This document shows positions 1 through 64,000 of a stretch of DNA of 64,000 bases, piece after piece; positions within the stretch are counted from its first letter, which is position 1; every line of letters begins with the position of its first letter. The stretch is from Asterias rubens (taxonomy: Eukaryota): contig NC_047062.1 in assembly GCF_902459465.1 (NCBI RefSeq), positions 11,160,001 to 11,224,000 on the forward strand. The letters are read 5' to 3'. The notes below the pieces were generated by a model. It searched no databases, was not told where the DNA came from, and saw only the letters and a list, made by a program, of their open reading frames with translations. Made by a program: the position numbers and the translations under genes.

Positions 1-984
1 ATGAATTTTATTGCTTTGTGAAATCGACCCCTGGTCATTCCCAACAGCAAGAACTGAGAACTGAATAGGCTTTTTATTGTATTCACCCCTCTGCGATTAG
101 ACTAGTCTGTACCAGAATAAATACACTGGAAAGTCTGTACCACACGAGGGCGTATTTCGTTGTACACACTGACAACTCGCTATTGGATGCAGCTCTTTTA
201 TTTCAATTTATTCACCCCAAAAAGATAATAGTTCACAAGCGAGGCAGCCCCTGTAAACGGAAAACAAAATTACCAGAATGAGTGCATGGGGAAGTCTGTG
301 CCACTTTCGGACGTTTTGATTGCACATTTAGACTCTCACTACTTACGAGTGACCCTCCACCCATAGTGTTCTCCCAACAGTGGTCCCCTGCCCAAGTTCT
401 AGTTCAAATACAAGGACCAGGCACAATTCACTCCAAGTGGTCCGGCTGCTTAGTTCTATGTTGGAAAGCATCACCATTTCATTTGACAAATTAATGGACT
501 AACTTGTGAAAAGGCATGTGGATGGACTAGTGAATTGGCAAGCTATGTATGTAACTGATCCAACTTGCTAGTCACTACAAAAGTAAAGGGCAGATCCTAC
601 AAGTCCAAAGCTAATGGAAATTTTTGAAAGAAAACCTTAAAATATGAACCAGTGAAAATACTGGCGGACTAGTGATGACATGACAAGCTAACTGGTCCTA
701 CTGGCTAGTCACTGAAAAAGTTAAGGGCAAACCCTGGCCCACCAACAGGATCATACACATTAAAGTCAGGGGCTAAGACTTTTTAAATGACGAACACTTA
801 AATAAGGTCCACGAGACATAAGTGACATTCCATCAACATTTTATTCAAATTCTTAACACTGGCAAAGCATAATATGTACACTCTATACAACTGTTTTTAA
901 ATTCAAGATTCCCTTTGAGAATCAGCATCGACAAGAATTTGCATAATATTGAACATAAGATTTGAAAACGATGATTGCAGGGCA

Positions 985-1339
985 AACTTTCGGTAAACAG
1001 TAATGTCCAAAGACCCACACTTTGTGTATCACAACTTATATATAAAACAACAAACCTGTGAAAATTTTGGCTCAATCGGTCATTGGACAAAAAATAACGG
1101 GAAAACCCACCCTTGTTTCCGCATGTTTCGCCGTGTCATGACATGTGTTTAAAATAAATTCGTAAATCTCGATATCGAGAATTGATGATTGTTGAATGTT
1201 TTCTCAAAAAGTAAAGCATTTCATGGAGTAATATTTAAAGTGAAGTCTGTCACCATTACCTTCTGTAAACCCTGTAAGTTATTTGTAAATCTGTGAACTT
1301 TAATTTTTTTTCTGTTCCGAAAGTGTATAATGGCTTTAA
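985..1339. mobile_element. Kolobok-like MITE family 2 (TIR agccatt.gacactttc.g)
   Basis: Shared interior gtttccgcatgtttcgccgtgtcatgacatgtgt; TTAA at the right end. Confidence 0.8.
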
Positions 1340-2224
1340 AGGATATCAAACTTCAACCTGAGTATTTGAAGGTGTCTTTAACTTCGGAATCTCTTTTATT
1401 GTGGAGTTGTTATCTCAGATAAAATCATTTTCATAAAGAAAAACTACTTACCAATCAAGAAGATCTTTTTAGAAAGACTCTTTTGGGTCAAATACCACTT
1501 TTTAAAACAATTTGTAGAAAACAAAATTAAAAGTTGGTTCCCTCAACTGAAGCTTATACCTAGATCAACTTGAATGAAATCACTGTAACTTATTTGACTA
1601 ATCCTTGATTTATTTTTCGTTTAGTTATTATTTAGACACAAGTGTAAAGTTTCCTTCCTGTAGTTTTTGTTTTTAATTTGATTCGAAAAAACAAGCACCT
1701 CCTCCCCCTTTGATTTTTTTAACTACTATTATTCAAAACACCACAGGCACATTACTCGGCTGGGATTCAAACCCCTGACCTTTGCTATGCTGGTGCAGAT
1801 GTTTTACTTCTAGGCCATCGAGCTAGCCATGTGGCTTGAGGCCATTGGAACCTACATCTTAGCATTGGTAACATGCCGCAACGATTTAATGTTCATTTTG
1901 CATCAGGTATAAAGAATCATTTTGGTTTTTGTCTTTACACAACAAGTGCATTATCAGCACCCCTTATTCGGTACTTTCCCCAAGTCTTGTGGATAAAATT
2001 CACAGGCATACTACACGTGTTGGATTCGAACTCAAGACCATTGCCCATTCTGGAGAAGATGTCTTATTACTATGCCACTGAGCTATTCCAGTGGCTAGGT
2101 TGAATCACATATTTTAGCAGCGGATACTGTACTTGTTAAGACTTTTTTCCTATTCTCTCAAAAAGTTTCTACTCGTCGAGTTTTGGTCAAGGCTGTTAAA
2201 AGACTGATACTATTTTCATAGTTT

Positions 2225-2316
2225 TCATAATCTTTCAGATGTTACATGTCTTGGAATGATGGTTGGAACATGAAGATTTGATTGATGGGAACTTCTGGAT
2301 GGGTCGTTCAAAACAC
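2225..2316 (-). CDS. CATSPERG: CATSPERG terminal coding exon 23 (VLNDPSRSSHQSNLHVPTIIPRHVTSERL*)
   Basis: tttcttgttacag acceptor, phase 1, TGA at 2225-2227. Confidence 0.7.
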
Positions 2317-5300
2317 CTGTAACAAGAAAATAGAATTGTGAGTCAATTCAATGCAATTCAAAACACTATTTATGTCCATGTTGGTGAAAAAGGAGATCAA
2401 TAAACAAATTTACAGCAATAACTTAAGTCAAAGACTATCAAGAACTGATTGAGAAAAATAGTAAATGAAAACAAAAACAAATAATGAAATGAAACTAATA
2501 CAATGTAATGGACACAGAGCAAACCACTAAGGGGTTATTTACAGAAGCCATAAAGGCTTGTTTTGAAATGTCCACTGACAAATACCAAATGAGACATATT
2601 ACAGCAAAAATAAAGGATTTTTTTATTTTTTTTTTCAAATTAACAGTTCAACTCAAATAGGATTACATTGAACACACTATGATAACAAAACTAACAAGGA
2701 AGGTGGTTATAATATCTCCAACTGCAAAAGAAAACTTGTGTTTTTCCTTCTTTATAGCAGACAAGTGTAGGGTGTTGTCCTAGTTTGAGACCACAGCGGC
2801 TAAAAGACTTGATCTGCCGGTGTGTTTTGGCAACCATGACTGGAAACAGGTTTCTGACATTTTCAAACAATTTCAAATTTCCCTATTAACTAAATGTAGT
2901 AATCCAGCCACGTTGAGTGATGTTCGAGTCGAAGAAAAGCACACAATTCCACGATTCAAATATACTTTTGGACATTAAAAAACGCTACAATGTTGAATAA
3001 AAATGCTTCTTAGATATAAAATTATTGTTGAGGCATAAAGAAGAATGAATTGAAACAGCAAAAAGCTTTGCCAAACGACGTAGTCTGCTTCCGATTGAAC
3101 GACGTTTGTGCTTCGCGCGGTTTGAAGAGGTCTAGCTTTCCGCCACATAACCCACTGGCCATAACGGCTCGTAATCCAGACTACGTAGGTGCAAGCTCTC
3201 CCAAACGGACTTCATGATTTGACACAAAAAGTGCCCCCTTTTCCAGTCCACCAATCACAAAACATGTTACATGGATGGAAAGCTTATTTCATCTAGTTTC
3301 ATAAACCAAGCGACTTCTGGTGGTGCGAGATTGCTAGCGAGTTTGCTGTTGAATTTAGTGGGACAACCCCTGCAAAAAATGACAAAATGTGGTGTGACCT
3401 CCATAGGAAACTGATTATTTTAGTCAAAATGCATCTTTTTCAATCAAAAAGCGCCCCTCTTTCCTGGCTCTTAATTATATAAAAAGTGTACTGTTTCAAA
3501 AGAGGAATATATATACTATACGATGCCGAGCGACTTTGTAAGTATAACAGAATCACTTTTCTAAAACTGATGAAAATGTGTCCCGAGTGTATGAATTTGA
3601 AGGGAATTTCCCGTGTTGAACGGGTCGCCGTGAAAGGCGTCGAGCACATGCACACTAGTTCTTCATATGGCAAAGTAAAATGGAGAAACAATTAAACAGA
3701 AATAATCTATGGTCTTACCAGGTGTGTTGACGTTGACACGCGAGATGTCCCCTAAACCAAAACCTTCTTCTATATTGAGAACTTCCTCATCAGTCTCGCT
3801 GTCATCTAGAAATGTAAACAAAAAAACAGTCTCTACAAAACAGTTCCATGTTCGATGCGAGAGTTACTAGTCTAGAATTTGATTTGTACAATTCTTAATC
3901 ATAGACATTAAACCAATGCTTGTATGAGACTGAGAGATTTTCTTTTGCCAGCTTGGCATTTATATCCCTTTGTGGGAGTTTGTCAAGTTCCCTGAAANNN
4001 NNNNNNNNNNNNNNNNNNNNNNNNNNNNNNNNNNNNNNNNNNNNNNNNNNNNNNNNNNNNNNNNNNNNNNNNNNNNNNNNNNNNNNNNNNNNNNNNNNNN
4101 NNNNNNNNNNNNNNNNNNNNNNNNNNNNNNNNNNNNNNNNNNNNNNNNNNNNNNNNNNNNNNNNNNNNNNNNNNNNNNNNNNNNNNNNNNNNNNNNNNNN
4201 NNNNNNNNNNNNNNNNNNNNNNNNNNNNNNNNNNNNNNNNNNNNNCAATTCCTTACCATATACTTTAAACCAATGTTTGTATGAGATAGATTGGCTGTTG
4301 CCAGCCATAGTGGTATTTATATCCCCTTGTCAGAGTTTGCCGACAAACCAACAAACAAACAAACAGACAACCAAACAAGTCCTCTACCTACCTGATAACT
4401 CTGACTCCCTAATGGTTGGCATCGGGGCTACTCTACTCCTCTTCCTACGGGGACGAGGTTTCCTCTTTGGTCTTCTCTTGGCTCGATTGCAGCATACAAA
4501 GATCAGGATGATTAACAACGATATCCCCAAAGACCACTAAAGAGGATTCATTACGACAAGAAAAAGAAATAAAACCCTAGAAGTTGAATCAAATCAAGAG
4601 TAGGAATGTTTTGAGATGTAGGACAGTCGGAATGCTACAAAAAAAAACATTCACTACAAAAACATATCATGGCTGTAATTCCGAGATGATAATAGTTGAA
4701 CCTTTCTCGGAACTCTTACCACCCCCTATGAGATTTTAGAACAGAAATATACAAATGAATGTTTTGAAAGATCAAATGTCTTTCCCTGCTTGCTAAGCTT
4801 GATCCCTTCCCCATATGTGGTGGTAGCTAGAGGCTAGAGGCAGTTGGGGTATCTAGCGGACATTTTTCAGATTTGTCCTAAGAATATCATGCCTGGAATT
4901 AACAGTTTATTTCATAAGAAATGCTTTTGAACGATGAAATGTGTGATATTTGTATTGTAAAATTGCTCACAAATGTTTGCCGGTTTTGGAGCAAGAAGTG
5001 TGGAAACTTCATGCATCAAGCCATGCTGCAGATGTGCGCATGTTGTGACGGATTGCCACACAGAACAGCTTATTAAAGTTGTACCTCATATCCCAACCAT
5101 GATCGCAACATCATTGTTATTGAGCCATTACATACATTCGTTTCAAAACATTGATTAACATACAAACAAAATCTTCATTTTGATTTTTCTGAGGACACTT
5201 CCCTGATACTGGCCTTTTTTAAGAAGACCCACCTTCAGGACTTGACCATTATACTTACCCCAACTATGATCACTAAATCATTTTTACTGAGTTCTAATCC

Positions 5301-8300
5301 ATGCACTTTTATCGTGAACTGCGTGGTATATTCACAATAGGTTGAGTCAGAGTCCACATCTCTATAAAAAAGGGGGGGGGGGGAGAAAGGAAACACAAAA
5401 CCACAATCTCAATAAGAACGAAAACTTAAAATTAATGTGCTAATGTTATCACAAAGAACTTTGTCTTTGTCTGTCAACAAGGCCGCTTGGTTAAGACTAC
5501 TCTGGAGCTGATTTAATGAAACGCCAAGGATTACCCTATCTCGAGTTAGGACGAGTGACTAGTCCTAATAACTAGGATTAATCTAAAAGTTTACATGTTA
5601 CAGTGCAAAGCTGGGACTTGTCCTAAGTCCTAAGATTAATCCTAAGTTAGGAAGTGTTTGGTGAAATAGACAGCTGGTGTTTTTGACCACAAGTAGAGTG
5701 CGGGGTTCAAGTCCCAGTTGTGCCACTTGTGTCCTGGAGCAGGATATACTTCCCATTATTGCTTTGTCCTTCGGATGTGAAATTACATGTATTATTAAGC
5801 TGTAGCTCCTGTGTACTAGGATAGGCCATATGCATGTTAAAGTACCTAGGGGTGGATTTCACCTTGGACTATAGTCTTATCTCAAGTAAGAACGTTGGTT
5901 ACTCCTCATCCTATTTAGGACTAGCCTTAAGTTTTTGATAACTGAAGGTCCTAAGACTAGTCCTTGGCACTTTCTTTGTAAAATCGACCCCAGAACAATT
6001 ATCATGGAGAGTACCGGGTACATGTATAGGGGTTATAACACCGGTGTTTCTGGTTCACATAGCAAGCACTCTAGTTTTTAGCCACATCTAACTATGTGTG
6101 AAGTTTCAAGTACATACGAGTTTGGGAAAGGTGCCTTTTGTTAGGGGACAAGGGACGAAGAAGAAGTATCAATTAAAATTTAAAAAACTAACAAAAAAAA
6201 AGAGGTCTTCCGGGCTGTTGGCCCGAACACCTAAAAAGAAAGCACAACGTGGGATTCACCAGATCAAGGCATTATTTCTGAATATAAGTACCTGTTTGTT
6301 ACTTGGATGACGAAGTAGTACTCTGGTGGCCAGGGGAAGTTCATAGGAACACTGCCGCATGGCGATCCTTGCTCACAGTTCCAGAGAATCCCACTGTACT
6401 CATGAGTGAAGATCGGAACTGAACCATTACCGTGACTTCTTACATCGGCTGGTTTCCATATGATAGGTCCCGATCTGGGAAAGAGAGGAGGAACGGTGAA
6501 GCATGTTGGGGAAATTAGTAAGAAGTCGGAATAAGAAGAAGAAAAATAGTGTAGACCTCAATACTTAAAGGCACTGGATGGACACCTTTTAGTGATTGTC
6601 AAAGACCAGCATTCTCACTTGGTGTATCCCAACATATGCTTAAAATAACAAGTGAACATTTTGACTAAATCGGTCATTGAAGTTGCAAGACAATAATGAA
6701 AGGAAAAACACAGTTGTTGCACAAGTTACCAAATAAAATGCTGCAAGTCTGAATTCTTTTAATATTTGAGTGCGAAATTACTTCTTTCTTAAAAACTACG
6801 TTGCTTCAGAGGGAGCCGTTTGATTATTTTAACCCTATATAAATATAAATAAATTTATATAGTAATACTAACCTGTGAAAATTTCATTTCAAAACGTGGC
6901 TGCGTTTTTAAGATATCGTAAAAAATCGGAAGAATTAGGAAGAATTAATCATATTCAGTATTCAGAACATACACAATCTCAGAAAAATCAGAACCTGTCG
7001 ATTATGCTTCTTGGATTACAATTGGGGGAAATAAAAAAGGATATACTTTTCCATGAACACATTATACTTCAAAGTAAACAGGTTTTTCACAAAAATTAGT
7101 GGAAGAAAATAACATCAATCATTTTGCAATTCTCGAAACTATATGTAGCTACATGTATTTAAAGGGCGACTCCATGTGTCATTTCTTGATCTTGGTGCTA
7201 GCAGTTCTGTGTGAGATATTCTTCCCCACTAAGTTTATAGACTGATTTGTACTTGACACCCTTGGCTTTGAAGATAGAAACGTTGTGGGCTTTTAGTATG
7301 TAGGATTATAAACAAAACAAAAACGCTTCAAATAAAACTCAAAGTTAATTCCAAGTTAGTTAATGTTTACACGTAACAAATCAGTATCCAAAAGTACAAA
7401 ACAAACCAACTCTGCAAATAATTAAAGTGTTTTCATCACGCATACAGATGTAGTTCTTTTACAATATTTTGAGAGAATTGTTTTCATGATGTCAACCAGA
7501 ATTTACCAAAATGCTAAATGATAACTGCATAAAAACTAGTGTGCTTGTGTAGATCCCAGTTCATATCCCAGTGTTGGCTTTATCTGGTTGAGAAAACCAC
7601 AAGCAGGTGACACCTCGCTCAGTGGTGACCGCAAACAAGGCTTCCAGTACATAACGATCTGAGTGCTTGCGGCTAATCTTAAAGAATGTAAACATACAGC
7701 TCAGCTGTCAGTGAAGTGTCCCGGAATAATCCCGTTATGAATTTGAAAGCTATTGGACCGGGAGGAAAAACGTCCCCGGGTTAGAATATCCCTGTGTTTT
7801 CCTGGGGATAGTTGCCTAAATCGTATTCTGGACACTGTTTCACTCATTTCTCAAAAACTACAGCACCTCAGCAAGAAATATTTTAAGTGAATCTTTTTAC
7901 TCTCATTATCTTTAAACAGTGTAAGTTTAATGTGGACATTGTGTTTTGTGTTACAAAAAGTACCGAAATCCATCTACAGTTGAGTGTAGATTCGTAAAAA
8001 TAATCTACACTTTCATTAGTGGCGTCACAGAAATAGTTTGAAATATATGGATAATGGCTTACCCATTTTGTACATTATACTGAGCGATCTGTTGATTGTT
8101 GAAGTATTCTGCATTGGTTGGATTGTCCACACTACCACCAATCACAATCATTGAATACTGCCCAGTGAACAAACTGGATCTCCCTGTTGCTAGATCCAAC
8201 AGGCGGAAAACAGGACTAAACTCTGCAATGTGACAAACACAAGACAGATAAGTCACATTAATAAAAGGTATTAAAAAAAGCGCCTTTACAAAAAGATCAA

Positions 8301-11300
8301 AGCGCTGTACAAAATAAGACAAAATCATAATTTGAACCTTGAATTTAAAGCAGTAACTGACATGGGTTCAGTAATCATTATAGCAATGCTAGTTACAACG
8401 TAGCTACCTTTGTTGTAGTAATCAAGGTGCCAAAAGGGACCCCAAAACTGATGAACTTTTTTTTACTTTAAGGGTCGACTTATTTGTTGAAGTAGTTACA
8501 GCCAATAATATAAATGGCCTCGCTAAGCCAAAAGCCGGCACTTCATGCCAATACTAAAATCTGGCCAGATTAGTTCGTTTGATGAAAAGAAGAGCTTTCA
8601 AATAACCTAGTTAAGGCCTACAAGATTTGTCCATGTACACAACGTTTAAAGAGGAAGGGAAATGTTAAATTCATTTTTGTCATGAACTCATTTTCCAACT
8701 GATCAGTTGTCATTGTATTCAATACCCTTCCAGTGCAATATTTGTTGAAATCCAAAACATCCAACTTTTTCAGAGAGAGATTTAAAAAATGACATCATTG
8801 GATTTCAACAAATAATAACTAATGGTCTTCGTATTCCAAGGAGGAATTTTTTGACAGCCAACACTTCAAATTCTTTGCCGTTTTGATTTATTGAAATTCA
8901 TGAATGAACCAAAATACCCCTATGCAAAAGATTTTCTCAGAATTCTGCATGTACAATCAGGATTCCCCGCTTACATGCAAGCGCCAAATTTCTGCGCTAG
9001 CCTTGCAAGCGTAGAATGCTTGGTAACGTGGAGCATGCACGCGCAGAAGTCAAAGTTTGCCACTAACCTGTGAAATACGCTTGTTGTACGCAAAGAATTC
9101 CCTGTTTCCGTAAGCGCCAACTCTGTGCTTTCAGTATAATATAATTTGGAAATTGACAAATTTTGCACTGGAATGGTACTGAATACAAAAGCAAGTTGTA
9201 CCATTTTAATGTGAGGGTAGAGACTTTTCATTATTTCCCAACCCACATAAGAACTCTATTGGAAATGGAGTGCATCACAAAATTGAATTTTGCTCTTCCC
9301 TTGCTCTTTAAGACATCAAATCACACTGAACTCAAGCCTTGATGTGTCAGTTGTCTTCACTTTCATCGCCATTTCAATTTTTCCAAGACATTAGTGCCTG
9401 ACTGGTGCAAAGGGGCATCACTAATCTACCTTACCTTGCTTGTAATAGAAGCATGGATACTTGGGATCTGGTATCGGACAGTCATATATGCTCGCATACG
9501 ACGTCCGTAGTTGTTGGAATGTTCCATCAACGTCAAAGACTAGATGTCTACCAGAAGGGCAACCCAGTTGAACACTTAGACTTTTGGTTCCCTGTGGATA
9601 AAATTAAACCACAGCTCCTGAAATGTGCCAAATTGTTACCGCGTTAGAGCTTTCTCAAACTTTACTTGTATTACTTCCAGGGGTATATTCATTCATACCC
9701 AAAACAGAAACACATTACCACTGCAAACATCATATTTATCATGGACAATAGGACCTTCTTTTAAAAGCAGTGGACACTATTGGTAATTACTCAAAATAAT
9801 TACCAGCATAAAACCTTACTTGGTAACGAGTAATGGGGAGAGGTTGAAAGTATTAAACATTGTGAGAAACGACTCCCTCTGAAGTGACGTAGTTTTCGAG
9901 AAAGAAGTAATTTTCCACGAATTTGATTTCGGGACCTCAAGTTTAGAATTTGAGGTCTCGAAATCAACCATCTGAAGGCACACAACTTCGTGTGACAATG
10001 GTATTTTTTTATTTCATTCATACATGTATCTCGCAACTTTGACGACCAATTGAGCTCAAATTTTCACAGGTTTGTTATTTTATGCATATGTTTAGATACA
10101 CTAAGTGAGAAGACTGGTCTTTGAAAATTACCAATAGTGTCCACTGTCTTTAAAGGAGCCTTAAAAATTATCCAGCTCCAAAGCAAATTAAAACTATGGC
10201 GCACCCAAACCATGGTAAAATACCATGCGGTCAAAAATACGCGCACTTAGTCCTTAAACTTAGTGATAACAGTATGAATTATGAAGTGGTGCTTTTGGGA
10301 ACAGCGATGATTATGTGAAAATATAAAACCTTTGGATCTAAAGCTCTGGGACGCAGCCTGACTTGAGGACTTACAGCAAAAAAGAAAATATGATATTTGT
10401 TTGCATGCTGTTATAAAATTAAATAATAATACCAAAGCACAGGGGAAGATAATAAGTTTGGATATAGGGATAAATGCAAGGATAGATCTTTTACGTAAGG
10501 CGGTGCTTTGGGAAACAGTATCCTCAGATCTAAGGCTTTGGGACATGACACAACTCCAGGAATAACTGGCACAAGGGAAAACATAGTATCTTTCTTTTTA
10601 TCTTTTGCATGCTGTGGTAAAATAATAAAACCAGTTTATAAAGAGCACTTGCTTATCAAATCAGACTAAAGTAGGAGGAATATCTTGGCTGCTTTAATTA
10701 TTACACTATTTTTCTTTACATTTCATTTTGTACATTTCAATGATTTGGTAACAGGATTTGTGAGAGAGTTCTAATAGCTCTTGGGTTTGGGGTTTTGTTT
10801 CCTCATAAATTATACTGTGTTATTTTACCAATTACACAGTAAATCAGTCATGGTGTTTTCTGTAATTTCTCTTCAAGTTTTGTTATAGATTTGAAAGTAT
10901 TTTTGAGAAGCCTGTCACAGAAAGATATGTAAGTTTGATTTTGTTTGCTTAATGAAATACAATTTTCTTTTTTTCAAGCAACATTCACTTGTTGAGAAAT
11001 GGACATAAGTAAAGTGTACCCCAGTTTGTTTCCCTTGTGGTTTCATTACATTATTTATTAACTGATACATTGAACGCTTAAAGGCAGTGGACACTATTGG
11101 TAATTACCCAAAATATTTATTACCAATAGTGTCCACTGCCTTTAAAGATGCTATGTCGGATTTTTGGCCCCAAATTTTTTGAGTGAAGGGTATTTCAAAG
11201 AGTATCACCCGCTCTTATGAAAAAAGTTTGACTTTTGCTTTTAATGGTCAGGATCCATGGCAAAAATTTAAAACGTTTCTTATAAAACACATATAAGAAT

Positions 11301-14300
11301 TGGTCACGTGATATATTGTTGGGATCCCGACAAAAACTAATTTTGAGCACTTTATTTCACTGCTACTACTAATTGGCGGACTTTTTCGAGCAATGGCTCA
11401 AATGAAAGCTTGTAACTTTCTCGACCCCCATCAAAATACCTATTGAATTTTAAATCAAAACTGTTGGGTCAAATCGGCCAAAAATCTGACATAGCAACTT
11501 TAAAACTAAACTTGTGTAGTGTAATTCAAAAACCATGCATCTTCCTTTGTTTCTTTGGCTTATTCAGGTATTACAATATTCACTTTTCGTTTTAATATTC
11601 AAATTGCAGTGTAATTAAAAAGCACAGAAAAAATATATTTACATTGTTTCAGGTCCAAAGTACACATTCCTAATTTTACAAAATTGTTCATGTAAAGTAA
11701 AAACATGATTTTGTTAGGAAGCAATTTCTAAATGAAGCAATTTTGTAGTTAGCAATAACAGGCAAGATATTTTGTCTTTGTAAAAAAAAAAACCAGCAAC
11801 ATTTTATCAAGTACAGGCTGTGCCCTACTACACACAGGCCTTGAACGTAGCCCTTGTCATTTTCCTCTTGTAAGGGGCATCTCTATGAGGACAATGTTAA
11901 TTTGTACAGGAACCTTGCAGAGGGCACCACAGCAAAAGCACAGGGCACCACAGCAAAAGCACAGGGCACCACAGAAATTGCTGCATGGGTGACGCAGGTG
12001 ATTTCAAGGCATGTATACAAACAATTTAACCACACTTTTTTTTATTTTTCCCAATGGCAAAAGAAAAGAAATCAAAAATCAAACCTTTGTAGGAAAAATT
12101 ATCGAGCCTGAATAGCATTGTACATTACCTGTAACTGATTGCCGCTATAAACATCATGAGTGAAACAGTTCAAGGGAGAGTTCCATACATTGAATGTAAC
12201 TGACACTGGTCTTAAACCAACACCAGGCACTGACTGGCTACCCAGGTTTCCTCTATCCGCCACATCCACCTCGAAGAATAAACAAACAAATAATATTTGA
12301 ATATTTTGTTAGATTCATAAAATTCAAGTTTAATCTAAAATAAGTAGTGTTGTCATCAAATGCCTGCATGATCCATAGCTGTTTGATAATAGTGTCATGG
12401 CCGGAGCAGTTAAGCTACTAACAGACTCAGACAATATATATTTGGTTTGCGGTAACACCATGTGTGCACTCTTGCAAGGTAGAGTTTGTTCTTAGAGAAC
12501 TGTCTTGCTTTATTCTACTACCGCGGAGCAGATTGTTCGGGTGTTCGGGAGACTTCTCAGTTCTGAAAAGAACTGCCCTGCTGTTTAACTATTACCTGGG
12601 CGGATGGTATAGAAATAGGCTGGGACTACTACCCTAGCTTAAAGGATCGTAATTAACAGTACTACAGCGGAGTCAGTTCTTGAACTGGTCTCAACGTTTC
12701 GACTACCTTGCTCTAGTCATCATCAGGAGACTGAAGAAGTAAGAGAGAAGTGGGCTTATTTATAGGGGTTCACTTCATGGTGTTACCACAAACCAAATAT
12801 TTTGATACCTCACCATGAGATGCCTCAAATCCTATAGACTCAGACAAGCTCCCAAGTTTTTGATCAGCAGGTAATGTCAGTTCTAGTCCCGGTTGTGGGT
12901 CTTGGGCAAGATGATTTGTCATTATTTGTCTTGATGTTTTTGGAATAGGACATCAAGCTTTGGGTTGTACGTAAAGAAAAAAAACAAGAACACTTCCGCT
13001 GGTTTTTCTTGGTCACATTGCAAACATCCTTGTTTACAGGTTTCCTCAGGCTTGCTAGCTACAATGATTTAGTTATGAGGCATCCTTGATTTTACAACCA
13101 GAAATATAAAACAAAACTGTACTGTTTACATTCAATAATATCAAAGGGCCAGATTGTGTATATCTACTTAGGGGCGAAAAGTTTCCTCTGGGGAAAAAGG
13201 TCCATCTATACCCATGGAGGAAATTCCGTAAAAAAAAATCATTATGTGTTGTTTTCTTGAAGAAAAAAAAACTCTTAATTTTTTGCAATTTTTTTAGTTT
13301 TGCTTTCAGGTAAGTGTTAATTGCATAATACAAGAGAGAATGTAGGCGTGTGAGTGTGGTCAAATAAATACCAATAAAATGTGCACAATGCATGTTTGGA
13401 TTTGCATTACTGTATTCAATCCCATTTGTTCTCTCTTCTTCAGTTCATTCAACATATGCTCAAAAACCAAGCTTTTAAATTTCATGTTAGCAAAAAAAAG
13501 AATTATGGACCAAAGTTTTTTTTTTTGGCTAATCATCTGACACACAAAGGCATGAAGGTGTTGGCTCCAATTAACTTTCTTTTTTTTTTTTTAGTGGGGG
13601 GGGGGGGATAGTATTTTTCTGAAGTCCATTGTTACCTGATACTTCACGGAATTGTTGAGATGAAATACCTCCCTGTTGGTGGATACTTGGAGGAGATTGT
13701 TATCGGACACAAGCACTGAAAGCCGCAGGTCATCTAGAGACGATGTGCCTGAAAAGTGATGAAGCAAGAAAGTCAAAACTTTGTAAAGTGGAGAAAATCA
13801 TCAGAACAAACTTTAGGAAAAAAATGGAAAATATTGCTTTAATGAGTTGTTGCTTAAAGGCAGTGGACACTATTGGTAATTACTCAAAATTAATTTTTAG
13901 CATAAAAACTTACTTGGTAACAAGCATGGAGAGCCGTTTATAGTATAAAACATTTTGAGAAACAGCTCCCTCTGAAGTAACGTAGTTTTATCTGTTTTCA
14001 AGAAAGAAGTAATTTTTCACGATTTTGATTTCGAGACCTCAGAATTAGATTTTGAGGTCTCGAAATCAAGCATCTGAAAGCACACAACTTCGTGTGACAA
14101 GGGTGTTTTTTATTTCATTCATATCTTGCAACTCCGACGACCAATCAAGCTCAAATTTTCACAGGTTTGTTATTTTGAGCTTATGTTGAGATACACCAAG
14201 TGAGAAGACTGCGGGTCTTTGACAATTACCAATAGTGTCCACTAGGCCTGGGCGAACTATTTGAATACCCGGTTAATGGCGAATAGGTTTTCCTATCCGT

Positions 14301-17300
14301 AACCGCGATTGCCTTTTTTTTCTTAACCGGATATCCGCATAGGGCGCGAATAGCTATTTATAAACCGGATAGTTCTGTAATTACAACCAAGTAACCGGAT
14401 ATTCTTTAATATCGGAATATCCGCGGACGTCGGGCGACAACTGATATGAATGTTTTGTCTGAATCCTTATGAAACTTTATTAAGACAGCATAAAACAGCA
14501 TAAATTAAGTATTTAACTATGCTCACCTCCGTGAAGAGTTAAAACAATGACATTTCTGACGTAATTTGTTCAAAGATTACAAAAGTTTTCCTTCACGTAG
14601 AGTCAATCACGATCAAAAGAATTAGCAAATCGCCATCTTTAAATTAGATCCGGTCATTTTTATGAATGAACCGAGTGACACTGTCTAAAACTAATATCAA
14701 TCCGCCCATAAGATCTCATTCACAAACGAACAGCGCCCTCTGGCGGCAAATGTTTTAAAAAAATTTTGGTAATAGCGCCCACAAGCGGCGAAAAAACTAT
14801 TCGAATATCCGGTTAATTTCGGATAGTTGGCCAGCGGTATCCGAATAACAAAATTTCACTATTCGCCCAGCACTAGTGTCCACTGTCTTTAACTTGTGGC
14901 TATTGTGAAAACAAATACAGGCCCAACTCCATAGATCTAATTAATCACAACAAAATTGTACACATTTTTACTTAACAGTTTAAGGCTGTCAGCCAAAATG
15001 GATATCTGTGACTGGTATCATGATTAGTTTGGCTAAGCAGAAAATTAAGTTAAGCATATTATTTTAAGCAGCTCTTAGAATTTGGGCACTTATGTATAAT
15101 CTTGATTAAAAATGGTGTTGGCCAAAAGGTAATCAGACTAGTTGATTGTAAAAAGTTGTCGGTAGTGCATTCTGCTCTACCAGTCAGGCTCCTAGTGGAT
15201 GATACCCATACCTATGTCCTTACGGACTGTGAAGGGGTAATCTTGTTTCAGCCCCAGGAGTAGGTGGCAATGGCCCCTCGTTGAAGTTAATTTGAATCAA
15301 TAGCCCAAGTGTAGCTTTCACCTTGATGTGGTCGTCTGGCCTTGTGATGTTAGGCGATCTCTCATAAACAAAAACATTTTAAAATAAGTTTTTAAAAAAC
15401 CTACTGTTTCCTTGATTAATTGTAGCGGTGAGGTATACTGCGAACCTAAAGATCTCACAATGATCCAGAAAGATTTCCTCCGGCATCACAGAAGTTGCCT
15501 CAACATCAATGTCATCATTTAACTGCAATATTAACAATTACAGCCATTTTACTACAGTTAATTTGATACCTTATACTCAAGGTTTGTATGTTCAAGAAAA
15601 TGAACTCATACTTCTGATCATGTCTAAGAGTGTAAGAAAAACAATTAAAAAAATTGTTTAGAGGCATCAGAAGAGTCTTTCTCAAAAGCTGAAGCCTTCT
15701 AAAATTTTTGGCAACTAACTACTAGTAAAAATTCTTGAATAATTGGACAACAATATCTTCTTTTTGAGATGAAGCTTACTGAACAAATAGAATGTTACAT
15801 TTCAGAGGTTTACTGAGCTTTAACATCACCATTTACGCATTTTAAAAAATCAAATTAATTATCAATTGAGCAAGTCAAGTCAAGTCACAAGTAATTTTTT
15901 CTCAAGTCAGGTCAAGTCACAAGTAATTTTTGTCACCAAGTAATGCCAAGTCACAAGTAAAGTTTGTTCCACCAAGCCAAGTCATGGTCACAAGTCGATT
16001 TTTTTTACCAAGTCAAGTCAAGTAGCAAGTCATTTTCCCTCAAGTCAGTTCAAGTCAATTTCTCCCAAGTTAAGTCAAGTAACAAGTCGATGAAATTGGC
16101 GGCTTGAGTCTGACTAGAGTCCAAGTCATCAGTGACTCAAATCAACAACAAGTCAATGAGGTCAATAAATACAACTCCTTATACAAGGTGAGTCAAAACG
16201 AAGTTGACCAACATTTATGATTTAAAAACAAAACAACTGACACTCAAAACAGTGATATTAACCATGCATTCTTTCCTGATCATTTCATGCCTGTTTTACT
16301 GAAAGCACTCAAGTTTTCTGTCCATGGAATGTTAATGCTTGACTGATTCTAATCTGTCCATGGAATGTTAATGCTTGACTGATTGTAATCTGTCCATTGA
16401 ATGTTAATGCTTGACTGATTCTAATCTGTCCATGGAATGTTAATGCTTGACTGATTCTAATCTGTTCATGGAATATTAATGCTTGACTGATTCTAATCTG
16501 TCCATGGAATGTTAATGCTTGACTGATTCTAATCTGTCCATGGAATGTTAATGCTTGACTGATTCTAATCTGTCCATGGAATGTTAATGCTTGACTGATT
16601 CTAATCTGTCCATGGAATGTTATTGCTTGACTGATTCTAATCTGTCCATGGAATGTTAATGCTTGACTGATTCTAATCTGTCCATGGAATGTTAATGCTT
16701 GACTGATTCTAATCTGTCCATGGAATGTTAATGCTTGACTGATTCTAATCTGTCCATGGAATGTTAATGCTTGACTGATTCTAATCTGTCCATGGAATGT
16801 TAATGCTTGACTGATTCTAATATGTCCATGGAATGTTAATGCTTGACTGATTCTAATCTGTCCATGGAATGTTAATGCTTGACTGATTCTAATCTGTCCA
16901 TGGAATGTTAATGATTGTATCAAGTATTCCGTGGAAAGCTTGCAAAATGAGTAACTTGATTAAAATAGACATAACTCCTCTTAAAAATGATCAATTTCTT
17001 TCATTCGTTTGTAAGCAGGAGAGAGTACTTGTTAAAAAAAGGATAAACATCCATATACATGTACTATACATAACACACTCCAAAATTGAAAATTCAAACA
17101 AAAGATGGCAAGTAAAAGCAATACACAAATGATATATACAAAAACCATGGTAAAATTAAAACTGAATTGCCCCTAATTGTCAAATTAGGAAGGGTATGCC
17201 AGTACCTTAAGATATTCCAATGGGGATATAGCTATTTGAGACTCTAGTAGATGGTTCCTGAAGATGTAGTCATTGTAGGGCATCAGTGGAAGTTTACTCT

Positions 17301-20300
17301 GACGCCAAGCATTCACGGGATCAAACCTGGTCAACTCATTCACCTGAAATTAAGAAGTTTGAATGCCAGAAATTGCACAAATTGGGAACGGCCTCCTAGT
17401 ACCACATACTTGCGGAGTGGGGGGGAGTAAAACAAATTGTCAGGTGATAAGGAAGTCGCAGTAGGAAGAGGAGATGAGAAAAACAAAGGTAAGAAATTGT
17501 TTATCCTCCGCACACACATAAAACACATTATTGTCAATTAGCAGAAAAGTAGTTTCTGATGTTAACTTCATGGTAACATAGCAAGTAATAAACCACAAGG
17601 GAAAGTAAGGGTAAATTTGTAATACTTTTTGGTTAACCAAAGACAAATTTACTCGGGCAGGACTTGAACCAGTGTCTTTGGCACCAGGCAGACATGAAGT
17701 TATATGAATTTAGAAAGAAAGAAAAACTTGAATTTTCGCATTCCTGCAAGTTTTTTGTTTCCTTTTTATTTTATTCTATGCAAGTTGCCAGACACACAAG
17801 GCCTGAAGGCCACTTCAATGTGTGGGCTGGCAATCAACTCTTTTTCTGGGGGCCGTTGCCACCTACTCCCGAGGATAAAATAGGGTTTTCTCCTTTAGGC
17901 CTACAGCCCATGTACGGATGTAGACTTGGGTATATCATACATCAGAAGCCCGGCTGGTAGAACAGAAAGCACCACCTCCCCAACTTATAAATTGTTTACC
18001 TCCAGAGGAGCATTTTCATCCAGGGATTTCATAATGTGCACTATGGCTTGATAGACCTTCAAAGACTCCGCCGTATGAAGCCTGTCGTTAAATGAAACAT
18101 ACGGCGCTTCCAACTTATACTGTTTCAATCTGGAGTACGGCTGGATGTTGGTAAACTCAAACCGAAGCACCTCAAATGGGCATGGGGGTGGCATCTCAAA
18201 GGAACTGATGAAGGACAGAAAATTTAAAGATTCTCTCAATTTCTTAGTTTTAATAACTGCAATCAGATGATGGCCCTTCAAACACGTTGGTTTCCCATTG
18301 CATGTACGTAGCTCCTCCCGTTGCAGGCCAGAGTCCCAGCACAAGATGTCCACATTAGGTGGTTTGTGGTCTGCCACGGAAACAGCGTCCCTGAACAGTT
18401 TCCCTAATGTGTTATAATCATGACTATAAACTGGAAGGAAATTATTAAACATGGCTGGGAGGGCTTTAAGTTGATATTTTTACATAAAATTTGCTAGCTT
18501 AACTAAGTTTGACGCTACCACTACTCACCCGGTGTCATCTTGTCTCAACTCCTCCTTCCTTAGAAGCCATTCTTCATGTTCTATTATATCAGCTACTTCA
18601 AGACCTCGTTTGATGATCCTCAACTTCTCTGTACTGTTGTTTACTGTAGCTATAATCTGAAACACAAGTTGTAAAACCAATCTATGGCAGGGCGATCAAA
18701 TTTGTTGAAATTGTACAATACTGGCATCAGACGATTTCACGAAATGCTAGGTATAATCCAGCCTCGAGTTTAGGATGAGTAACTCGCCCTAACTTAGGAT
18801 CAATCTTTAGGTCTGCGTGCTACAGTGCAGGGTTGGGACTCCTCCTAAGTCTAAAGATTAATCTTAAGCTAGGAAGAGTTTGGTGAAATCAACGGCTGGG
18901 CTCGTAGCTCAAAATTTGTACTGGACCAGAATTTATTTTTACAAGACCGGACTCAAAATGTGTTGAACAAAGTGCTTATACACAGCAGTGTAAGGGTACA
19001 TGTAAAACTAAAATGGCCAAGCGAAAGAGCACCGAACTCAAGCTATAGTGTTTCTGTTCAGCAGAGTAGGAGTTCAATTCCCGGTCATGGCACCTGACTG
19101 CTTCTCTCCACCCAGGGATAAATGGGTACCTGTGAGGGCAGAGATGGTTCTTGTGATTGATTTAGCCGAGTAGCGCATAATTAATGTTGCACATGCTGTA
19201 TACTCCCAAGAAGCTGAGATGGTTTTAAGGAATGAATTGAGGCCCAGTGTCCAGGGGTAATAATGTTGGAAGTGCTTTGAGACGCCCTTCTTGTGTGAAA
19301 AGCACTATATATCAAAACTGGTTATTATAATAATAATAACAATAATAATGTAATGCGCACATATCCACCCTGCTGGGTGTTCAAGGCGCAATATTATTAT
19401 TACTATTAATATTATTAAACAGGGTTACTGATGATGTCCTACCAGGGACATCTTTTATGCACTTGCCTCCTGTAATTGATTGTCTGCGTCAAAGAAGATA
19501 CTGAGTGTCTGTTCTTCCTCGTGGAAGTCCGATGGTGTGATTTGTCCACCGAGGAAAGAATAAAGAGAATATCCTGACGAGGGCCTCAAAAGCTTGAGAA
19601 CAACAGTCTCTGCTGCCACACCATACCAAACCTACATTATAAGATAAATTGGCAAAACTGACTCTTTAGTTCAAAACAACAACAATAATTTTTTTTTTTT
19701 AAATATTCACCAAGTAGTTTGAACTAAAACATGGGTTTTTGTTATAATAATCGTTATATGGTACCTATGTTTGAAATGGTTAAAACTAAAAAAAAGGCCC
19801 ACAAGTTTAATGAAGTAAATTTAAAGTTACCAGAAACGTTACTTTTGTTTCATCCTTAAAACAAGAAATACAAATATAAGGAAAGGATTATAAATCTCCC
19901 TTTCTTTTGAGAGGGGGAGGGGGGCTGGGGTGGTACCTAAAGTCACATATCCAAGATTTCCAAGTTTCTCTGCTTTTGTTCCTGGGCCCAACTTCATAGA
20001 GCTGCTAAGCACAAAAATTTGCCAAGTGTGAAATTCCTTCCTTAATAAAAACAGGATTACCATTCAAATTTCCATGTGATTTTAAGGATAAGCACACAAC
20101 AGCTGTTACTAGTTACAAGCAAAATGCAATGAATGGAAATTTGGTTGGTAATCCTGTTTTAATCAAGGAAGACATTTCATGCTAAGCAAATTTTTGTGCT
20201 TAGCAGCTCTATGAAATTAGGCCCAGGTGGTGTGCTGTTGTTGCTTTTATGGGGTTTGTTCTATTTGTTTGTTTTCTCATTGTTCTGCGTTTTGCTTTTT

Positions 20301-23300
20301 CAACAGGGTCCCCAAGGAGAACCGTGTTTTTACACTGATGGGGCTACTCTGTAGAGATAATACTTAATAATAATACTGATAATAATGAATCTTGGCGCGC
20401 TTACCATCTCAGATCTACATTTACTTTTAAGTTTGTTAACTTTGTGAAGTAATTGAACAATCCTATACCTCACACTGCTCATTCATGAAAGCAAACCCTG
20501 TGCCATGTGTGAAAGTCAACAATGTGATGTTAGAGTCCGATGTGTACTCAGAGATAACTTGAAGACATTCTCCTGCGTTTGGACTGAAACAAAAGTAGAA
20601 ATCAGATTTCATGAAGAAGTATAAAATTAAATAAATAACAAAATTACAAAAGGGGTAAGTTTAGGTCTGATTGCCAGTTCTTGCTCGTCATTTTTGTCCA
20701 CTCAGATTGTGTTCTGAAAAAGCATATGCCTGTGATATTTTTACAGGACTCGGGAAAGTACTTTGTATACAGTGCTATAACACACATCGGTGTATGGGTA
20801 AAAACCAAAATTAATTTTCGATATCCATGATGAAAATTTAAGATCTATTACACCAATAATATTATTATCATTAGTATTAATTAAAAATCACTTAGCAGTT
20901 TGTTCTGCTACCTGTAGAGTAGTTTCCGTCCCCATAGAAATAATTGAGAGGAGATGATTCCACCGAATGTTACTCCCCTCAGGTGCAATGGGATGGTCTC
21001 TCTATCAACTAGTGATTCTGCCTGCTCAACAGCGTTGAGAATTACTTCATTATCACCCGAACCTAGATGAAAGGAAAAAATTAAGCATTTATCGGAAAAT
21101 TTTAAATTTAAGTTATACCTTCTGGTTAATTATAAGTTGATGTTTAACTTAATTTGTAAAAATGGACATGCTGCAGTTTCATTTTAGGAATAATTAGTAA
21201 AGATAGGATCCAGGAGTTTTACAAATTAAAGGGGAGGGGTAAAAAAAAAAAAAAAAAAAAACCAACAAACAAAGCCAAAAAAAAGTAAAAAAGTAAATGC
21301 ACAGTTGCAATGAATATGGGCAAGAAGCCACCAGCGGGTAATAAGAATTTGAGGTCTGTAGTGAGATTAGGGATATTATGAAAGACATCGGACACTGTTG
21401 ATATTTACTCAAAATAATTATTAGCATAAAACCTCACTTGGTAACGAGTAATGGGGAGAGGTTGATATTACAAAACGTTGTGAGAAACTGCTCCCTCTGG
21501 GGTAACGTAGTTTTCAAGAAGTAATTTTCCACGAATTTGATTTTGAGACCTCAGAAAATATTTTGAGGTCTCAAAATCAAGCATATGAAAGCACACAACT
21601 TTGTGTGCCAAGGGTGTTTTTTCTTGCATTATCATCTCGTAACTTCTACGACCAATTGAGCAAAAATTTTCACAGGTTTGTTATTTTTGTTGACATACAC
21701 CAAGTGAGAAGTCTGGTTTTTAACAATTACCAATAGTGTCCAGTGTCTTTAGAGGTGGAACAAAATTACAATTTAGCGGTCATGAAAAATGAAATTAGGT
21801 TTTGCAGCAGGTTGTACAATTTTAGAAAGAATGTCATGATCCATTTTTAATTGTGTGTGTGTGAGTGAGTAGGTTACGATAAACATTCAAACCAGGGGGG
21901 ACCTATAACAAAAGAGGAACAATAGGAGGTCTATGGTTGCAGGCATATACCATCCGGGGTGTGGGGGGGGGGCAGACTAACTAAAACCAGCTCATTGCTG
22001 CAGCTTCACAATTCATCAAGTAATAGGATCCCTTTAAAGACTGCATGTATTATCCAGGAAGAACTATTTAATTAAATATTAATTATGGTTCTCATTAGCG
22101 ATCCATATTCGAACCATAATATAAATTATGACAGTCGAATACTTTTCAAACCATGTCAAATTCTGAACCCACCCAATTCAACAGGAAATAACTTGTCATA
22201 AATTGTAATTGTAAATGTGTTCTGCCCTTAATAATGAACTTCCACATTTGAAAATGAGATTGGATTGATAAGGAGTGGTCAGGATGGAGGAAGTGCACTT
22301 CATTATAACACTATTGTTTATGATTGTTTAAAAACAATAGTACTATCCGAATCACAACCAGAGCAATTACCTTCATTTGCTAATTGGCTACCGGAGAAAT
22401 TTCTCAGAACAGTCCATTGACGTGAAGGGGTGCCACCTAAAAGTTAAACACATCATCTCGAAAAAATTAAAACTTCCAAAATCACTTAATTTGTTTACCA
22501 AATCACTTAATTTGTTTACCAAATCATAATTTTAAGTATACGTAGTTAATTAATGGGTGCTTTTTATTGTTATTATTTTATTTAATCTCCATTAATTCAA
22601 TAAAAAGTACACACCAAAGAAATACACTAATACCTAAAATAGAGATGGAGAATGCTAAACTGAGGAGGAAAAATGAAAATGTTTCTACTTATAACCAAAA
22701 GGTTCAGTCTGTGGATAAAAACATCCATAAAAGGTTCAGACAGGTGTGATACCAAAATTACAAGATATACACAATGACAAATGTGAACTTGTATGGGTTG
22801 AATCAAGGAGAAACAGCTGATTTGACTACAGAGATAGATGTTAAACAATGGATACCGATGGGCAATGGGGTCCACAAGGCAGGCACACTATGTAAGAATA
22901 CTTCTTAAAAACTAGATGTTTAAAAAAGGCGCTGGACACCCGTTTGGCAATTGTCAAAAACCAGTATTCTCACTTGGTGTACCCTGATATGTGCATATAT
23001 ACAAAACAAAATTAAAAATCTGTGAAAACTTGGACTCAATTGTTCATCGAAGTTGCAAGAGAATAATGAAAGAACACCCTTGTGGCACAAAATTGTGTGC
23101 TTTCAGATGCCCAATGAAAAGCTTCTGATTTAGGCCTGGAAGTATTTTATTTGAGTGAGAAATTACCTCTAACTCAAAAACTACGTTATTTCAGAGTTAC
23201 CTCAGAAAAAAAACTACACGGAGGCCATGGAGGCCACAGCCTCTGTTGCCCCCTCGTCTTGGCATCGTGCCTCTTCAGAAGTTTCCAATAGATTTTAAGA

Positions 23301-26300
23301 TTTGAAAAAAAAAAAAAAAAAAAATGGGCTTGCCCTCTCAAAGATGAATCACAGGCCTGTTTTTTGTAAGTTGTGGTTTTTATATTTGGAAAAATCGTAA
23401 CACTATAAAAAATCTAAACTGCATTACTATCACATAGTGGCTAACAGGTATGTATCTGGGGCCATGGTTGGCTTGTGCGTAAAGCGCTCGCCTCACACCG
23501 TAAAATTTGTTTTTTTTACCATTATACGTCACAATGTAGTAGCTTGAATCTCCTTTCAGAAGTAGCAAGAACTCTTGATCTTTTGTCCCACTGACAGTGC
23601 CGCTAACAATCTCACAAGAAGTACCTTTTACAAAGAACATTAATATAATAATAATAATCATTTATCGTAATATAGCGCCTCACATTAAAAACTTCAAAAC
23701 GCTGTACAGACAGTTTTTACTTATATACATTAAAGGAACGGTACAGACATGGTAAGAAACAAAAATCGTAAAGATCACACATTTACATAAAAGTTGTAAA
23801 GTAGAAAACATCCCTTGAAATATTTCTGTCTGAAATTTCATATTTGATGAGAAATAAAAAATCTAACTTCGCACTTGTTTTGGCATCGATGCAATGCAAC
23901 ATTTGTAATCGGTTTTACACTATTCTCTCATGACCCAGATGGCTGATCGATCTCAAACTTCTACAGGTTTGTCAGTTTATGTATATGGTGGATTACATAA
24001 AGTGCTTACACTGCCAGCAACTTTTTTGCTAGCAAAACCAATTCTGTAATGTTCCTTTAAGCTAAAAGGAGATCAGCAAAAATTAGTAGGAAGATGATTC
24101 CAGAGTTGATGCATAAATGGAAAAAGCATATTAACCCCAAAAAGTTCTGAAACTTTACAACTTATATAGTACAAAATAACTGTTGATAGCATTCTTATCC
24201 CCAGAAAAATAAAACAGATCAAACAAACAAGGAAATTAAGTGTATGGCTACGGTTAACAGTCTGTTTGTGTTATTCAATTCTAACTTTTCAACACAATTC
24301 TGTTCATTAAAAGCAAGAATTGGCTAACTTGCTTGCAGAAATTTATTTTTTTCTTTGAATTAATTTGTTTCAGATAATGCTGTATCAAAACAAAAGACAT
24401 ACAACAGCCACAGACAGTGCACAATGTACATGTTTAACATGCAAAATTATGTGTACACAGTATGTGGCTGATGGTTGTGAAATGATGTCAGGATCCCCAC
24501 AATGATTCACTGTTAGTTTTTAATTAAATAGCAATTATCGCTGGCTGATTTTTTTTTTTTTTTTTTTTAATACTTTAAATAAGAAAATGATAATTTTCTT
24601 TAATCTAAATAAGAAATATTTTACTTACTTATTCCAGTCATTTAAATCCAGTGCCATAAACAGTCAATAGCCAATTTCCTTTTTTGCAATACCTTACATG
24701 AGAAACTGATCATTTTCTTGAATCTATAAATATAATTAAATTACTGATTCCAGTCCTTCATAATCCAGTGCCATATAAAGTCAACAGCATGTTGTAATAC
24801 TCCAGTGTTTCTGATCAACAAAGTGTGGGTTCAAGTCCCGCTCATGACCCTTTTGACCTTCAGCAAGACACTTTAATAACCTCATTGCTTCATCCTTTTG
24901 GATGGGATGTAAATATATGTCTGGTGTTTTGTGAAATGCACGTAATAGAACCCAGTACACTTATTATAAAGGAAAGGGGTTTGCCCAAGACTTGTGGATC
25001 AGTCGTTAAATGTCTGTTGTGGTGAAAGCGCTTCGACTCTCTCCACGATTCCCGCAACTACTGCTGGATCGTGCTGATGTGCAGTCCCATATGGGGGAGA
25101 AGTGGTCGGCAGCCAGCAGCTTCGCGAGAGAGCAGTATTCGATCGCGGAAACCTGAACCATTACCACCACGACTGGACTATCTCACAGTGACAGACCATT
25201 AAACGACTTGTCCAGAAGTCTAGGTTTGCAAAGGTGTTTCTGGCATATGGTCTGGTAGCAATGCAACATGTCACCAAATATCTCTTTCAAGGTATTGTAT
25301 TATGGTCTTATAAAATCATTCTTATGACAGGCATGGCGCAATATAAAAGAACACCTTTATTATTATCGTTTCACACTTACTCTCTGTTTGATTTAAAACA
25401 CTACAAACGCCTCCTCCACTGTCATCCAGTAGTTCCTGAAAATCTAACATCATGCCTGAGGCAAAAAAAATAGAGAAAAAATAATAGTTTATTTGGTGGG
25501 CCACATCTGAGAAAATTTTGTTTTCAGTGTTAGAAACCCTGTATTAAGCTCTAGTTTAAGCCCTGTATTTAAGCCATTGGACACTTTCTGAACAGAACAA
25601 AAATTAAAAGTTCACAGATTTACAAATAACTTGCAGGGTTTACAAAAGGTAATTGTGAAAGACTTCCCTTGAAATATTATTCCACGAAACGCTTTACTTT
25701 TTGAGAAAACATTTACACAATTTGTCGCAAATCTCGATATCGAGGATAACAGATTTATTTTAAACACATGTCATGACACGGCGAAACATGCGGAAACAAG
25801 GATGGGTTTTCCCGTTATTTTCTCCCGACTCTGATGACCGATTGAGCCTAAATTTTGACAGGTTTGTTATTTTATATATAAGTTGTAATACACGAAGTGT
25901 GGGCCGTTTACCGATGTTGTGCGATTGCTTTAAATGCTATAAATGCATGTTATTAATATTATTATTATTAGATTCTTACTTTGAAATCTGTCGAAAATAA
26001 TTATCTAGTTGTACTTGACCTCTCAATCTATATACCCCATCAAAGTTAAGAATTTTCCTGGAGGGATTTGAGAAATAATTTGGGAGGCTAATCATCCTGA
26101 CTCGCAGCGAAGAGCTGAATTGCAAAGGTAGCAGCTATTTTGTGTTCGTGCAAGGGCCCCTTCGGATGGTCTGGAAAACCCTTGTGAAACATCAGAGAAC
26201 CAAACGCACAACTCACATATGGCCCTGGCCGGGTATCGAACCAGGGCCACCGTGGTGTGAGGCGAGCGCTTTATGCACGAGCCAACCATGGCCCCAGATA

Positions 26301-29300
26301 CAGACCTGACTGGACGCGAGCAGCGAAGACTTTTTGTTTGTCGTCAGATTTTGCTAGAGCTAGTATGTACACTTCAGCCGTTCTGCTCTGAGTAGGGGCC
26401 ATCATCCATTCATAGCATCGAGCTGGAGTGTTCCTTAGCATCCCCGCAGGCATGGTCGTATCTTGGTACTGTCCGAACGCCTCGTACAAACCGCTGATCG
26501 TACTAAAGAGAATCCGGTCTGGAAGGGTTAAGACATGCTTGATGAGGGGACCACCAACCGGAAGGCTGGTGCATAAATTATCATCCTCATCTGGTAAAGA
26601 AATCTGTAAGAGGAAAATATTGTGTGTTATCGGATTTCTCATTGAATCGATGAATACAGAGTTACAGATAATTTTTCATTCAAGCACAAATTGGCAAAAT
26701 GATTGAAAATTTGTTGTATAAAAACAGTAAAAAACAAGTATACAATACTCCAAACCTTTTGGATAAGTAATGTACATGTAAGAGTCAATATAAACTATTG
26801 TGTTTAAGCGCAAAGCTGCCAACATTCGCATCTTGCAATCAGGAAGATATTTAGAATTACATTCAACAAAGAGGTCACACAATCAGGGAGATTGGTAAAT
26901 TTATTCATCAGAACATGGAAAGATTTGTTTATTTTCGGGGGAAAATCTGCAGAATATGGGAGTTGGCAGCTCTACAAGAACAACTAAAAATTTTACAGAG
27001 GTTTATTACACAGGGAGAAAAACAAATAATTTTTTAATTGTGTGCTCAATTCCAACATAAATATAAACAGTAAAATTGACTTCTACATTGAGCTCAAGTT
27101 CGTTTAACCTGAATGAAAATAGTATTTAATTAAAATACAATACCTCCCTTAGTGATTATAAAACTTGTTTTGAGTTTTACATGGTGGAAAAAGATGCATT
27201 TGTTTTGGAAAGTTTGCATGTTTTTATTATATCTCACAATTGGTATGACTGTTTTTTAACTATTGTTTATGTAAGTTTTCACTGCTTTGATGAAAGAAAA
27301 AAAGCAGAAAACAAAATGCAATTGTTGCTGAAAGGGCAAACCCCTTCTCCGCACCCCCTCTTAAAAGAACCCAAGTCATTTACCTGGAGAGCCTCAAACG
27401 ACGTCAAGTCATCATTACTGAGAATCACAGCTGACGAGTCAGGGATCCCAGCACCAAAGACATTTGTAGGTGTACTACTGGCGATTGGACCAACTTGGTA
27501 GGGCCTTCCAGCCAGCAGCTTCCTGGAGATGTTCTCCATGGGTACCTTTGTACCTAAGACACTTGTTGAGTCTTGGCTGCCGTTGGGATGTACCTCATGG
27601 AAACCATCCAAGCTGATAGTATGCCTATGAGAATTGTTATTGTCAACCACAGTCAGTATTATTATTTGAAATCAAACCAGACCTCAACATAATCCACGGC
27701 ACCCACAGCAATTGTCAATTGTGCCCTGCGCTTTTACTGTGGTGCCCTTTGCGAAGTTCCAATACAAATTTATATTTTTCTCATACAAATGCCCCTCACC
27801 AGCTGCGCCCATTCAGGAGTGAAATTCAAGGCTTGCTTAAAAGCAGTCGTGAGATTGTACGGAAATGAAAATGTTAAATAGATGTTCTCTTGGGTTGGAA
27901 TTACAGAATTTTTAGTGGTTTTCCGACTCTCTGTGACAACATATTAGCCTCTCTCCATCATGAAAATCTGAAGACACAGGGACATCAGTGGAAAATCCTG
28001 ATAAATTATGTGAAAAATAAAGGGGAGTTTTCCAGATTGTGTTTTTAAAATGCATTTGTCTTTATTACAATGCAACACGTCTTTACTATGCTTTGACTAC
28101 AGCCATATGTTTCTACGATTTTTATTCGCAATTCCTGTAAAAAAGGTCGAGCATTACTCATATTTGATACAGCGAACTGCTAGGGTTAATCAGAAATGAA
28201 AAACCAACATGTTGCTTTGTGGTAAAATGAAATTGTACTGTTTATATGGGGTTTGAGGCATTCCCATTTGAAGTACTGTCTATTTAACTTTAAATATAGT
28301 TTTAAAACTTGAACAGAATTTGTTTGTATTGTATTTAAATTGAGTGCAAAGAAGCATGTTTCATAGATGGAACACTATGTTAACTATATGATCATCAATG
28401 AAGAACGTATTACCTTTTTGGCTCAACATCATAGCCTGTGCTTCCAGTCCTCACACAGATTGGTATCGATCTAGTGTGGCTGTTAAATAACAGAGGCACT
28501 AGCCAGGCTGGATTGCTCAAGACAGCCGGCTGATTGCTATCATTGGTGCTAACTAGAGCGCCACGCAAGGTGTATTCTAAAACATTTGAGCAACTTTCTT
28601 CAAACGACTGCTCGGAGTAAGTCAAAGTTACTGTGGGATTTATACCCGATGCTGCTACCGTTCTGCCAACGCTAGGTGATGGATAACCATTGCAGTATAC
28701 TTGGAGATATAACAAATATGGATATGACAAATAGTCCTGCATGGGGAGTAGACAAACAAAGGCAAAGATGACATCGAAAACATTCAACAAATAATATTTT
28801 AAAGAAATCCATGTATTTTGTTTATATATTGTTATATAAAATGAGTCTTTGGGTAAAATGTATATAAATATTTGCTTCCAATTATTTAAAAAAAAATTTT
28901 TGTAGACTTTTGTGTAGGCAAGCCCCTTAAAAGTGAAAACTTGTATTCACGTCGTCAGTTTTGTTTTCTTTTTCAAATCTTAGAAATCAATTCGTGAAAA
29001 TAATCAGTGTTTCAAACGTAAGGCCTATTGTTTTTGACAGCTACATAAGTGTGGCTAATTTTAGCTTTCCCATACTTTTTAAATTTGATTCTTTACTTAG
29101 TAATGGGGGGGGGGGAGAAGCTGCTATTTCTACTATAATTATTATAAGTTTGAAGTTCTGAAATTGTATCCATAATCAAACAACCATTTATAATATTTAT
29201 TCTGACATGGTTTGGGGTCTTTTGGGCTATCTTAGTTATTATTCATAAATACCTCAGACAGTTTCGCTATTCCTATTGGTGGAGAGCGCGTCACGTGGTG

Positions 29301-31421
29301 TGTATAAACCTTTGTTTATGACCAGTAAAAAGTGTTGAAAACATGGGCGTGGAACACGAGCTTGCACCTGTGCTTATGAAAGTTTCTTCATTCCTATTGG
29401 TGGAGAGCAACGGCCGGGACAGTCGTGCCACATCACGCGATACACGCTACGCGCACAGCATTCCCTTTAAAGGAGTTGTTTACCCGAGGGCCTTACCATT
29501 TCATAGCTGGAGGGGTGTTTTGTTGAAAGCTTGCACCTGTGGTTATGTAAGTTTCTTCATTCCTATTGGTGGAGAGCAACGGCCGGGACAGTTGTGCCAC
29601 ATCACGCGATACACGCTACGCGCACAGCATTCCCTTTAAAGGAGTTGTTTACCCGAGGGCCTTACCATTTCATAGCTGGAGGGGTGTTTTGTTGAAAGCT
29701 TGCACCTGTGCTTATGAAAGTTTCTTCATTCCTATTGGTGGAGAGCAACGGCCGGGACAGTTGTGCCACATCACGCAATACACGCTACGCGCACAGCATT
29801 TCCTTTAAAAGGAGTTGTTTACCCGAGGGCCTTACCATTATAGCTGGAGGGGTGTTTTGTTGAAGGAAATCATTGAACAATTATAATTTTTGCATTTATT
29901 TTACCTTTTAACCAAAAAGTGTTGATGTTTTTTGACCGAAAAGGTATTATGAATGGGAATCAAAGTGTGTTGAATCGGTTTTCAATTAGTAGTTCTTGAT
30001 AATTTACCTTGACTTTGTCTCGGTAAAATTATCAAAAACCAGGCCACGTTGGGTTTAAACCACTAGTTGAAAACCTCTTCACCACACATTGATTCCCTTA
30101 ATTATTGTATTTATTTCACCAAAGCAGAAATCGGTTTACAGATTCAACTTTAGCTTGAACCTGTGGTCCAGGCAAGTAAATCAAGATATAAACATAAAAA
30201 TTAGCAGGAAAGTGGTTCTCATAGCATGCACAAAACTTAGACAAAGGCTCTTTAAAAAAAAAGGGCCTGTAATCCCTTTTTCGTCAGGCATACTTAGTCC
30301 ATTCCTCAAATTTTTGAGGATTAAGCAACCCCAAACTGCTTAAATTTTCACTAAGGGGTGAATCTAACACAATACTATCCCAACAAGGGTGGGTTTTCCC
30401 GTTATTTTCTCCCGACTCCGATGACCGATTGAGCCTAAATTTTCACAGGTTTGTTGTTTTATACATAAGTTGTGATACACGAAGTATGGGCCTGGACAAC
30501 ACTGTTTACCGAAAATGTCCACTGGCTTTTAGAGAAGCTAATTGTCTTTCTTAAAGACACAAGTATCACAGACAATTGCCACCATGCTCCATGGTAATTG
30601 CCTTGATGCCCTATAAAATGCCCCAGTAGAACTTTGCATTTTCCTCATAACAATAACCAAGGAGAAAATGCCTTGGTGCCCTTGGCCTTTCTAAAACGAC
30701 GCATACAGGCCAGGGGCTGATTTCACAAAGGGCTAAAAAAAATAAGATTGATCGTAACGGCAAATCAATCGCAGTTGCGACTGCTCAGCCATGACACACC
30801 ATATATTATAGGATAAAGGAGATTTATCGGACAATAGGCTATTGTATCGGAAAATAAAAATGAGTATTGACCAGGGGACTCAGCTCTAGACAAATACTGC
30901 TGCACTGTTGCATAATCTTTTTAATTGTTTGTGGGTGAGTATTCTGTGTCTGAACAGAAAAAAAATTGAGCTTTTAATTTTTAATTTTTTTTTTAAAAAT
31001 GGGAACTGTGTCCATGATCATATAGCAGGCCTCTATTTGTAACTATATGAACTCTTAATACCCAATTGCACTTGCATGCGCGTTGGCTATACCTGATCAA
31101 TGGCCAGCGTTCATGTGCAGTAACTGGGTGCGAGTCCATCAACTCCATACACAGCCACTGTAAAGGCCTGCTTTGATCATAATGATAGTCCCCCCTGAAA
31201 TTGATGTGACCTAGGATTCTTACCATTGCATCCGACGAGCCCATGTTGGCAACAGAAATATTGCTCAAGAACTCTGACATTGATACTAGTGGCTGTCTGT
31301 CTTGTACAAAGGCACTCCTCGTGAACGGTTTGTCTTGTCTGGCTACTTCAACTTGCCACTGGCACACTGCTAATGTGTAGTCCATTAAAAGACTTGCAAT
31401 CGCAACAAATGTGAGTGTCAT
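2225..31421 (-). CDS. CATSPERG: Cation channel sperm-associated auxiliary subunit gamma (whole gene span, 23 coding exons, 1241 aa)
   Basis: The exons below join with consistent phases into a 3726-nt ORF. Motifs match recalled human CATSPERG: CQWQV (CTWQV), YLSYPYLL (YLGFPYYL), GAGIPD (GGIPN), CPFEVLRF (CPFSVMRL), PEEIFLD (PERIFLD), LGCPSGRHLVFD (IGCPPGKRLAFD), PPEYYFVIQVTNRDVDSDSTYC ([21 protein letters not shown]), followed by one TM helix. Confidence 0.93.
3719..3805 (-). CDS. CATSPERG: CATSPERG exon 22 (DSETDEEVLNIEEGFGLGDISRVNVNTP)
   Basis: catttctag acceptor, GTAAGA donor, 87 nt, phase 1->1. Confidence 0.75.
3998..4245. other. Assembly gap (N run) in CATSPERG intron 21
   Basis: Run of N; boundaries approximate. 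Confidence 0.97.
4392..4536 (-). CDS. CATSPERG: CATSPERG exon 21 (TM WSLGISLLIILIFVCC plus basic cytoplasmic tail)
   Basis: cctctttag acceptor, GTAGGT donor, 145 nt, phase 0->1. Confidence 0.88.
5259..5361 (-). CDS. CATSPERG: CATSPERG exon 20 (DVDSDSTYCEYTTQFTIKVHGLELSKNDLVIIVG)
   Basis: ttttatag acceptor, GTAAGT donor, 103 nt, phase 2->0. Confidence 0.92.
6292..6474 (-). CDS. CATSPERG: CATSPERG exon 19 (SGPIIW...GILWNCEQGSPC...PPEYYFVIQVTN)
   Basis: ctctttcccag acceptor, GTACTT donor, 183 nt, phase 2->2. Confidence 0.92.
8063..8222 (-). CDS. CATSPERG: CATSPERG exon 18 (FSPVFRLLDLATG...IVIGGS...YNVQN)
   Basis: cacattgcag acceptor, GTAAGC donor, 160 nt, phase 1->2. Confidence 0.92.
9435..9591 (-). 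CDS. CATSPERG: CATSPERG exon 17 (GTKSLSVQLGCPSGRHLVFD...PCFYYKQ)
   Basis: tatccacag acceptor, GTAAGG donor, 157 nt, phase 0->1. Confidence 0.92.
9761..10153. mobile_element. Kolobok-like MITE family 1 (TIR aggcagtggacactattggtaatt, TTAA flanks)
   Basis: TTAA at both ends, ~27-bp TIRs, internal gagacctc/gaggtctc palindrome; RR termini with TTAA TSD fit Kolobok (inference). Confidence 0.85.
11078..11145. mobile_element. 60-bp TIR-only family 1 mini-MITE
   Basis: Two TIRs nearly abutting, TTAA on both sides. Confidence 0.85.
11142..11503. mobile_element. TTAA-flanked MITE family 5 (TIR agatgctatgtc)
   Basis: agatgctatgtcggattttt ... aaaaatctgacatagcaact. Confidence 0.8.
12129..12269 (-). CDS. 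CATSPERG: CATSPERG exon 16 (VDVADRG...NSPLNCF...NQLQ)
   Basis: ttcttcgag acceptor, GTAATG donor, 141 nt, phase 0->0. Confidence 0.85.
12435..12835 (-). mobile_element. Non-autonomous Penelope-like (hammerhead-bearing) insertion inside a SINE
   Basis: Flanked by direct repeat AGACTCAG(ACAA) at 12423-34 and 12836-47; ~25-bp inverted terminal segments (atatttggtttgcggtaacaccatg / catggtgttaccacaaaccaaatat); second copy at ~60500-60780 in the opposite orientation. The Penelope assignment is an inference from the hammerhead type. Confidence 0.6.
12688..12731 (-). ncRNA. Minimal type-I hammerhead ribozyme motif
   Basis: Minus strand GTCTC-CTGATGA-T-GACTA(GAGCAAGG)TAGTC-GAAA-CG-TT-GAGAC: 5-bp stem I, conserved core, 5-bp stem II, palindromic AACGTT helix III, GUU cleavage triplet. 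Confidence 0.72.
13636..13748 (-). CDS. CATSPERG: CATSPERG exon 15 (TSSLDDLRLSVLVSD...SVKYQ)
   Basis: cacttttcag acceptor, GTAACA donor, 113 nt, phase 1->0. Confidence 0.87.
13854..14892. mobile_element. Kolobok-like MITE family 1 copy interrupted by the hAT-like MITE
   Basis: Same TIRs; TTAA at 13854-57 and 14889-92. Confidence 0.88.
14243..14875. mobile_element. hAT-like MITE (633 bp) nested in a Kolobok-like MITE
   Basis: TIRs TAGGCCTGGGCGAA / TTCGCCCAGCACTA; perfect 8-bp TSD GTGTCCAC at 14235-42 and 14876-83. Confidence 0.9.
15405..15522 (-). CDS. CATSPERG: CATSPERG exon 14 (LNDDIDVEATSVMPEEIFLDHCEIFRFAVYL...)
   Basis: atattgcag acceptor, GTAGGT donor, 118 nt, phase 0->1. Confidence 0.87.
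15869..16155. repeat. (CAAGT)n-rich degenerate repeat, probably a MITE remnant
   Basis: Repeated caagtcaagtc/acaagt words. Confidence 0.7.
16318..16912. repeat. 36-bp minisatellite, ~16.5 copies, in CATSPERG intron 13
   Basis: Unit ctgtccatggaatgttaatgcttgactgattctaat with few substitutions. Confidence 0.97.
17206..17343 (-). CDS. CATSPERG: CATSPERG exon 13 (VNELTRFDPVNAWRQ...LEYLK)
   Basis: aatttcag acceptor, GTACTG donor, 138 nt, phase 0->0. Confidence 0.85.
18000..18423 (-). CDS. CATSPERG: CATSPERG exon 12 (HDYNTLG...CPFEVLRFEFTNIQPYSRLKQY...ENAPLE)
   Basis: In-phase acceptor ccagtttatag, GTAAAC donor, 424 nt, phase 2->0; the exact acceptor is inferred from phase. Confidence 0.85.
18529..18656 (-). 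CDS. CATSPERG: CATSPERG exon 11 (IIATVNNSTEK...RQDDT)
   Basis: gtgtttcag acceptor, GTGAGT donor, 128 nt, phase 0->2. Confidence 0.83.
19010..19345 (+). mobile_element. tRNA-derived SINE with L2-like 3' tail
   Basis: A-box/B-box-like head (tggccaagcg...gagttcaattccc), ccacccagggataaatgggtacc core, aagtgctttgag...aaaagcactatata...(taa)n tail; related heads at ~5690, 12390/12850 and 24800. Confidence 0.75.
19467..19631 (-). CDS. CATSPERG: CATSPERG exon 10 (VWYGVAAE...FFDADNQLQE)
   Basis: ataatgtag acceptor; non-canonical GAG|GCAAGT donor; 165 nt, phase 0->0. Confidence 0.82.
19981..20227. mobile_element. MITE with ~40-bp TIR cctgggcccaacttcatagagctgctaagcac
   Basis: Long inverted termini; related termini at ~53333 and ~62830. 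Confidence 0.8.
20469..20583 (-). CDS. CATSPERG: CATSPERG exon 9 (PNAGECLQ...FMNEQCE)
   Basis: ttgtttcag acceptor, GTATAG donor, 115 nt, phase 2->0. Confidence 0.85.
20912..21062 (-). CDS. CATSPERG: CATSPERG exon 8 (SGDNEVIL...LFLWGRKLLY)
   Basis: cctttcatctag acceptor, GTAGCA donor, 151 nt, phase 1->2; matches recalled human IFIWGNFLLQS. Confidence 0.85.
21385..21750. mobile_element. Family 1 MITE, eroded copy
   Basis: Internal sequence matches family 1; TIRs partly degenerate. Confidence 0.8.
22371..22436 (-). CDS. CATSPERG: CATSPERG exon 7 (GTPSRQWTVLRNFSGSQLANE)
   Basis: aacttttag acceptor, GTAATT donor, 66 nt, phase 1->1. Confidence 0.75.
23520..23624 (-). CDS. CATSPERG: CATSPERG exon 6 (TSCEIVSG...YIVTYN)
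   Basis: ttgtaaaag acceptor, GTAAAA donor, 105 nt, phase 1->1. Confidence 0.8.
23730..24060. mobile_element. TTAA-flanked MITE family 4 (TIR aggaac..tacaga)
   Basis: ttaaaggaacggtacaga ... tctgtaatgttcctttaa. Confidence 0.75.
25381..25455 (-). CDS. CATSPERG: CATSPERG exon 5 (MMLDFQELLDDSGGGVCSVLNQTE)
   Basis: poly-T/gcctcag acceptor, GTAAGT donor, 75 nt, phase 1->1. Confidence 0.82.
25569..25933. mobile_element. MITE family 2 copy
   Basis: TTAA flanks, shared interior. Confidence 0.82.
26090..26296 (-). mobile_element. tRNA-like SINE head
   Basis: Minus strand ggggccatggttggctcgtgcataaagcgc...ggttcgatacccggcc (A and B boxes). Confidence 0.65.
26306..26603 (-). CDS. CATSPERG: CATSPERG exon 4 (ISLPDEDDNLC...ARVQS)
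   Basis: ctcttacag acceptor, GTCTGT donor, 298 nt, phase 0->1. Confidence 0.85.
27384..27624 (-). CDS. CATSPERG: CATSPERG exon 3 (HTISLDGF...GAGIPDSS...FEALQ)
   Basis: tctcatag acceptor, GTAAAT donor, 241 nt, phase 2->0. Confidence 0.85.
28414..28736 (-). CDS. CATSPERG: CATSPERG exon 2 (DYLSYPYLLYLQVYCNG...DVEPK)
   Basis: ccccatgcag acceptor, GTAATA donor, 323 nt, phase 0->2. Confidence 0.88.
29360..29863. repeat. 169-bp unit triplicated inside a probable dispersed repeat (~29200-30090)
   Basis: gcttgcacctgt recurs at 29360, 29529 and 29698. Confidence 0.92.
31224..31421 (-). CDS. CATSPERG: CATSPERG coding exon 1 (signal peptide MTLTFVAIASLLMDYTLAVCQWQV...GSSDAM)
   Basis: ATG at 31421; phase-0 GTAAGA donor at 31223. 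An AG acceptor at 31429-30 suggests an upstream UTR exon. Confidence 0.8.
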
Positions 31422-32034
31422 ACTCCAGCTAAATGAAAGTAAAAACAAATGATAACAAACTTGTCTTTGGCAAACATTGGGAAGTTAGTATCTCTGTCAA
31501 TGTCACAGTCATAGTTCATACAGGTTGCCTAGGCTGTATTAACAGGTCTTGAACTTAACTCTTGAACTTGCAGGGGCACAGCAATTTTCCTCTGGGCACT
31601 TCTATGAGGAAAATGTAGTAAACTTGTATTTGAACTTTGCAAAGGGACACCACAGCAAAAGCCCAGGGCGCCTCATCAGCAATTACTGTAGGTGCGGTGG
31701 GTTATTTGAGACATTCATAAGGCTGAACTCCTGAACATGCTGAAGAAGAGGATTCATGGATTGACAGGCTTTTAATTTTATTTTGAATTAATATATTTTT
31801 TAAAATATTTTTTATATAATACGACCAGTTCTATATTATAAATTTAATAACTACAAAATGTTTGACACCAACTCTGTCACGAAAAAGTATCACATTTCTT
31901 CTGAAAGCCTAGAAATCAATGTTCATGGCCCCGGCTATTTTAATAACCAAAATGTATGCATGAACAGTGATCCGAAAGACTAACTGAATACAGAATAACG
32001 GTTCTGCAGTACTTTCTTGGACTTGGGCCTACCC

Positions 32035-32530
32035 ATAGAGCTATATATATTGACTAGAGTAACACCCCGTTATACACGCACTAAGGTTTTGAAGCCGTGT
32101 GGGCGCATCCATGTTTATGTACAAACCAATACAAAAGCTTGAAATTTTGTACGGCAATTGTACAGCTATTTGCATGATCGTGCATATTGTTCTTTTCTAT
32201 GCGACATCGAACCGACAAATGCAGCAAATGTGAACGCACAATCTGCTGATGAGCGTACAAACTGCGCGAGTCATGTGCGTCATGTTTAAAAGGCGCGTAT
32301 ACTTTGTTAACGGTACGTCAATCAAGTCGAACAAATGGTTTTCGTAGCCGGATGCATGCGAATGGGCAATTGCGTATGTAGTAAGCGCACACGCCGAATG
32401 TAAAAATGTGTTCTCTTAAAGTTAAAATTGTTCCGTAGTCCACAACACACCAAACATATCTGTGCCCAGGATGCCAGGGTGGCTTCAAAACGCTGAGCAA
32501 ATTAGCGCTTTAGTCAATATATAGCTCTAT
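32035..32530. mobile_element. MITE with TIR atagagctatatat..tgacta
   Basis: Inverted termini atagagctatatatattgactag / tagtcaatatatagctctat. Confidence 0.72.
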
Positions 32531-32597
32531 AAATTACAGGGCCTACCAAATCAAAAAAAGCAATCACCCAGCACCACCAACATGATGACTAACTTAC

Positions 32598-32800
32598 ATG
32601 ACGATTTAATAAACAGAAAATGCAAATAAATACGAGAACACACTTCTGCTTATATACATGATTATGATATTGAGGTGATATGGATACAGTTTTTACACTC
32701 TGCTGCAAGTGCAAGTGCAGTACCCAGTAATGTGAATCTGACAGTGACAACCACTGACTAACTGCTAACTGCTGACTACTACTACTGCTGCTGACACACA
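32598..32800 (-). other. CATSPERG: Putative non-coding 5' exon of CATSPERG
   Basis: Strong donor CAT|GTAAGT at 32597, and an acceptor just upstream of the coding ATG; the 5' boundary is not determinable. Confidence 0.35.
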
Positions 32801-35019
32801 CACCACTGCCAGTGCCAGTGTAACGTTAGTGTAGTGCCTTGTTAGCGACTGTGCGACTTATTAATTATATTTAAATTGTACATTACCTCATTTTTATCAG
32901 ACAAGTTGAAAGTATTGCAGTTGCCATCCTTTAATACTTTACGGTACCTAGGATTAATCAGTCACTATCCTTGTGTTTACTCCCGTACGTCAATGCATGC
33001 CAATTAGTTACAACAATGATTATTCTTTGTTCGTTGACACATTTTTTTTAATGGGCATCAAGTAGGCCTACTTCAAGTAGTACTTGCTGCAAACAAACAT
33101 TAAAAACCGGTTCTACATGGATCGTCGATATCTCTTGAATTCTCTACAAGCTCAATCCGCAATAATACAATACAATGCGTCCGTATGAAAAACGTATTTA
33201 CACGCAAACATCATGACACTTTTTAGGGAAAAGATGTGCTGCATGCCGCCATCAAGCAAAGTTTTATACCTTCGTGATTGGTCGACTGTTTCGGCGGTGT
33301 GGGTGTTTGTAAACTTACACTCTCTACTCCAGTACTTTTTTTGTTTGGCACAGTGTTTGCTAGACTTGACTCAAGTCCCAATCCCGTGAGAATCTCTCTA
33401 TTTTCAGTCCCATCAGAAAACTCTGCTACATATCGACGGCGGATTTTATGCCTAGGTCCTCTCGCACAAGAACGGGACTTGAATCATGTCCAATAGTTTG
33501 CACACTTTTCCATCTTTTGTTTCAGTTGTGTGGGTGGGTGGGGCGGGATAGGGGGGGCTGTTTAATCCTTCTATATCCCAGTGTGATGTCCATATTTAAA
33601 TGCAAACAGAATGTACAACAAGGATTGCATGACATGATTTTCTAGTATTAATAGAAACTTATGGAGTCAAATTGTGAAAATAGAAACATCTTGGCCAACA
33701 GCTCATAAAAAAAGATTCCAGGAAAAACAAACTTTAACTGCAATTTCATAGTGATTTATTGTTGCTTTTGAATACACATTCAAATAAATTATACACAATA
33801 TTTCTATTTCATCACTCTAATTCAAAGTGAACCCATAACGGTACATAAAATATAATTTATTGTTTAACATTGTGTTTCTTTCAGGCAGTGTTGCACTAGA
33901 GTACTCTAAAAACCTGATAGACCATTCATTTCTGAATTTATATTGTTTATTTGTTCTTCCATATTTTGTTTTAAACAGTTGAAACAAGGCTACTATTAAT
34001 TCTTAAATGAGGATATTTTCACAAGGGAATAAGCATTCCTGTGAAATACACTACAAGTAATTACATTTACACATGCAGACTAAAATGCCTGTTTTTTTTT
34101 TTCACAGGAGTCTGGAAAGTACCGAGTATACAGTGCTTTACACACACTCATGTAACTAAATTGTACAAGAAATTGCTTTTGGTGAAGTACACTTTGTGCC
34201 TGACAACCTTTGGCCTACATGTATACGACTCTTTTGAGTCATACAAATAGAAAATGTGTTTATTTTTTTCATGTTTTTCGGTAATGACACCAAGGGACTC
34301 TCACACGTAACATGTGACCTGTGTAGGCTCGAAGATAACTGTGTGGAAAAGATGATGAAGAAATAATATTCCGTTTTAGAGCAGTGTCTTACCAACTAGA
34401 ACACCGAGATCGCCGGTAGCTAGAGGCAGTTAGAATAATATGTTTTTAGCTGCGGGTACGACAACAATATAGTACATGTTAAATTTGCATCTTGGTGCGG
34501 TCAAGGTCGTCCGCGCTTCTGTACCCCGAGTACATCGGAAGATTAGTCTCCCTGGATTTTCTGCTCTCCCCGCTTGAGATTCAGAGAATAGCGCAAGACA
34601 GGAGAGAATGGGAAAAGTTTGAGTCCGCCTGCTGTGCAGCCAACTGATGATGATGATGATGATGATGATGTTGGTAAGACACTGCCTACTGCAGTATAAA
34701 ACCAGCCTGCTGACTAGTGTTTTACAGACAGATTATTGTGAGAACTTTACAGTTTACACCTATGCTTTACAATTCCAAACCTACTCCTTAATAAAGTCAA
34801 GCTAATATCAAACAAGAAATAAATAAAATATGTTGCAGAAATATTCCTGGTCCAGTAACAAGACATAGGCCCATTTTTGCAGAGCAGCTTAGCAGAAAAT
34901 AATATTGTTTATACTTTTACTGCTTGGCAAAACTAAGCAGATTATCAGTTACATTTTGCAGTATGTAAAATGGTATTTAAGCATGAAGCCTTATTCTTGT
35001 GAGTATCATTTTGTTGAGC

Positions 35020-35409
35020 TTAAAGGGACACATTGCCTTGGATCGGTCGAGTTGGTCTTTGAAAAGCGTTTGTAACCGTTTTTTATAAAATGCATATGGG
35101 TAGAAAGATGTTGTAAAAGTAGAATACAATGATCCACACAAACATGCCTCGAAATTGCAAGGTTTTCCTTTTACCTCGACGACTAACACGTCGGCCATTT
35201 ATGGGGGTCAAAATTTTGACTCCCATAAATGGCTGACGGTGTTAGTTCGCACAGTAGAAGAAAAACCACGCAATTTCGAGGCAAACTTGTGTGGATCATT
35301 GTATTCTACTTTTAAAACATCTTTCCAACCATATGCATTATATAAAAAACGGTTACAGATGCTTTTGTTTTGACCAACTCGTCCGTTCCAAGGCAACGTG
35401 TTCCTTTAA
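35020..35409. mobile_element. TTAA-flanked MITE family 3 (TIR agg.acac.ttgccttggatcgg)
   Basis: TIRs and TTAA; homologous copy at 45959-46349. Confidence 0.85.
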
Positions 35410-35970
35410 AAGTGTGCCTTTGGTTTTGGAACCGTTTGATTGTTTTACTGTAAATCCGTAGTGTGGCCCTTACTTTGAAGTGGCTGTCTGGCCTTGTGAT
35501 GTTAGGTGATTTCTCTACTGGCAAGCACAGTAGTTCCAAAGTGTCTATGAGTTAAAAAAACCCTCATGAACTACAAAAATGTCTGAAGAACTTGCTTGCT
35601 GCCAGGTAGTTACACCACTAACTGTCTTTATCAAGAATGATGATGGTCGACCGAGGTCCAAATGATGATGATGAAGTCCATGCTTCATTAGCCTTTCATC
35701 TCTAAAATTCACCTCCAAAAGTGAATCCAATTCCTCAGATCTTGCTAATAACAGTCATCAGGCCTAGAGTTTCATTTTTAAACATTTTGAAAGGGCAAGT
35801 TTATTTTGCAAAGGGCACTTCCATTTGAAATTCTTAAAGTCAATGGGAAATTTTTGAAGGGGCACCAAGGTCAAGACCATGGGCAACAGTGGCCATGACC
35901 TCCTTGGCCTTTGTGTAATTCCAGGTCCGAGTGGATATATCTTTACTGGGTGAGAGTGCTCCTTCAATCC

Positions 35971-36281
35971 CTAGCACTCCACACCGTACCGGTCAAAGTT
36001 CCTGAAGATAATGCCGAGCTGCAAGTGGACTTTTCCCATCGCCGAAGTGCTCAAAGCATATCGTTCAGCGCTGTGCACCAGGTCAGGATTGCGTAGCTGG
36101 GGGGCACCCCCGATGAAGAACTGCGATATCTGCTCCCTGGAGGTGCCTGTGGGACGCCATGTAACACATTCAATGTTGTGCGTGCCTGGGGATGTAGGCA
36201 GATGGCAGAAGCCGTACCCATAGAGTTCATTGCGTCCATAGTCATCCTGATGGTACACTTCAAACTTCAGCTTTGGCCATC
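35971..36281 (-). CDS. B9D2: B9D2 coding exon 3 ([13 protein letters not shown]...NFDRYGVEC*)
   Basis: attattag acceptor; C-terminus [10 protein letters not shown] is diagnostic; the three exons total 525 nt = 174 aa. Confidence 0.96.
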
Positions 36282-38099
36282 CTAATAATTCAATTGAATT
36301 TACAAAAAAAATGTGTAAACAAAAATTATTTTTGAAAATTATCATCAACCTGGACAATTGTAATGCCTTAATATAATTGTTTGCACAATAATTTCAGTTG
36401 TCAATAAATTTCAATTTGGCAGGCACAATTTATGCATTGTATACAAAATATTTTGTTTGTCTTTGGACTTATTGTTTGGCAAATTAAATGACATGAAATG
36501 AAAAGACGAAGAGGTAAGCTGCACTTTTAACAGGTAAGATTTGCCTTTTTAAAACCAATTGTGAGTAATTAATGAGCCGTTTGCGTGTCAGATTTGAATT
36601 TTGTCTGGTACAACAACGTGCTTGATTGATCACTTAAATTTAAATTCCTCAGAATAAAAAAAGGAAGTGTTTTACAGAAAAATAAATTTAATAACGATTA
36701 TGTACAAAAAGGAAAGTGGATAAAAAGGGGGACAAAATACTTGGATAAAAAAAACAAGTAGTAAAAATTTCAACTGTTGAGAAGTGTGGTTAGAGATGGA
36801 ATTGGGCTGTTTTTGTACCTGTTGATTGAGCCAAGTTTGTTAGAATTTCTGAGATTATTATTATTTCTTTTGGGTGGGAGTCAAGTGTCTATGGTTGTTA
36901 TGAACTTAGTTTATGGATCAACAACTCAGATGTCTCCAGCTGGAGACCTATATGAAAATAACTAAAATGCCAAAGATTGTGCTCAGTTCTGGCTGAAACA
37001 CAATGTTCCATTCTAGCTGGTGTGTGGACCCGATAAGCAGAAGAAGACATGTGACCAGTGGACAACTTTTGAGGGAGAATGCTGAAAGAGTCATTATAAT
37101 GGTCCAGTTCAAAGCTTAAATAAACAGACAATTTGTTGATTGCTAATAATACAAATACACCATGGTTTGAGGGTGACTAGTCGATATTAGCTCCCCAAGG
37201 TATTGGAAGTTGACAAACTAGTTCCCGAGGCGAAGCCGAGGGAACTAGTTGGTCATTTTCCAATACTGAGAGTCAACTTCCAATACCGAGAATCTTCTAC
37301 TATACATCATACATATTCAGTTACCGGAGCATGATTTGGAGCAAGGAAAAATGACGACTGGGAAATAAAATGCACATGATAAGTTTGTTCATGTGTTGGA
37401 TGTCGCCGCTAAAGAGCGATGTTCGTGCGTGTATACAAAACAGTACGACGATCAGAACAGGTAATGCGCATGACAAGTAGAATAGCGCCCGGGCTGACCT
37501 GTCCCACAATGGTATAGACTGTGCCAGTCTTGCACGCACCGGAGCGAGAAAACACGACAAATGAAAAACTTGTTTTTTATCAAATCAAATCAAATCTAAT
37601 CTAGGCCTTAAATTATTAAAAATACCGAATTTGAACAACAAAAATACTCATTAGAGCTTGTTCAATTTGGTCTTAGCTTGTTAAACATTTTTGTGCAATT
37701 AATCGGTTATAGTTTATGTATAGACAAAAGGAAATTTCTGGGACAAGGATGTTTATTTGATCTTAAATTTTTTTGAATCCCCTGTTGCAAATCTACGCCC
37801 GATTGTGAAATTATCAAAAGCTGGGTTTTACGCGTTGCACAATGGTCACGAGGGCGTTAGATTATCGCGTGACGCAGTTTAAACAGGAAGCTTACGCTTA
37901 AATGACCAATGTAAAGGCTTTTCACCCAGTTTCTCGATCGGAGGTGGGCACAAATTCTCAATTTTTTTCAAGTAACTTGACCTGAAGTCAAGTTAAAGTA
38001 TAGGTTTTTCTTCGTTATTTTGTTGAATTTATTTGTACTTCTATTGTTGACTAGTATTACATCTTCAACAACATATGTATTTTTCTATGGTCATAAGGT

Positions 38100-38988
38100 A
38101 CGTTAATAATAATAATAATAATAATAATAAGACTTGTAATGCGCACATATCCACCCTGCTGGGTGTTCATGGCGCAGTAAAACCAAAACAAAAACAAAAA
38201 CACAACACAAAGAAAAACAGACACAACAAAATTAGTCATTGAAAACCTGTGACATAAGATAAGTTTTGAGAAGAGACTTGAATTTTGCGGTACAAACACA
38301 AGATCGAAGATTAAGTGGTAGAGAGTTCCAGATGCGTGGCGCGGCTGAAGAAAAAGACCTGTCACCCCATGAGTGTCGAGACTTGGGTTCAATGAGGAGA
38401 AGCATGGAACTTGATCGAAGATTCCTTGATGGAGTGTAAACTTGAAGCAGTTCAGAAATATAGTGGGGAGCCTTGCCATTTAGAGCTTTGTGGACAATGA
38501 GCATCAGCTTGAAGATGATTCGTTGAGAGATAGGGAGCCAGTGTAGTTGTTTCAGAATGGGGGTGATAGAACAGGATTTTCTAGACAGTGTCACAATGCG
38601 GGCAGCAGTATTTTGGAGCCGTTGAAGTCGGGAAATCTGGTTGTTAGGTAGACTGTATAGAAGAGCATTGCCGTTGTCAAGACGAGAAGTAACAAATGCG
38701 TGAATGACCTTTTCAGTGGCACTTTTATCCAAGTACTTGCGAATCTTACCTATATTCCTGATGTGATATGATGATAAACGAACAATATTGTTGATGTGTG
38801 GCTGAAGTGTCATCGATGAATCAAAAATAACCCCCAAGTTCCGAGCTTTTAGCGAGGGAGCTATCCGAGCATCACCGATGGAGATGTATGGCACTGAAAC
38901 CTTAGTTAACTGTTGACGTGACCCAAATAAAAGAAACTCTGTCTTATCATCATTTAACTTCAGGAAGTTTTGTTGTGTCCAACGTTAA
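38100..38988 (-). mobile_element. 5'-truncated L2/CR1-clade LINE (ORF2 C-terminus plus (TTA)n tail) in B9D2 intron
   Basis: NFLKLNDDKTEFLLFG...LHWLPISQRIIFK...APHYISELL...LRSS...FSSAAPRIWNSLP...FKSLLKT; AAT microsatellite tail ~38105-38130; candidate 7-bp TSD ACGTTAA at 38100-06 and 38982-88. Confidence 0.9.
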
Positions 38989-39841
38989 ACTAAAATAATG
39001 GACGAAACAAAATCTCCCCAACGTAAAGGTTGGGACAATAAAGGTCCCGGAAGTTCAAATACGCACGAGACTGCGCGAGACTTGCACAGTCTATTGCGAA
39101 TGACAAGTAGAGTAGCGCCCGGGCGCTACTCTACTTGTCATGTGCATTTCCAATGTGTGTGACTACTCGCGTGCGCGTTTGGTAATTAGCAAAAGTAGCA
39201 CCTGGCACGTGATGATGAATGGACCAATAAGAACTCAACTCTCGGTCATGAATATATATGAGGTATAATAAAATAGTTTATTGGATCCATAACACCTTCT
39301 GTATCTCTATGAAACCGTGAAACCGATTAGTAAAGGTAACACTATGACTGCCCAGCCACAATAAACTAAAACATAATCACTTCATGAACTCCTGTAGGCT
39401 AGTGAGCCACACATTACAACATGAAGCACTGCCAAAACCCAATGACCACTCACGCACGCAATTCAAGGTGGCTATTTGCATTTAAGCCTGCATCAGTTAA
39501 CTTTTACAAAACTCTGCTGAGCCTTGAATTTGGTCCTTACAGTCATGCATGTTGGAAAGTATGCCTTGGCGACTAGTGTCGTAGTGGCAACTATTGATTT
39601 CTTAGTTGAGTCGCGACTATGTTTTTCAAATACACGGTTAATCTGGCTGCCATGACTACAGGCTACTACAAAAAAAGACGGGACTACCTGTTTGGTGAAC
39701 CAATTGTGTCGCTCTTGACTATTCACGACAATATAATTTACTTATGAAAATGCGGGCTTTGCTTTTTTCACTAGTCGCCCAGGCCTAGTTGAAAGATCCC
39801 TAATTTCTGTGACAGTAGAAAAATATTGACAACCAACGTAC

Positions 39842-39967
39842 CTTGAAGACCCTTGGTGGCAAAATGAATGTCGATAGGATGACTCCAGGCAGCGAAAGCC
39901 TCATTCTGAGGGAGGTCTACCTGGGTCTGCCCCTCTCTAGCTCCAGCTATTACTTTCCATGCACCAC
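39842..39967 (-). CDS. B9D2: B9D2 coding exon 2 ([41 protein letters not shown])
   Basis: ttctttag acceptor, GTACGT donor, 126 nt, phase 1->1; [16 protein letters not shown] motif. Confidence 0.95.
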
Positions 39968-40456
39968 CTAAAAGAAATGGAAGGAATGGTGTTAGGTCTC
40001 GAAACCACTCACAGCATCCACAGCAATTGCCGTAGTGCCCCTCAGATGCTTTTGCTGTGTTGCCCTTTGTGCAAAGGTCCAATACAACTACCCCTTACCA
40101 GAGAAAGTTTCTGTGCCCCCTTCAGGAATGAAATTCAAGGCATGTATTTAATGTTTTGTTGCAAAGCCTTTATTCACAGAGGTTCGAAAAGTGGCTTTGA
40201 AATGCCACAAGATCATGACAACTCTATGAACTCAACCTTGGGGCTGGGCAAGTGACCTTGTCAGTTGTTGGGCAGACTGCCTCAAGGAAAATATGTGAAA
40301 ACCAGGGGCTAGGCTTCATTGACAAAAGGTAAAAAGAAAGCCCAGGCCAGGCACAAATGAAGTAACTTCACTGCTGCTGCCCAGACGACAGTGTCCACGG
40401 CCTGGGCTGGGGCAAGAGGAGCAAGACAAAGAAGAAGATGAATTGGACAAACTTAC

Positions 40457-40544
40457 CTGCATGTATTCCCCATTTACAAAAAAGACTATGGTTTGGAAAT
40501 CCACTTGCTCCGATGATCTCACCAATAACATGAACCTCTGCCAT
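40457..40544 (-). CDS. B9D2: B9 domain-containing protein 2, coding exon 1 ([29 protein letters not shown])
   Basis: Near-identical to the recalled human B9D2 N-terminus; GTAAGT donor; 88 nt. Confidence 0.95.
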
Positions 40545-40612
40545 ACTGTCTAGCTCATTACATCATCGGGTGAAAATGCTCTGTCCAGAGGGGAAAAATT
40601 AAAAGATCTGCT

Positions 40613-40991
40613 TTAAAGCCATTATACACTTTCGGAACAAACAAAAAATAAAAGTTCACAGATTTACAAATAACTTACAGGGTTTACAGAAGGTCATGAT
40701 GACAGACTTCTCTTGAAATATTATTCCATGAAATGCTTTACTTTTTGAGAAAACATTAAAACAGTTATCAATTCTCGTTGTCGAGAATTACGGATTTATT
40801 TTAAACACATGTCATGACACGGCGAAACGTGCGGAAACAAGGGTTGGTTTTTCCCATTATTTTCTCCCGACTCCGATGACCGATTGAGCCTAAATTTTCA
40901 TATATTAGTTAAATATTTTATATATTAGTTGTGTTACACAAAGTGTGGGCCTTTGGACAACACTGTTTACCGAAAGTGTCCAATGGTTTAA
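40613..40991. mobile_element. MITE family 2 copy just upstream of the B9D2 ATG
   Basis: TTAA flanks, shared interior. Confidence 0.85.
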
Positions 40992-41459
40992 ATTAATGTA
41001 CCATTCGGCTGTTTTAATTGTATAAGGTTTACATGTAATGTACATACCCTGTGCATGTCTTCTTTTTTTTCTTTTCTTTTTTTCTCATTTGAGTATGTTT
41101 TAAGTTGTAAAGCACCTCGGGTTGATTTAGTGTGAAATGCATAAATCTGACTACAGTACAGGCCCTAATATTATTTCAAATCTAAAAAAAGAAATTGCTT
41201 GAGTTAACCCCCATCCCCATCGAACTCCATGGCTCAAAACCACTGTGCACTAGACTACTAAGGCGCTGTCTTCCTTTTGTGTCTCAGCTCAGCTTTTAGT
41301 TGGTTAATTGTATTAAGCCAAACATTTAGTAGTGTGTTTTTCAGCAAGTAATATTGTAATGCTTGTACTTTCTCAAACTACAGGTTACAACGCATTGCAG
41401 TTCTGAATCGCGATAAACCTTCCTTTAAAGTTTAATTTAATAAATATGTTTTCTTAATC

Positions 41460-41864
41460 TTAAAGGCAGTGGACACTATTGGTAATTACTCAAAATAATT
41501 ATTGGCATAAAACCTTTCTTGGTTACGAGTAATGGGGAGAGGTTGATGGTATAAAACATTGTGAGAAACGGCTCCCTCTGAAGTGCCATAATGTTCGAGA
41601 AAGAAGTAATTTTCCACGAATTTGATTTTGAGACCTCAGATTTAGAACTTGAGATCTCGAAATCAACCATCTAAATTCACACAACTTCGTGTGATACGGG
41701 TAGTTTTTCTTTCATTTTTATCTTGCAAATTCGATGACCGATTGAGCTCAAATTTTCACAGGTTTGTTATTTTATGCATATGTTGAGATACACCAACCAT
41801 GGCACCAACTGTGAAGGCTAGTCTTTGACAATTACCATTATTATTTAGAGTCCACTGCCTTTAA
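41460..41864. mobile_element. Family 1 MITE
   Basis: TIRs and TTAA at both ends. Confidence 0.88.
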
Positions 41865-43240
41865 TCTTATGGCATCCTTCCTGTCTTTATTTTCTTGTTT
41901 TTTCTTTTTTTTTAGCTCAAAACTTTTCAGAGCCCCATCTCAGATCTTATGATCCAATTCTACCTCGATCAAATGATCAACTGAGTCTGAGGTGAGAGGT
42001 TCTACCTCCACAGTCCATGTGAGAAGGTCGACTTGTCCAAACACAAACATGACCAACACAACTTCAAGTTCCAGTCAACCACTCTATGGTATGAGTCAAC
42101 ACACTCAACATTTGAAAATTGTCAATTTGTTTCGTTTTTAATGTGTGAAGAAAGAACGGACCCTGGCTGACTTACCAACATACAAACGGCGTTATTCCGC
42201 TACATTTCTCTAATCATGGACCTTTATTAACTTTATAACTATGCAGAATAATGGGTGGGATATACATGTAATAAGTTGGAGTTTTACCTTCTGGTGGCTG
42301 TTGTCGCGTTGAATGTAAACAATATTTCAGTCGGAGATGTAAAGCACGCCCTCTACTGGTTGACAGATACGTTGAACACATTTTTTGCCTCGTCTGAACA
42401 TCTGACGTCACACTTCGAGGCTCGTGAATAAGACAGGGCAGTCTAGTAAAAATATCCCCGTGACCCATCCCACCACCAGTGCCACCGGTAGAGTACAGTG
42501 CCACGATCACTTTCGAGGTCTGTGTCTTCGGGCAGAGCGCCTTTCTCTGAAGCTGAGCATTCTAAAACGCTTACCCTACTTCTTTTTTTGCTATAATTAG
42601 GCCCTTCAATCAAGGCTTTGCATCGTGTCAGAATTGCTTTACGACAAGTGACACGTGTTATAATGAACGTCCTATCTCTGTTTCATTAATGATGGATGAA
42701 CCATCCACTTCCCGGGAAGTGCTACATGAACGTCAACTTGCCTAGCCTCTGTTCTACATCATCAGGCTCAATATAAACAGCGTAGTAGGTAGGCCAACAG
42801 GCTCTGTAATGTTGAGATGTACATGTATCTTCGGGGTTTAATTAGGCCGATTATCATGTAATGGCTAAGTGCAGTATCGACATCTTGCTCGCATAATATA
42901 GCTATTTGCTATTATTTTGCTCTATATGCTGTCATGAGGTCTACTTTAAGCATCAAATTAACAATGTTGATTTACTGTATAGATAAGCAACACCTCTGGC
43001 GCAGTGTGAGCGAGTGTAATTGATGTCTCTTCCTTCCTCCATTGCTGAATGTATACACAGATAGTCGACACTCTGACGTTGGTCTGTTTGGATTGTGAAG
43101 ACACAAACAAAGGACGTATAGTCCTCACGGTACGTTCTTGCACAAAGAAGGTCTGGCTTCAACAACCGTGGATTGAGTTGGAAATGGTGATCACAAAATT
43201 ATTATCCCTTGAACTGATAAGTTGGCATTGAATCTTTAAT

Positions 43241-44566
43241 ATGGTTCGAGAAATCGCCAAGAACTTCAGGGTTTTCGTCCTCGGAATGTTTGTTTTTTTA
43301 TCGACAGCGTGTTTTGTTTTGCTCGCCAGAAATGCTGCATCGATGGATGGTTCTGCTGTTATGAATCAGCAACAAGAACACCGTGCGAGTCATGTTATGC
43401 CTACTACAGTCTACATGGCGGTATCGCCCCCGGAGGTTGGTGGCGGTGGTGAGGAAGGGGAGATCAAGGTGACGGAAAATCCTCACACCGGTTTTCAGAA
43501 GTCTGAACAACCCCGGCTTTGTACTTCTATTCCAAAACCCAGGACTACCGAAGATACTCCAAGCGGTGTGAAGATTATAATCTTAGCAGCAATGAGAACT
43601 GGATCTTCCTTCGTTGGTGAGATGTTCGGCCAAAATAGTGACATTTTCTACCTATTTGAACCCGGCCTCCCTCTTCATAACACTCTTCATCAACGAGGTG
43701 CTGTATTCTTGCAGCCGCTTTTCATTGATTTGTTGGACAGCATTTATCAATGTAACTTGACTGGTTATGAATATTATTTTAAGTGGTTATCGGGGCAGGT
43801 TCCGGAAGCGTTGTTAAAGAAAGCCCCGAGTGTGTACAAAGAGCTTTGCTCCAAGAAGTCAAGTAATTCGTCTGAATTTGAGTGTGGGAAAATGACACCT
43901 CAGCATTTCATGCGCATATGTATGAATTTGAACAAAGTTGCGATCAAATCAATTCGTATCTCTGATATTGGAAGTCTGTTACCGTTGATCAAAGACAAGA
44001 CGGTCAATCTGAAAGTGATTCATCTCGTTCGTGATCCGAGAGGGATGATCGCTTCTCGTGTGCTTGCCATGAACGATATAAAAAAAACGGCAGACAAAGT
44101 AGAAACATTTACGGACGATACTAGGGCATCACTTATCGACTACTGTTGGAACAATTTGCACAACACGGACGTGGGGAAGAACCTGCCCAAATTCCAAGAC
44201 AACTATTTACTCCTGAGGTACGAGGATGTCTCTTTGGATCCACACGAAGCGGCTCGACGCATCTATAATTTCACTGGTCTTGGTGCTGTTCCTGGGAACG
44301 TGTCCAGGTGGATTCAAGAACACACGAGTGCTCACGTAGCCGGTACTTACTCAACCTCACGAGTGTCAAGTCAAGTCTACCAATCTTGGCGCGGCAGACT
44401 CAGTTTCCCAACTGTTAAAACCATTGAGGAAGTTGGAACCTGTTCTCAAATGATGCAAAGATTTGGCTATCTCCCAGCTAAAGATCAAGAACATCTGACT
44501 AATCTAAACATCTCCCTTTTATCTGACAAAGTGCCGGATGTCAATCGGGAGATGTACGTTATATGA
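43241..44566 (+). CDS. Carbohydrate (Gal/GlcNAc 6-O) sulfotransferase, CHST1/3-like, copy A, single exon, 441 aa
   Basis: Type II N-terminal TM; 5'-PSB motif MRTGSSFVGEMF; FEP; 3'-PB motif KVIHLVRDPRGMIASR; LLLRYED. Confidence 0.92.
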   Translation: MVREIAKNFRVFVLGMFVFLSTACFVLLARNAASMDGSAVMNQQQEHRASHVMPTTVYMAVSPPEVGGGGEEGEIKVTENPHTGFQKSEQPRLCTSIPKPRTTEDTPSGVKIIILAAMRTGSSFVGEMFGQNSDIFYLFEPGLPLHNTLHQRGAVFLQPLFIDLLDSIYQCNLTGYEYYFKWLSGQVPEALLKKAPSVYKELCSKKSSNSSEFECGKMTPQHFMRICMNLNKVAIKSIRISDIGSLLPLIKDKTVNLKVIHLVRDPRGMIASRVLAMNDIKKTADKVETFTDDTRASLIDYCWNNLHNTDVGKNLPKFQDNYLLLRYEDVSLDPHEAARRIYNFTGLGAVPGNVSRWIQEHTSAHVAGTYSTSRVSSQVYQSWRGRLSFPTVKTIEEVGTCSQMMQRFGYLPAKDQEHLTNLNISLLSDKVPDVNREMYVI

Positions 44567-45354
44567 CAAACTTTATGTAGCTTACAATCCATACTGACTG
44601 ATAGTGTTGTGTTTAGTTCAGGCATAGGGCAAGGACTATAGTTCCTTCCTGTTTCGTTTAGGCTCCACTAAATTTTATTTAGAAATAATCATGAAATTCA
44701 TTCAAAATTATCATTGGGGTCACAGGTGATGTCATGACAGAAGACTAATCTTCAAAATTTCAAGGCTCTTTCTTCGTCGCATTTTAATGTCAGTAGTCTG
44801 GTATTATTGTTTGCGAAAGAAGTATGTTGGAAGGGGAAAGTCGGAGTTAGTATTATTATGACTAAGTAGTTTGGGTTTGTCGATCAGAGCTAAGCAAGAT
44901 TGGGTTATATAAATCTAATAACCCCCGGGAGGGACTGACGGTTATGGACTGAGGTGAAAAGATCAATGTTGGGGCATCTTGCCTTCAAAATCTCTCCAAA
45001 TGTTGCTTTTTGGAATTGCTCCTTGTTTTTGTTGTTGTCAAAGAGCTGTTCGTGCCAAAAAAAAAATGGAGGAGTGATTTATCATCAACAACAAACTGTC
45101 TCATGAAATACACCCAGTAACACTTTGTTTCTACAAAAGAGCGGACCACGCTCTGTCATGAAACTACATAAAACAAACATAATCATGGGATATTATCATT
45201 TTTATTGTTTTTAAAATATATTTCCAATTATATTTAATTTAAACAACAAAAAGTTGTAATAGCCCAAAGCGCCCAATCTCAAGGCATTGGAAATCACCAT
45301 AGGCAAGGACTTGTTCTCCGGTCACAGAATCCTGAAGTTGCTGGAAGGAATAAT

Positions 45355-45960
45355 TAAAGGCACTGAACACTATTGGCAATTACTCAAAATAATTGTTGGC
45401 ATATAAACTTACTTGCGTATTAACGAACAATAGACAAGCTGTTGATGAAACATATTGTGAGAAACAGCTCCCTGAAGTAGCGCAGTTTTTGAGAAAGAAG
45501 TAATTTCTCACTACAATAAAATTATTTGAATTGAGTTCGAGACCTCAGGAGGCATCTGCAAGCACACAGTGCTGTGCGACAAGGGTGTTTGAGTTCAAAA
45601 TTTCACAGGTTTGTTATTTTATTCATATTTATACGTTGGTCTTGGACAATAAAATTATTACCAAAGGTGTATACAGGGTCTTTAAAGGCATTGGACACTA
45701 CTGGTAATTACTTTAGCATAAAAATGAGCAATGGAGAGCTGTTGACATAAAACATTGTGAGAAATTAACGGCTCCCTCTGAAGTATAGTTTATTTAGAAG
45801 GAGGTGTAATTTCTTCCTAAAATAACAAAATACTTCAGCTGCAGTCATCTGAAAGCACACTCATTATTTTGTGCAACAAGGGTGTTTTTCTTTCATTATT
45901 CTCTGTCGGCTTCGATGACGAATTTAGTCAAAATTTCCACAGATTTGTAATGTTATGCTT
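45355..45960. mobile_element. Two adjacent degenerate family 1-related MITEs
   Basis: ttaaaggcactgaacac at ~45355 and ttaaaggcattggacac at ~45682. Confidence 0.7.
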
Positions 45961-46349
45961 AAAGGAACACATTGCCTTGGATCGGACGAGTTGGTCTATA
46001 AAAAGTGTTGTAACCGTTTGTTATAAAATGCATATGATTGGATAGATGTTCTAAAAGTAGAATACAATGATCCACACAAACTTGCCTCAAAAATGCACGG
46101 TTTTCATTTTACTTTGCGAACTAACACGGTCGGCCATTTATGGGAGTTATAAATTTGACTCCCATAAATGGCCGACCGTCATTAGTCGACGAGGTTAAAG
46201 GAAAACCGTGCAATTTCGAGGCATGTTTGTGTGGATCATTATACTCTACTTTCACAACATCTTTCTACCCATATGCAATTTATAACAAACGGTTACAAAC
46301 GCTTTTTACAAGACCAACTCGACCGATCTAAGGCAACGTGTTCCTTTAA
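45959..46349. mobile_element. MITE family 3 copy
   Basis: ttaaaggaacacattgccttgg ... aggcaacgtgttcctttaa. Confidence 0.85.
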
Positions 46350-46528
46350 ATATACTGGGATAGCTGAATACTGGTCCTTGACATTATTACCAAATATGCC
46401 CTATGCCTCATTTAATGAAGACATTAAGTATTAATGCAGATGGTGTTTTCTAAACGACTCATGTGTAAATTAATAATGGACTATTGTTGTACTTTAGTAA
46501 TACAGTGTATACGATGTTATGAAACATC

Positions 46529-46542
46529 GTTGCCATGGCAAA
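46529..46542. promoter_or_regulatory. Candidate RFX X-box
   Basis: GTTGCCATGGCAAA, a 13/14 match to the palindromic GTTGCCATGGCAAC. Confidence 0.3.
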
Positions 46543-47891
46543 TCTCAACACGATACTTGGTGCACACACTACTTAATACACTAAGGAACACGACTATTCA
46601 AATGTAATCACATTGTTGTTGTGTTAAAAAGTTTAATTAAATCTGGAACAAATCTTTCACATTAAATCTTCAAACTTTGTAAGTTGAATGTAGATCTGTG
46701 GATATTATCGTGTTTTGTGTTACAAAAGTACCTCAAGCAAGTAATAAAAAACAAACTTCTGACTGAAATGCACAACGACATTGACAATATTTTGATGTAC
46801 AGAAAAACATGAAATGCTCCCGAGACGGACTCGATGCAAACCAAACACGATAAACTGTCATTTCCAACTGAAAAAGTTGTGACCTATACACATTATTGTA
46901 CACCATACACATCTCACACTACAAAACAACGGGGTGGTAAAACCGACACCAGGTGTTGTCACATTAGATACAGAAAAGAAAAACCAAAGTTAACCCACTA
47001 GGGTGTTATAATGACACTAATTTTTGCCAACACAATAACATGTGTTATTTTAACACCTTACGATGTTTATTAAATTTGTATTCTCTCTTGTGTATCTAAA
47101 ATTATGTGACAATACCCATCATGGTGTCGATTCAACAGCCCCGTTTTTGCAGTGTTCTCTGTCACTGAACGTCTCGAACTGAATCATGTCACGGTTTGAT
47201 CTGTCTGATTTCCGTTTCGATCCAGATAGTATAGACTTTCCGATAGTAGACTTTCCGCATCCAAAACAGTAGATGTATAGCGCCCTCTATGATACACAAC
47301 GAAAAGCAGGATCGTCGATGAGGGTGCACCACTGTGTACAAATATTATAACCTCTCAGTAACCAATGTTAAAATAATACTAAATATTAATCAGTACTCAA
47401 AAACTATTTAAAAGGTCTCTCAACCTCTTGAACACCAATCAGATATATTTTCAGACCACTAAACTACGGATTTCTCGTCAATTTTTGTGCGTGTCAGCCG
47501 TTTGGATTTTTTTCTAATTCACCCCCCCCCAAAAAAAAAAAAACACCCGAACCAATGTGTTTTGCCTCACCGACTTGCCGCCAGTTTTCATGAGGCACTT
47601 CTCCAATTCCAAAACTGAGCCAAAATGTATAAAAGCTCCTCAAAAACCCAGAACCAGTGTCTTTTTTTTGGGGAGTGATACGAACTTTAAAGAATTACTG
47701 TGGTTTCCTCAGTTTGCAGTTGTACTTAATTAATACTAGAGTACACGAGTAACAAGGATTTTATAGTGATGGCCAAAAGCGCCGCAAATATGACATGACA
47801 TTTCTTTTGATTGTGTTCAAGTTTGTTATAGGGTAAAGTTTACCAAACTTTTGAGACGTAATAAGGAATCGGACCGATAGCTCTTTTGTGT

Positions 47892-48171
47892 TTAAAGGCA
47901 GTGGACACTATTGGTAATTGTCAAAGACCGGTCTTCTCACTTGGTGTATCTCAACATTTTTTTATGCTTAAAATAACAAACCTGTGAAAATATGAGCTCG
48001 ATTAGTAGTCTGAGTTGCGAGATAACTATGCAAGAAAAAACATCCTTGTCACGTGACGAAGTTCAGTGCTTTTAAATGCTTGATTTCGAGACCTCAAATT
48101 CGAACCTTGAGGTCTCGAAATCAAATTCGTGGAAAATTATTTTGATTACCAATAGTGTCCACTGCCTTTAA
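47892..48171. mobile_element. Family 1 MITE, internally deleted
   Basis: TIRs and TTAA intact, shorter interior. Confidence 0.85.
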
Positions 48172-49117
48172 GATTGGGAACCGGTTCCGAACCGGAGATT
48201 TTGGTTCGAAAGGGAGGTCGTGTTGAGGGGTGATGTATGTTACTTTTGTAGGACAAAAACACAATGTCCACAGACTTACACCAAACTTACACAGTTTGAA
48301 GATAATGATAGTAGAAAGCTTCCCTGAAAACATTACGTGCTGAGGTGCTGTTGTTTTTGAGAAATGAGCAAAACAATTTCATGAAAATTATTTTCGTCTC
48401 ATTAGACGAAAATTATTTTAATCATTTACAAACGTATTTTCATGACATTGTTTTACTCATTTCTCAAAAACTACAGTACCTCAGTAAGTAATATTTGAAG
48501 GGAAGCTTTCAACTATCTTATCTTCAAACCCTGTATAAGTTAAATGTAAATCTATGGAAATTTTGAAAAGGTACCCAAATCCTTTAAAAGGCCTTATAGT
48601 CACGAGACCTTATCGCGGGATTTTGGGCTAATTTCACGGGAGAAAAATAAGGTGTGTAAGAATCCATCTGAGATTTCCGAGGAGAGGACTGTTGTCAGCC
48701 TCGACGATTTTTGAGTTATTGAGAACTCAAGTTATTGAGAACTCCGAGTGTACATAGTTTTTCCAGTCATAGTTTTGTGAAATATTTTGGGCGTCTGACA
48801 CACCGAATTATTACTCGAGACAGTAAAAACAGGATTGTCAGAACGACCTGGTTTTCCCCACAAGGGCACTGTTATCAGGCAACGTACGACATTTCGTTTC
48901 CTTTGTCATTCAAATCTGTAATAACATGAACTATACAAAGGTGTATGGGTAAACACAAAAATAATTGCATGATGCGGTCAAAACGTTCGTAGATGTCGGC
49001 TGGAGCCAGCGCTTTTAAGAGATACAAATTGCGTGTATTGGGGGTGACTGATTCTAGTGAGCAAAACAGTGATTCAGTAATAGAGTATACTTTTTTTTAG
49101 TGAAACCGGATTTTGAA

Positions 49118-50329
49118 ATGGCTCAACAAACCTAAGCTTCTAGAAACGTTAGTAAAGTTTTCCTTGTTGGAGCAGCAGGCTTTTTATCGGCAGCGTCAAT
49201 ATTCATGCTCGCTGGTGGTGCTGCGTGGCTGGATGGTACCACTTACCAACCTATTCCTCACATTGGTTTTCAGAGTTCCAGACAGTACTCGCTTTTTACT
49301 CAAACTCAGGACAAACACATGACAACTGAAGACACTCCAAGCGGTGTGAAGATTATCATCTTAGCGTAAATGAGAACTGGATGTTCCTTCGTTGGTCAAA
49401 TGTTCGGCCAAAACAGTGATATTTTCTACCTATTGAACCCGGCACATTCCTTCAAGCTGCCCTCCGCCAACGAGGTGATATATTCTCGCAGTCGCTTTAC
49501 ATTGATATGTTGGACAGCCTTTATCGGTGTAACTTGACTGGCTATGAATATTTTTCAAAATGGTTGTCGACGCTGGTCCCGGCAAGTTTGTTACAGAAAG
49601 CCCCGGATATGTACAAACTGCTTTGCTCCAAGCCAGATATTTCGTCTAAAAAAAAGGTACAGTGTGGGATGTATGGATTTGAAGAAAGTTGCGATCAAAT
49701 CAATTCGTATCTCTGATATTGGAAGTCTGTTACCGTTGATCAAAGACAAGACGGTCAATCTGAAAGTGATTCATCTCGTTCGTGATCCGAGAGGGATGAT
49801 CGCTTCTCGTGTGCTTGCCTTGAACGAAGGTAAGAAAACGGCAGACACATTAGACAAATTTACGGACGACACAAAGGCGTCACTTATCAATTACTGTCGG
49901 AACAATTTGCACAACACGGACGTGGGGACCAACATGCCCAAATTCCAAGAAAACTATTTACTCCTGAGGTACGAGGATGTCTCTTTGGATCCACACGAAG
50001 CGGCTCGACGCATCTATAATTTCACTGGTCTTGGTGCTGTTCCTGGGAGTGTGTCCAGGTGGATTCAAGAACACACGAGTGCTCACGTAGCCGGTACTTA
50101 CTCAACCTCACGAGTGTCAAGTCAAGTCTACCAATCTTGGCGCGGCAGACTCAGTTTCCCAACTGTTAAAACCATTGAGGAAGTTGGAACCTGTTCTCAA
50201 ATGATGCAAAGATTTGGCTATCTCACAGCTAAAGATCAAGATAATCTGACTAATCTAAACATATCCCTTTTATTTGACAATGTGCCGGATGTCAAACGGC
50301 ATATTTATGCCTTTGACAAACCATACTAA
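49118..50329 (+). pseudogene. CHST-like copy B, pseudogene
   Basis: Colinear with copy C but has TAA at codon 6 (ATG GCT CAA CAA ACC TAA), TAA just before MRTG, a 1-nt deletion at YLFEP (ctattgaaccc) and a ~29-nt deletion near 49672; the 3' half is open. Confidence 0.9.
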
Positions 50330-50334
50330 CTGGG

Positions 50335-50732
50335 TTAACACAGTGGCAGTAGACACTATTGGTAATTGTCAAAGACTAGCCTTCACAGGTGGTGTATCTC
50401 AACATATGCATAAAAGGACAAACTTGTGAAAATTTGAGCTCAATACCGGTCATTGAACTTGCGAGATAATAATGAAAGAAAAAAAAGACACCCTTGTCAC
50501 ACGAAGTTGTGTACGTTTAGATGGTTGATTTCGAGACATCAAGTTCTAAATTTGAGGTCTCAAAATCAGATTCGTGTAAAATTACTTCTTTCTCGAAAAC
50601 TATGGCACTTCAGAGTGAGCCGTTTCTCACAATGTTTTATACGATCAACCTCTCCCCATTACTCGTCACCAAGAAAGGTTTTATGCTAATAATTTCTTTT
50701 GAGTAATTACCAATAGTGTCCACTGCCTTTAA
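50335..50732. mobile_element. Family 1 MITE immediately 3' of CHST pseudogene B
   Basis: Starts with the ...ggtaattgtcaaagac end and finishes with the gagtaattaccaatagtgtccactgcctttaa end. Confidence 0.88.
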
Positions 50733-51283
50733 GTTTAGGGTAATTTCTCTGTGGTTTGGGCTACACTTTTGAAAAGGTTCTATTTTTTTCCCTCGTTTAG
50801 TTTTGATCAATATCAGTTTTAAAAATGTTATACACGTGTGTTATTTGAGGAGGCAGTTGACAAACTTGTGTTTGACTTTGTTGGAGCCAACTCCTCCACT
50901 TCCAGAATACGTGGATAATATATCATACAGAGGGCTGAAATCATACAAAAGACCAGCAAAATTCCACCACTAAAATCCGGAAATTATTGGTATACAATGG
51001 GCACATTTTGATCACATCTGTGACCATTTTTTCATGCAGCTTAAGTATAATTTTTTTATTCAAACATTAGAGTATATTATGTTTTTGAACAAAAACATAT
51101 TTGTTTGAGTAATTGTTTGTTACGATTTATAAGTTTAAAAAATAGATAAAGTTGTTTGGGGGCGACTCCGCCTGTCCCTTTTGTGACGTCAATCGATCGT
51201 ACTTATACGTGCAAGTACATGCAAGTCCTAGTCGTGAGTTTGTACGTTTCGAAAAAAGTTTTTTTTCTTGCATTTTTCGGGCA

Positions 51284-51510
51284 ATGTCGACCAGGTGTAT
51301 TGCTGCTGTGTGCAGCAAAACAACTAAAGATGGTGTCAGTTTGAAAGTGGTACCGGTCCGACGTCTTTTCCAGCGCTGTGCAGCAAACACTAGATCGAAC
51401 CGTCGTGCTTCGAGAATCTGGAATATACCACATTTTGACATGAAGAGAAAAGTTCTTTTTGAAAACATGACGCCATCACAACAATTTTTCCAGCTAGTGT
51501 GAAGTCGAAG
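51284..51510 (+). pseudogene. Decayed THAP-domain ORF, transposon relic
   Basis: MSTRCIAAVCSKTTKDGVSL (C-x4-C THAP start); frameshifted LKHDAITTIFP resembles the AVPTIF end motif; central W and C/H ligands not recognisable. Confidence 0.55.
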
Positions 51511-54500
51511 AAGGTGTGACGAATCTAAAGGATCCGATTGCCTAACTAACGTGACAAAATCGGGTATTGTTTCAATTTTAAGGGCATAAATTTTTGTTAG
51601 CTTGCGCCAGGCGTCACTATCTTGTGTTGGCACTGCATGCGATTCACCGTGCTGGGTAATCCGAGTGGACCGTCCGCACAACAGTCATACAGTGCGTGCA
51701 GTCTGCTCCGTGACCGTAGTTCTGTACGTATGCATCATACCGATCAGGTATCCAGACGTAGTGTACGGAGCCAGACTACACATTTTCTATTCAAATATCG
51801 AGCCTCGATTGACGTCACGAACAGCGCCCTCTCGGGTCGGGCCTACTTTTAAATTTGTAAATAAAGTGAACAATTTGTTTGAACCTATAGTCAACTGTTT
51901 ATTCATATTTTCTGTGGGAAAATCATTATATAAATATAAAGCAAGCCTTTCATAAAATGCACACACTATTCTTGAGGTATTTTAACAACATATCATAACG
52001 TGTATACATTTACTGTAATGCAATAAACATCAATGTTTCATGCACCGATAATTGATAAGTATCCAAAGTTTCTAAGAAATATAACTTGATAATGTAAAGG
52101 TAAAGCATGCTGGCTAGTGTGAAGTTGTGACTTATCAAAGTAATAAAGAATCAATTATATATTGGGTATATAACTACTCTAGTTTCGAGGTCTGCAGCAA
52201 AGATAATAAAAAGGAAGTCAACAATAATATTGCTTTGTATGACTTATGACAATCTGACTATTTTAAATCTGAAGATAAATTGAACAAAATGTTCCTGCGC
52301 ATCATTTTAAAGGTCTGTATGTATCAAGAATTCCGACATGTTCTCACTGTATGAAATAAAGTTTGACCCCAACTTTTAACGTGAGCAGCGCCCACTAAAA
52401 GATTTGTTTCGTTTGCTGACGACATTTTTTTTTTTTAGTTTACTAAGCACATACATATACCTCTCAATAGGAACACAACTTAATGACGTCATAGGTTTAA
52501 AAATCCGTTGAACAAAAGCAATTTATTTTTAAAAATCCTAACATGTGCATTACATGCTAGGCATTTTTGTGAATAATTATTTGTTTTATGCAATTCGTTT
52601 TTAGTTCTCGTGGAAACCGTTGAGTTAGAAATAAAAAGTTAAAGGTTTAAAATATTACATGTTCCTTATGATTTTTTTTCATTTTGATATGCTATTAGTA
52701 TACAAAAAATTAAAGCTTCATTTAAGTATTTTTTCAAGGCGTTTTCAACAAATGTTTCCCCCTCGGTCAGTCTCGCTTCTACAGTTGTCATTTTTCATAT
52801 TTCATAGTTCCTATTTCCTCAAACACATAAGCTATTTCATGGATTTTATGTTGATATGTACACTTTGATGCTTTACAATTACAAAATACAAGTCTGGAAA
52901 AGGTCTGGTTTAAAAAATGATGCTGATGACATCACCAAAAATAAGTGGGCCCTCTATAGCGGCAGATCTAAAAATACACTTTTACTAGATGTTTGTGTCA
53001 GAGTTTATGACAAATTTTTCAAAATGTATATGTACACATAATTTCCTTCATGATAGCAACATATCTGTGGAGTCCTAGCTTGATGACGTCATCATGTGTC
53101 ACGTGGTATTGCTTTAAATGTGCACTTTTCAAAGGTGTGTGCCTGCCAAACCAAAAGTTCGACTGAGGTGAAATTTGGTGTATTGTTAGTCAATGACATT
53201 AACTTCTTGAACTCGAAATGACGTTATGATGACGTCATCATGTTGTTTTGACATGTTTTGCAATTTTGATCATTTAATTCAAGTCTTGAGAACAAAGCAA
53301 GGTGAAATCCGCAAGGATAAAGACAGGGCCCAATTTCATGGCTCTGATTACCGCCGAATTCTGCGCTTACGATCGCGATTCCCCGCTTAGTGCAAGCGCC
53401 GAACTTCTGCGCTAGCCTTGTAAGCGTAGAATGCCTAGTAACGTGAAGTACGCACGCGCAGAAGCCCAAATTCGCCGCTAACCCGTGAAATACGCTTCCG
53501 TAGGCACAGAACAAGTCCCATTCTCGGGACCACATTTTGACGGCGAGCGCGCACTGTACTGTATGCTACGGGTTGTTTCATAGTAAGTTGAGGTAATAGC
53601 TTAGGGACCTCTCACACGAGAATGGGACTTGAATCAAGTCTAGGGCACTGGGGGGCTGACTCAGGTGAGCCCCTGGAATGACGTCAGAGCTATTCGAACG
53701 CACCGGGGTCGACCCAGGGAAGCTAAACGAACGCACCCTATGTGAAACGACAGAGGTCAGAGGTCAAACTACACGCCGGTTTTGGAATTTTTTGAGCCAG
53801 GTGTGGCGGTTTCAGTCTTCCGCCGTGTTCAGTTTTCCGGGTGACGTAGCCGGACATTTCAGCACGTTGTTCGAACGGTTTTAGCTTTCCGGCGTGTTCA
53901 GTTTTCCGGGTGACGTAGTCAGACAAAAATACCGCCGCGAGTACCCTGGCGACTACTGTAGTGCTGTCAGTGACCCCAAATTGTATCTATTACAATTCTT
54001 TTCTGTTTAGTCACATTCTCTTGCCCTATCTTTACACGTATTCATGCGTACACCTGTAAGCAGGTTACACTGCTTGTGCAACTGGTTAAATACAAGATAG
54101 CTTGCTTGGTCTTCACACCAAATTCTCTCATGTATGATCCACGCGTTCGCCGCTCGTTGTACTCGTGGACTCCGCCATGACAGCTACCGGAGAGTAACAC
54201 GGATGACTCAATACGGCACTAAAAATTGACTACTTTCGCTTGCTGTGCGCAGGCATCGCATGACATCATGTTACCGTATTTGGTCATTTGGAAAACTGAA
54301 CACGGCGGAAAGTTGAAACCGCCACACTGGTATCCCCAGTTATTCACGAGCCTCGAAGAATGACGTCAGACGTTCAGGCGAGGCGGTGAGTGGACTAAGT
54401 CAGGTGAGTCGGTGCGGGCGCTGTTGGTGATTTGGCCGCGGTGTGCGTGAAAGGAAAACGAGAAACGTCTTGCACCAAGACTAGCACTCTGTACACTGGT

Positions 54501-54984
54501 GGTGAATAAGCAAATCTCTTTCCTGCATACATCAATATCAGTTAATGGAAGTTCTCTAGTTCTGCAGTTGAACTAAAGTGGGAATGCTTCTGCTGGTTTT
54601 TCTATTGGTTTTTAATTTTCTGCTTTTATTATTGTTTTGTGTACTATATTATGTTAAATCTATATTAATTTTATTGTGTACCCCAGATGTGGGGCAACAG
54701 ATCTACGGATCATAGTATGTATTTGCTTTTGTTGTCCCTTGCCCATCTTGGGGTATAATGTTGTCAATGTATTTTGTTTTGTACTGTTATGGCGAATAAA
54801 ATAATAATAATAATAATAATAATAATAAAGTCCTGCGCGCATGAATTTTCTGTTGTACATTGCAATTTCGTTTTTGAAGATTTTGGGGGGAATGCAGCAG
54901 CGTAGGCAGAAATTTTTCAGTTGGGGCCACAGGGGGCTGGCTTTCAGTTGGGGGGGGGGGCAGTAGGTAAACATTATGATGTAA

Positions 54985-55340
54985 TTTGCCATTGGACACT
55001 TTCGGTAAACAGTATTGTCCAAGGCCCACACTTCGTGTATCACAACTTCTATATAAAATAACAAACCTGTAAAAATTTAGGCTCAATCGGTCATCGGAGT
55101 CGGGGGAAAATAACGGGAAAACCCACCCTTGTTTCCGCATGTTTCGCCGTGTCATGACATGTGTTTAAAATAAATTCGTAAATCTCGATATCGAGAATTG
55201 ATAATTGTTTTAATGTTTTCTCAAAAAGTAAAGCATTTCATGGAATAATATTTCAAGAGAAGTCTTTCACCATTACCTTCTGTAAAACCCTGTAAATTAT
55301 TTTTTAAATCTGTGAACTTTTAATTTTTTTTCTTCTGTGT
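54985..55340. mobile_element. MITE family 2 copy
   Basis: Interior near-identical to 985-1339. Confidence 0.82.
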
Positions 55341-56092
55341 ATCACCGCCTTTGTATTTTGCTTTACCAATTCTTACATGTTATAGCAACCCATTAGCCGG
55401 CACAAGTATTAGGCATATTATTTTAGTTAGTTACTTTACTTTTTCCCCACTGCCTTAGTTTGATCTTTGCCTATTATTGTAAATGATCAACGACCCACGT
55501 CCATAAATCATAAAGGTCATTGTTTTATTTTGTCACAATAATGAATTACAACAGTGCAATCTGTAGCCTACAGTTTTTAATAAGTAAAGTTCAGAGTCAA
55601 GGTTACAATAGAAGTTATACGCGTCCATAAACTAGTGTTGCACATTGCTTTATAAAGAAGTCGAATGGTGCGGGAGAAGAGGTGAACTTTCTTGTTCACA
55701 AACCCGTGAATATTTGTTGGTACATTTAACAACCTTTTTCCAGCAAGCTACACACAAAATGGCGGCCGCCACATGCCCCACAACTATTTGCCCGCCGCCA
55801 CTTATACTCTCGCGGCTGGCATGCCAAAAACGAGAGGGCTCCCCAAAAAGTACAAGGGATAGATAATTTGAAAAAAAAATGCTGCCAAATTAATATCCAT
55901 GTAATATAACTGATGAATACAAAACTAACATTACAATATACATGTACTTAGAAAATGTCTTTTATTAGAAGGGCACACTTTTTTTCCGAGCCTTTTTTAA
56001 TACATGCATTTTGCTACCCAAGGCCAGTATAGGTCTAATGGGAACACAAAAGAAAGTCAATAATCAGTAATGTGAAATTATAAGCGGGACAA

Positions 56093-56132
56093 ACAATACA
56101 GTTGGAAAGAATATTCTTTCCAACTGTATTGT
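56093..56132. repeat. Perfect 40-bp palindrome
   Basis: acaatacagttggaaagaat|attctttccaactgtattgt; degenerate copy at ~59423-59464. Confidence 0.95.
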
Positions 56133-56768
56133 GTATCCAAATATGATATGATAATCCCTAATCAATAATTGTCTTTGTTTATTATTGAGTATTATTTGGG
56201 TGTGAGCGACGCGGGGGTGTCGTAATGATCACGATCGGCACAATTTTGTTTTAACATCTGCAAAATATGGTTTTGTTGCAAATTTTTAATGATGGTGGTG
56301 TGTATTGTCACATCACAGGCAGGGGATCTAGCCTAAGTTGTTGGTTTCCGTCCGACCTGTACCTTTCTTCTACCTGCGCCTCTGTGAGCAGGCCGACAGG
56401 ACAGGACAGCACTCCAGTTAAAAAATACCCAGGTACGGATGTACATTTGATCTCGCATTAATTTTGCAGTCAAATTCTACGTGCGCGATACATAGTATTT
56501 AAAATATCACTGCATGGATGTACATGTACTGTAATACATGTATTTTGTAACCAATAATATCGCTGGATCTGTAAAACTAATGCCCGTCCGTCAGGGGACC
56601 AGGCTATACTAACACAGATAAACAACATCGCTCATCGCTCATAATTGCTTGGGTTTGTTTCTCCTCGTGTGAGCAACAACGTGGTTGGGTGTGTATAGAA
56701 CTTCGGTTGTAAGTGTGACAACTAAAAGAGTACACCCGAACCTTTGTTTTTTTCCCGAAACTGTTAAA

Positions 56769-58004
56769 ATGGCTCGACAAATCTTAGCTTCTCGAAACGG
56801 TTGCAGAGTTTTCCTAGTTGGAGTAGCAGGCTTTTTATCGGCAGCGTTACTATTTACGCTCACTGGTTGTGCAACGGGGCCAGATGGTACAGTTTACCAA
56901 TGTATCCCTCACCTCGGTTTTCAGAATTCCAGACAATCCCGGCTTTGTACTCAAACTCAGGACAAACACATGACAACTGAAGATACTCCAAGCGGTGAAA
57001 AGATTATTATCTTAGCATCAATGAGAACTGGATCTTCCTTCGTTGGCCAGATGTTCGGCCAAAATAGTGACATTTTCTACCTATTTGAACCCGGCACATT
57101 CCTTCAAGCTGCCCTCCGCCAACGAGGTGATATATTCTCGCAGTCGCTTTACATTGATATGTTGGACAGCCTTTATCGGTGTAACTTGACTGATTATGAA
57201 TATTATTCAAAATGGTTATCGACGCAAGGCCCCAAAAGTTTGTTACAGCAAGCCCCGAATATGTTTAAACTGCTTTGCTCCAAGCCAGATATTTCGTCTG
57301 AGGTACACTGTGGGAGTGTGACACATGACAGTTTCGTGCGCACATGTATGGATTTGAAGAAAGTTGCGATCAAATCGGTTCGTATCTCTGATATTGGAAG
57401 TCTGTTACCGTTGATCAAAGACAAGACGGTCAATCTGAAAGTGATTCATCTCGTTCGTGATCCGAGAGGGATGATCGCTTCGCGGGTGGTTGCCATGAAC
57501 GATATCAAGAAAACGGCAGACAAAGTAGAAACATTTACGGACGACACAAAGACAGCACTTATCAATTATTGTTGGAACAACTTGCACAACACGGACGTGG
57601 GAACCAACATGCCCAAATTCCGAGACAACTATTTGCTCCTGAGGTACGAGGATGTCTCTTTGGATCCACACGAAGCGGCTCGACGCATCTATAATTTCAC
57701 CGGTCTTGGTGCTGTTCCTGGGAACGTGTCCAGTTGGATTCAAGAACACACGAGTGCTCACGTAGCCGGGACTTACTCCACCTCACGAGTGTCAAGTCAA
57801 GTCTACCAATCTTGGCGCTCTAGACTCAGTTTCCCAACTGTTAAAACCATTGAGGAAGTTGGAACCTGTTCTAAAATGATGCAAAGATTTGGTTATCTCC
57901 CAGCTAAAGATCAAGATCATCTGACTAATCTAAACATCTCTCTTTTATCTGACAATGTGCCGGATGTCAAACGAGATATATACGCCTTTGACAAACCATA
58001 CTGA
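56769..58004 (+). CDS. CHST1/3-like sulfotransferase, copy C, single exon, 411 aa from MARQILAS
   Basis: Same PSB/PB motifs as copy A; ATG at 56769 aligns with the starts of A and B (the ORF track starts at an upstream GTG). Confidence 0.92.
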   Translation: MARQILASRNGCRVFLVGVAGFLSAALLFTLTGCATGPDGTVYQCIPHLGFQNSRQSRLCTQTQDKHMTTEDTPSGEKIIILASMRTGSSFVGQMFGQNSDIFYLFEPGTFLQAALRQRGDIFSQSLYIDMLDSLYRCNLTDYEYYSKWLSTQGPKSLLQQAPNMFKLLCSKPDISSEVHCGSVTHDSFVRTCMDLKKVAIKSVRISDIGSLLPLIKDKTVNLKVIHLVRDPRGMIASRVVAMNDIKKTADKVETFTDDTKTALINYCWNNLHNTDVGTNMPKFRDNYLLLRYEDVSLDPHEAARRIYNFTGLGAVPGNVSSWIQEHTSAHVAGTYSTSRVSSQVYQSWRSRLSFPTVKTIEEVGTCSKMMQRFGYLPAKDQDHLTNLNISLLSDNVPDVKRDIYAFDKPY

Positions 58005-58013
58005 CTGTCATGG

Positions 58014-58404
58014 TTAAAGGCAGTGGACACTATTGGTAATTACTCAAAAATTTTTTTAGCAAAAAACCTTACTTGGTAATGAGTAATGGTGAGCAGTTAA
58101 TGGTGATAGTATAAAACATTGTGAGAAACGGCACCCTCTGAATTAACGTAATTAGTTTTCGAGAAAGAAGTAATTTTCCACGAACTTGATTTCGAGAACT
58201 CGGAATTAGATTTTGAGGTCTCGAAATCAAGCATCTAAAAGCACACAACTTCGTGTGACACGGGTGTTTTTTCTTTCATTATTATCTCGCAACTTTGACG
58301 GCCATTGAGCTAAATTTTTCACAGGTTTGTTATTGTATGCATTATGTTGAGATACAACAAGTGAGAAGACTGGTCTTCGACAATTACCAATAGTGTGACT
58401 TTAA
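58014..58404. mobile_element. Family 1 MITE immediately 3' of CHST copy C (interior opposite to the copy after B)
   Basis: Starts with the ggtaattactcaaaa end and finishes with the cttcgacaattaccaatag end. Confidence 0.88.
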
Positions 58405-60265
58405 GTTTATGGTAATTTCTCTGTGGTCTAGGCTTATATATATTTTTTAAAGGTTCTATTTTTTCTTCGTCACTAAAATACCGGAAATTTATGAAATCCA
58501 ATCGACAGAATTTTTGAAGCAGATCTGTGACCAATTTCATAGAGATGCTTGAATAAAATATGGCTTAACAATTGCTGCTAGCAAAATATGAGCAGGAAAC
58601 TAGTCACAAATTGATCATGTGGCACGGTATTTTGGCTGCAGTCTACCTTCGTCTTTAATGTGCAATTGTGTAGACAGTTTACTAAGCTCTATATAAAGTT
58701 GTGCCCTGTGAGTGTAATTTGAGACATAATAGGCCTATGGAAGGCCTTGCACAGTAGCAAAATGATGTATTAACTGTCTTGGCAAAAGTTTGCTCTTATA
58801 AGTAAGACATTAGCCTTATTTATAATATTATATGAGTATTAACTGACATTATTTGGCATTGTTATTATTATTATTATTATTATTTTTTTGGGGGGAGGGG
58901 CACCGTGGTTGGTAGCCGCAATATTATAGGTGGCGACGGAAAGATAGGGCGTGTGGCGGCCGCCATTTTGTGTGTCCAGGCGCCAGATAAAGGTTACCAA
59001 CAAATACTTACGGGCTTACAACGTACAATAATAGTTTATTTAACTTTTTTGAACGCTTATTATTTATATTGTAACTTTTACTCAGAACTTTACTTATTAA
59101 AACTTTAGGTTACAGATTGAATTGCAGTCGTTGTAGTTCATTATTGTAAACCAAGTAAAACATCACCTAAAAGGCATTATTCATTATACACCAACACGCA
59201 CAGAATCAAATCTCTGCAGATGCTGTTCCTTAGCACCATGTGTCGATCGGGATCGTTTATGTAAATTTGATGTATAAAAGGCCGAAATTAATTTCCCATC
59301 GTGGATAATAAAGTAAATTGAAATTGAAATTGAAATTCAATGGCAACACCCCTGCGTCGCTGCAAAACCGCAATAATTAATTCCACAAAAATATGGATTA
59401 GGGATTATCATTAGATAGGGTACACAATACAGTTGGAAAGAATGTTCTTTCCCATTGTATTGTGTGCACCGCTTCTAAATTTACATTATTGATTATTGAC
59501 TGCGTGTCCACATCTGCAGACCTATTGGCATCGAGTAGCAAATTACACATATAAACACGTATAATTGTACTTGTTGTTTTGGATTGAAGCATATATAATC
59601 ATCAGTTAGATTATGTGGCTATTAATTTGATAGCAATTTTTGTCAAACTATATACTGTTATATTTTTTTGGTGAGCCCTACCGTGGTTGACATGCCAGCC
59701 GCGAGATTATAATTTGCGCCGAACACTTTATTGTGGGGCGTGCGGAGGCCGCCATTTTGGGTGTCGGTTGCCGGAAAAAGGGTAGGAGCCTGCCAACAAA
59801 TATTTGTGAAAAAGAAAGTTCACCCCCTTTGCGCTGGCACTATACGACTTCATTATGATATAGTAAGTGTAAAAACTATACGTTTCATATTTTGGTTCTG
59901 CAAACTTTCGTAGCCTTCTCTGTTTGAGATTGGAGCGATATCTGTTGCGGTTTCCTTTTCGATTAAAAGTAGACTGGTGCTTTATTTATGTCACATAAAA
60001 CCCCGAAAGATTTTACCCTTTTGGTCATACTTAAAAATGACGACTTTTCCAGACCCATGGCACTCACCACTGGGGATCGCGAAAATACCACCTATACGTT
60101 GAGCAGTTCCAACAAGCAACTGCATGACGTCATCACGAAGGCTGCTGGGGTCTTGTTTTGTCATACAAAACATTGATTCAAGGCTGTTGCCGTAGTGTGC
60201 CCAGACCCGGTGCGCGGCGAAGAGGAAACAAAAACCGCACGCAGTGTATAGACGAACAACGTATA

Positions 60266-60550
60266 GACGATGACTAGAGAAAGCTAGTCGAATTGACGTG
60301 CTTGCTCTATAGTCATCGTCAATGACGATGACTAGAGAAAGCTAGTCGAATTGACGTGCTTGCTCTATAGTCATCGTCAATGACGATGACTAGAGAAAGC
60401 TAGTCGAATTGACGTGCTTGCTCTATAGTCATCGTCAATGACGATGACTAGAGAAAGCTAGTCGAATTGACGTGCTTGCTCTATAGTCATCGTCAATGAC
60501 GATGACTAGAGCAAGCTAGTCGAAACGTTGAGACGATGACTAGAGCAATC
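60266..60550. repeat. 58-bp tandem array, 4 full plus partial units, each an imperfect palindrome
   Basis: Unit gacgatgactagagaaagctagtcgaattgacgtgcttgctctatagtcatcgtcaat starts at 60266, 60324, 60382, 60440 and 60498. Confidence 0.95.
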
Positions 60551-60780
60551 AGTACAGTTGATTACGATCCTATAAGCTAAAGTAGTAGTCCAGTCTAATT
60601 TCTATACCATCCGCCCTGGTAATAGTTAAAAGCAGGACAGTTCTTTTCAGAACTGAGAAGTCTCCCGAACCTCCGATTATCTACTCCACGGCAGTAGAAT
60701 AAAGCAAGACAGTTCCCCAGAACAACTCTACCTGGCAAGTAGATACACACATGGTGTTACCGCAAACCAAATATACATTG
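60496..60780 (+). mobile_element. Second copy of the hammerhead-bearing element (degenerate core at 60496-60534)
   Basis: Reverse-complement similarity to ~12435-12720; core ATGACGA-T-GACTAG-AGCAAG-CTAGTC-GAAACGTT-GAGAC. Confidence 0.75.
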
Positions 60781-62864
60781 TACATGTGTACATACGCTGC
60801 TGTACACGTATTTAGTATTATCATGGAGGAAGGAAGAGAAGGAGCTCGAACGAAGGGACTTCAAAAGTCGAACCCGTGGTACCGCGGTTGTTGAACGACA
60901 CCTCGTAATCCCCCACATACCTTATACAGACAATGGGCGACCTATGGATATAATACAGAAAAACAACTTTTTTGAGACCTGAGTCAATCCCGAGTCAAGC
61001 TACGCTTACGTTCCAAGATCTGCAGCTACGCTTACGTTTCAAAATACATTCTCACAAAGACGCTTTTGAATCCCTCAAGATTTCCTTCCCCCAAGATTAA
61101 AAAAATTTCACTGTGAATAACACTACAGGGCCCACCAGTTAATATCTGTTTAGTAGAATACTGTACAAAATTTCTTTACTATCCAAACATTTAGTTGGGC
61201 ACTAGGCATAAGTCTACAACATTTCAAATTTAATTAAAAATTGGCTGGTAACCAGTTTCTGCTAAGCAATACTATTTTGTGCTAACTATAAGCAAATTGT
61301 TTAGCCAGTACAGGCTTCATCAGTGTGGGCCCTGGCACGTCGGGAGCAAAACGCCACGATCGCATTTCAAGCTGCATCTTGGAACGTAACCACATCATAT
61401 TTTTTGGAATGTAGTCGTAACAATATCTTTTGGAACAACTCATGAGAAATAGCGAATTTTGATTGCTTGTCGGTTGGCGACTATACTGCTATTCAACTCC
61501 CAGTTATTTGAGGCAAATAGTCAGGTCATAAATTCCACTAGTTGCCCAGTTTAATCATTACCTCAAAAATAACTCTTCATTCACAGAATTAAAAAATAAT
61601 ACTTTGTTTGGCAAAATTATGCTTTGAGGGAATTTTGTTTTAGCATTATTTTTATTTCAACCTTTTATACAAAATTCTCATAATATTTTTAAGCTACTCA
61701 CACAATAACACTGTCAATATAACCATGGAGGTAGATGCGATATTCCTACGTTTTGACATCATCAAAATTACTTGAAAACTCATAACAAAAAGAAATTAGG
61801 GGGCCATGAATCAAAATTGGCATATTGGAACGTTGCTATCATAAGAAACAACGGAGTCGACACCCGCAAGCTGGGAGTTCATAGCGCCCGGGATTTAACA
61901 CCTCCAACCCCCATCCACGAGACACGGCATGGGCGGTACGTGATATTCCACAAGGCTTATTTCACGTTCCGATTGCTCCACGCCGTGGGGCCATACAAGC
62001 GTCCGTTACACGGACTCTCTGAATGCTAATCTTACGTTCGATTTTTGACCATTATTTACGATTTCAAATCGTCACGTATCCATAATCTGAATAGGTAGTC
62101 TATACTTAAAATTTCACTGTTTTCCTTTTAATAGGCCTATAATGACCACGGAATTACTCTTTGAGCAAAGATTATTAAAAATAGAGCGCCGATCATATTG
62201 AACTTTGACTCGGTCTAGTTTGAATAGTCATCTTCAATTCGTCACGTGATATGAATATTGCATACATTAAAAGTAATTTACATAGTCTGGCCACGCCTTC
62301 AATTTGCAAATGTCCCAGACCATGGTGAGCACAGGACATGGTGAGATCCGGAAATCAGAGAAACAGAGCGCCCGCTAGCGTTCGTTCATTACAAGCGTGT
62401 ACAGTTTTTGCCGCGCATAATCGGAACGTTGGTTGTGTGTGACCACGCAACACCAATGGTCTTGGAACCTAGACTAAGACGAGCCGTCCAGCTGGAGGTC
62501 TCCTATCTTTTTCCACTGGTCAGACAGGGGCATTGAGAGTATACATGTATTCTTTTGTTACTCTGCGGTTTTGCGGGTTCTCTTCCTTCCTCCGTGGTAT
62601 TATGCACTGTGTGTTATGGAGTGGGGGGGGGGGGGGGGGGCGCTGGCGGATTTCCGTCATGGGGACTGGAATTTTGCAGGTCGCGTCTGGCTGGAGCGCC
62701 TTGATCTAGGCTATACAAAACATTGTGGATTAATTAATTTGTGTGTGTTTTTGTGATCGCGGAATTCCCTGCTTTCCGCAAGCGCCGCTTGTTTTCTTAC
62801 GCGGTAAGCAGAGCCGTGAAATTGGGCCCCAATGGTTTAGGCGTTGTTCAGCTTTTTATAGCTC

Positions 62865-63020
62865 CATAGACCTTATCGCAAATACCAATGCGCAAGCGCA
62901 GACTGTTGAATGAGGTGCATTTTGGGATATATATGGATCAAATTTGGATACCAGCCAGACCACAATGCACCTAATTCCAAGCTTTACGCGCGCGCCCCGG
63001 TATTTGCGAAAAGGTCTATG
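62865..63020. mobile_element. Short MITE with TIR catagacctt.tcgcaaatacc
   Basis: 22-bp imperfect inverted termini. Confidence 0.75.
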
Positions 63021-64000
63021 TTCAAACTAGTCTGGAAGTATTCCCTGCAGCGCCCGCTGTTGTTCGATAGTGGGGATAGCGATAGTTTAGTGATAATTAA
63101 CACCAACTTATATCATCTTGTTTATCTTTAAGGTTTATCTATGGAGGAAGAATGTCAACACATATGAGTGCTAATTATTTCCTCGCTTGTTACAGGTGTT
63201 TGTTATGTACATTGTCAGCAAGGAAGGACTGCTCTGTGGTGGAGTCGTGAAGATACTGTTTGACAAAACATGGAGGGAAAAAATGACCAATGGAATCCGT
63301 TACTCATGAATTTTTTTTAAATGGCTAAAACACCAATGTAATGTACACGCGAATCGTGTCATAGTCTTGTTGCAAGCCGTTCTTAACGGTTTTTCCTGAC
63401 TGATTGGTCATAGATTCGGCTCTGCACGCTGTCATAGATCTAGCCTGAACATCTGACGTCATATTTCGAGGCTCGTGAATAACGCCAGAGACTGGCCTCC
63501 AGTCGCCATGTATCTTCACCTTTGACCTACATTCATTCACATAGAGATACGTATGTCAAATTCCGACGAGGCTCAATTCCTACACCAACATTACATGCAA
63601 GTACATACACAAGCAATAGGCCTACTCGTGTAGACCATGGAGGTGTGTGGACACAGCATGCAGACGATGTTTTGATTGGTCAGTATTCCAGTAACAAATT
63701 AAGATGCCAAATCAAACCCCTGGGGGTATTACAAAGAATACAACAGATAGTTAAAGCGAACAATATTCCACTAACAGTTTGAGTAGGCCTACATGTAAAT
63801 TTATTCGAATTCAACACGACCCAAGAACTTTTTTAACCATAGTCTTCACCGAACCAAACTTTGAAAGTACCAGGGGTTCATTTTGTTTCAATCATCACTT
63901 AATGACCATTCAAACGATAACATGCTCTCTTAAGCCGTGTTCGCACTGGATTAATATTTTGGGTAACTTAACCATGACGCTGGGTAACATTCCGACGGGT

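What the first reader, a model, noticed from the sequence alone, without database searches (positions are those of the whole stretch)
12423..12847. Minimal hammerhead ribozyme on the sense strand of a CATSPERG intron, inside a Penelope-like insertion within a SINE
Seen: the minus strand 12731->12688 reads GUCUC CUGAUGA U GACUA gagcaagg UAGUC GAAA CG UU GAGAC. That is stem I (5 bp), an intact core with one extra nucleotide after A9, stem II, a palindromic AACGUU helix III and a GUU cleavage site. The ~400-bp host has inverted termini and 8-12-bp flanking direct repeats, and it splits a tRNA-SINE head between its A and B boxes. Established: minimal type-I hammerheads with palindromic helix III occur in Penelope-like elements and cleave mainly as dimers, and an extra base between A9 and G10.1 is tolerated in a natural viroid hammerhead. 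Inference: a small non-autonomous ribozyme-bearing retroelement family; this copy is transcribed within CATSPERG pre-mRNA (intron 15) and could cut it.
Basis: partly seen in the sequence, partly recalled or inferred. Interest (0 to 1): 0.8.

Follow-up and report, generated by a model that had tools for sequence, protein, structure and literature searches.

The report
Truncated Penelope element with minimal hammerhead
A 401-bp fragment of a Penelope-like retrotransposon lies in an intron of a sperm-channel (CATSPERG-like) gene and carries the small hammerhead-ribozyme motif these elements are known to carry by the thousand, so it is an ordinary repeat copy, not a special regulator of the gene.

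Summary
The motif is real. The minus strand 12731->12688 reads stem I, CUGAUGA, one extra U, stem II, GAAA, ACGU, U17, stem I. It lies in a 401-bp insertion (12435-12835) flanked by a perfect 12-bp target duplication.

The insertion is a 5'-truncated, head-to-head copy of an autonomous EN+ Penelope-like element (PLE). Full-length copies elsewhere carry RT, GIY-YIG, 301-bp pseudo-LTRs and an optional 35-nt tail. The hammerhead matches every hallmark of the minimal PLE hammerheads of Cervera & de la Pena 2014, including the extra base after A9. About 1750 copies exist in this 418-Mb genome. Two sister PLE families carry the homologous motif, and helix II covaries between the families.

The gene call (CATSPERG-like, minus strand, sense orientation) holds. 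"Intron 15" could not be checked. The "tRNA-SINE" host is not supported.

Cutting of the host pre-mRNA is unlikely:
- it is the only sense-strand copy found in the gene;
- the motif is a dimer- or protein-dependent ribozyme with low reported activity;
- no RNA read ends pile up at the site.

Two extras emerged. Most copies start exactly at the ribozyme's first base, downstream of a TATA box. A small excess of copies in all three families starts exactly at the predicted scissile bond. First-reader notes record similar items elsewhere in this genome.

The parts
12423..12434 (.). Target-site duplication, left copy (AGACTCAGACAA on +)
   Evidence: Perfect 12/12 direct repeat with 12836-12847
12836..12847 (.). 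Target-site duplication, right copy
12435..12835 (-). Whole PLE insertion (401 bp): inverted arm plus main 5'-truncated copy
   Evidence: Bounded by the TSD. 89-92% identical to genomic copies. 6.3% diverged from the column majority of 29 copies
12776..12835 (+). Inverted 5'-truncated arm: the last ~60 nt of the element including the 35-nt 'tail', read on the opposite strand
   Evidence: Matches positions 437-499 of the family 3' end in reverse orientation at 90%. RNA reads join 12432/12435 to 12802/12805 on opposite strands, as expected from tail-bearing copies
12435..12772 (-). Main copy: last 41 nt upstream of the pLTR plus the pLTR, ending at the 'short' (tail-less) 3' end ...AAACCAAATATATA
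   Evidence: Aligns to family reference positions 127-467. Short and long 3' ends seen in alignment
12757..12764 (-). TATAAATA box, 32 nt upstream of the Inr-like A
   Evidence: Coordinates. Conserved in copies that extend upstream. Promoter role is inferred
12729..12734 (-). Inr-like TCAGTC at the 5' edge of the pLTR and ribozyme
   Evidence: 38/60 sampled copies and the 5' pLTR of the full-length copy start within -6..+12 of this point
12688..12731 (-). Minimal type-I hammerhead. Helix I 12731-12727 / 12692-12688. Core CUGAUGA 12726-12720. Extra U 12719. Helix II 12718-12714 / 12705-12701. GAAA-CG-UU 12700-12693
   Evidence: Differs from the family majority at 2/44 positions: N7 C>U, and a loop-proximal helix II C>G
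12692..12693 (-). Predicted scissile bond (after U17 = 12693, before G1.1 = 12692)
   Evidence: Follows from hammerhead numbering. No pile-up of read ends here (table 6)
12509..12514 (-). AATAAA within the pLTR, sense to the host gene
   Evidence: Function not tested
12435..12462 (-). 3'-terminal AC-rich region (CATGGTGTTACCGCAAACCAAATATATA), conserved between PLE families. Probable reverse-transcription start region
   Evidence: 75-79% conserved in otherwise unalignable sister families. Role inferred from PMC11167929
8059..8328 (-). Host exon ORF with CATSPERG_C match
   Evidence: Pfam PF22846 E 2.2e-5
28410..28790 (-). Host exon ORF with CATSPERG_NTD match
   Evidence: Pfam PF22840 E 2.8e-9, above cut-off

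Best explanation
Window 12435-12835 is one old insertion (about 6% diverged) of an endonuclease-positive Penelope-like retrotransposon. It has the typical PLE product shape. A short inverted 5'-truncated arm carries the 35-nt tail. It is joined head-to-head to a 5'-truncated main copy that ends at the tail-less site. A 12-bp target duplication flanks the whole.

The main copy is essentially the element's pseudo-LTR. The pLTR begins with the family's minimal type-I hammerhead.

In the family, a TATA/Inr-type promoter at the end of the ORF region appears to start transcription at the first base of the ribozyme (inferred). The resulting RNAs are either pLTR-only or pLTR-ORF-pLTR. The element's RT copies them from an internal AC-rich 3' site, which explains the two alternative 3' ends.

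The hammerhead can form its helix III only between two copies, or with help from the element's protein. It probably cuts a minority of transcripts after U17. A small excess of genomic copies in three related families begins exactly at G1.1 (shown as counts; cleavage itself is inferred).

The intronic copy studied here still has an intact motif. It is the only copy found on the gene's sense strand, and most likely does nothing to the host transcript.
For: PLE identity.
- A full-length copy (L031) has 301-bp direct repeats at 98% identity.
- Its ORF pieces carry a DKG motif, RVT_1 (E 1e-15), YVDD, and GVYRIPCTCGKVYIGETGR...EH.
- A sister copy has RVT_1 and GIY-YIG (PF01541, E 5.9e-5, above cut-off) in one open 510-aa frame. 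It is 55% identical to the Fam1 C-terminus across that domain.
- The nearest Atlas clusters are GIY-YIG/RT proteins.

PLE insertion signature.
- Copies end at a short or a long (+35 nt) 3' end.
- In about 14 of 14 scorable head-to-head insertions the tail is on one arm only.
- Both features are described for PLEs (PMC8557442, PMC11167929).

Hammerhead.
- All core bases are present.
- It meets the four published min-HHR hallmarks (PMC4209133): an unpaired base between 9 and 10.1, G10.1-C11.1, palindromic 15.2-16.2, and a short helix I with a long helix II.
- There are 1754 genomic copies against 0 for the control.
- Homologous motifs in two sister families show two covarying helix II pairs: C-G/G.U/U-A and U-A/C-G. 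In those, 89% of cells are paired, against 27-47% when partners are slid.

5' ends.
- 38/60 copies start at the ribozyme's first base.
- 5/60 start at the scissile bond (p = 0.014).
- Genome-wide counts at the cleavage window against flanking windows are 9 vs 1 and 1 (Fam1), 31 vs 4 and 11 (Fam2), and 10 vs about 2 (Fam3).

Expression and host gene.
- The family is transcribed: about 600-850x at >=85% likeness in four RNA runs.
- Host gene and strand.
Against: - No Rfam hammerhead model scores the motif.
- The monomer has no unusual stability.
- No read ends accumulate at the predicted cleavage site in four RNA-seq runs. The libraries behave as unstranded, so transcript strand is unknown.
- The most abundant sister family has A instead of U at core position 4 in 97 of 100 exact copies. 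It still proliferated and still shows copies starting at G1.1. Either cleavage is dispensable or the 5'-end excess has another cause.
- The window counts are small, and some rows are indel variants rather than true break points.
- Published min-HHRs cleave poorly in vitro. A PLE hammerhead was not needed for insertion in vitro (PMC4209133, PMC11167929).
- The promoter is read from motifs and 5'-end positions only.
Confidence: 0.85

Rival explanations
1. One reading: the ~400-bp unit is a member of a small non-autonomous, ribozyme-bearing retroelement family (retrozyme- or SINE-like) that depends on a PLE in trans.
For: - 38 of 60 sampled copies are ORF-less units running from the ribozyme's first base to the 3' end.
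- RT-bearing copies are far rarer than pLTR copies: 475 first-look candidates for all PLE families, against 4408 for this pLTR.
- A 2026 preprint argues that animal retrozymes derive from PLE pLTRs (10.64898/2026.07.22.740005).
Against: - The pLTR sequence is the same as that of autonomous copies, at 97-98%.
- The window copy includes 41 nt upstream of the unit start plus an inverted arm. It is therefore a truncation product of a longer RNA, not a unit-length element.
- There is no tandem array at this locus, and no back-joined (circular) reads appear among the listed joints.
Confidence: 0.2
2. The hammerhead-like motif is conserved as an RNA structure, for example a protein-binding or folding element of the pLTR. 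It does not self-cleave in vivo, and the resemblance to an active ribozyme is vestigial.
For: - Sister family Fam2 keeps helix II, GAAA and ACGU, but has CAGAAGA (A4) and only 3 bp of helix I. It is the most abundant family.
- Activity in vitro is low, and insertion in vitro does not need the hammerhead (PMC4209133, PMC11167929).
- No read ends pile up at the site.
- Naiad PLEs thrive without hammerheads (PMC8557442).
Against: - Fam1 and Fam3 keep every core base in their majority sequence.
- Copies starting exactly at G1.1 are several-fold over neighbouring windows in all three families.
- The PAc hammerhead does cleave when its protein is present (PMC11167929).
Confidence: 0.3
3. This intronic sense copy cleaves CATSPERG pre-mRNA and affects expression of the gene.
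For: - The motif is intact (2/44 changes, neither in the core) and sense to the gene.
- It also brings a TATA box and an AATAAA in sense orientation.
Against: - The only other family copy in the 64-kb window is on the opposite strand, at 60497-60780, outside the gene span mapped by the two Pfam hits. No partner for helix III was found in the same transcript.
- Monomeric min-HHRs show no detectable cleavage (PMC4209133).
- Unique flanks have about 0-30x depth and the host exon 1-4x, so nothing could be measured.
- From general knowledge, only fast ribozymes in introns disturb mRNA production.
Confidence: 0.03
4. The element is a MITE (a non-autonomous DNA transposon), because it has inverted termini and a target duplication.
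For: 25-nt inverted arms at 96% and a 12-bp TSD.
Against: - Most copies have no inverted arm at all.
- Arm length varies from copy to copy (63 to more than 230 nt), and the arm is simply the element's own 3' end.
- Longer copies run into an RT/GIY-YIG ORF.
Confidence: 0.01

Closest known systems
Minimal hammerheads (min-HHR) in pLTRs of metazoan Penelope-like elements (Cervera & de la Pena 2014, PMC4209133)
   Same: - Type I topology with no helix III loop and palindromic 15.2-16.2.
- One unpaired base between A9 and G10.1, and a G10.1-C11.1 pair.
- Helix I of 4-5 bp and a long helix II.
- Located in the pLTR.
- Thousands of mostly solitary copies from truncated PLEs, some as close pairs on opposite strands.
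   Different: - This is a previously unlisted family in this genome. The paper's main text names no echinoderm.
- The ribozyme's first base coincides with the pLTR and apparent transcript start.
- A sister family here has A at core position 4.
Poseidon PLE of Anolis carolinensis, PAc (Frangieh et al. 2024, PMC11167929)
   Same: - RT plus C-terminal GIY-YIG.
- A 30-40-nt optional tail explained by two internal RT start sites in an AC-rich stem-loop.
- Both DNA strands used, giving inverted arms.
- A hammerhead in the pLTR, with no RNA-seq ends at the cleavage site.
   Different: - In PAc the hammerhead overlaps the ORF start. Here it lies at the 5' edge of the pLTR, about 360 nt before the ORF.
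- The genomic copies here show a small excess of 5' ends at the scissile bond.
Metazoan non-LTR retrozymes (Cervera & de la Pena 2020, PMC7229834; Li et al. 2026 preprint 10.64898/2026.07.22.740005)
   Same: Short ORF-less hammerhead-bearing repeats, related to PLE pLTRs and mobilised in trans.
   Different: Retrozymes are tandem arrays with canonical type-I hammerheads and abundant circular RNAs. This locus is a single dispersed copy with a min-HHR, and no circular joints were seen.
CChMVd (+) hammerhead with an extra base between A9 and G10.1 (De la Pena & Flores 2001, as cited in PMC4209133)
   Same: An extra unpaired nucleotide at the same core position is compatible with activity.
   Different: That is a viroid type-III hammerhead with full helices. 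It shares only this one feature and is not related by descent.

Membership tests
Hammerhead ribozyme, minimal PLE type (min-HHR) | Conserved core C3 U4 G5 A6 N7 G8 A9 / G12 A13 A14 / A15.1-U16.1 / H17 | tested here: met
   Read directly at 12726-12693(-). The family majority has CUGACGA, the window copy CUGAUGA
Hammerhead ribozyme, minimal PLE type (min-HHR) | One unpaired nucleotide between A9 and G10.1, and a G10.1-C11.1 pair | tested here: met
   U in Fam1, C in Fam2 and Fam3. The G-C pair is invariant in 7/7 aligned sequences. Listed as a hallmark in PMC4209133
Hammerhead ribozyme, minimal PLE type (min-HHR) | No helix III loop; palindromic 15.1-16.1 stretch able to pair between two copies | tested here: met
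   ACGU is invariant in all three families
Hammerhead ribozyme, minimal PLE type (min-HHR) | Helices supported by compensatory changes | tested here: met
   Helix II: 2 of 6 pairs change on both sides across three families, with 95% of cells paired. Helix I: no covariation, 77% paired. Only three lineages, so support is modest
Hammerhead ribozyme, minimal PLE type (min-HHR) | Match to a curated hammerhead covariance model (Rfam) | tested here: not met
   No hammerhead family at E<=10. Probably because the motif has no helix III hairpin (inference)
Hammerhead ribozyme, minimal PLE type (min-HHR) | Self-cleavage after position 17 | tested here: inconclusive
   Indirect only. There is an excess of genomic copies starting at G1.1, but no read-end pile-up in RNA-seq. 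Needs a bench assay
Penelope-like element, EN+ (C-terminal GIY-YIG) | Reverse transcriptase domain | tested here: met
   RVT_1 E 1.1e-15 in L031:1467-2156(-) and E 2.4e-10 in L043
Penelope-like element, EN+ (C-terminal GIY-YIG) | GIY-YIG endonuclease C-terminal to RT in the same ORF | tested here: met
   PF01541 E 5.9e-5 (23.7 bits, cut-off 22.6) in the open 510-aa ORF of sister copy L043. The Fam1 ORF aligns at 55% identity across it. The Fam1 ORF alone gives no Pfam hit
Penelope-like element, EN+ (C-terminal GIY-YIG) | Pseudo-LTRs, inverted 5'-truncated arm, 30-40-nt tail at one end | tested here: met
   301-bp direct repeats. Inverted arms in many copies, with a 35-nt tail on one arm only
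Penelope-like element, EN+ (C-terminal GIY-YIG) | RT groups with PLE/telomerase RTs in a phylogeny | not tested
   No tree built. The DKG motif upstream of RT was seen by eye
Non-LTR retrozyme | Tandem arrays of hammerhead units giving circular RNAs | tested here: not met
   Single dispersed copy. No back-joints within 12435-12835 among the listed joints; 1637 joints were not shown
MITE / DNA transposon | Fixed terminal inverted repeats at both ends of all copies | tested here: not met
   Most copies lack the second arm, and arm length varies
tRNA-derived SINE (the flanking host sequence) | tRNA-like head recognisable by a tRNA finder, and many genomic copies | tested here: not met
   ARAGORN finds nothing in the rebuilt empty site, even at relaxed threshold. 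The flanks and a 31-nt B-box-like string are unique in the genome
CATSPERG (host gene) | CATSPERG domains in collinear order on one strand around the insertion | tested here: met
   CATSPERG_NTD at 28410-28790(-) E 2.8e-9. CATSPERG_C at 8059-8328(-) E 2.2e-5, just under cut-off. The beta-propeller model found nothing here

The most novel reading that the evidence does not exclude
In this animal, PLE transcripts begin at the first base of the minimal hammerhead. The ribozyme removes the capped 39-nt leader (38 nt in this window's copy) from a minority of them in vivo, and the shortened RNAs are still reverse-transcribed. This would leave a genomic 'fossil record' of min-HHR cleavage: copies that begin exactly at G1.1 in three PLE families. 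RNA-seq has so far failed to show this for any PLE. The family with A at core position 4 shows the same record, which would imply either an unexpectedly tolerant core or rare canonical source elements.
Probability: 0.4. Interest if true: 0.5.

Novelty: new member of a known kind. Interest (0 to 1): 0.3.

Why it matters
For the host gene it almost certainly does not matter. This is one of about 1750 decaying copies of a common repeat.

For annotation, such loci should be masked as PLE fragments. They are not MITEs or novel ribozyme genes, and Rfam will not flag them.

For PLE biology, this genome offers a compact natural comparison. It holds three related families whose hammerheads are canonical (two families) or altered at U4 (one family). 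All three have clear transcript-start and tail signatures. A full census of 5' ends could test whether min-HHRs really cleave in vivo, which the published work leaves open.

Tried and rejected
- Rfam scans of 3.5 kb and of a 101-nt slice gave no hammerhead hit. Only chance SECIS- and snoRNA-like rows appeared.
- A simple CTGATGA...GAAA pattern is not rarer than chance in the window (3 found, 2.4 expected). The motif's significance rests on the family, not on the pattern.
- A genome search with Pfam PF15064 (CATSPERG beta-propeller) found nothing in the window. The gene was identified from ORF scans instead.
- The SINE host was checked four ways and found no support.
- My strict hammerhead descriptor found only Fam1 in 30 PLE loci. 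A relaxed regex mostly hit coding sequence read backwards. The sister-family motifs were found only through weak DNA homology.
- Comparing match counts of the HHR window (1754) with a downstream window (1375) showed no step-up after the cleavage site. The comparison is confounded by CpG decay and subfamily variation.
- RNA reads: the libraries behave as unstranded, the host gene is barely expressed, and no end pile-ups appear. They cannot settle cleavage or host effects.
- Pfam and PDB sequence searches of the Fam1 C-terminal ORF alone gave nothing.
- The Fam3 downstream control is largely indel variants of the element itself (13 of 15 rows). Only about 2 rows count as break points.
Full report
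1. What is in the sequence

In hammerhead numbering the parts are:
- helix I, 5 bp;
- the C3-A9 box;
- one extra U;
- helix II, 5 bp, beginning with G10.1-C11.1;
- G12 A13 A14;
- A15.1-C-G-U16.1, a palindrome with no loop;
- U17;
- the 3' strand of helix I.

The predicted cut lies between 12693 and 12692.

Three tests of the single sequence give no support for a ribozyme:
- A perfect-core pattern alone is no rarer than chance in 64 kb.
- The isolated RNA is no more stable than shuffles.
- No Rfam hammerhead model matches, even at E<=10.

The case has to rest on context and relatives.

2. The host element

A perfect 12-nt direct repeat (12423-12434 and 12836-12847) brackets a 401-bp insert. The insert belongs to a large family. 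The first look found 4408 candidates in the 417.6-Mb assembly, and the best copies are 86-93% identical.

Alignment of 30 copies with flanks shows two pieces in the window's insert:
- About 60 nt at 12776-12835 is the reverse complement of the family's 3' end, including a 35-nt terminal extension.
- 12435-12772 is a copy that starts 41 nt upstream of the ribozyme and stops at the family's alternative, shorter 3' end.

Other copies extend further 5'. One pair shares 1.9 kb at 97%.

I fetched 10 kb around one of these copies. It is an element of about 3.6 kb with 301-bp direct repeats at 98% identity. Its ORF pieces are interrupted by frame breaks. They carry:
- a DKG motif;
- an RVT_1 domain (E 1e-15);
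- YVDD;
- a C-terminal GVYRIPCTCGKVYIGETGR...EH stretch.

Pfam does not score that stretch in this copy. A sister-family copy has RVT_1 and GIY-YIG (PF01541, above cut-off) in one open 510-aa frame, and the two proteins are 55% identical across the domain. The protein-atlas neighbours are GIY-YIG/RT clusters.

Together these features are the published signature of Penelope-like elements (PMC8557442; PMC11167929):
- pseudo-LTRs;
- an adjacent inverted 5'-truncated copy;
- a 30-40-nt tail present at only one end.

In my 60-copy sample, every head-to-head insertion in which both 3' ends could be read (about 14) had the tail on exactly one arm. The window's copy has the commonest arrangement: tail on the inverted arm, none on the main copy.

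The MITE reading is excluded. Most copies have no second arm, and arm length varies from copy to copy.

3. The hammerhead in the family and its relatives

The family majority reads GUCUC CUGACGA U GACUAG AGCAAG CUAGUC GAAACGUU GAGAC. The window copy differs at two positions. One is N7 (C to U, the one free core position). The other is the loop-proximal pair of helix II.

The core-to-helix-III string occurs 1754 times at <=3 mismatches, against 0 for the reversed control.

Every feature that Cervera & de la Pena (PMC4209133) list as emergent hallmarks of PLE minimal hammerheads is present:
- the unpaired base between 9 and 10.1;
- G10.1-C11.1;
- palindromic 15.2-16.2;
- helix I of 4-5 bp with a long helix II;
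- location in the pLTR.

A protein search of the genome found further PLE families at 46-66% amino-acid identity. Weak DNA homology led to their versions of the motif at the same position:
- Fam3 has UUCUC CUGAAGA C GAGCAG AGUAUA CUGUUC GAAACGUC GAGAC. CUG occupies the first three core positions in 88 of the 100 exact copies listed.
- Fam2 has UUCUC CAGAAGA C GAUCAG AGCAUA CUGAUC GAAACGUC GAGUU. A occupies core position 4 in 97 of 100 exact copies.

The Fam2 pattern matched 2932 times and the Fam3 pattern 2159 times at <=3 mismatches. These two counts overlap, because the strings differ by only three bases.

Across the three families the comparison gives:
- Two helix II pairs change on both sides: C-G / G.U / U-A, and U-A / C-G.
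- 89% of cells are paired, against 27-47% when partners are slid by 1-3 columns.
- The bulge position is kept but its base changes.
- H17 is U or C.
- GAAA and ACGU never vary.

This is good comparative support for the fold, from only three lineages. Fam2's A4 and 3-bp helix I show that a very successful family does not keep a canonical core.

4. How it probably works

In copies that extend upstream, a CCAAT box and a TATAAATA box precede the ribozyme. The TATA box lies 32 nt before the A of an Inr-like TCAGTC that overlaps the first ribozyme bases.

To look at 5' ends without bias toward long copies, I took the first 60 usable genomic places that exactly match a 34-nt anchor 15 nt downstream of the ribozyme. 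I mapped where homology to a long reference stops:
- 38 of 60 stop within -6..+12 of the ribozyme's first base, with the mode at -2..0.
- 6 run further upstream.
- 16 stop between +13 and +54.

The 5' pLTR of the full-length copy starts at the same place. A head-to-head pair is joined there as well.

The simplest reading is inferred. Transcription starts at the ribozyme, giving pLTR-only RNAs and, from tandem or pLTR-flanked copies, full-length RNAs. RT starts at an internal site near the 3' end. That region (CATGGTGTTACCGCAAAC...) is the only non-coding stretch conserved between the families. It fits the AC-rich stem-loop start sites, and the origin of the tail, shown for an Anolis PLE (PMC11167929).

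Of the 16 copies truncated between +13 and +54, five stop at +36..+39. The sequences show they begin at or within 3 nt of G1.1, the base after the predicted cut. The binomial p is 0.014 for a 4-nt window chosen beforehand.

I then counted, genome-wide and with exact anchors, copies whose homology breaks in a 3-nt window. The three windows were the cut site, 4 nt upstream of it, and 4 nt downstream.

| Family | Cut-site window | Upstream window | Downstream window |
|---|---|---|---|
| Fam1 | 9 | 1 | 1 |
| Fam2 | 31 | 4 | 11 |
| Fam3 | 10 | not counted | about 2 genuine break points of 15 rows |

Caveats on these counts:
- The numbers are small.
- Some rows are indel variants or duplicates. Examples are GTTG four times in Fam2 and one duplicated pair in Fam1.
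- The upstream anchors contain more CpG.
- A copy that begins at G1.1 has lost its core, so for Fam2 one cannot tell whether its source had A4 or the rare U4.

With those limits, the excess at the exact scissile bond in three families is the first hint I know of that these minimal hammerheads cut in vivo. It remains an inference.

RNA-seq does not help. Four raw-read runs of the species cover the family at about 600-850x (at >=85% likeness), but equally on both strands, and no place in the element collects read ends. The Anolis study reported the same absence.

ORFs on the minus strand at 28410-28790 and 8059-8328 match CATSPERG_NTD (E 2.8e-9) and CATSPERG_C (E 2.2e-5). The insertion therefore lies inside a minus-strand CATSPERG-like gene, between coding exons, with the ribozyme in sense. 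The intron number cannot be verified without a gene model.

Cleavage of the pre-mRNA is unlikely:
- Helix III needs a second copy, and none was found on the gene's sense strand. The only other family copy in the window is on the other strand, 48 kb away, outside the span between the two Pfam-matched exons.
- Monomeric min-HHRs show no detectable cleavage, and dimers little (PMC4209133).
- The Anolis hammerhead needs its own protein (PMC11167929).

The runs available express the host exon at only 1-4x, so no direct test was possible.

The copy also brings a TATA box and an AATAAA in sense orientation. No read-through from it is visible: 2-3x in the downstream flank.

6. The flanks

- ARAGORN finds nothing in the rebuilt empty site.
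- Each flank, and a 31-nt string around the B-box-like AGTTCTAGTCC, is unique in the genome.
- By eye the T-arm/acceptor part resembles a tRNA, so an ancient, decayed tRNA-derived sequence cannot be excluded.

7. Verdict

The object is a routine, decaying member of a kind described in 2014 and known to occur by the thousand per genome.

First-reader notes s1-172736 and s1-180013 record similar items elsewhere in this genome. I did not check them.

The parts worth keeping are family-level:
- transcripts that seem to start at the ribozyme;
- the one-arm tail rule;
- a sister family with A4;
- a small excess of copies beginning at the scissile bond.

Noticed in passing
L046:1199-1257(-), L043:2563-2621(+), L063:2294-2352(+) and about 2900 genomic matches: A sister PLE family (Fam2) has the homologous hammerhead-like motif, but with CAGAAGA (A at core position 4) in 97 of 100 exact copies and only 3 bp of helix I. 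It is the most abundant of the three families.
   Followed up: partly
60 sampled Fam1 copies L068-L127; genome-wide pattern counts: Copies that begin exactly at the base after the predicted hammerhead cut are several-fold more frequent than copies breaking in neighbouring 3-nt windows. This holds in all three PLE families: 9 vs 1/1, 31 vs 4/11, 10 vs about 2.
   Followed up: partly
window 60266-60785 (+): A second Fam1 copy, 5'-truncated inside the ribozyme core. It is preceded by four 58-nt tandem units, each made of a helix II fragment and its reverse complement.
   Followed up: no
L045, L046, L052, L059, L060, L063 3' ends; window 12435-12462(-): The 3'-terminal CATGGTGTTACCGCAAAC... region plus tail is 75-79% conserved between PLE families whose other non-coding sequence does not align. 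It is probably the shared reverse-transcription start site.
   Followed up: partly
L023 (G000:C18:2731173-2731807), L094, L017 2722-2875: Some copies carry tandem arrays of a 77-nt unit from the pLTR 3' part, or of an 85-91-nt internal unit.
   Followed up: no
window 9762-10153: A ~390-bp MITE-like element with ~25-nt terminal inverted repeats (AAAGCAGTGGACACTATTGGTAAT...). RNA reads at >=85% likeness reach 22,000-42,000x in all four runs. A related perfect hairpin at 11066-11157 scores as 'mir-633' on both strands.
   Followed up: no
window 12925-13121: RNA reads at 10-30x in one run all differ from the window at several fixed positions (13010, 13012, 13070, 13095/6, and 12839/40). They may come from another allele or an unseen paralogue of the flank.
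   Followed up: no
window 16309-16923 (-): A 36-nt minisatellite that reads as a 204-aa ORF of ALTFHGQIRISQ repeats.
   Followed up: no
window 14022-14072: A near-perfect 49-nt palindrome that scores as 'mir-3036' on both strands. The same CGAGACCTCA...TGAGGTCTCG core occurs inside the MITE at 9930-9965.
   Followed up: no
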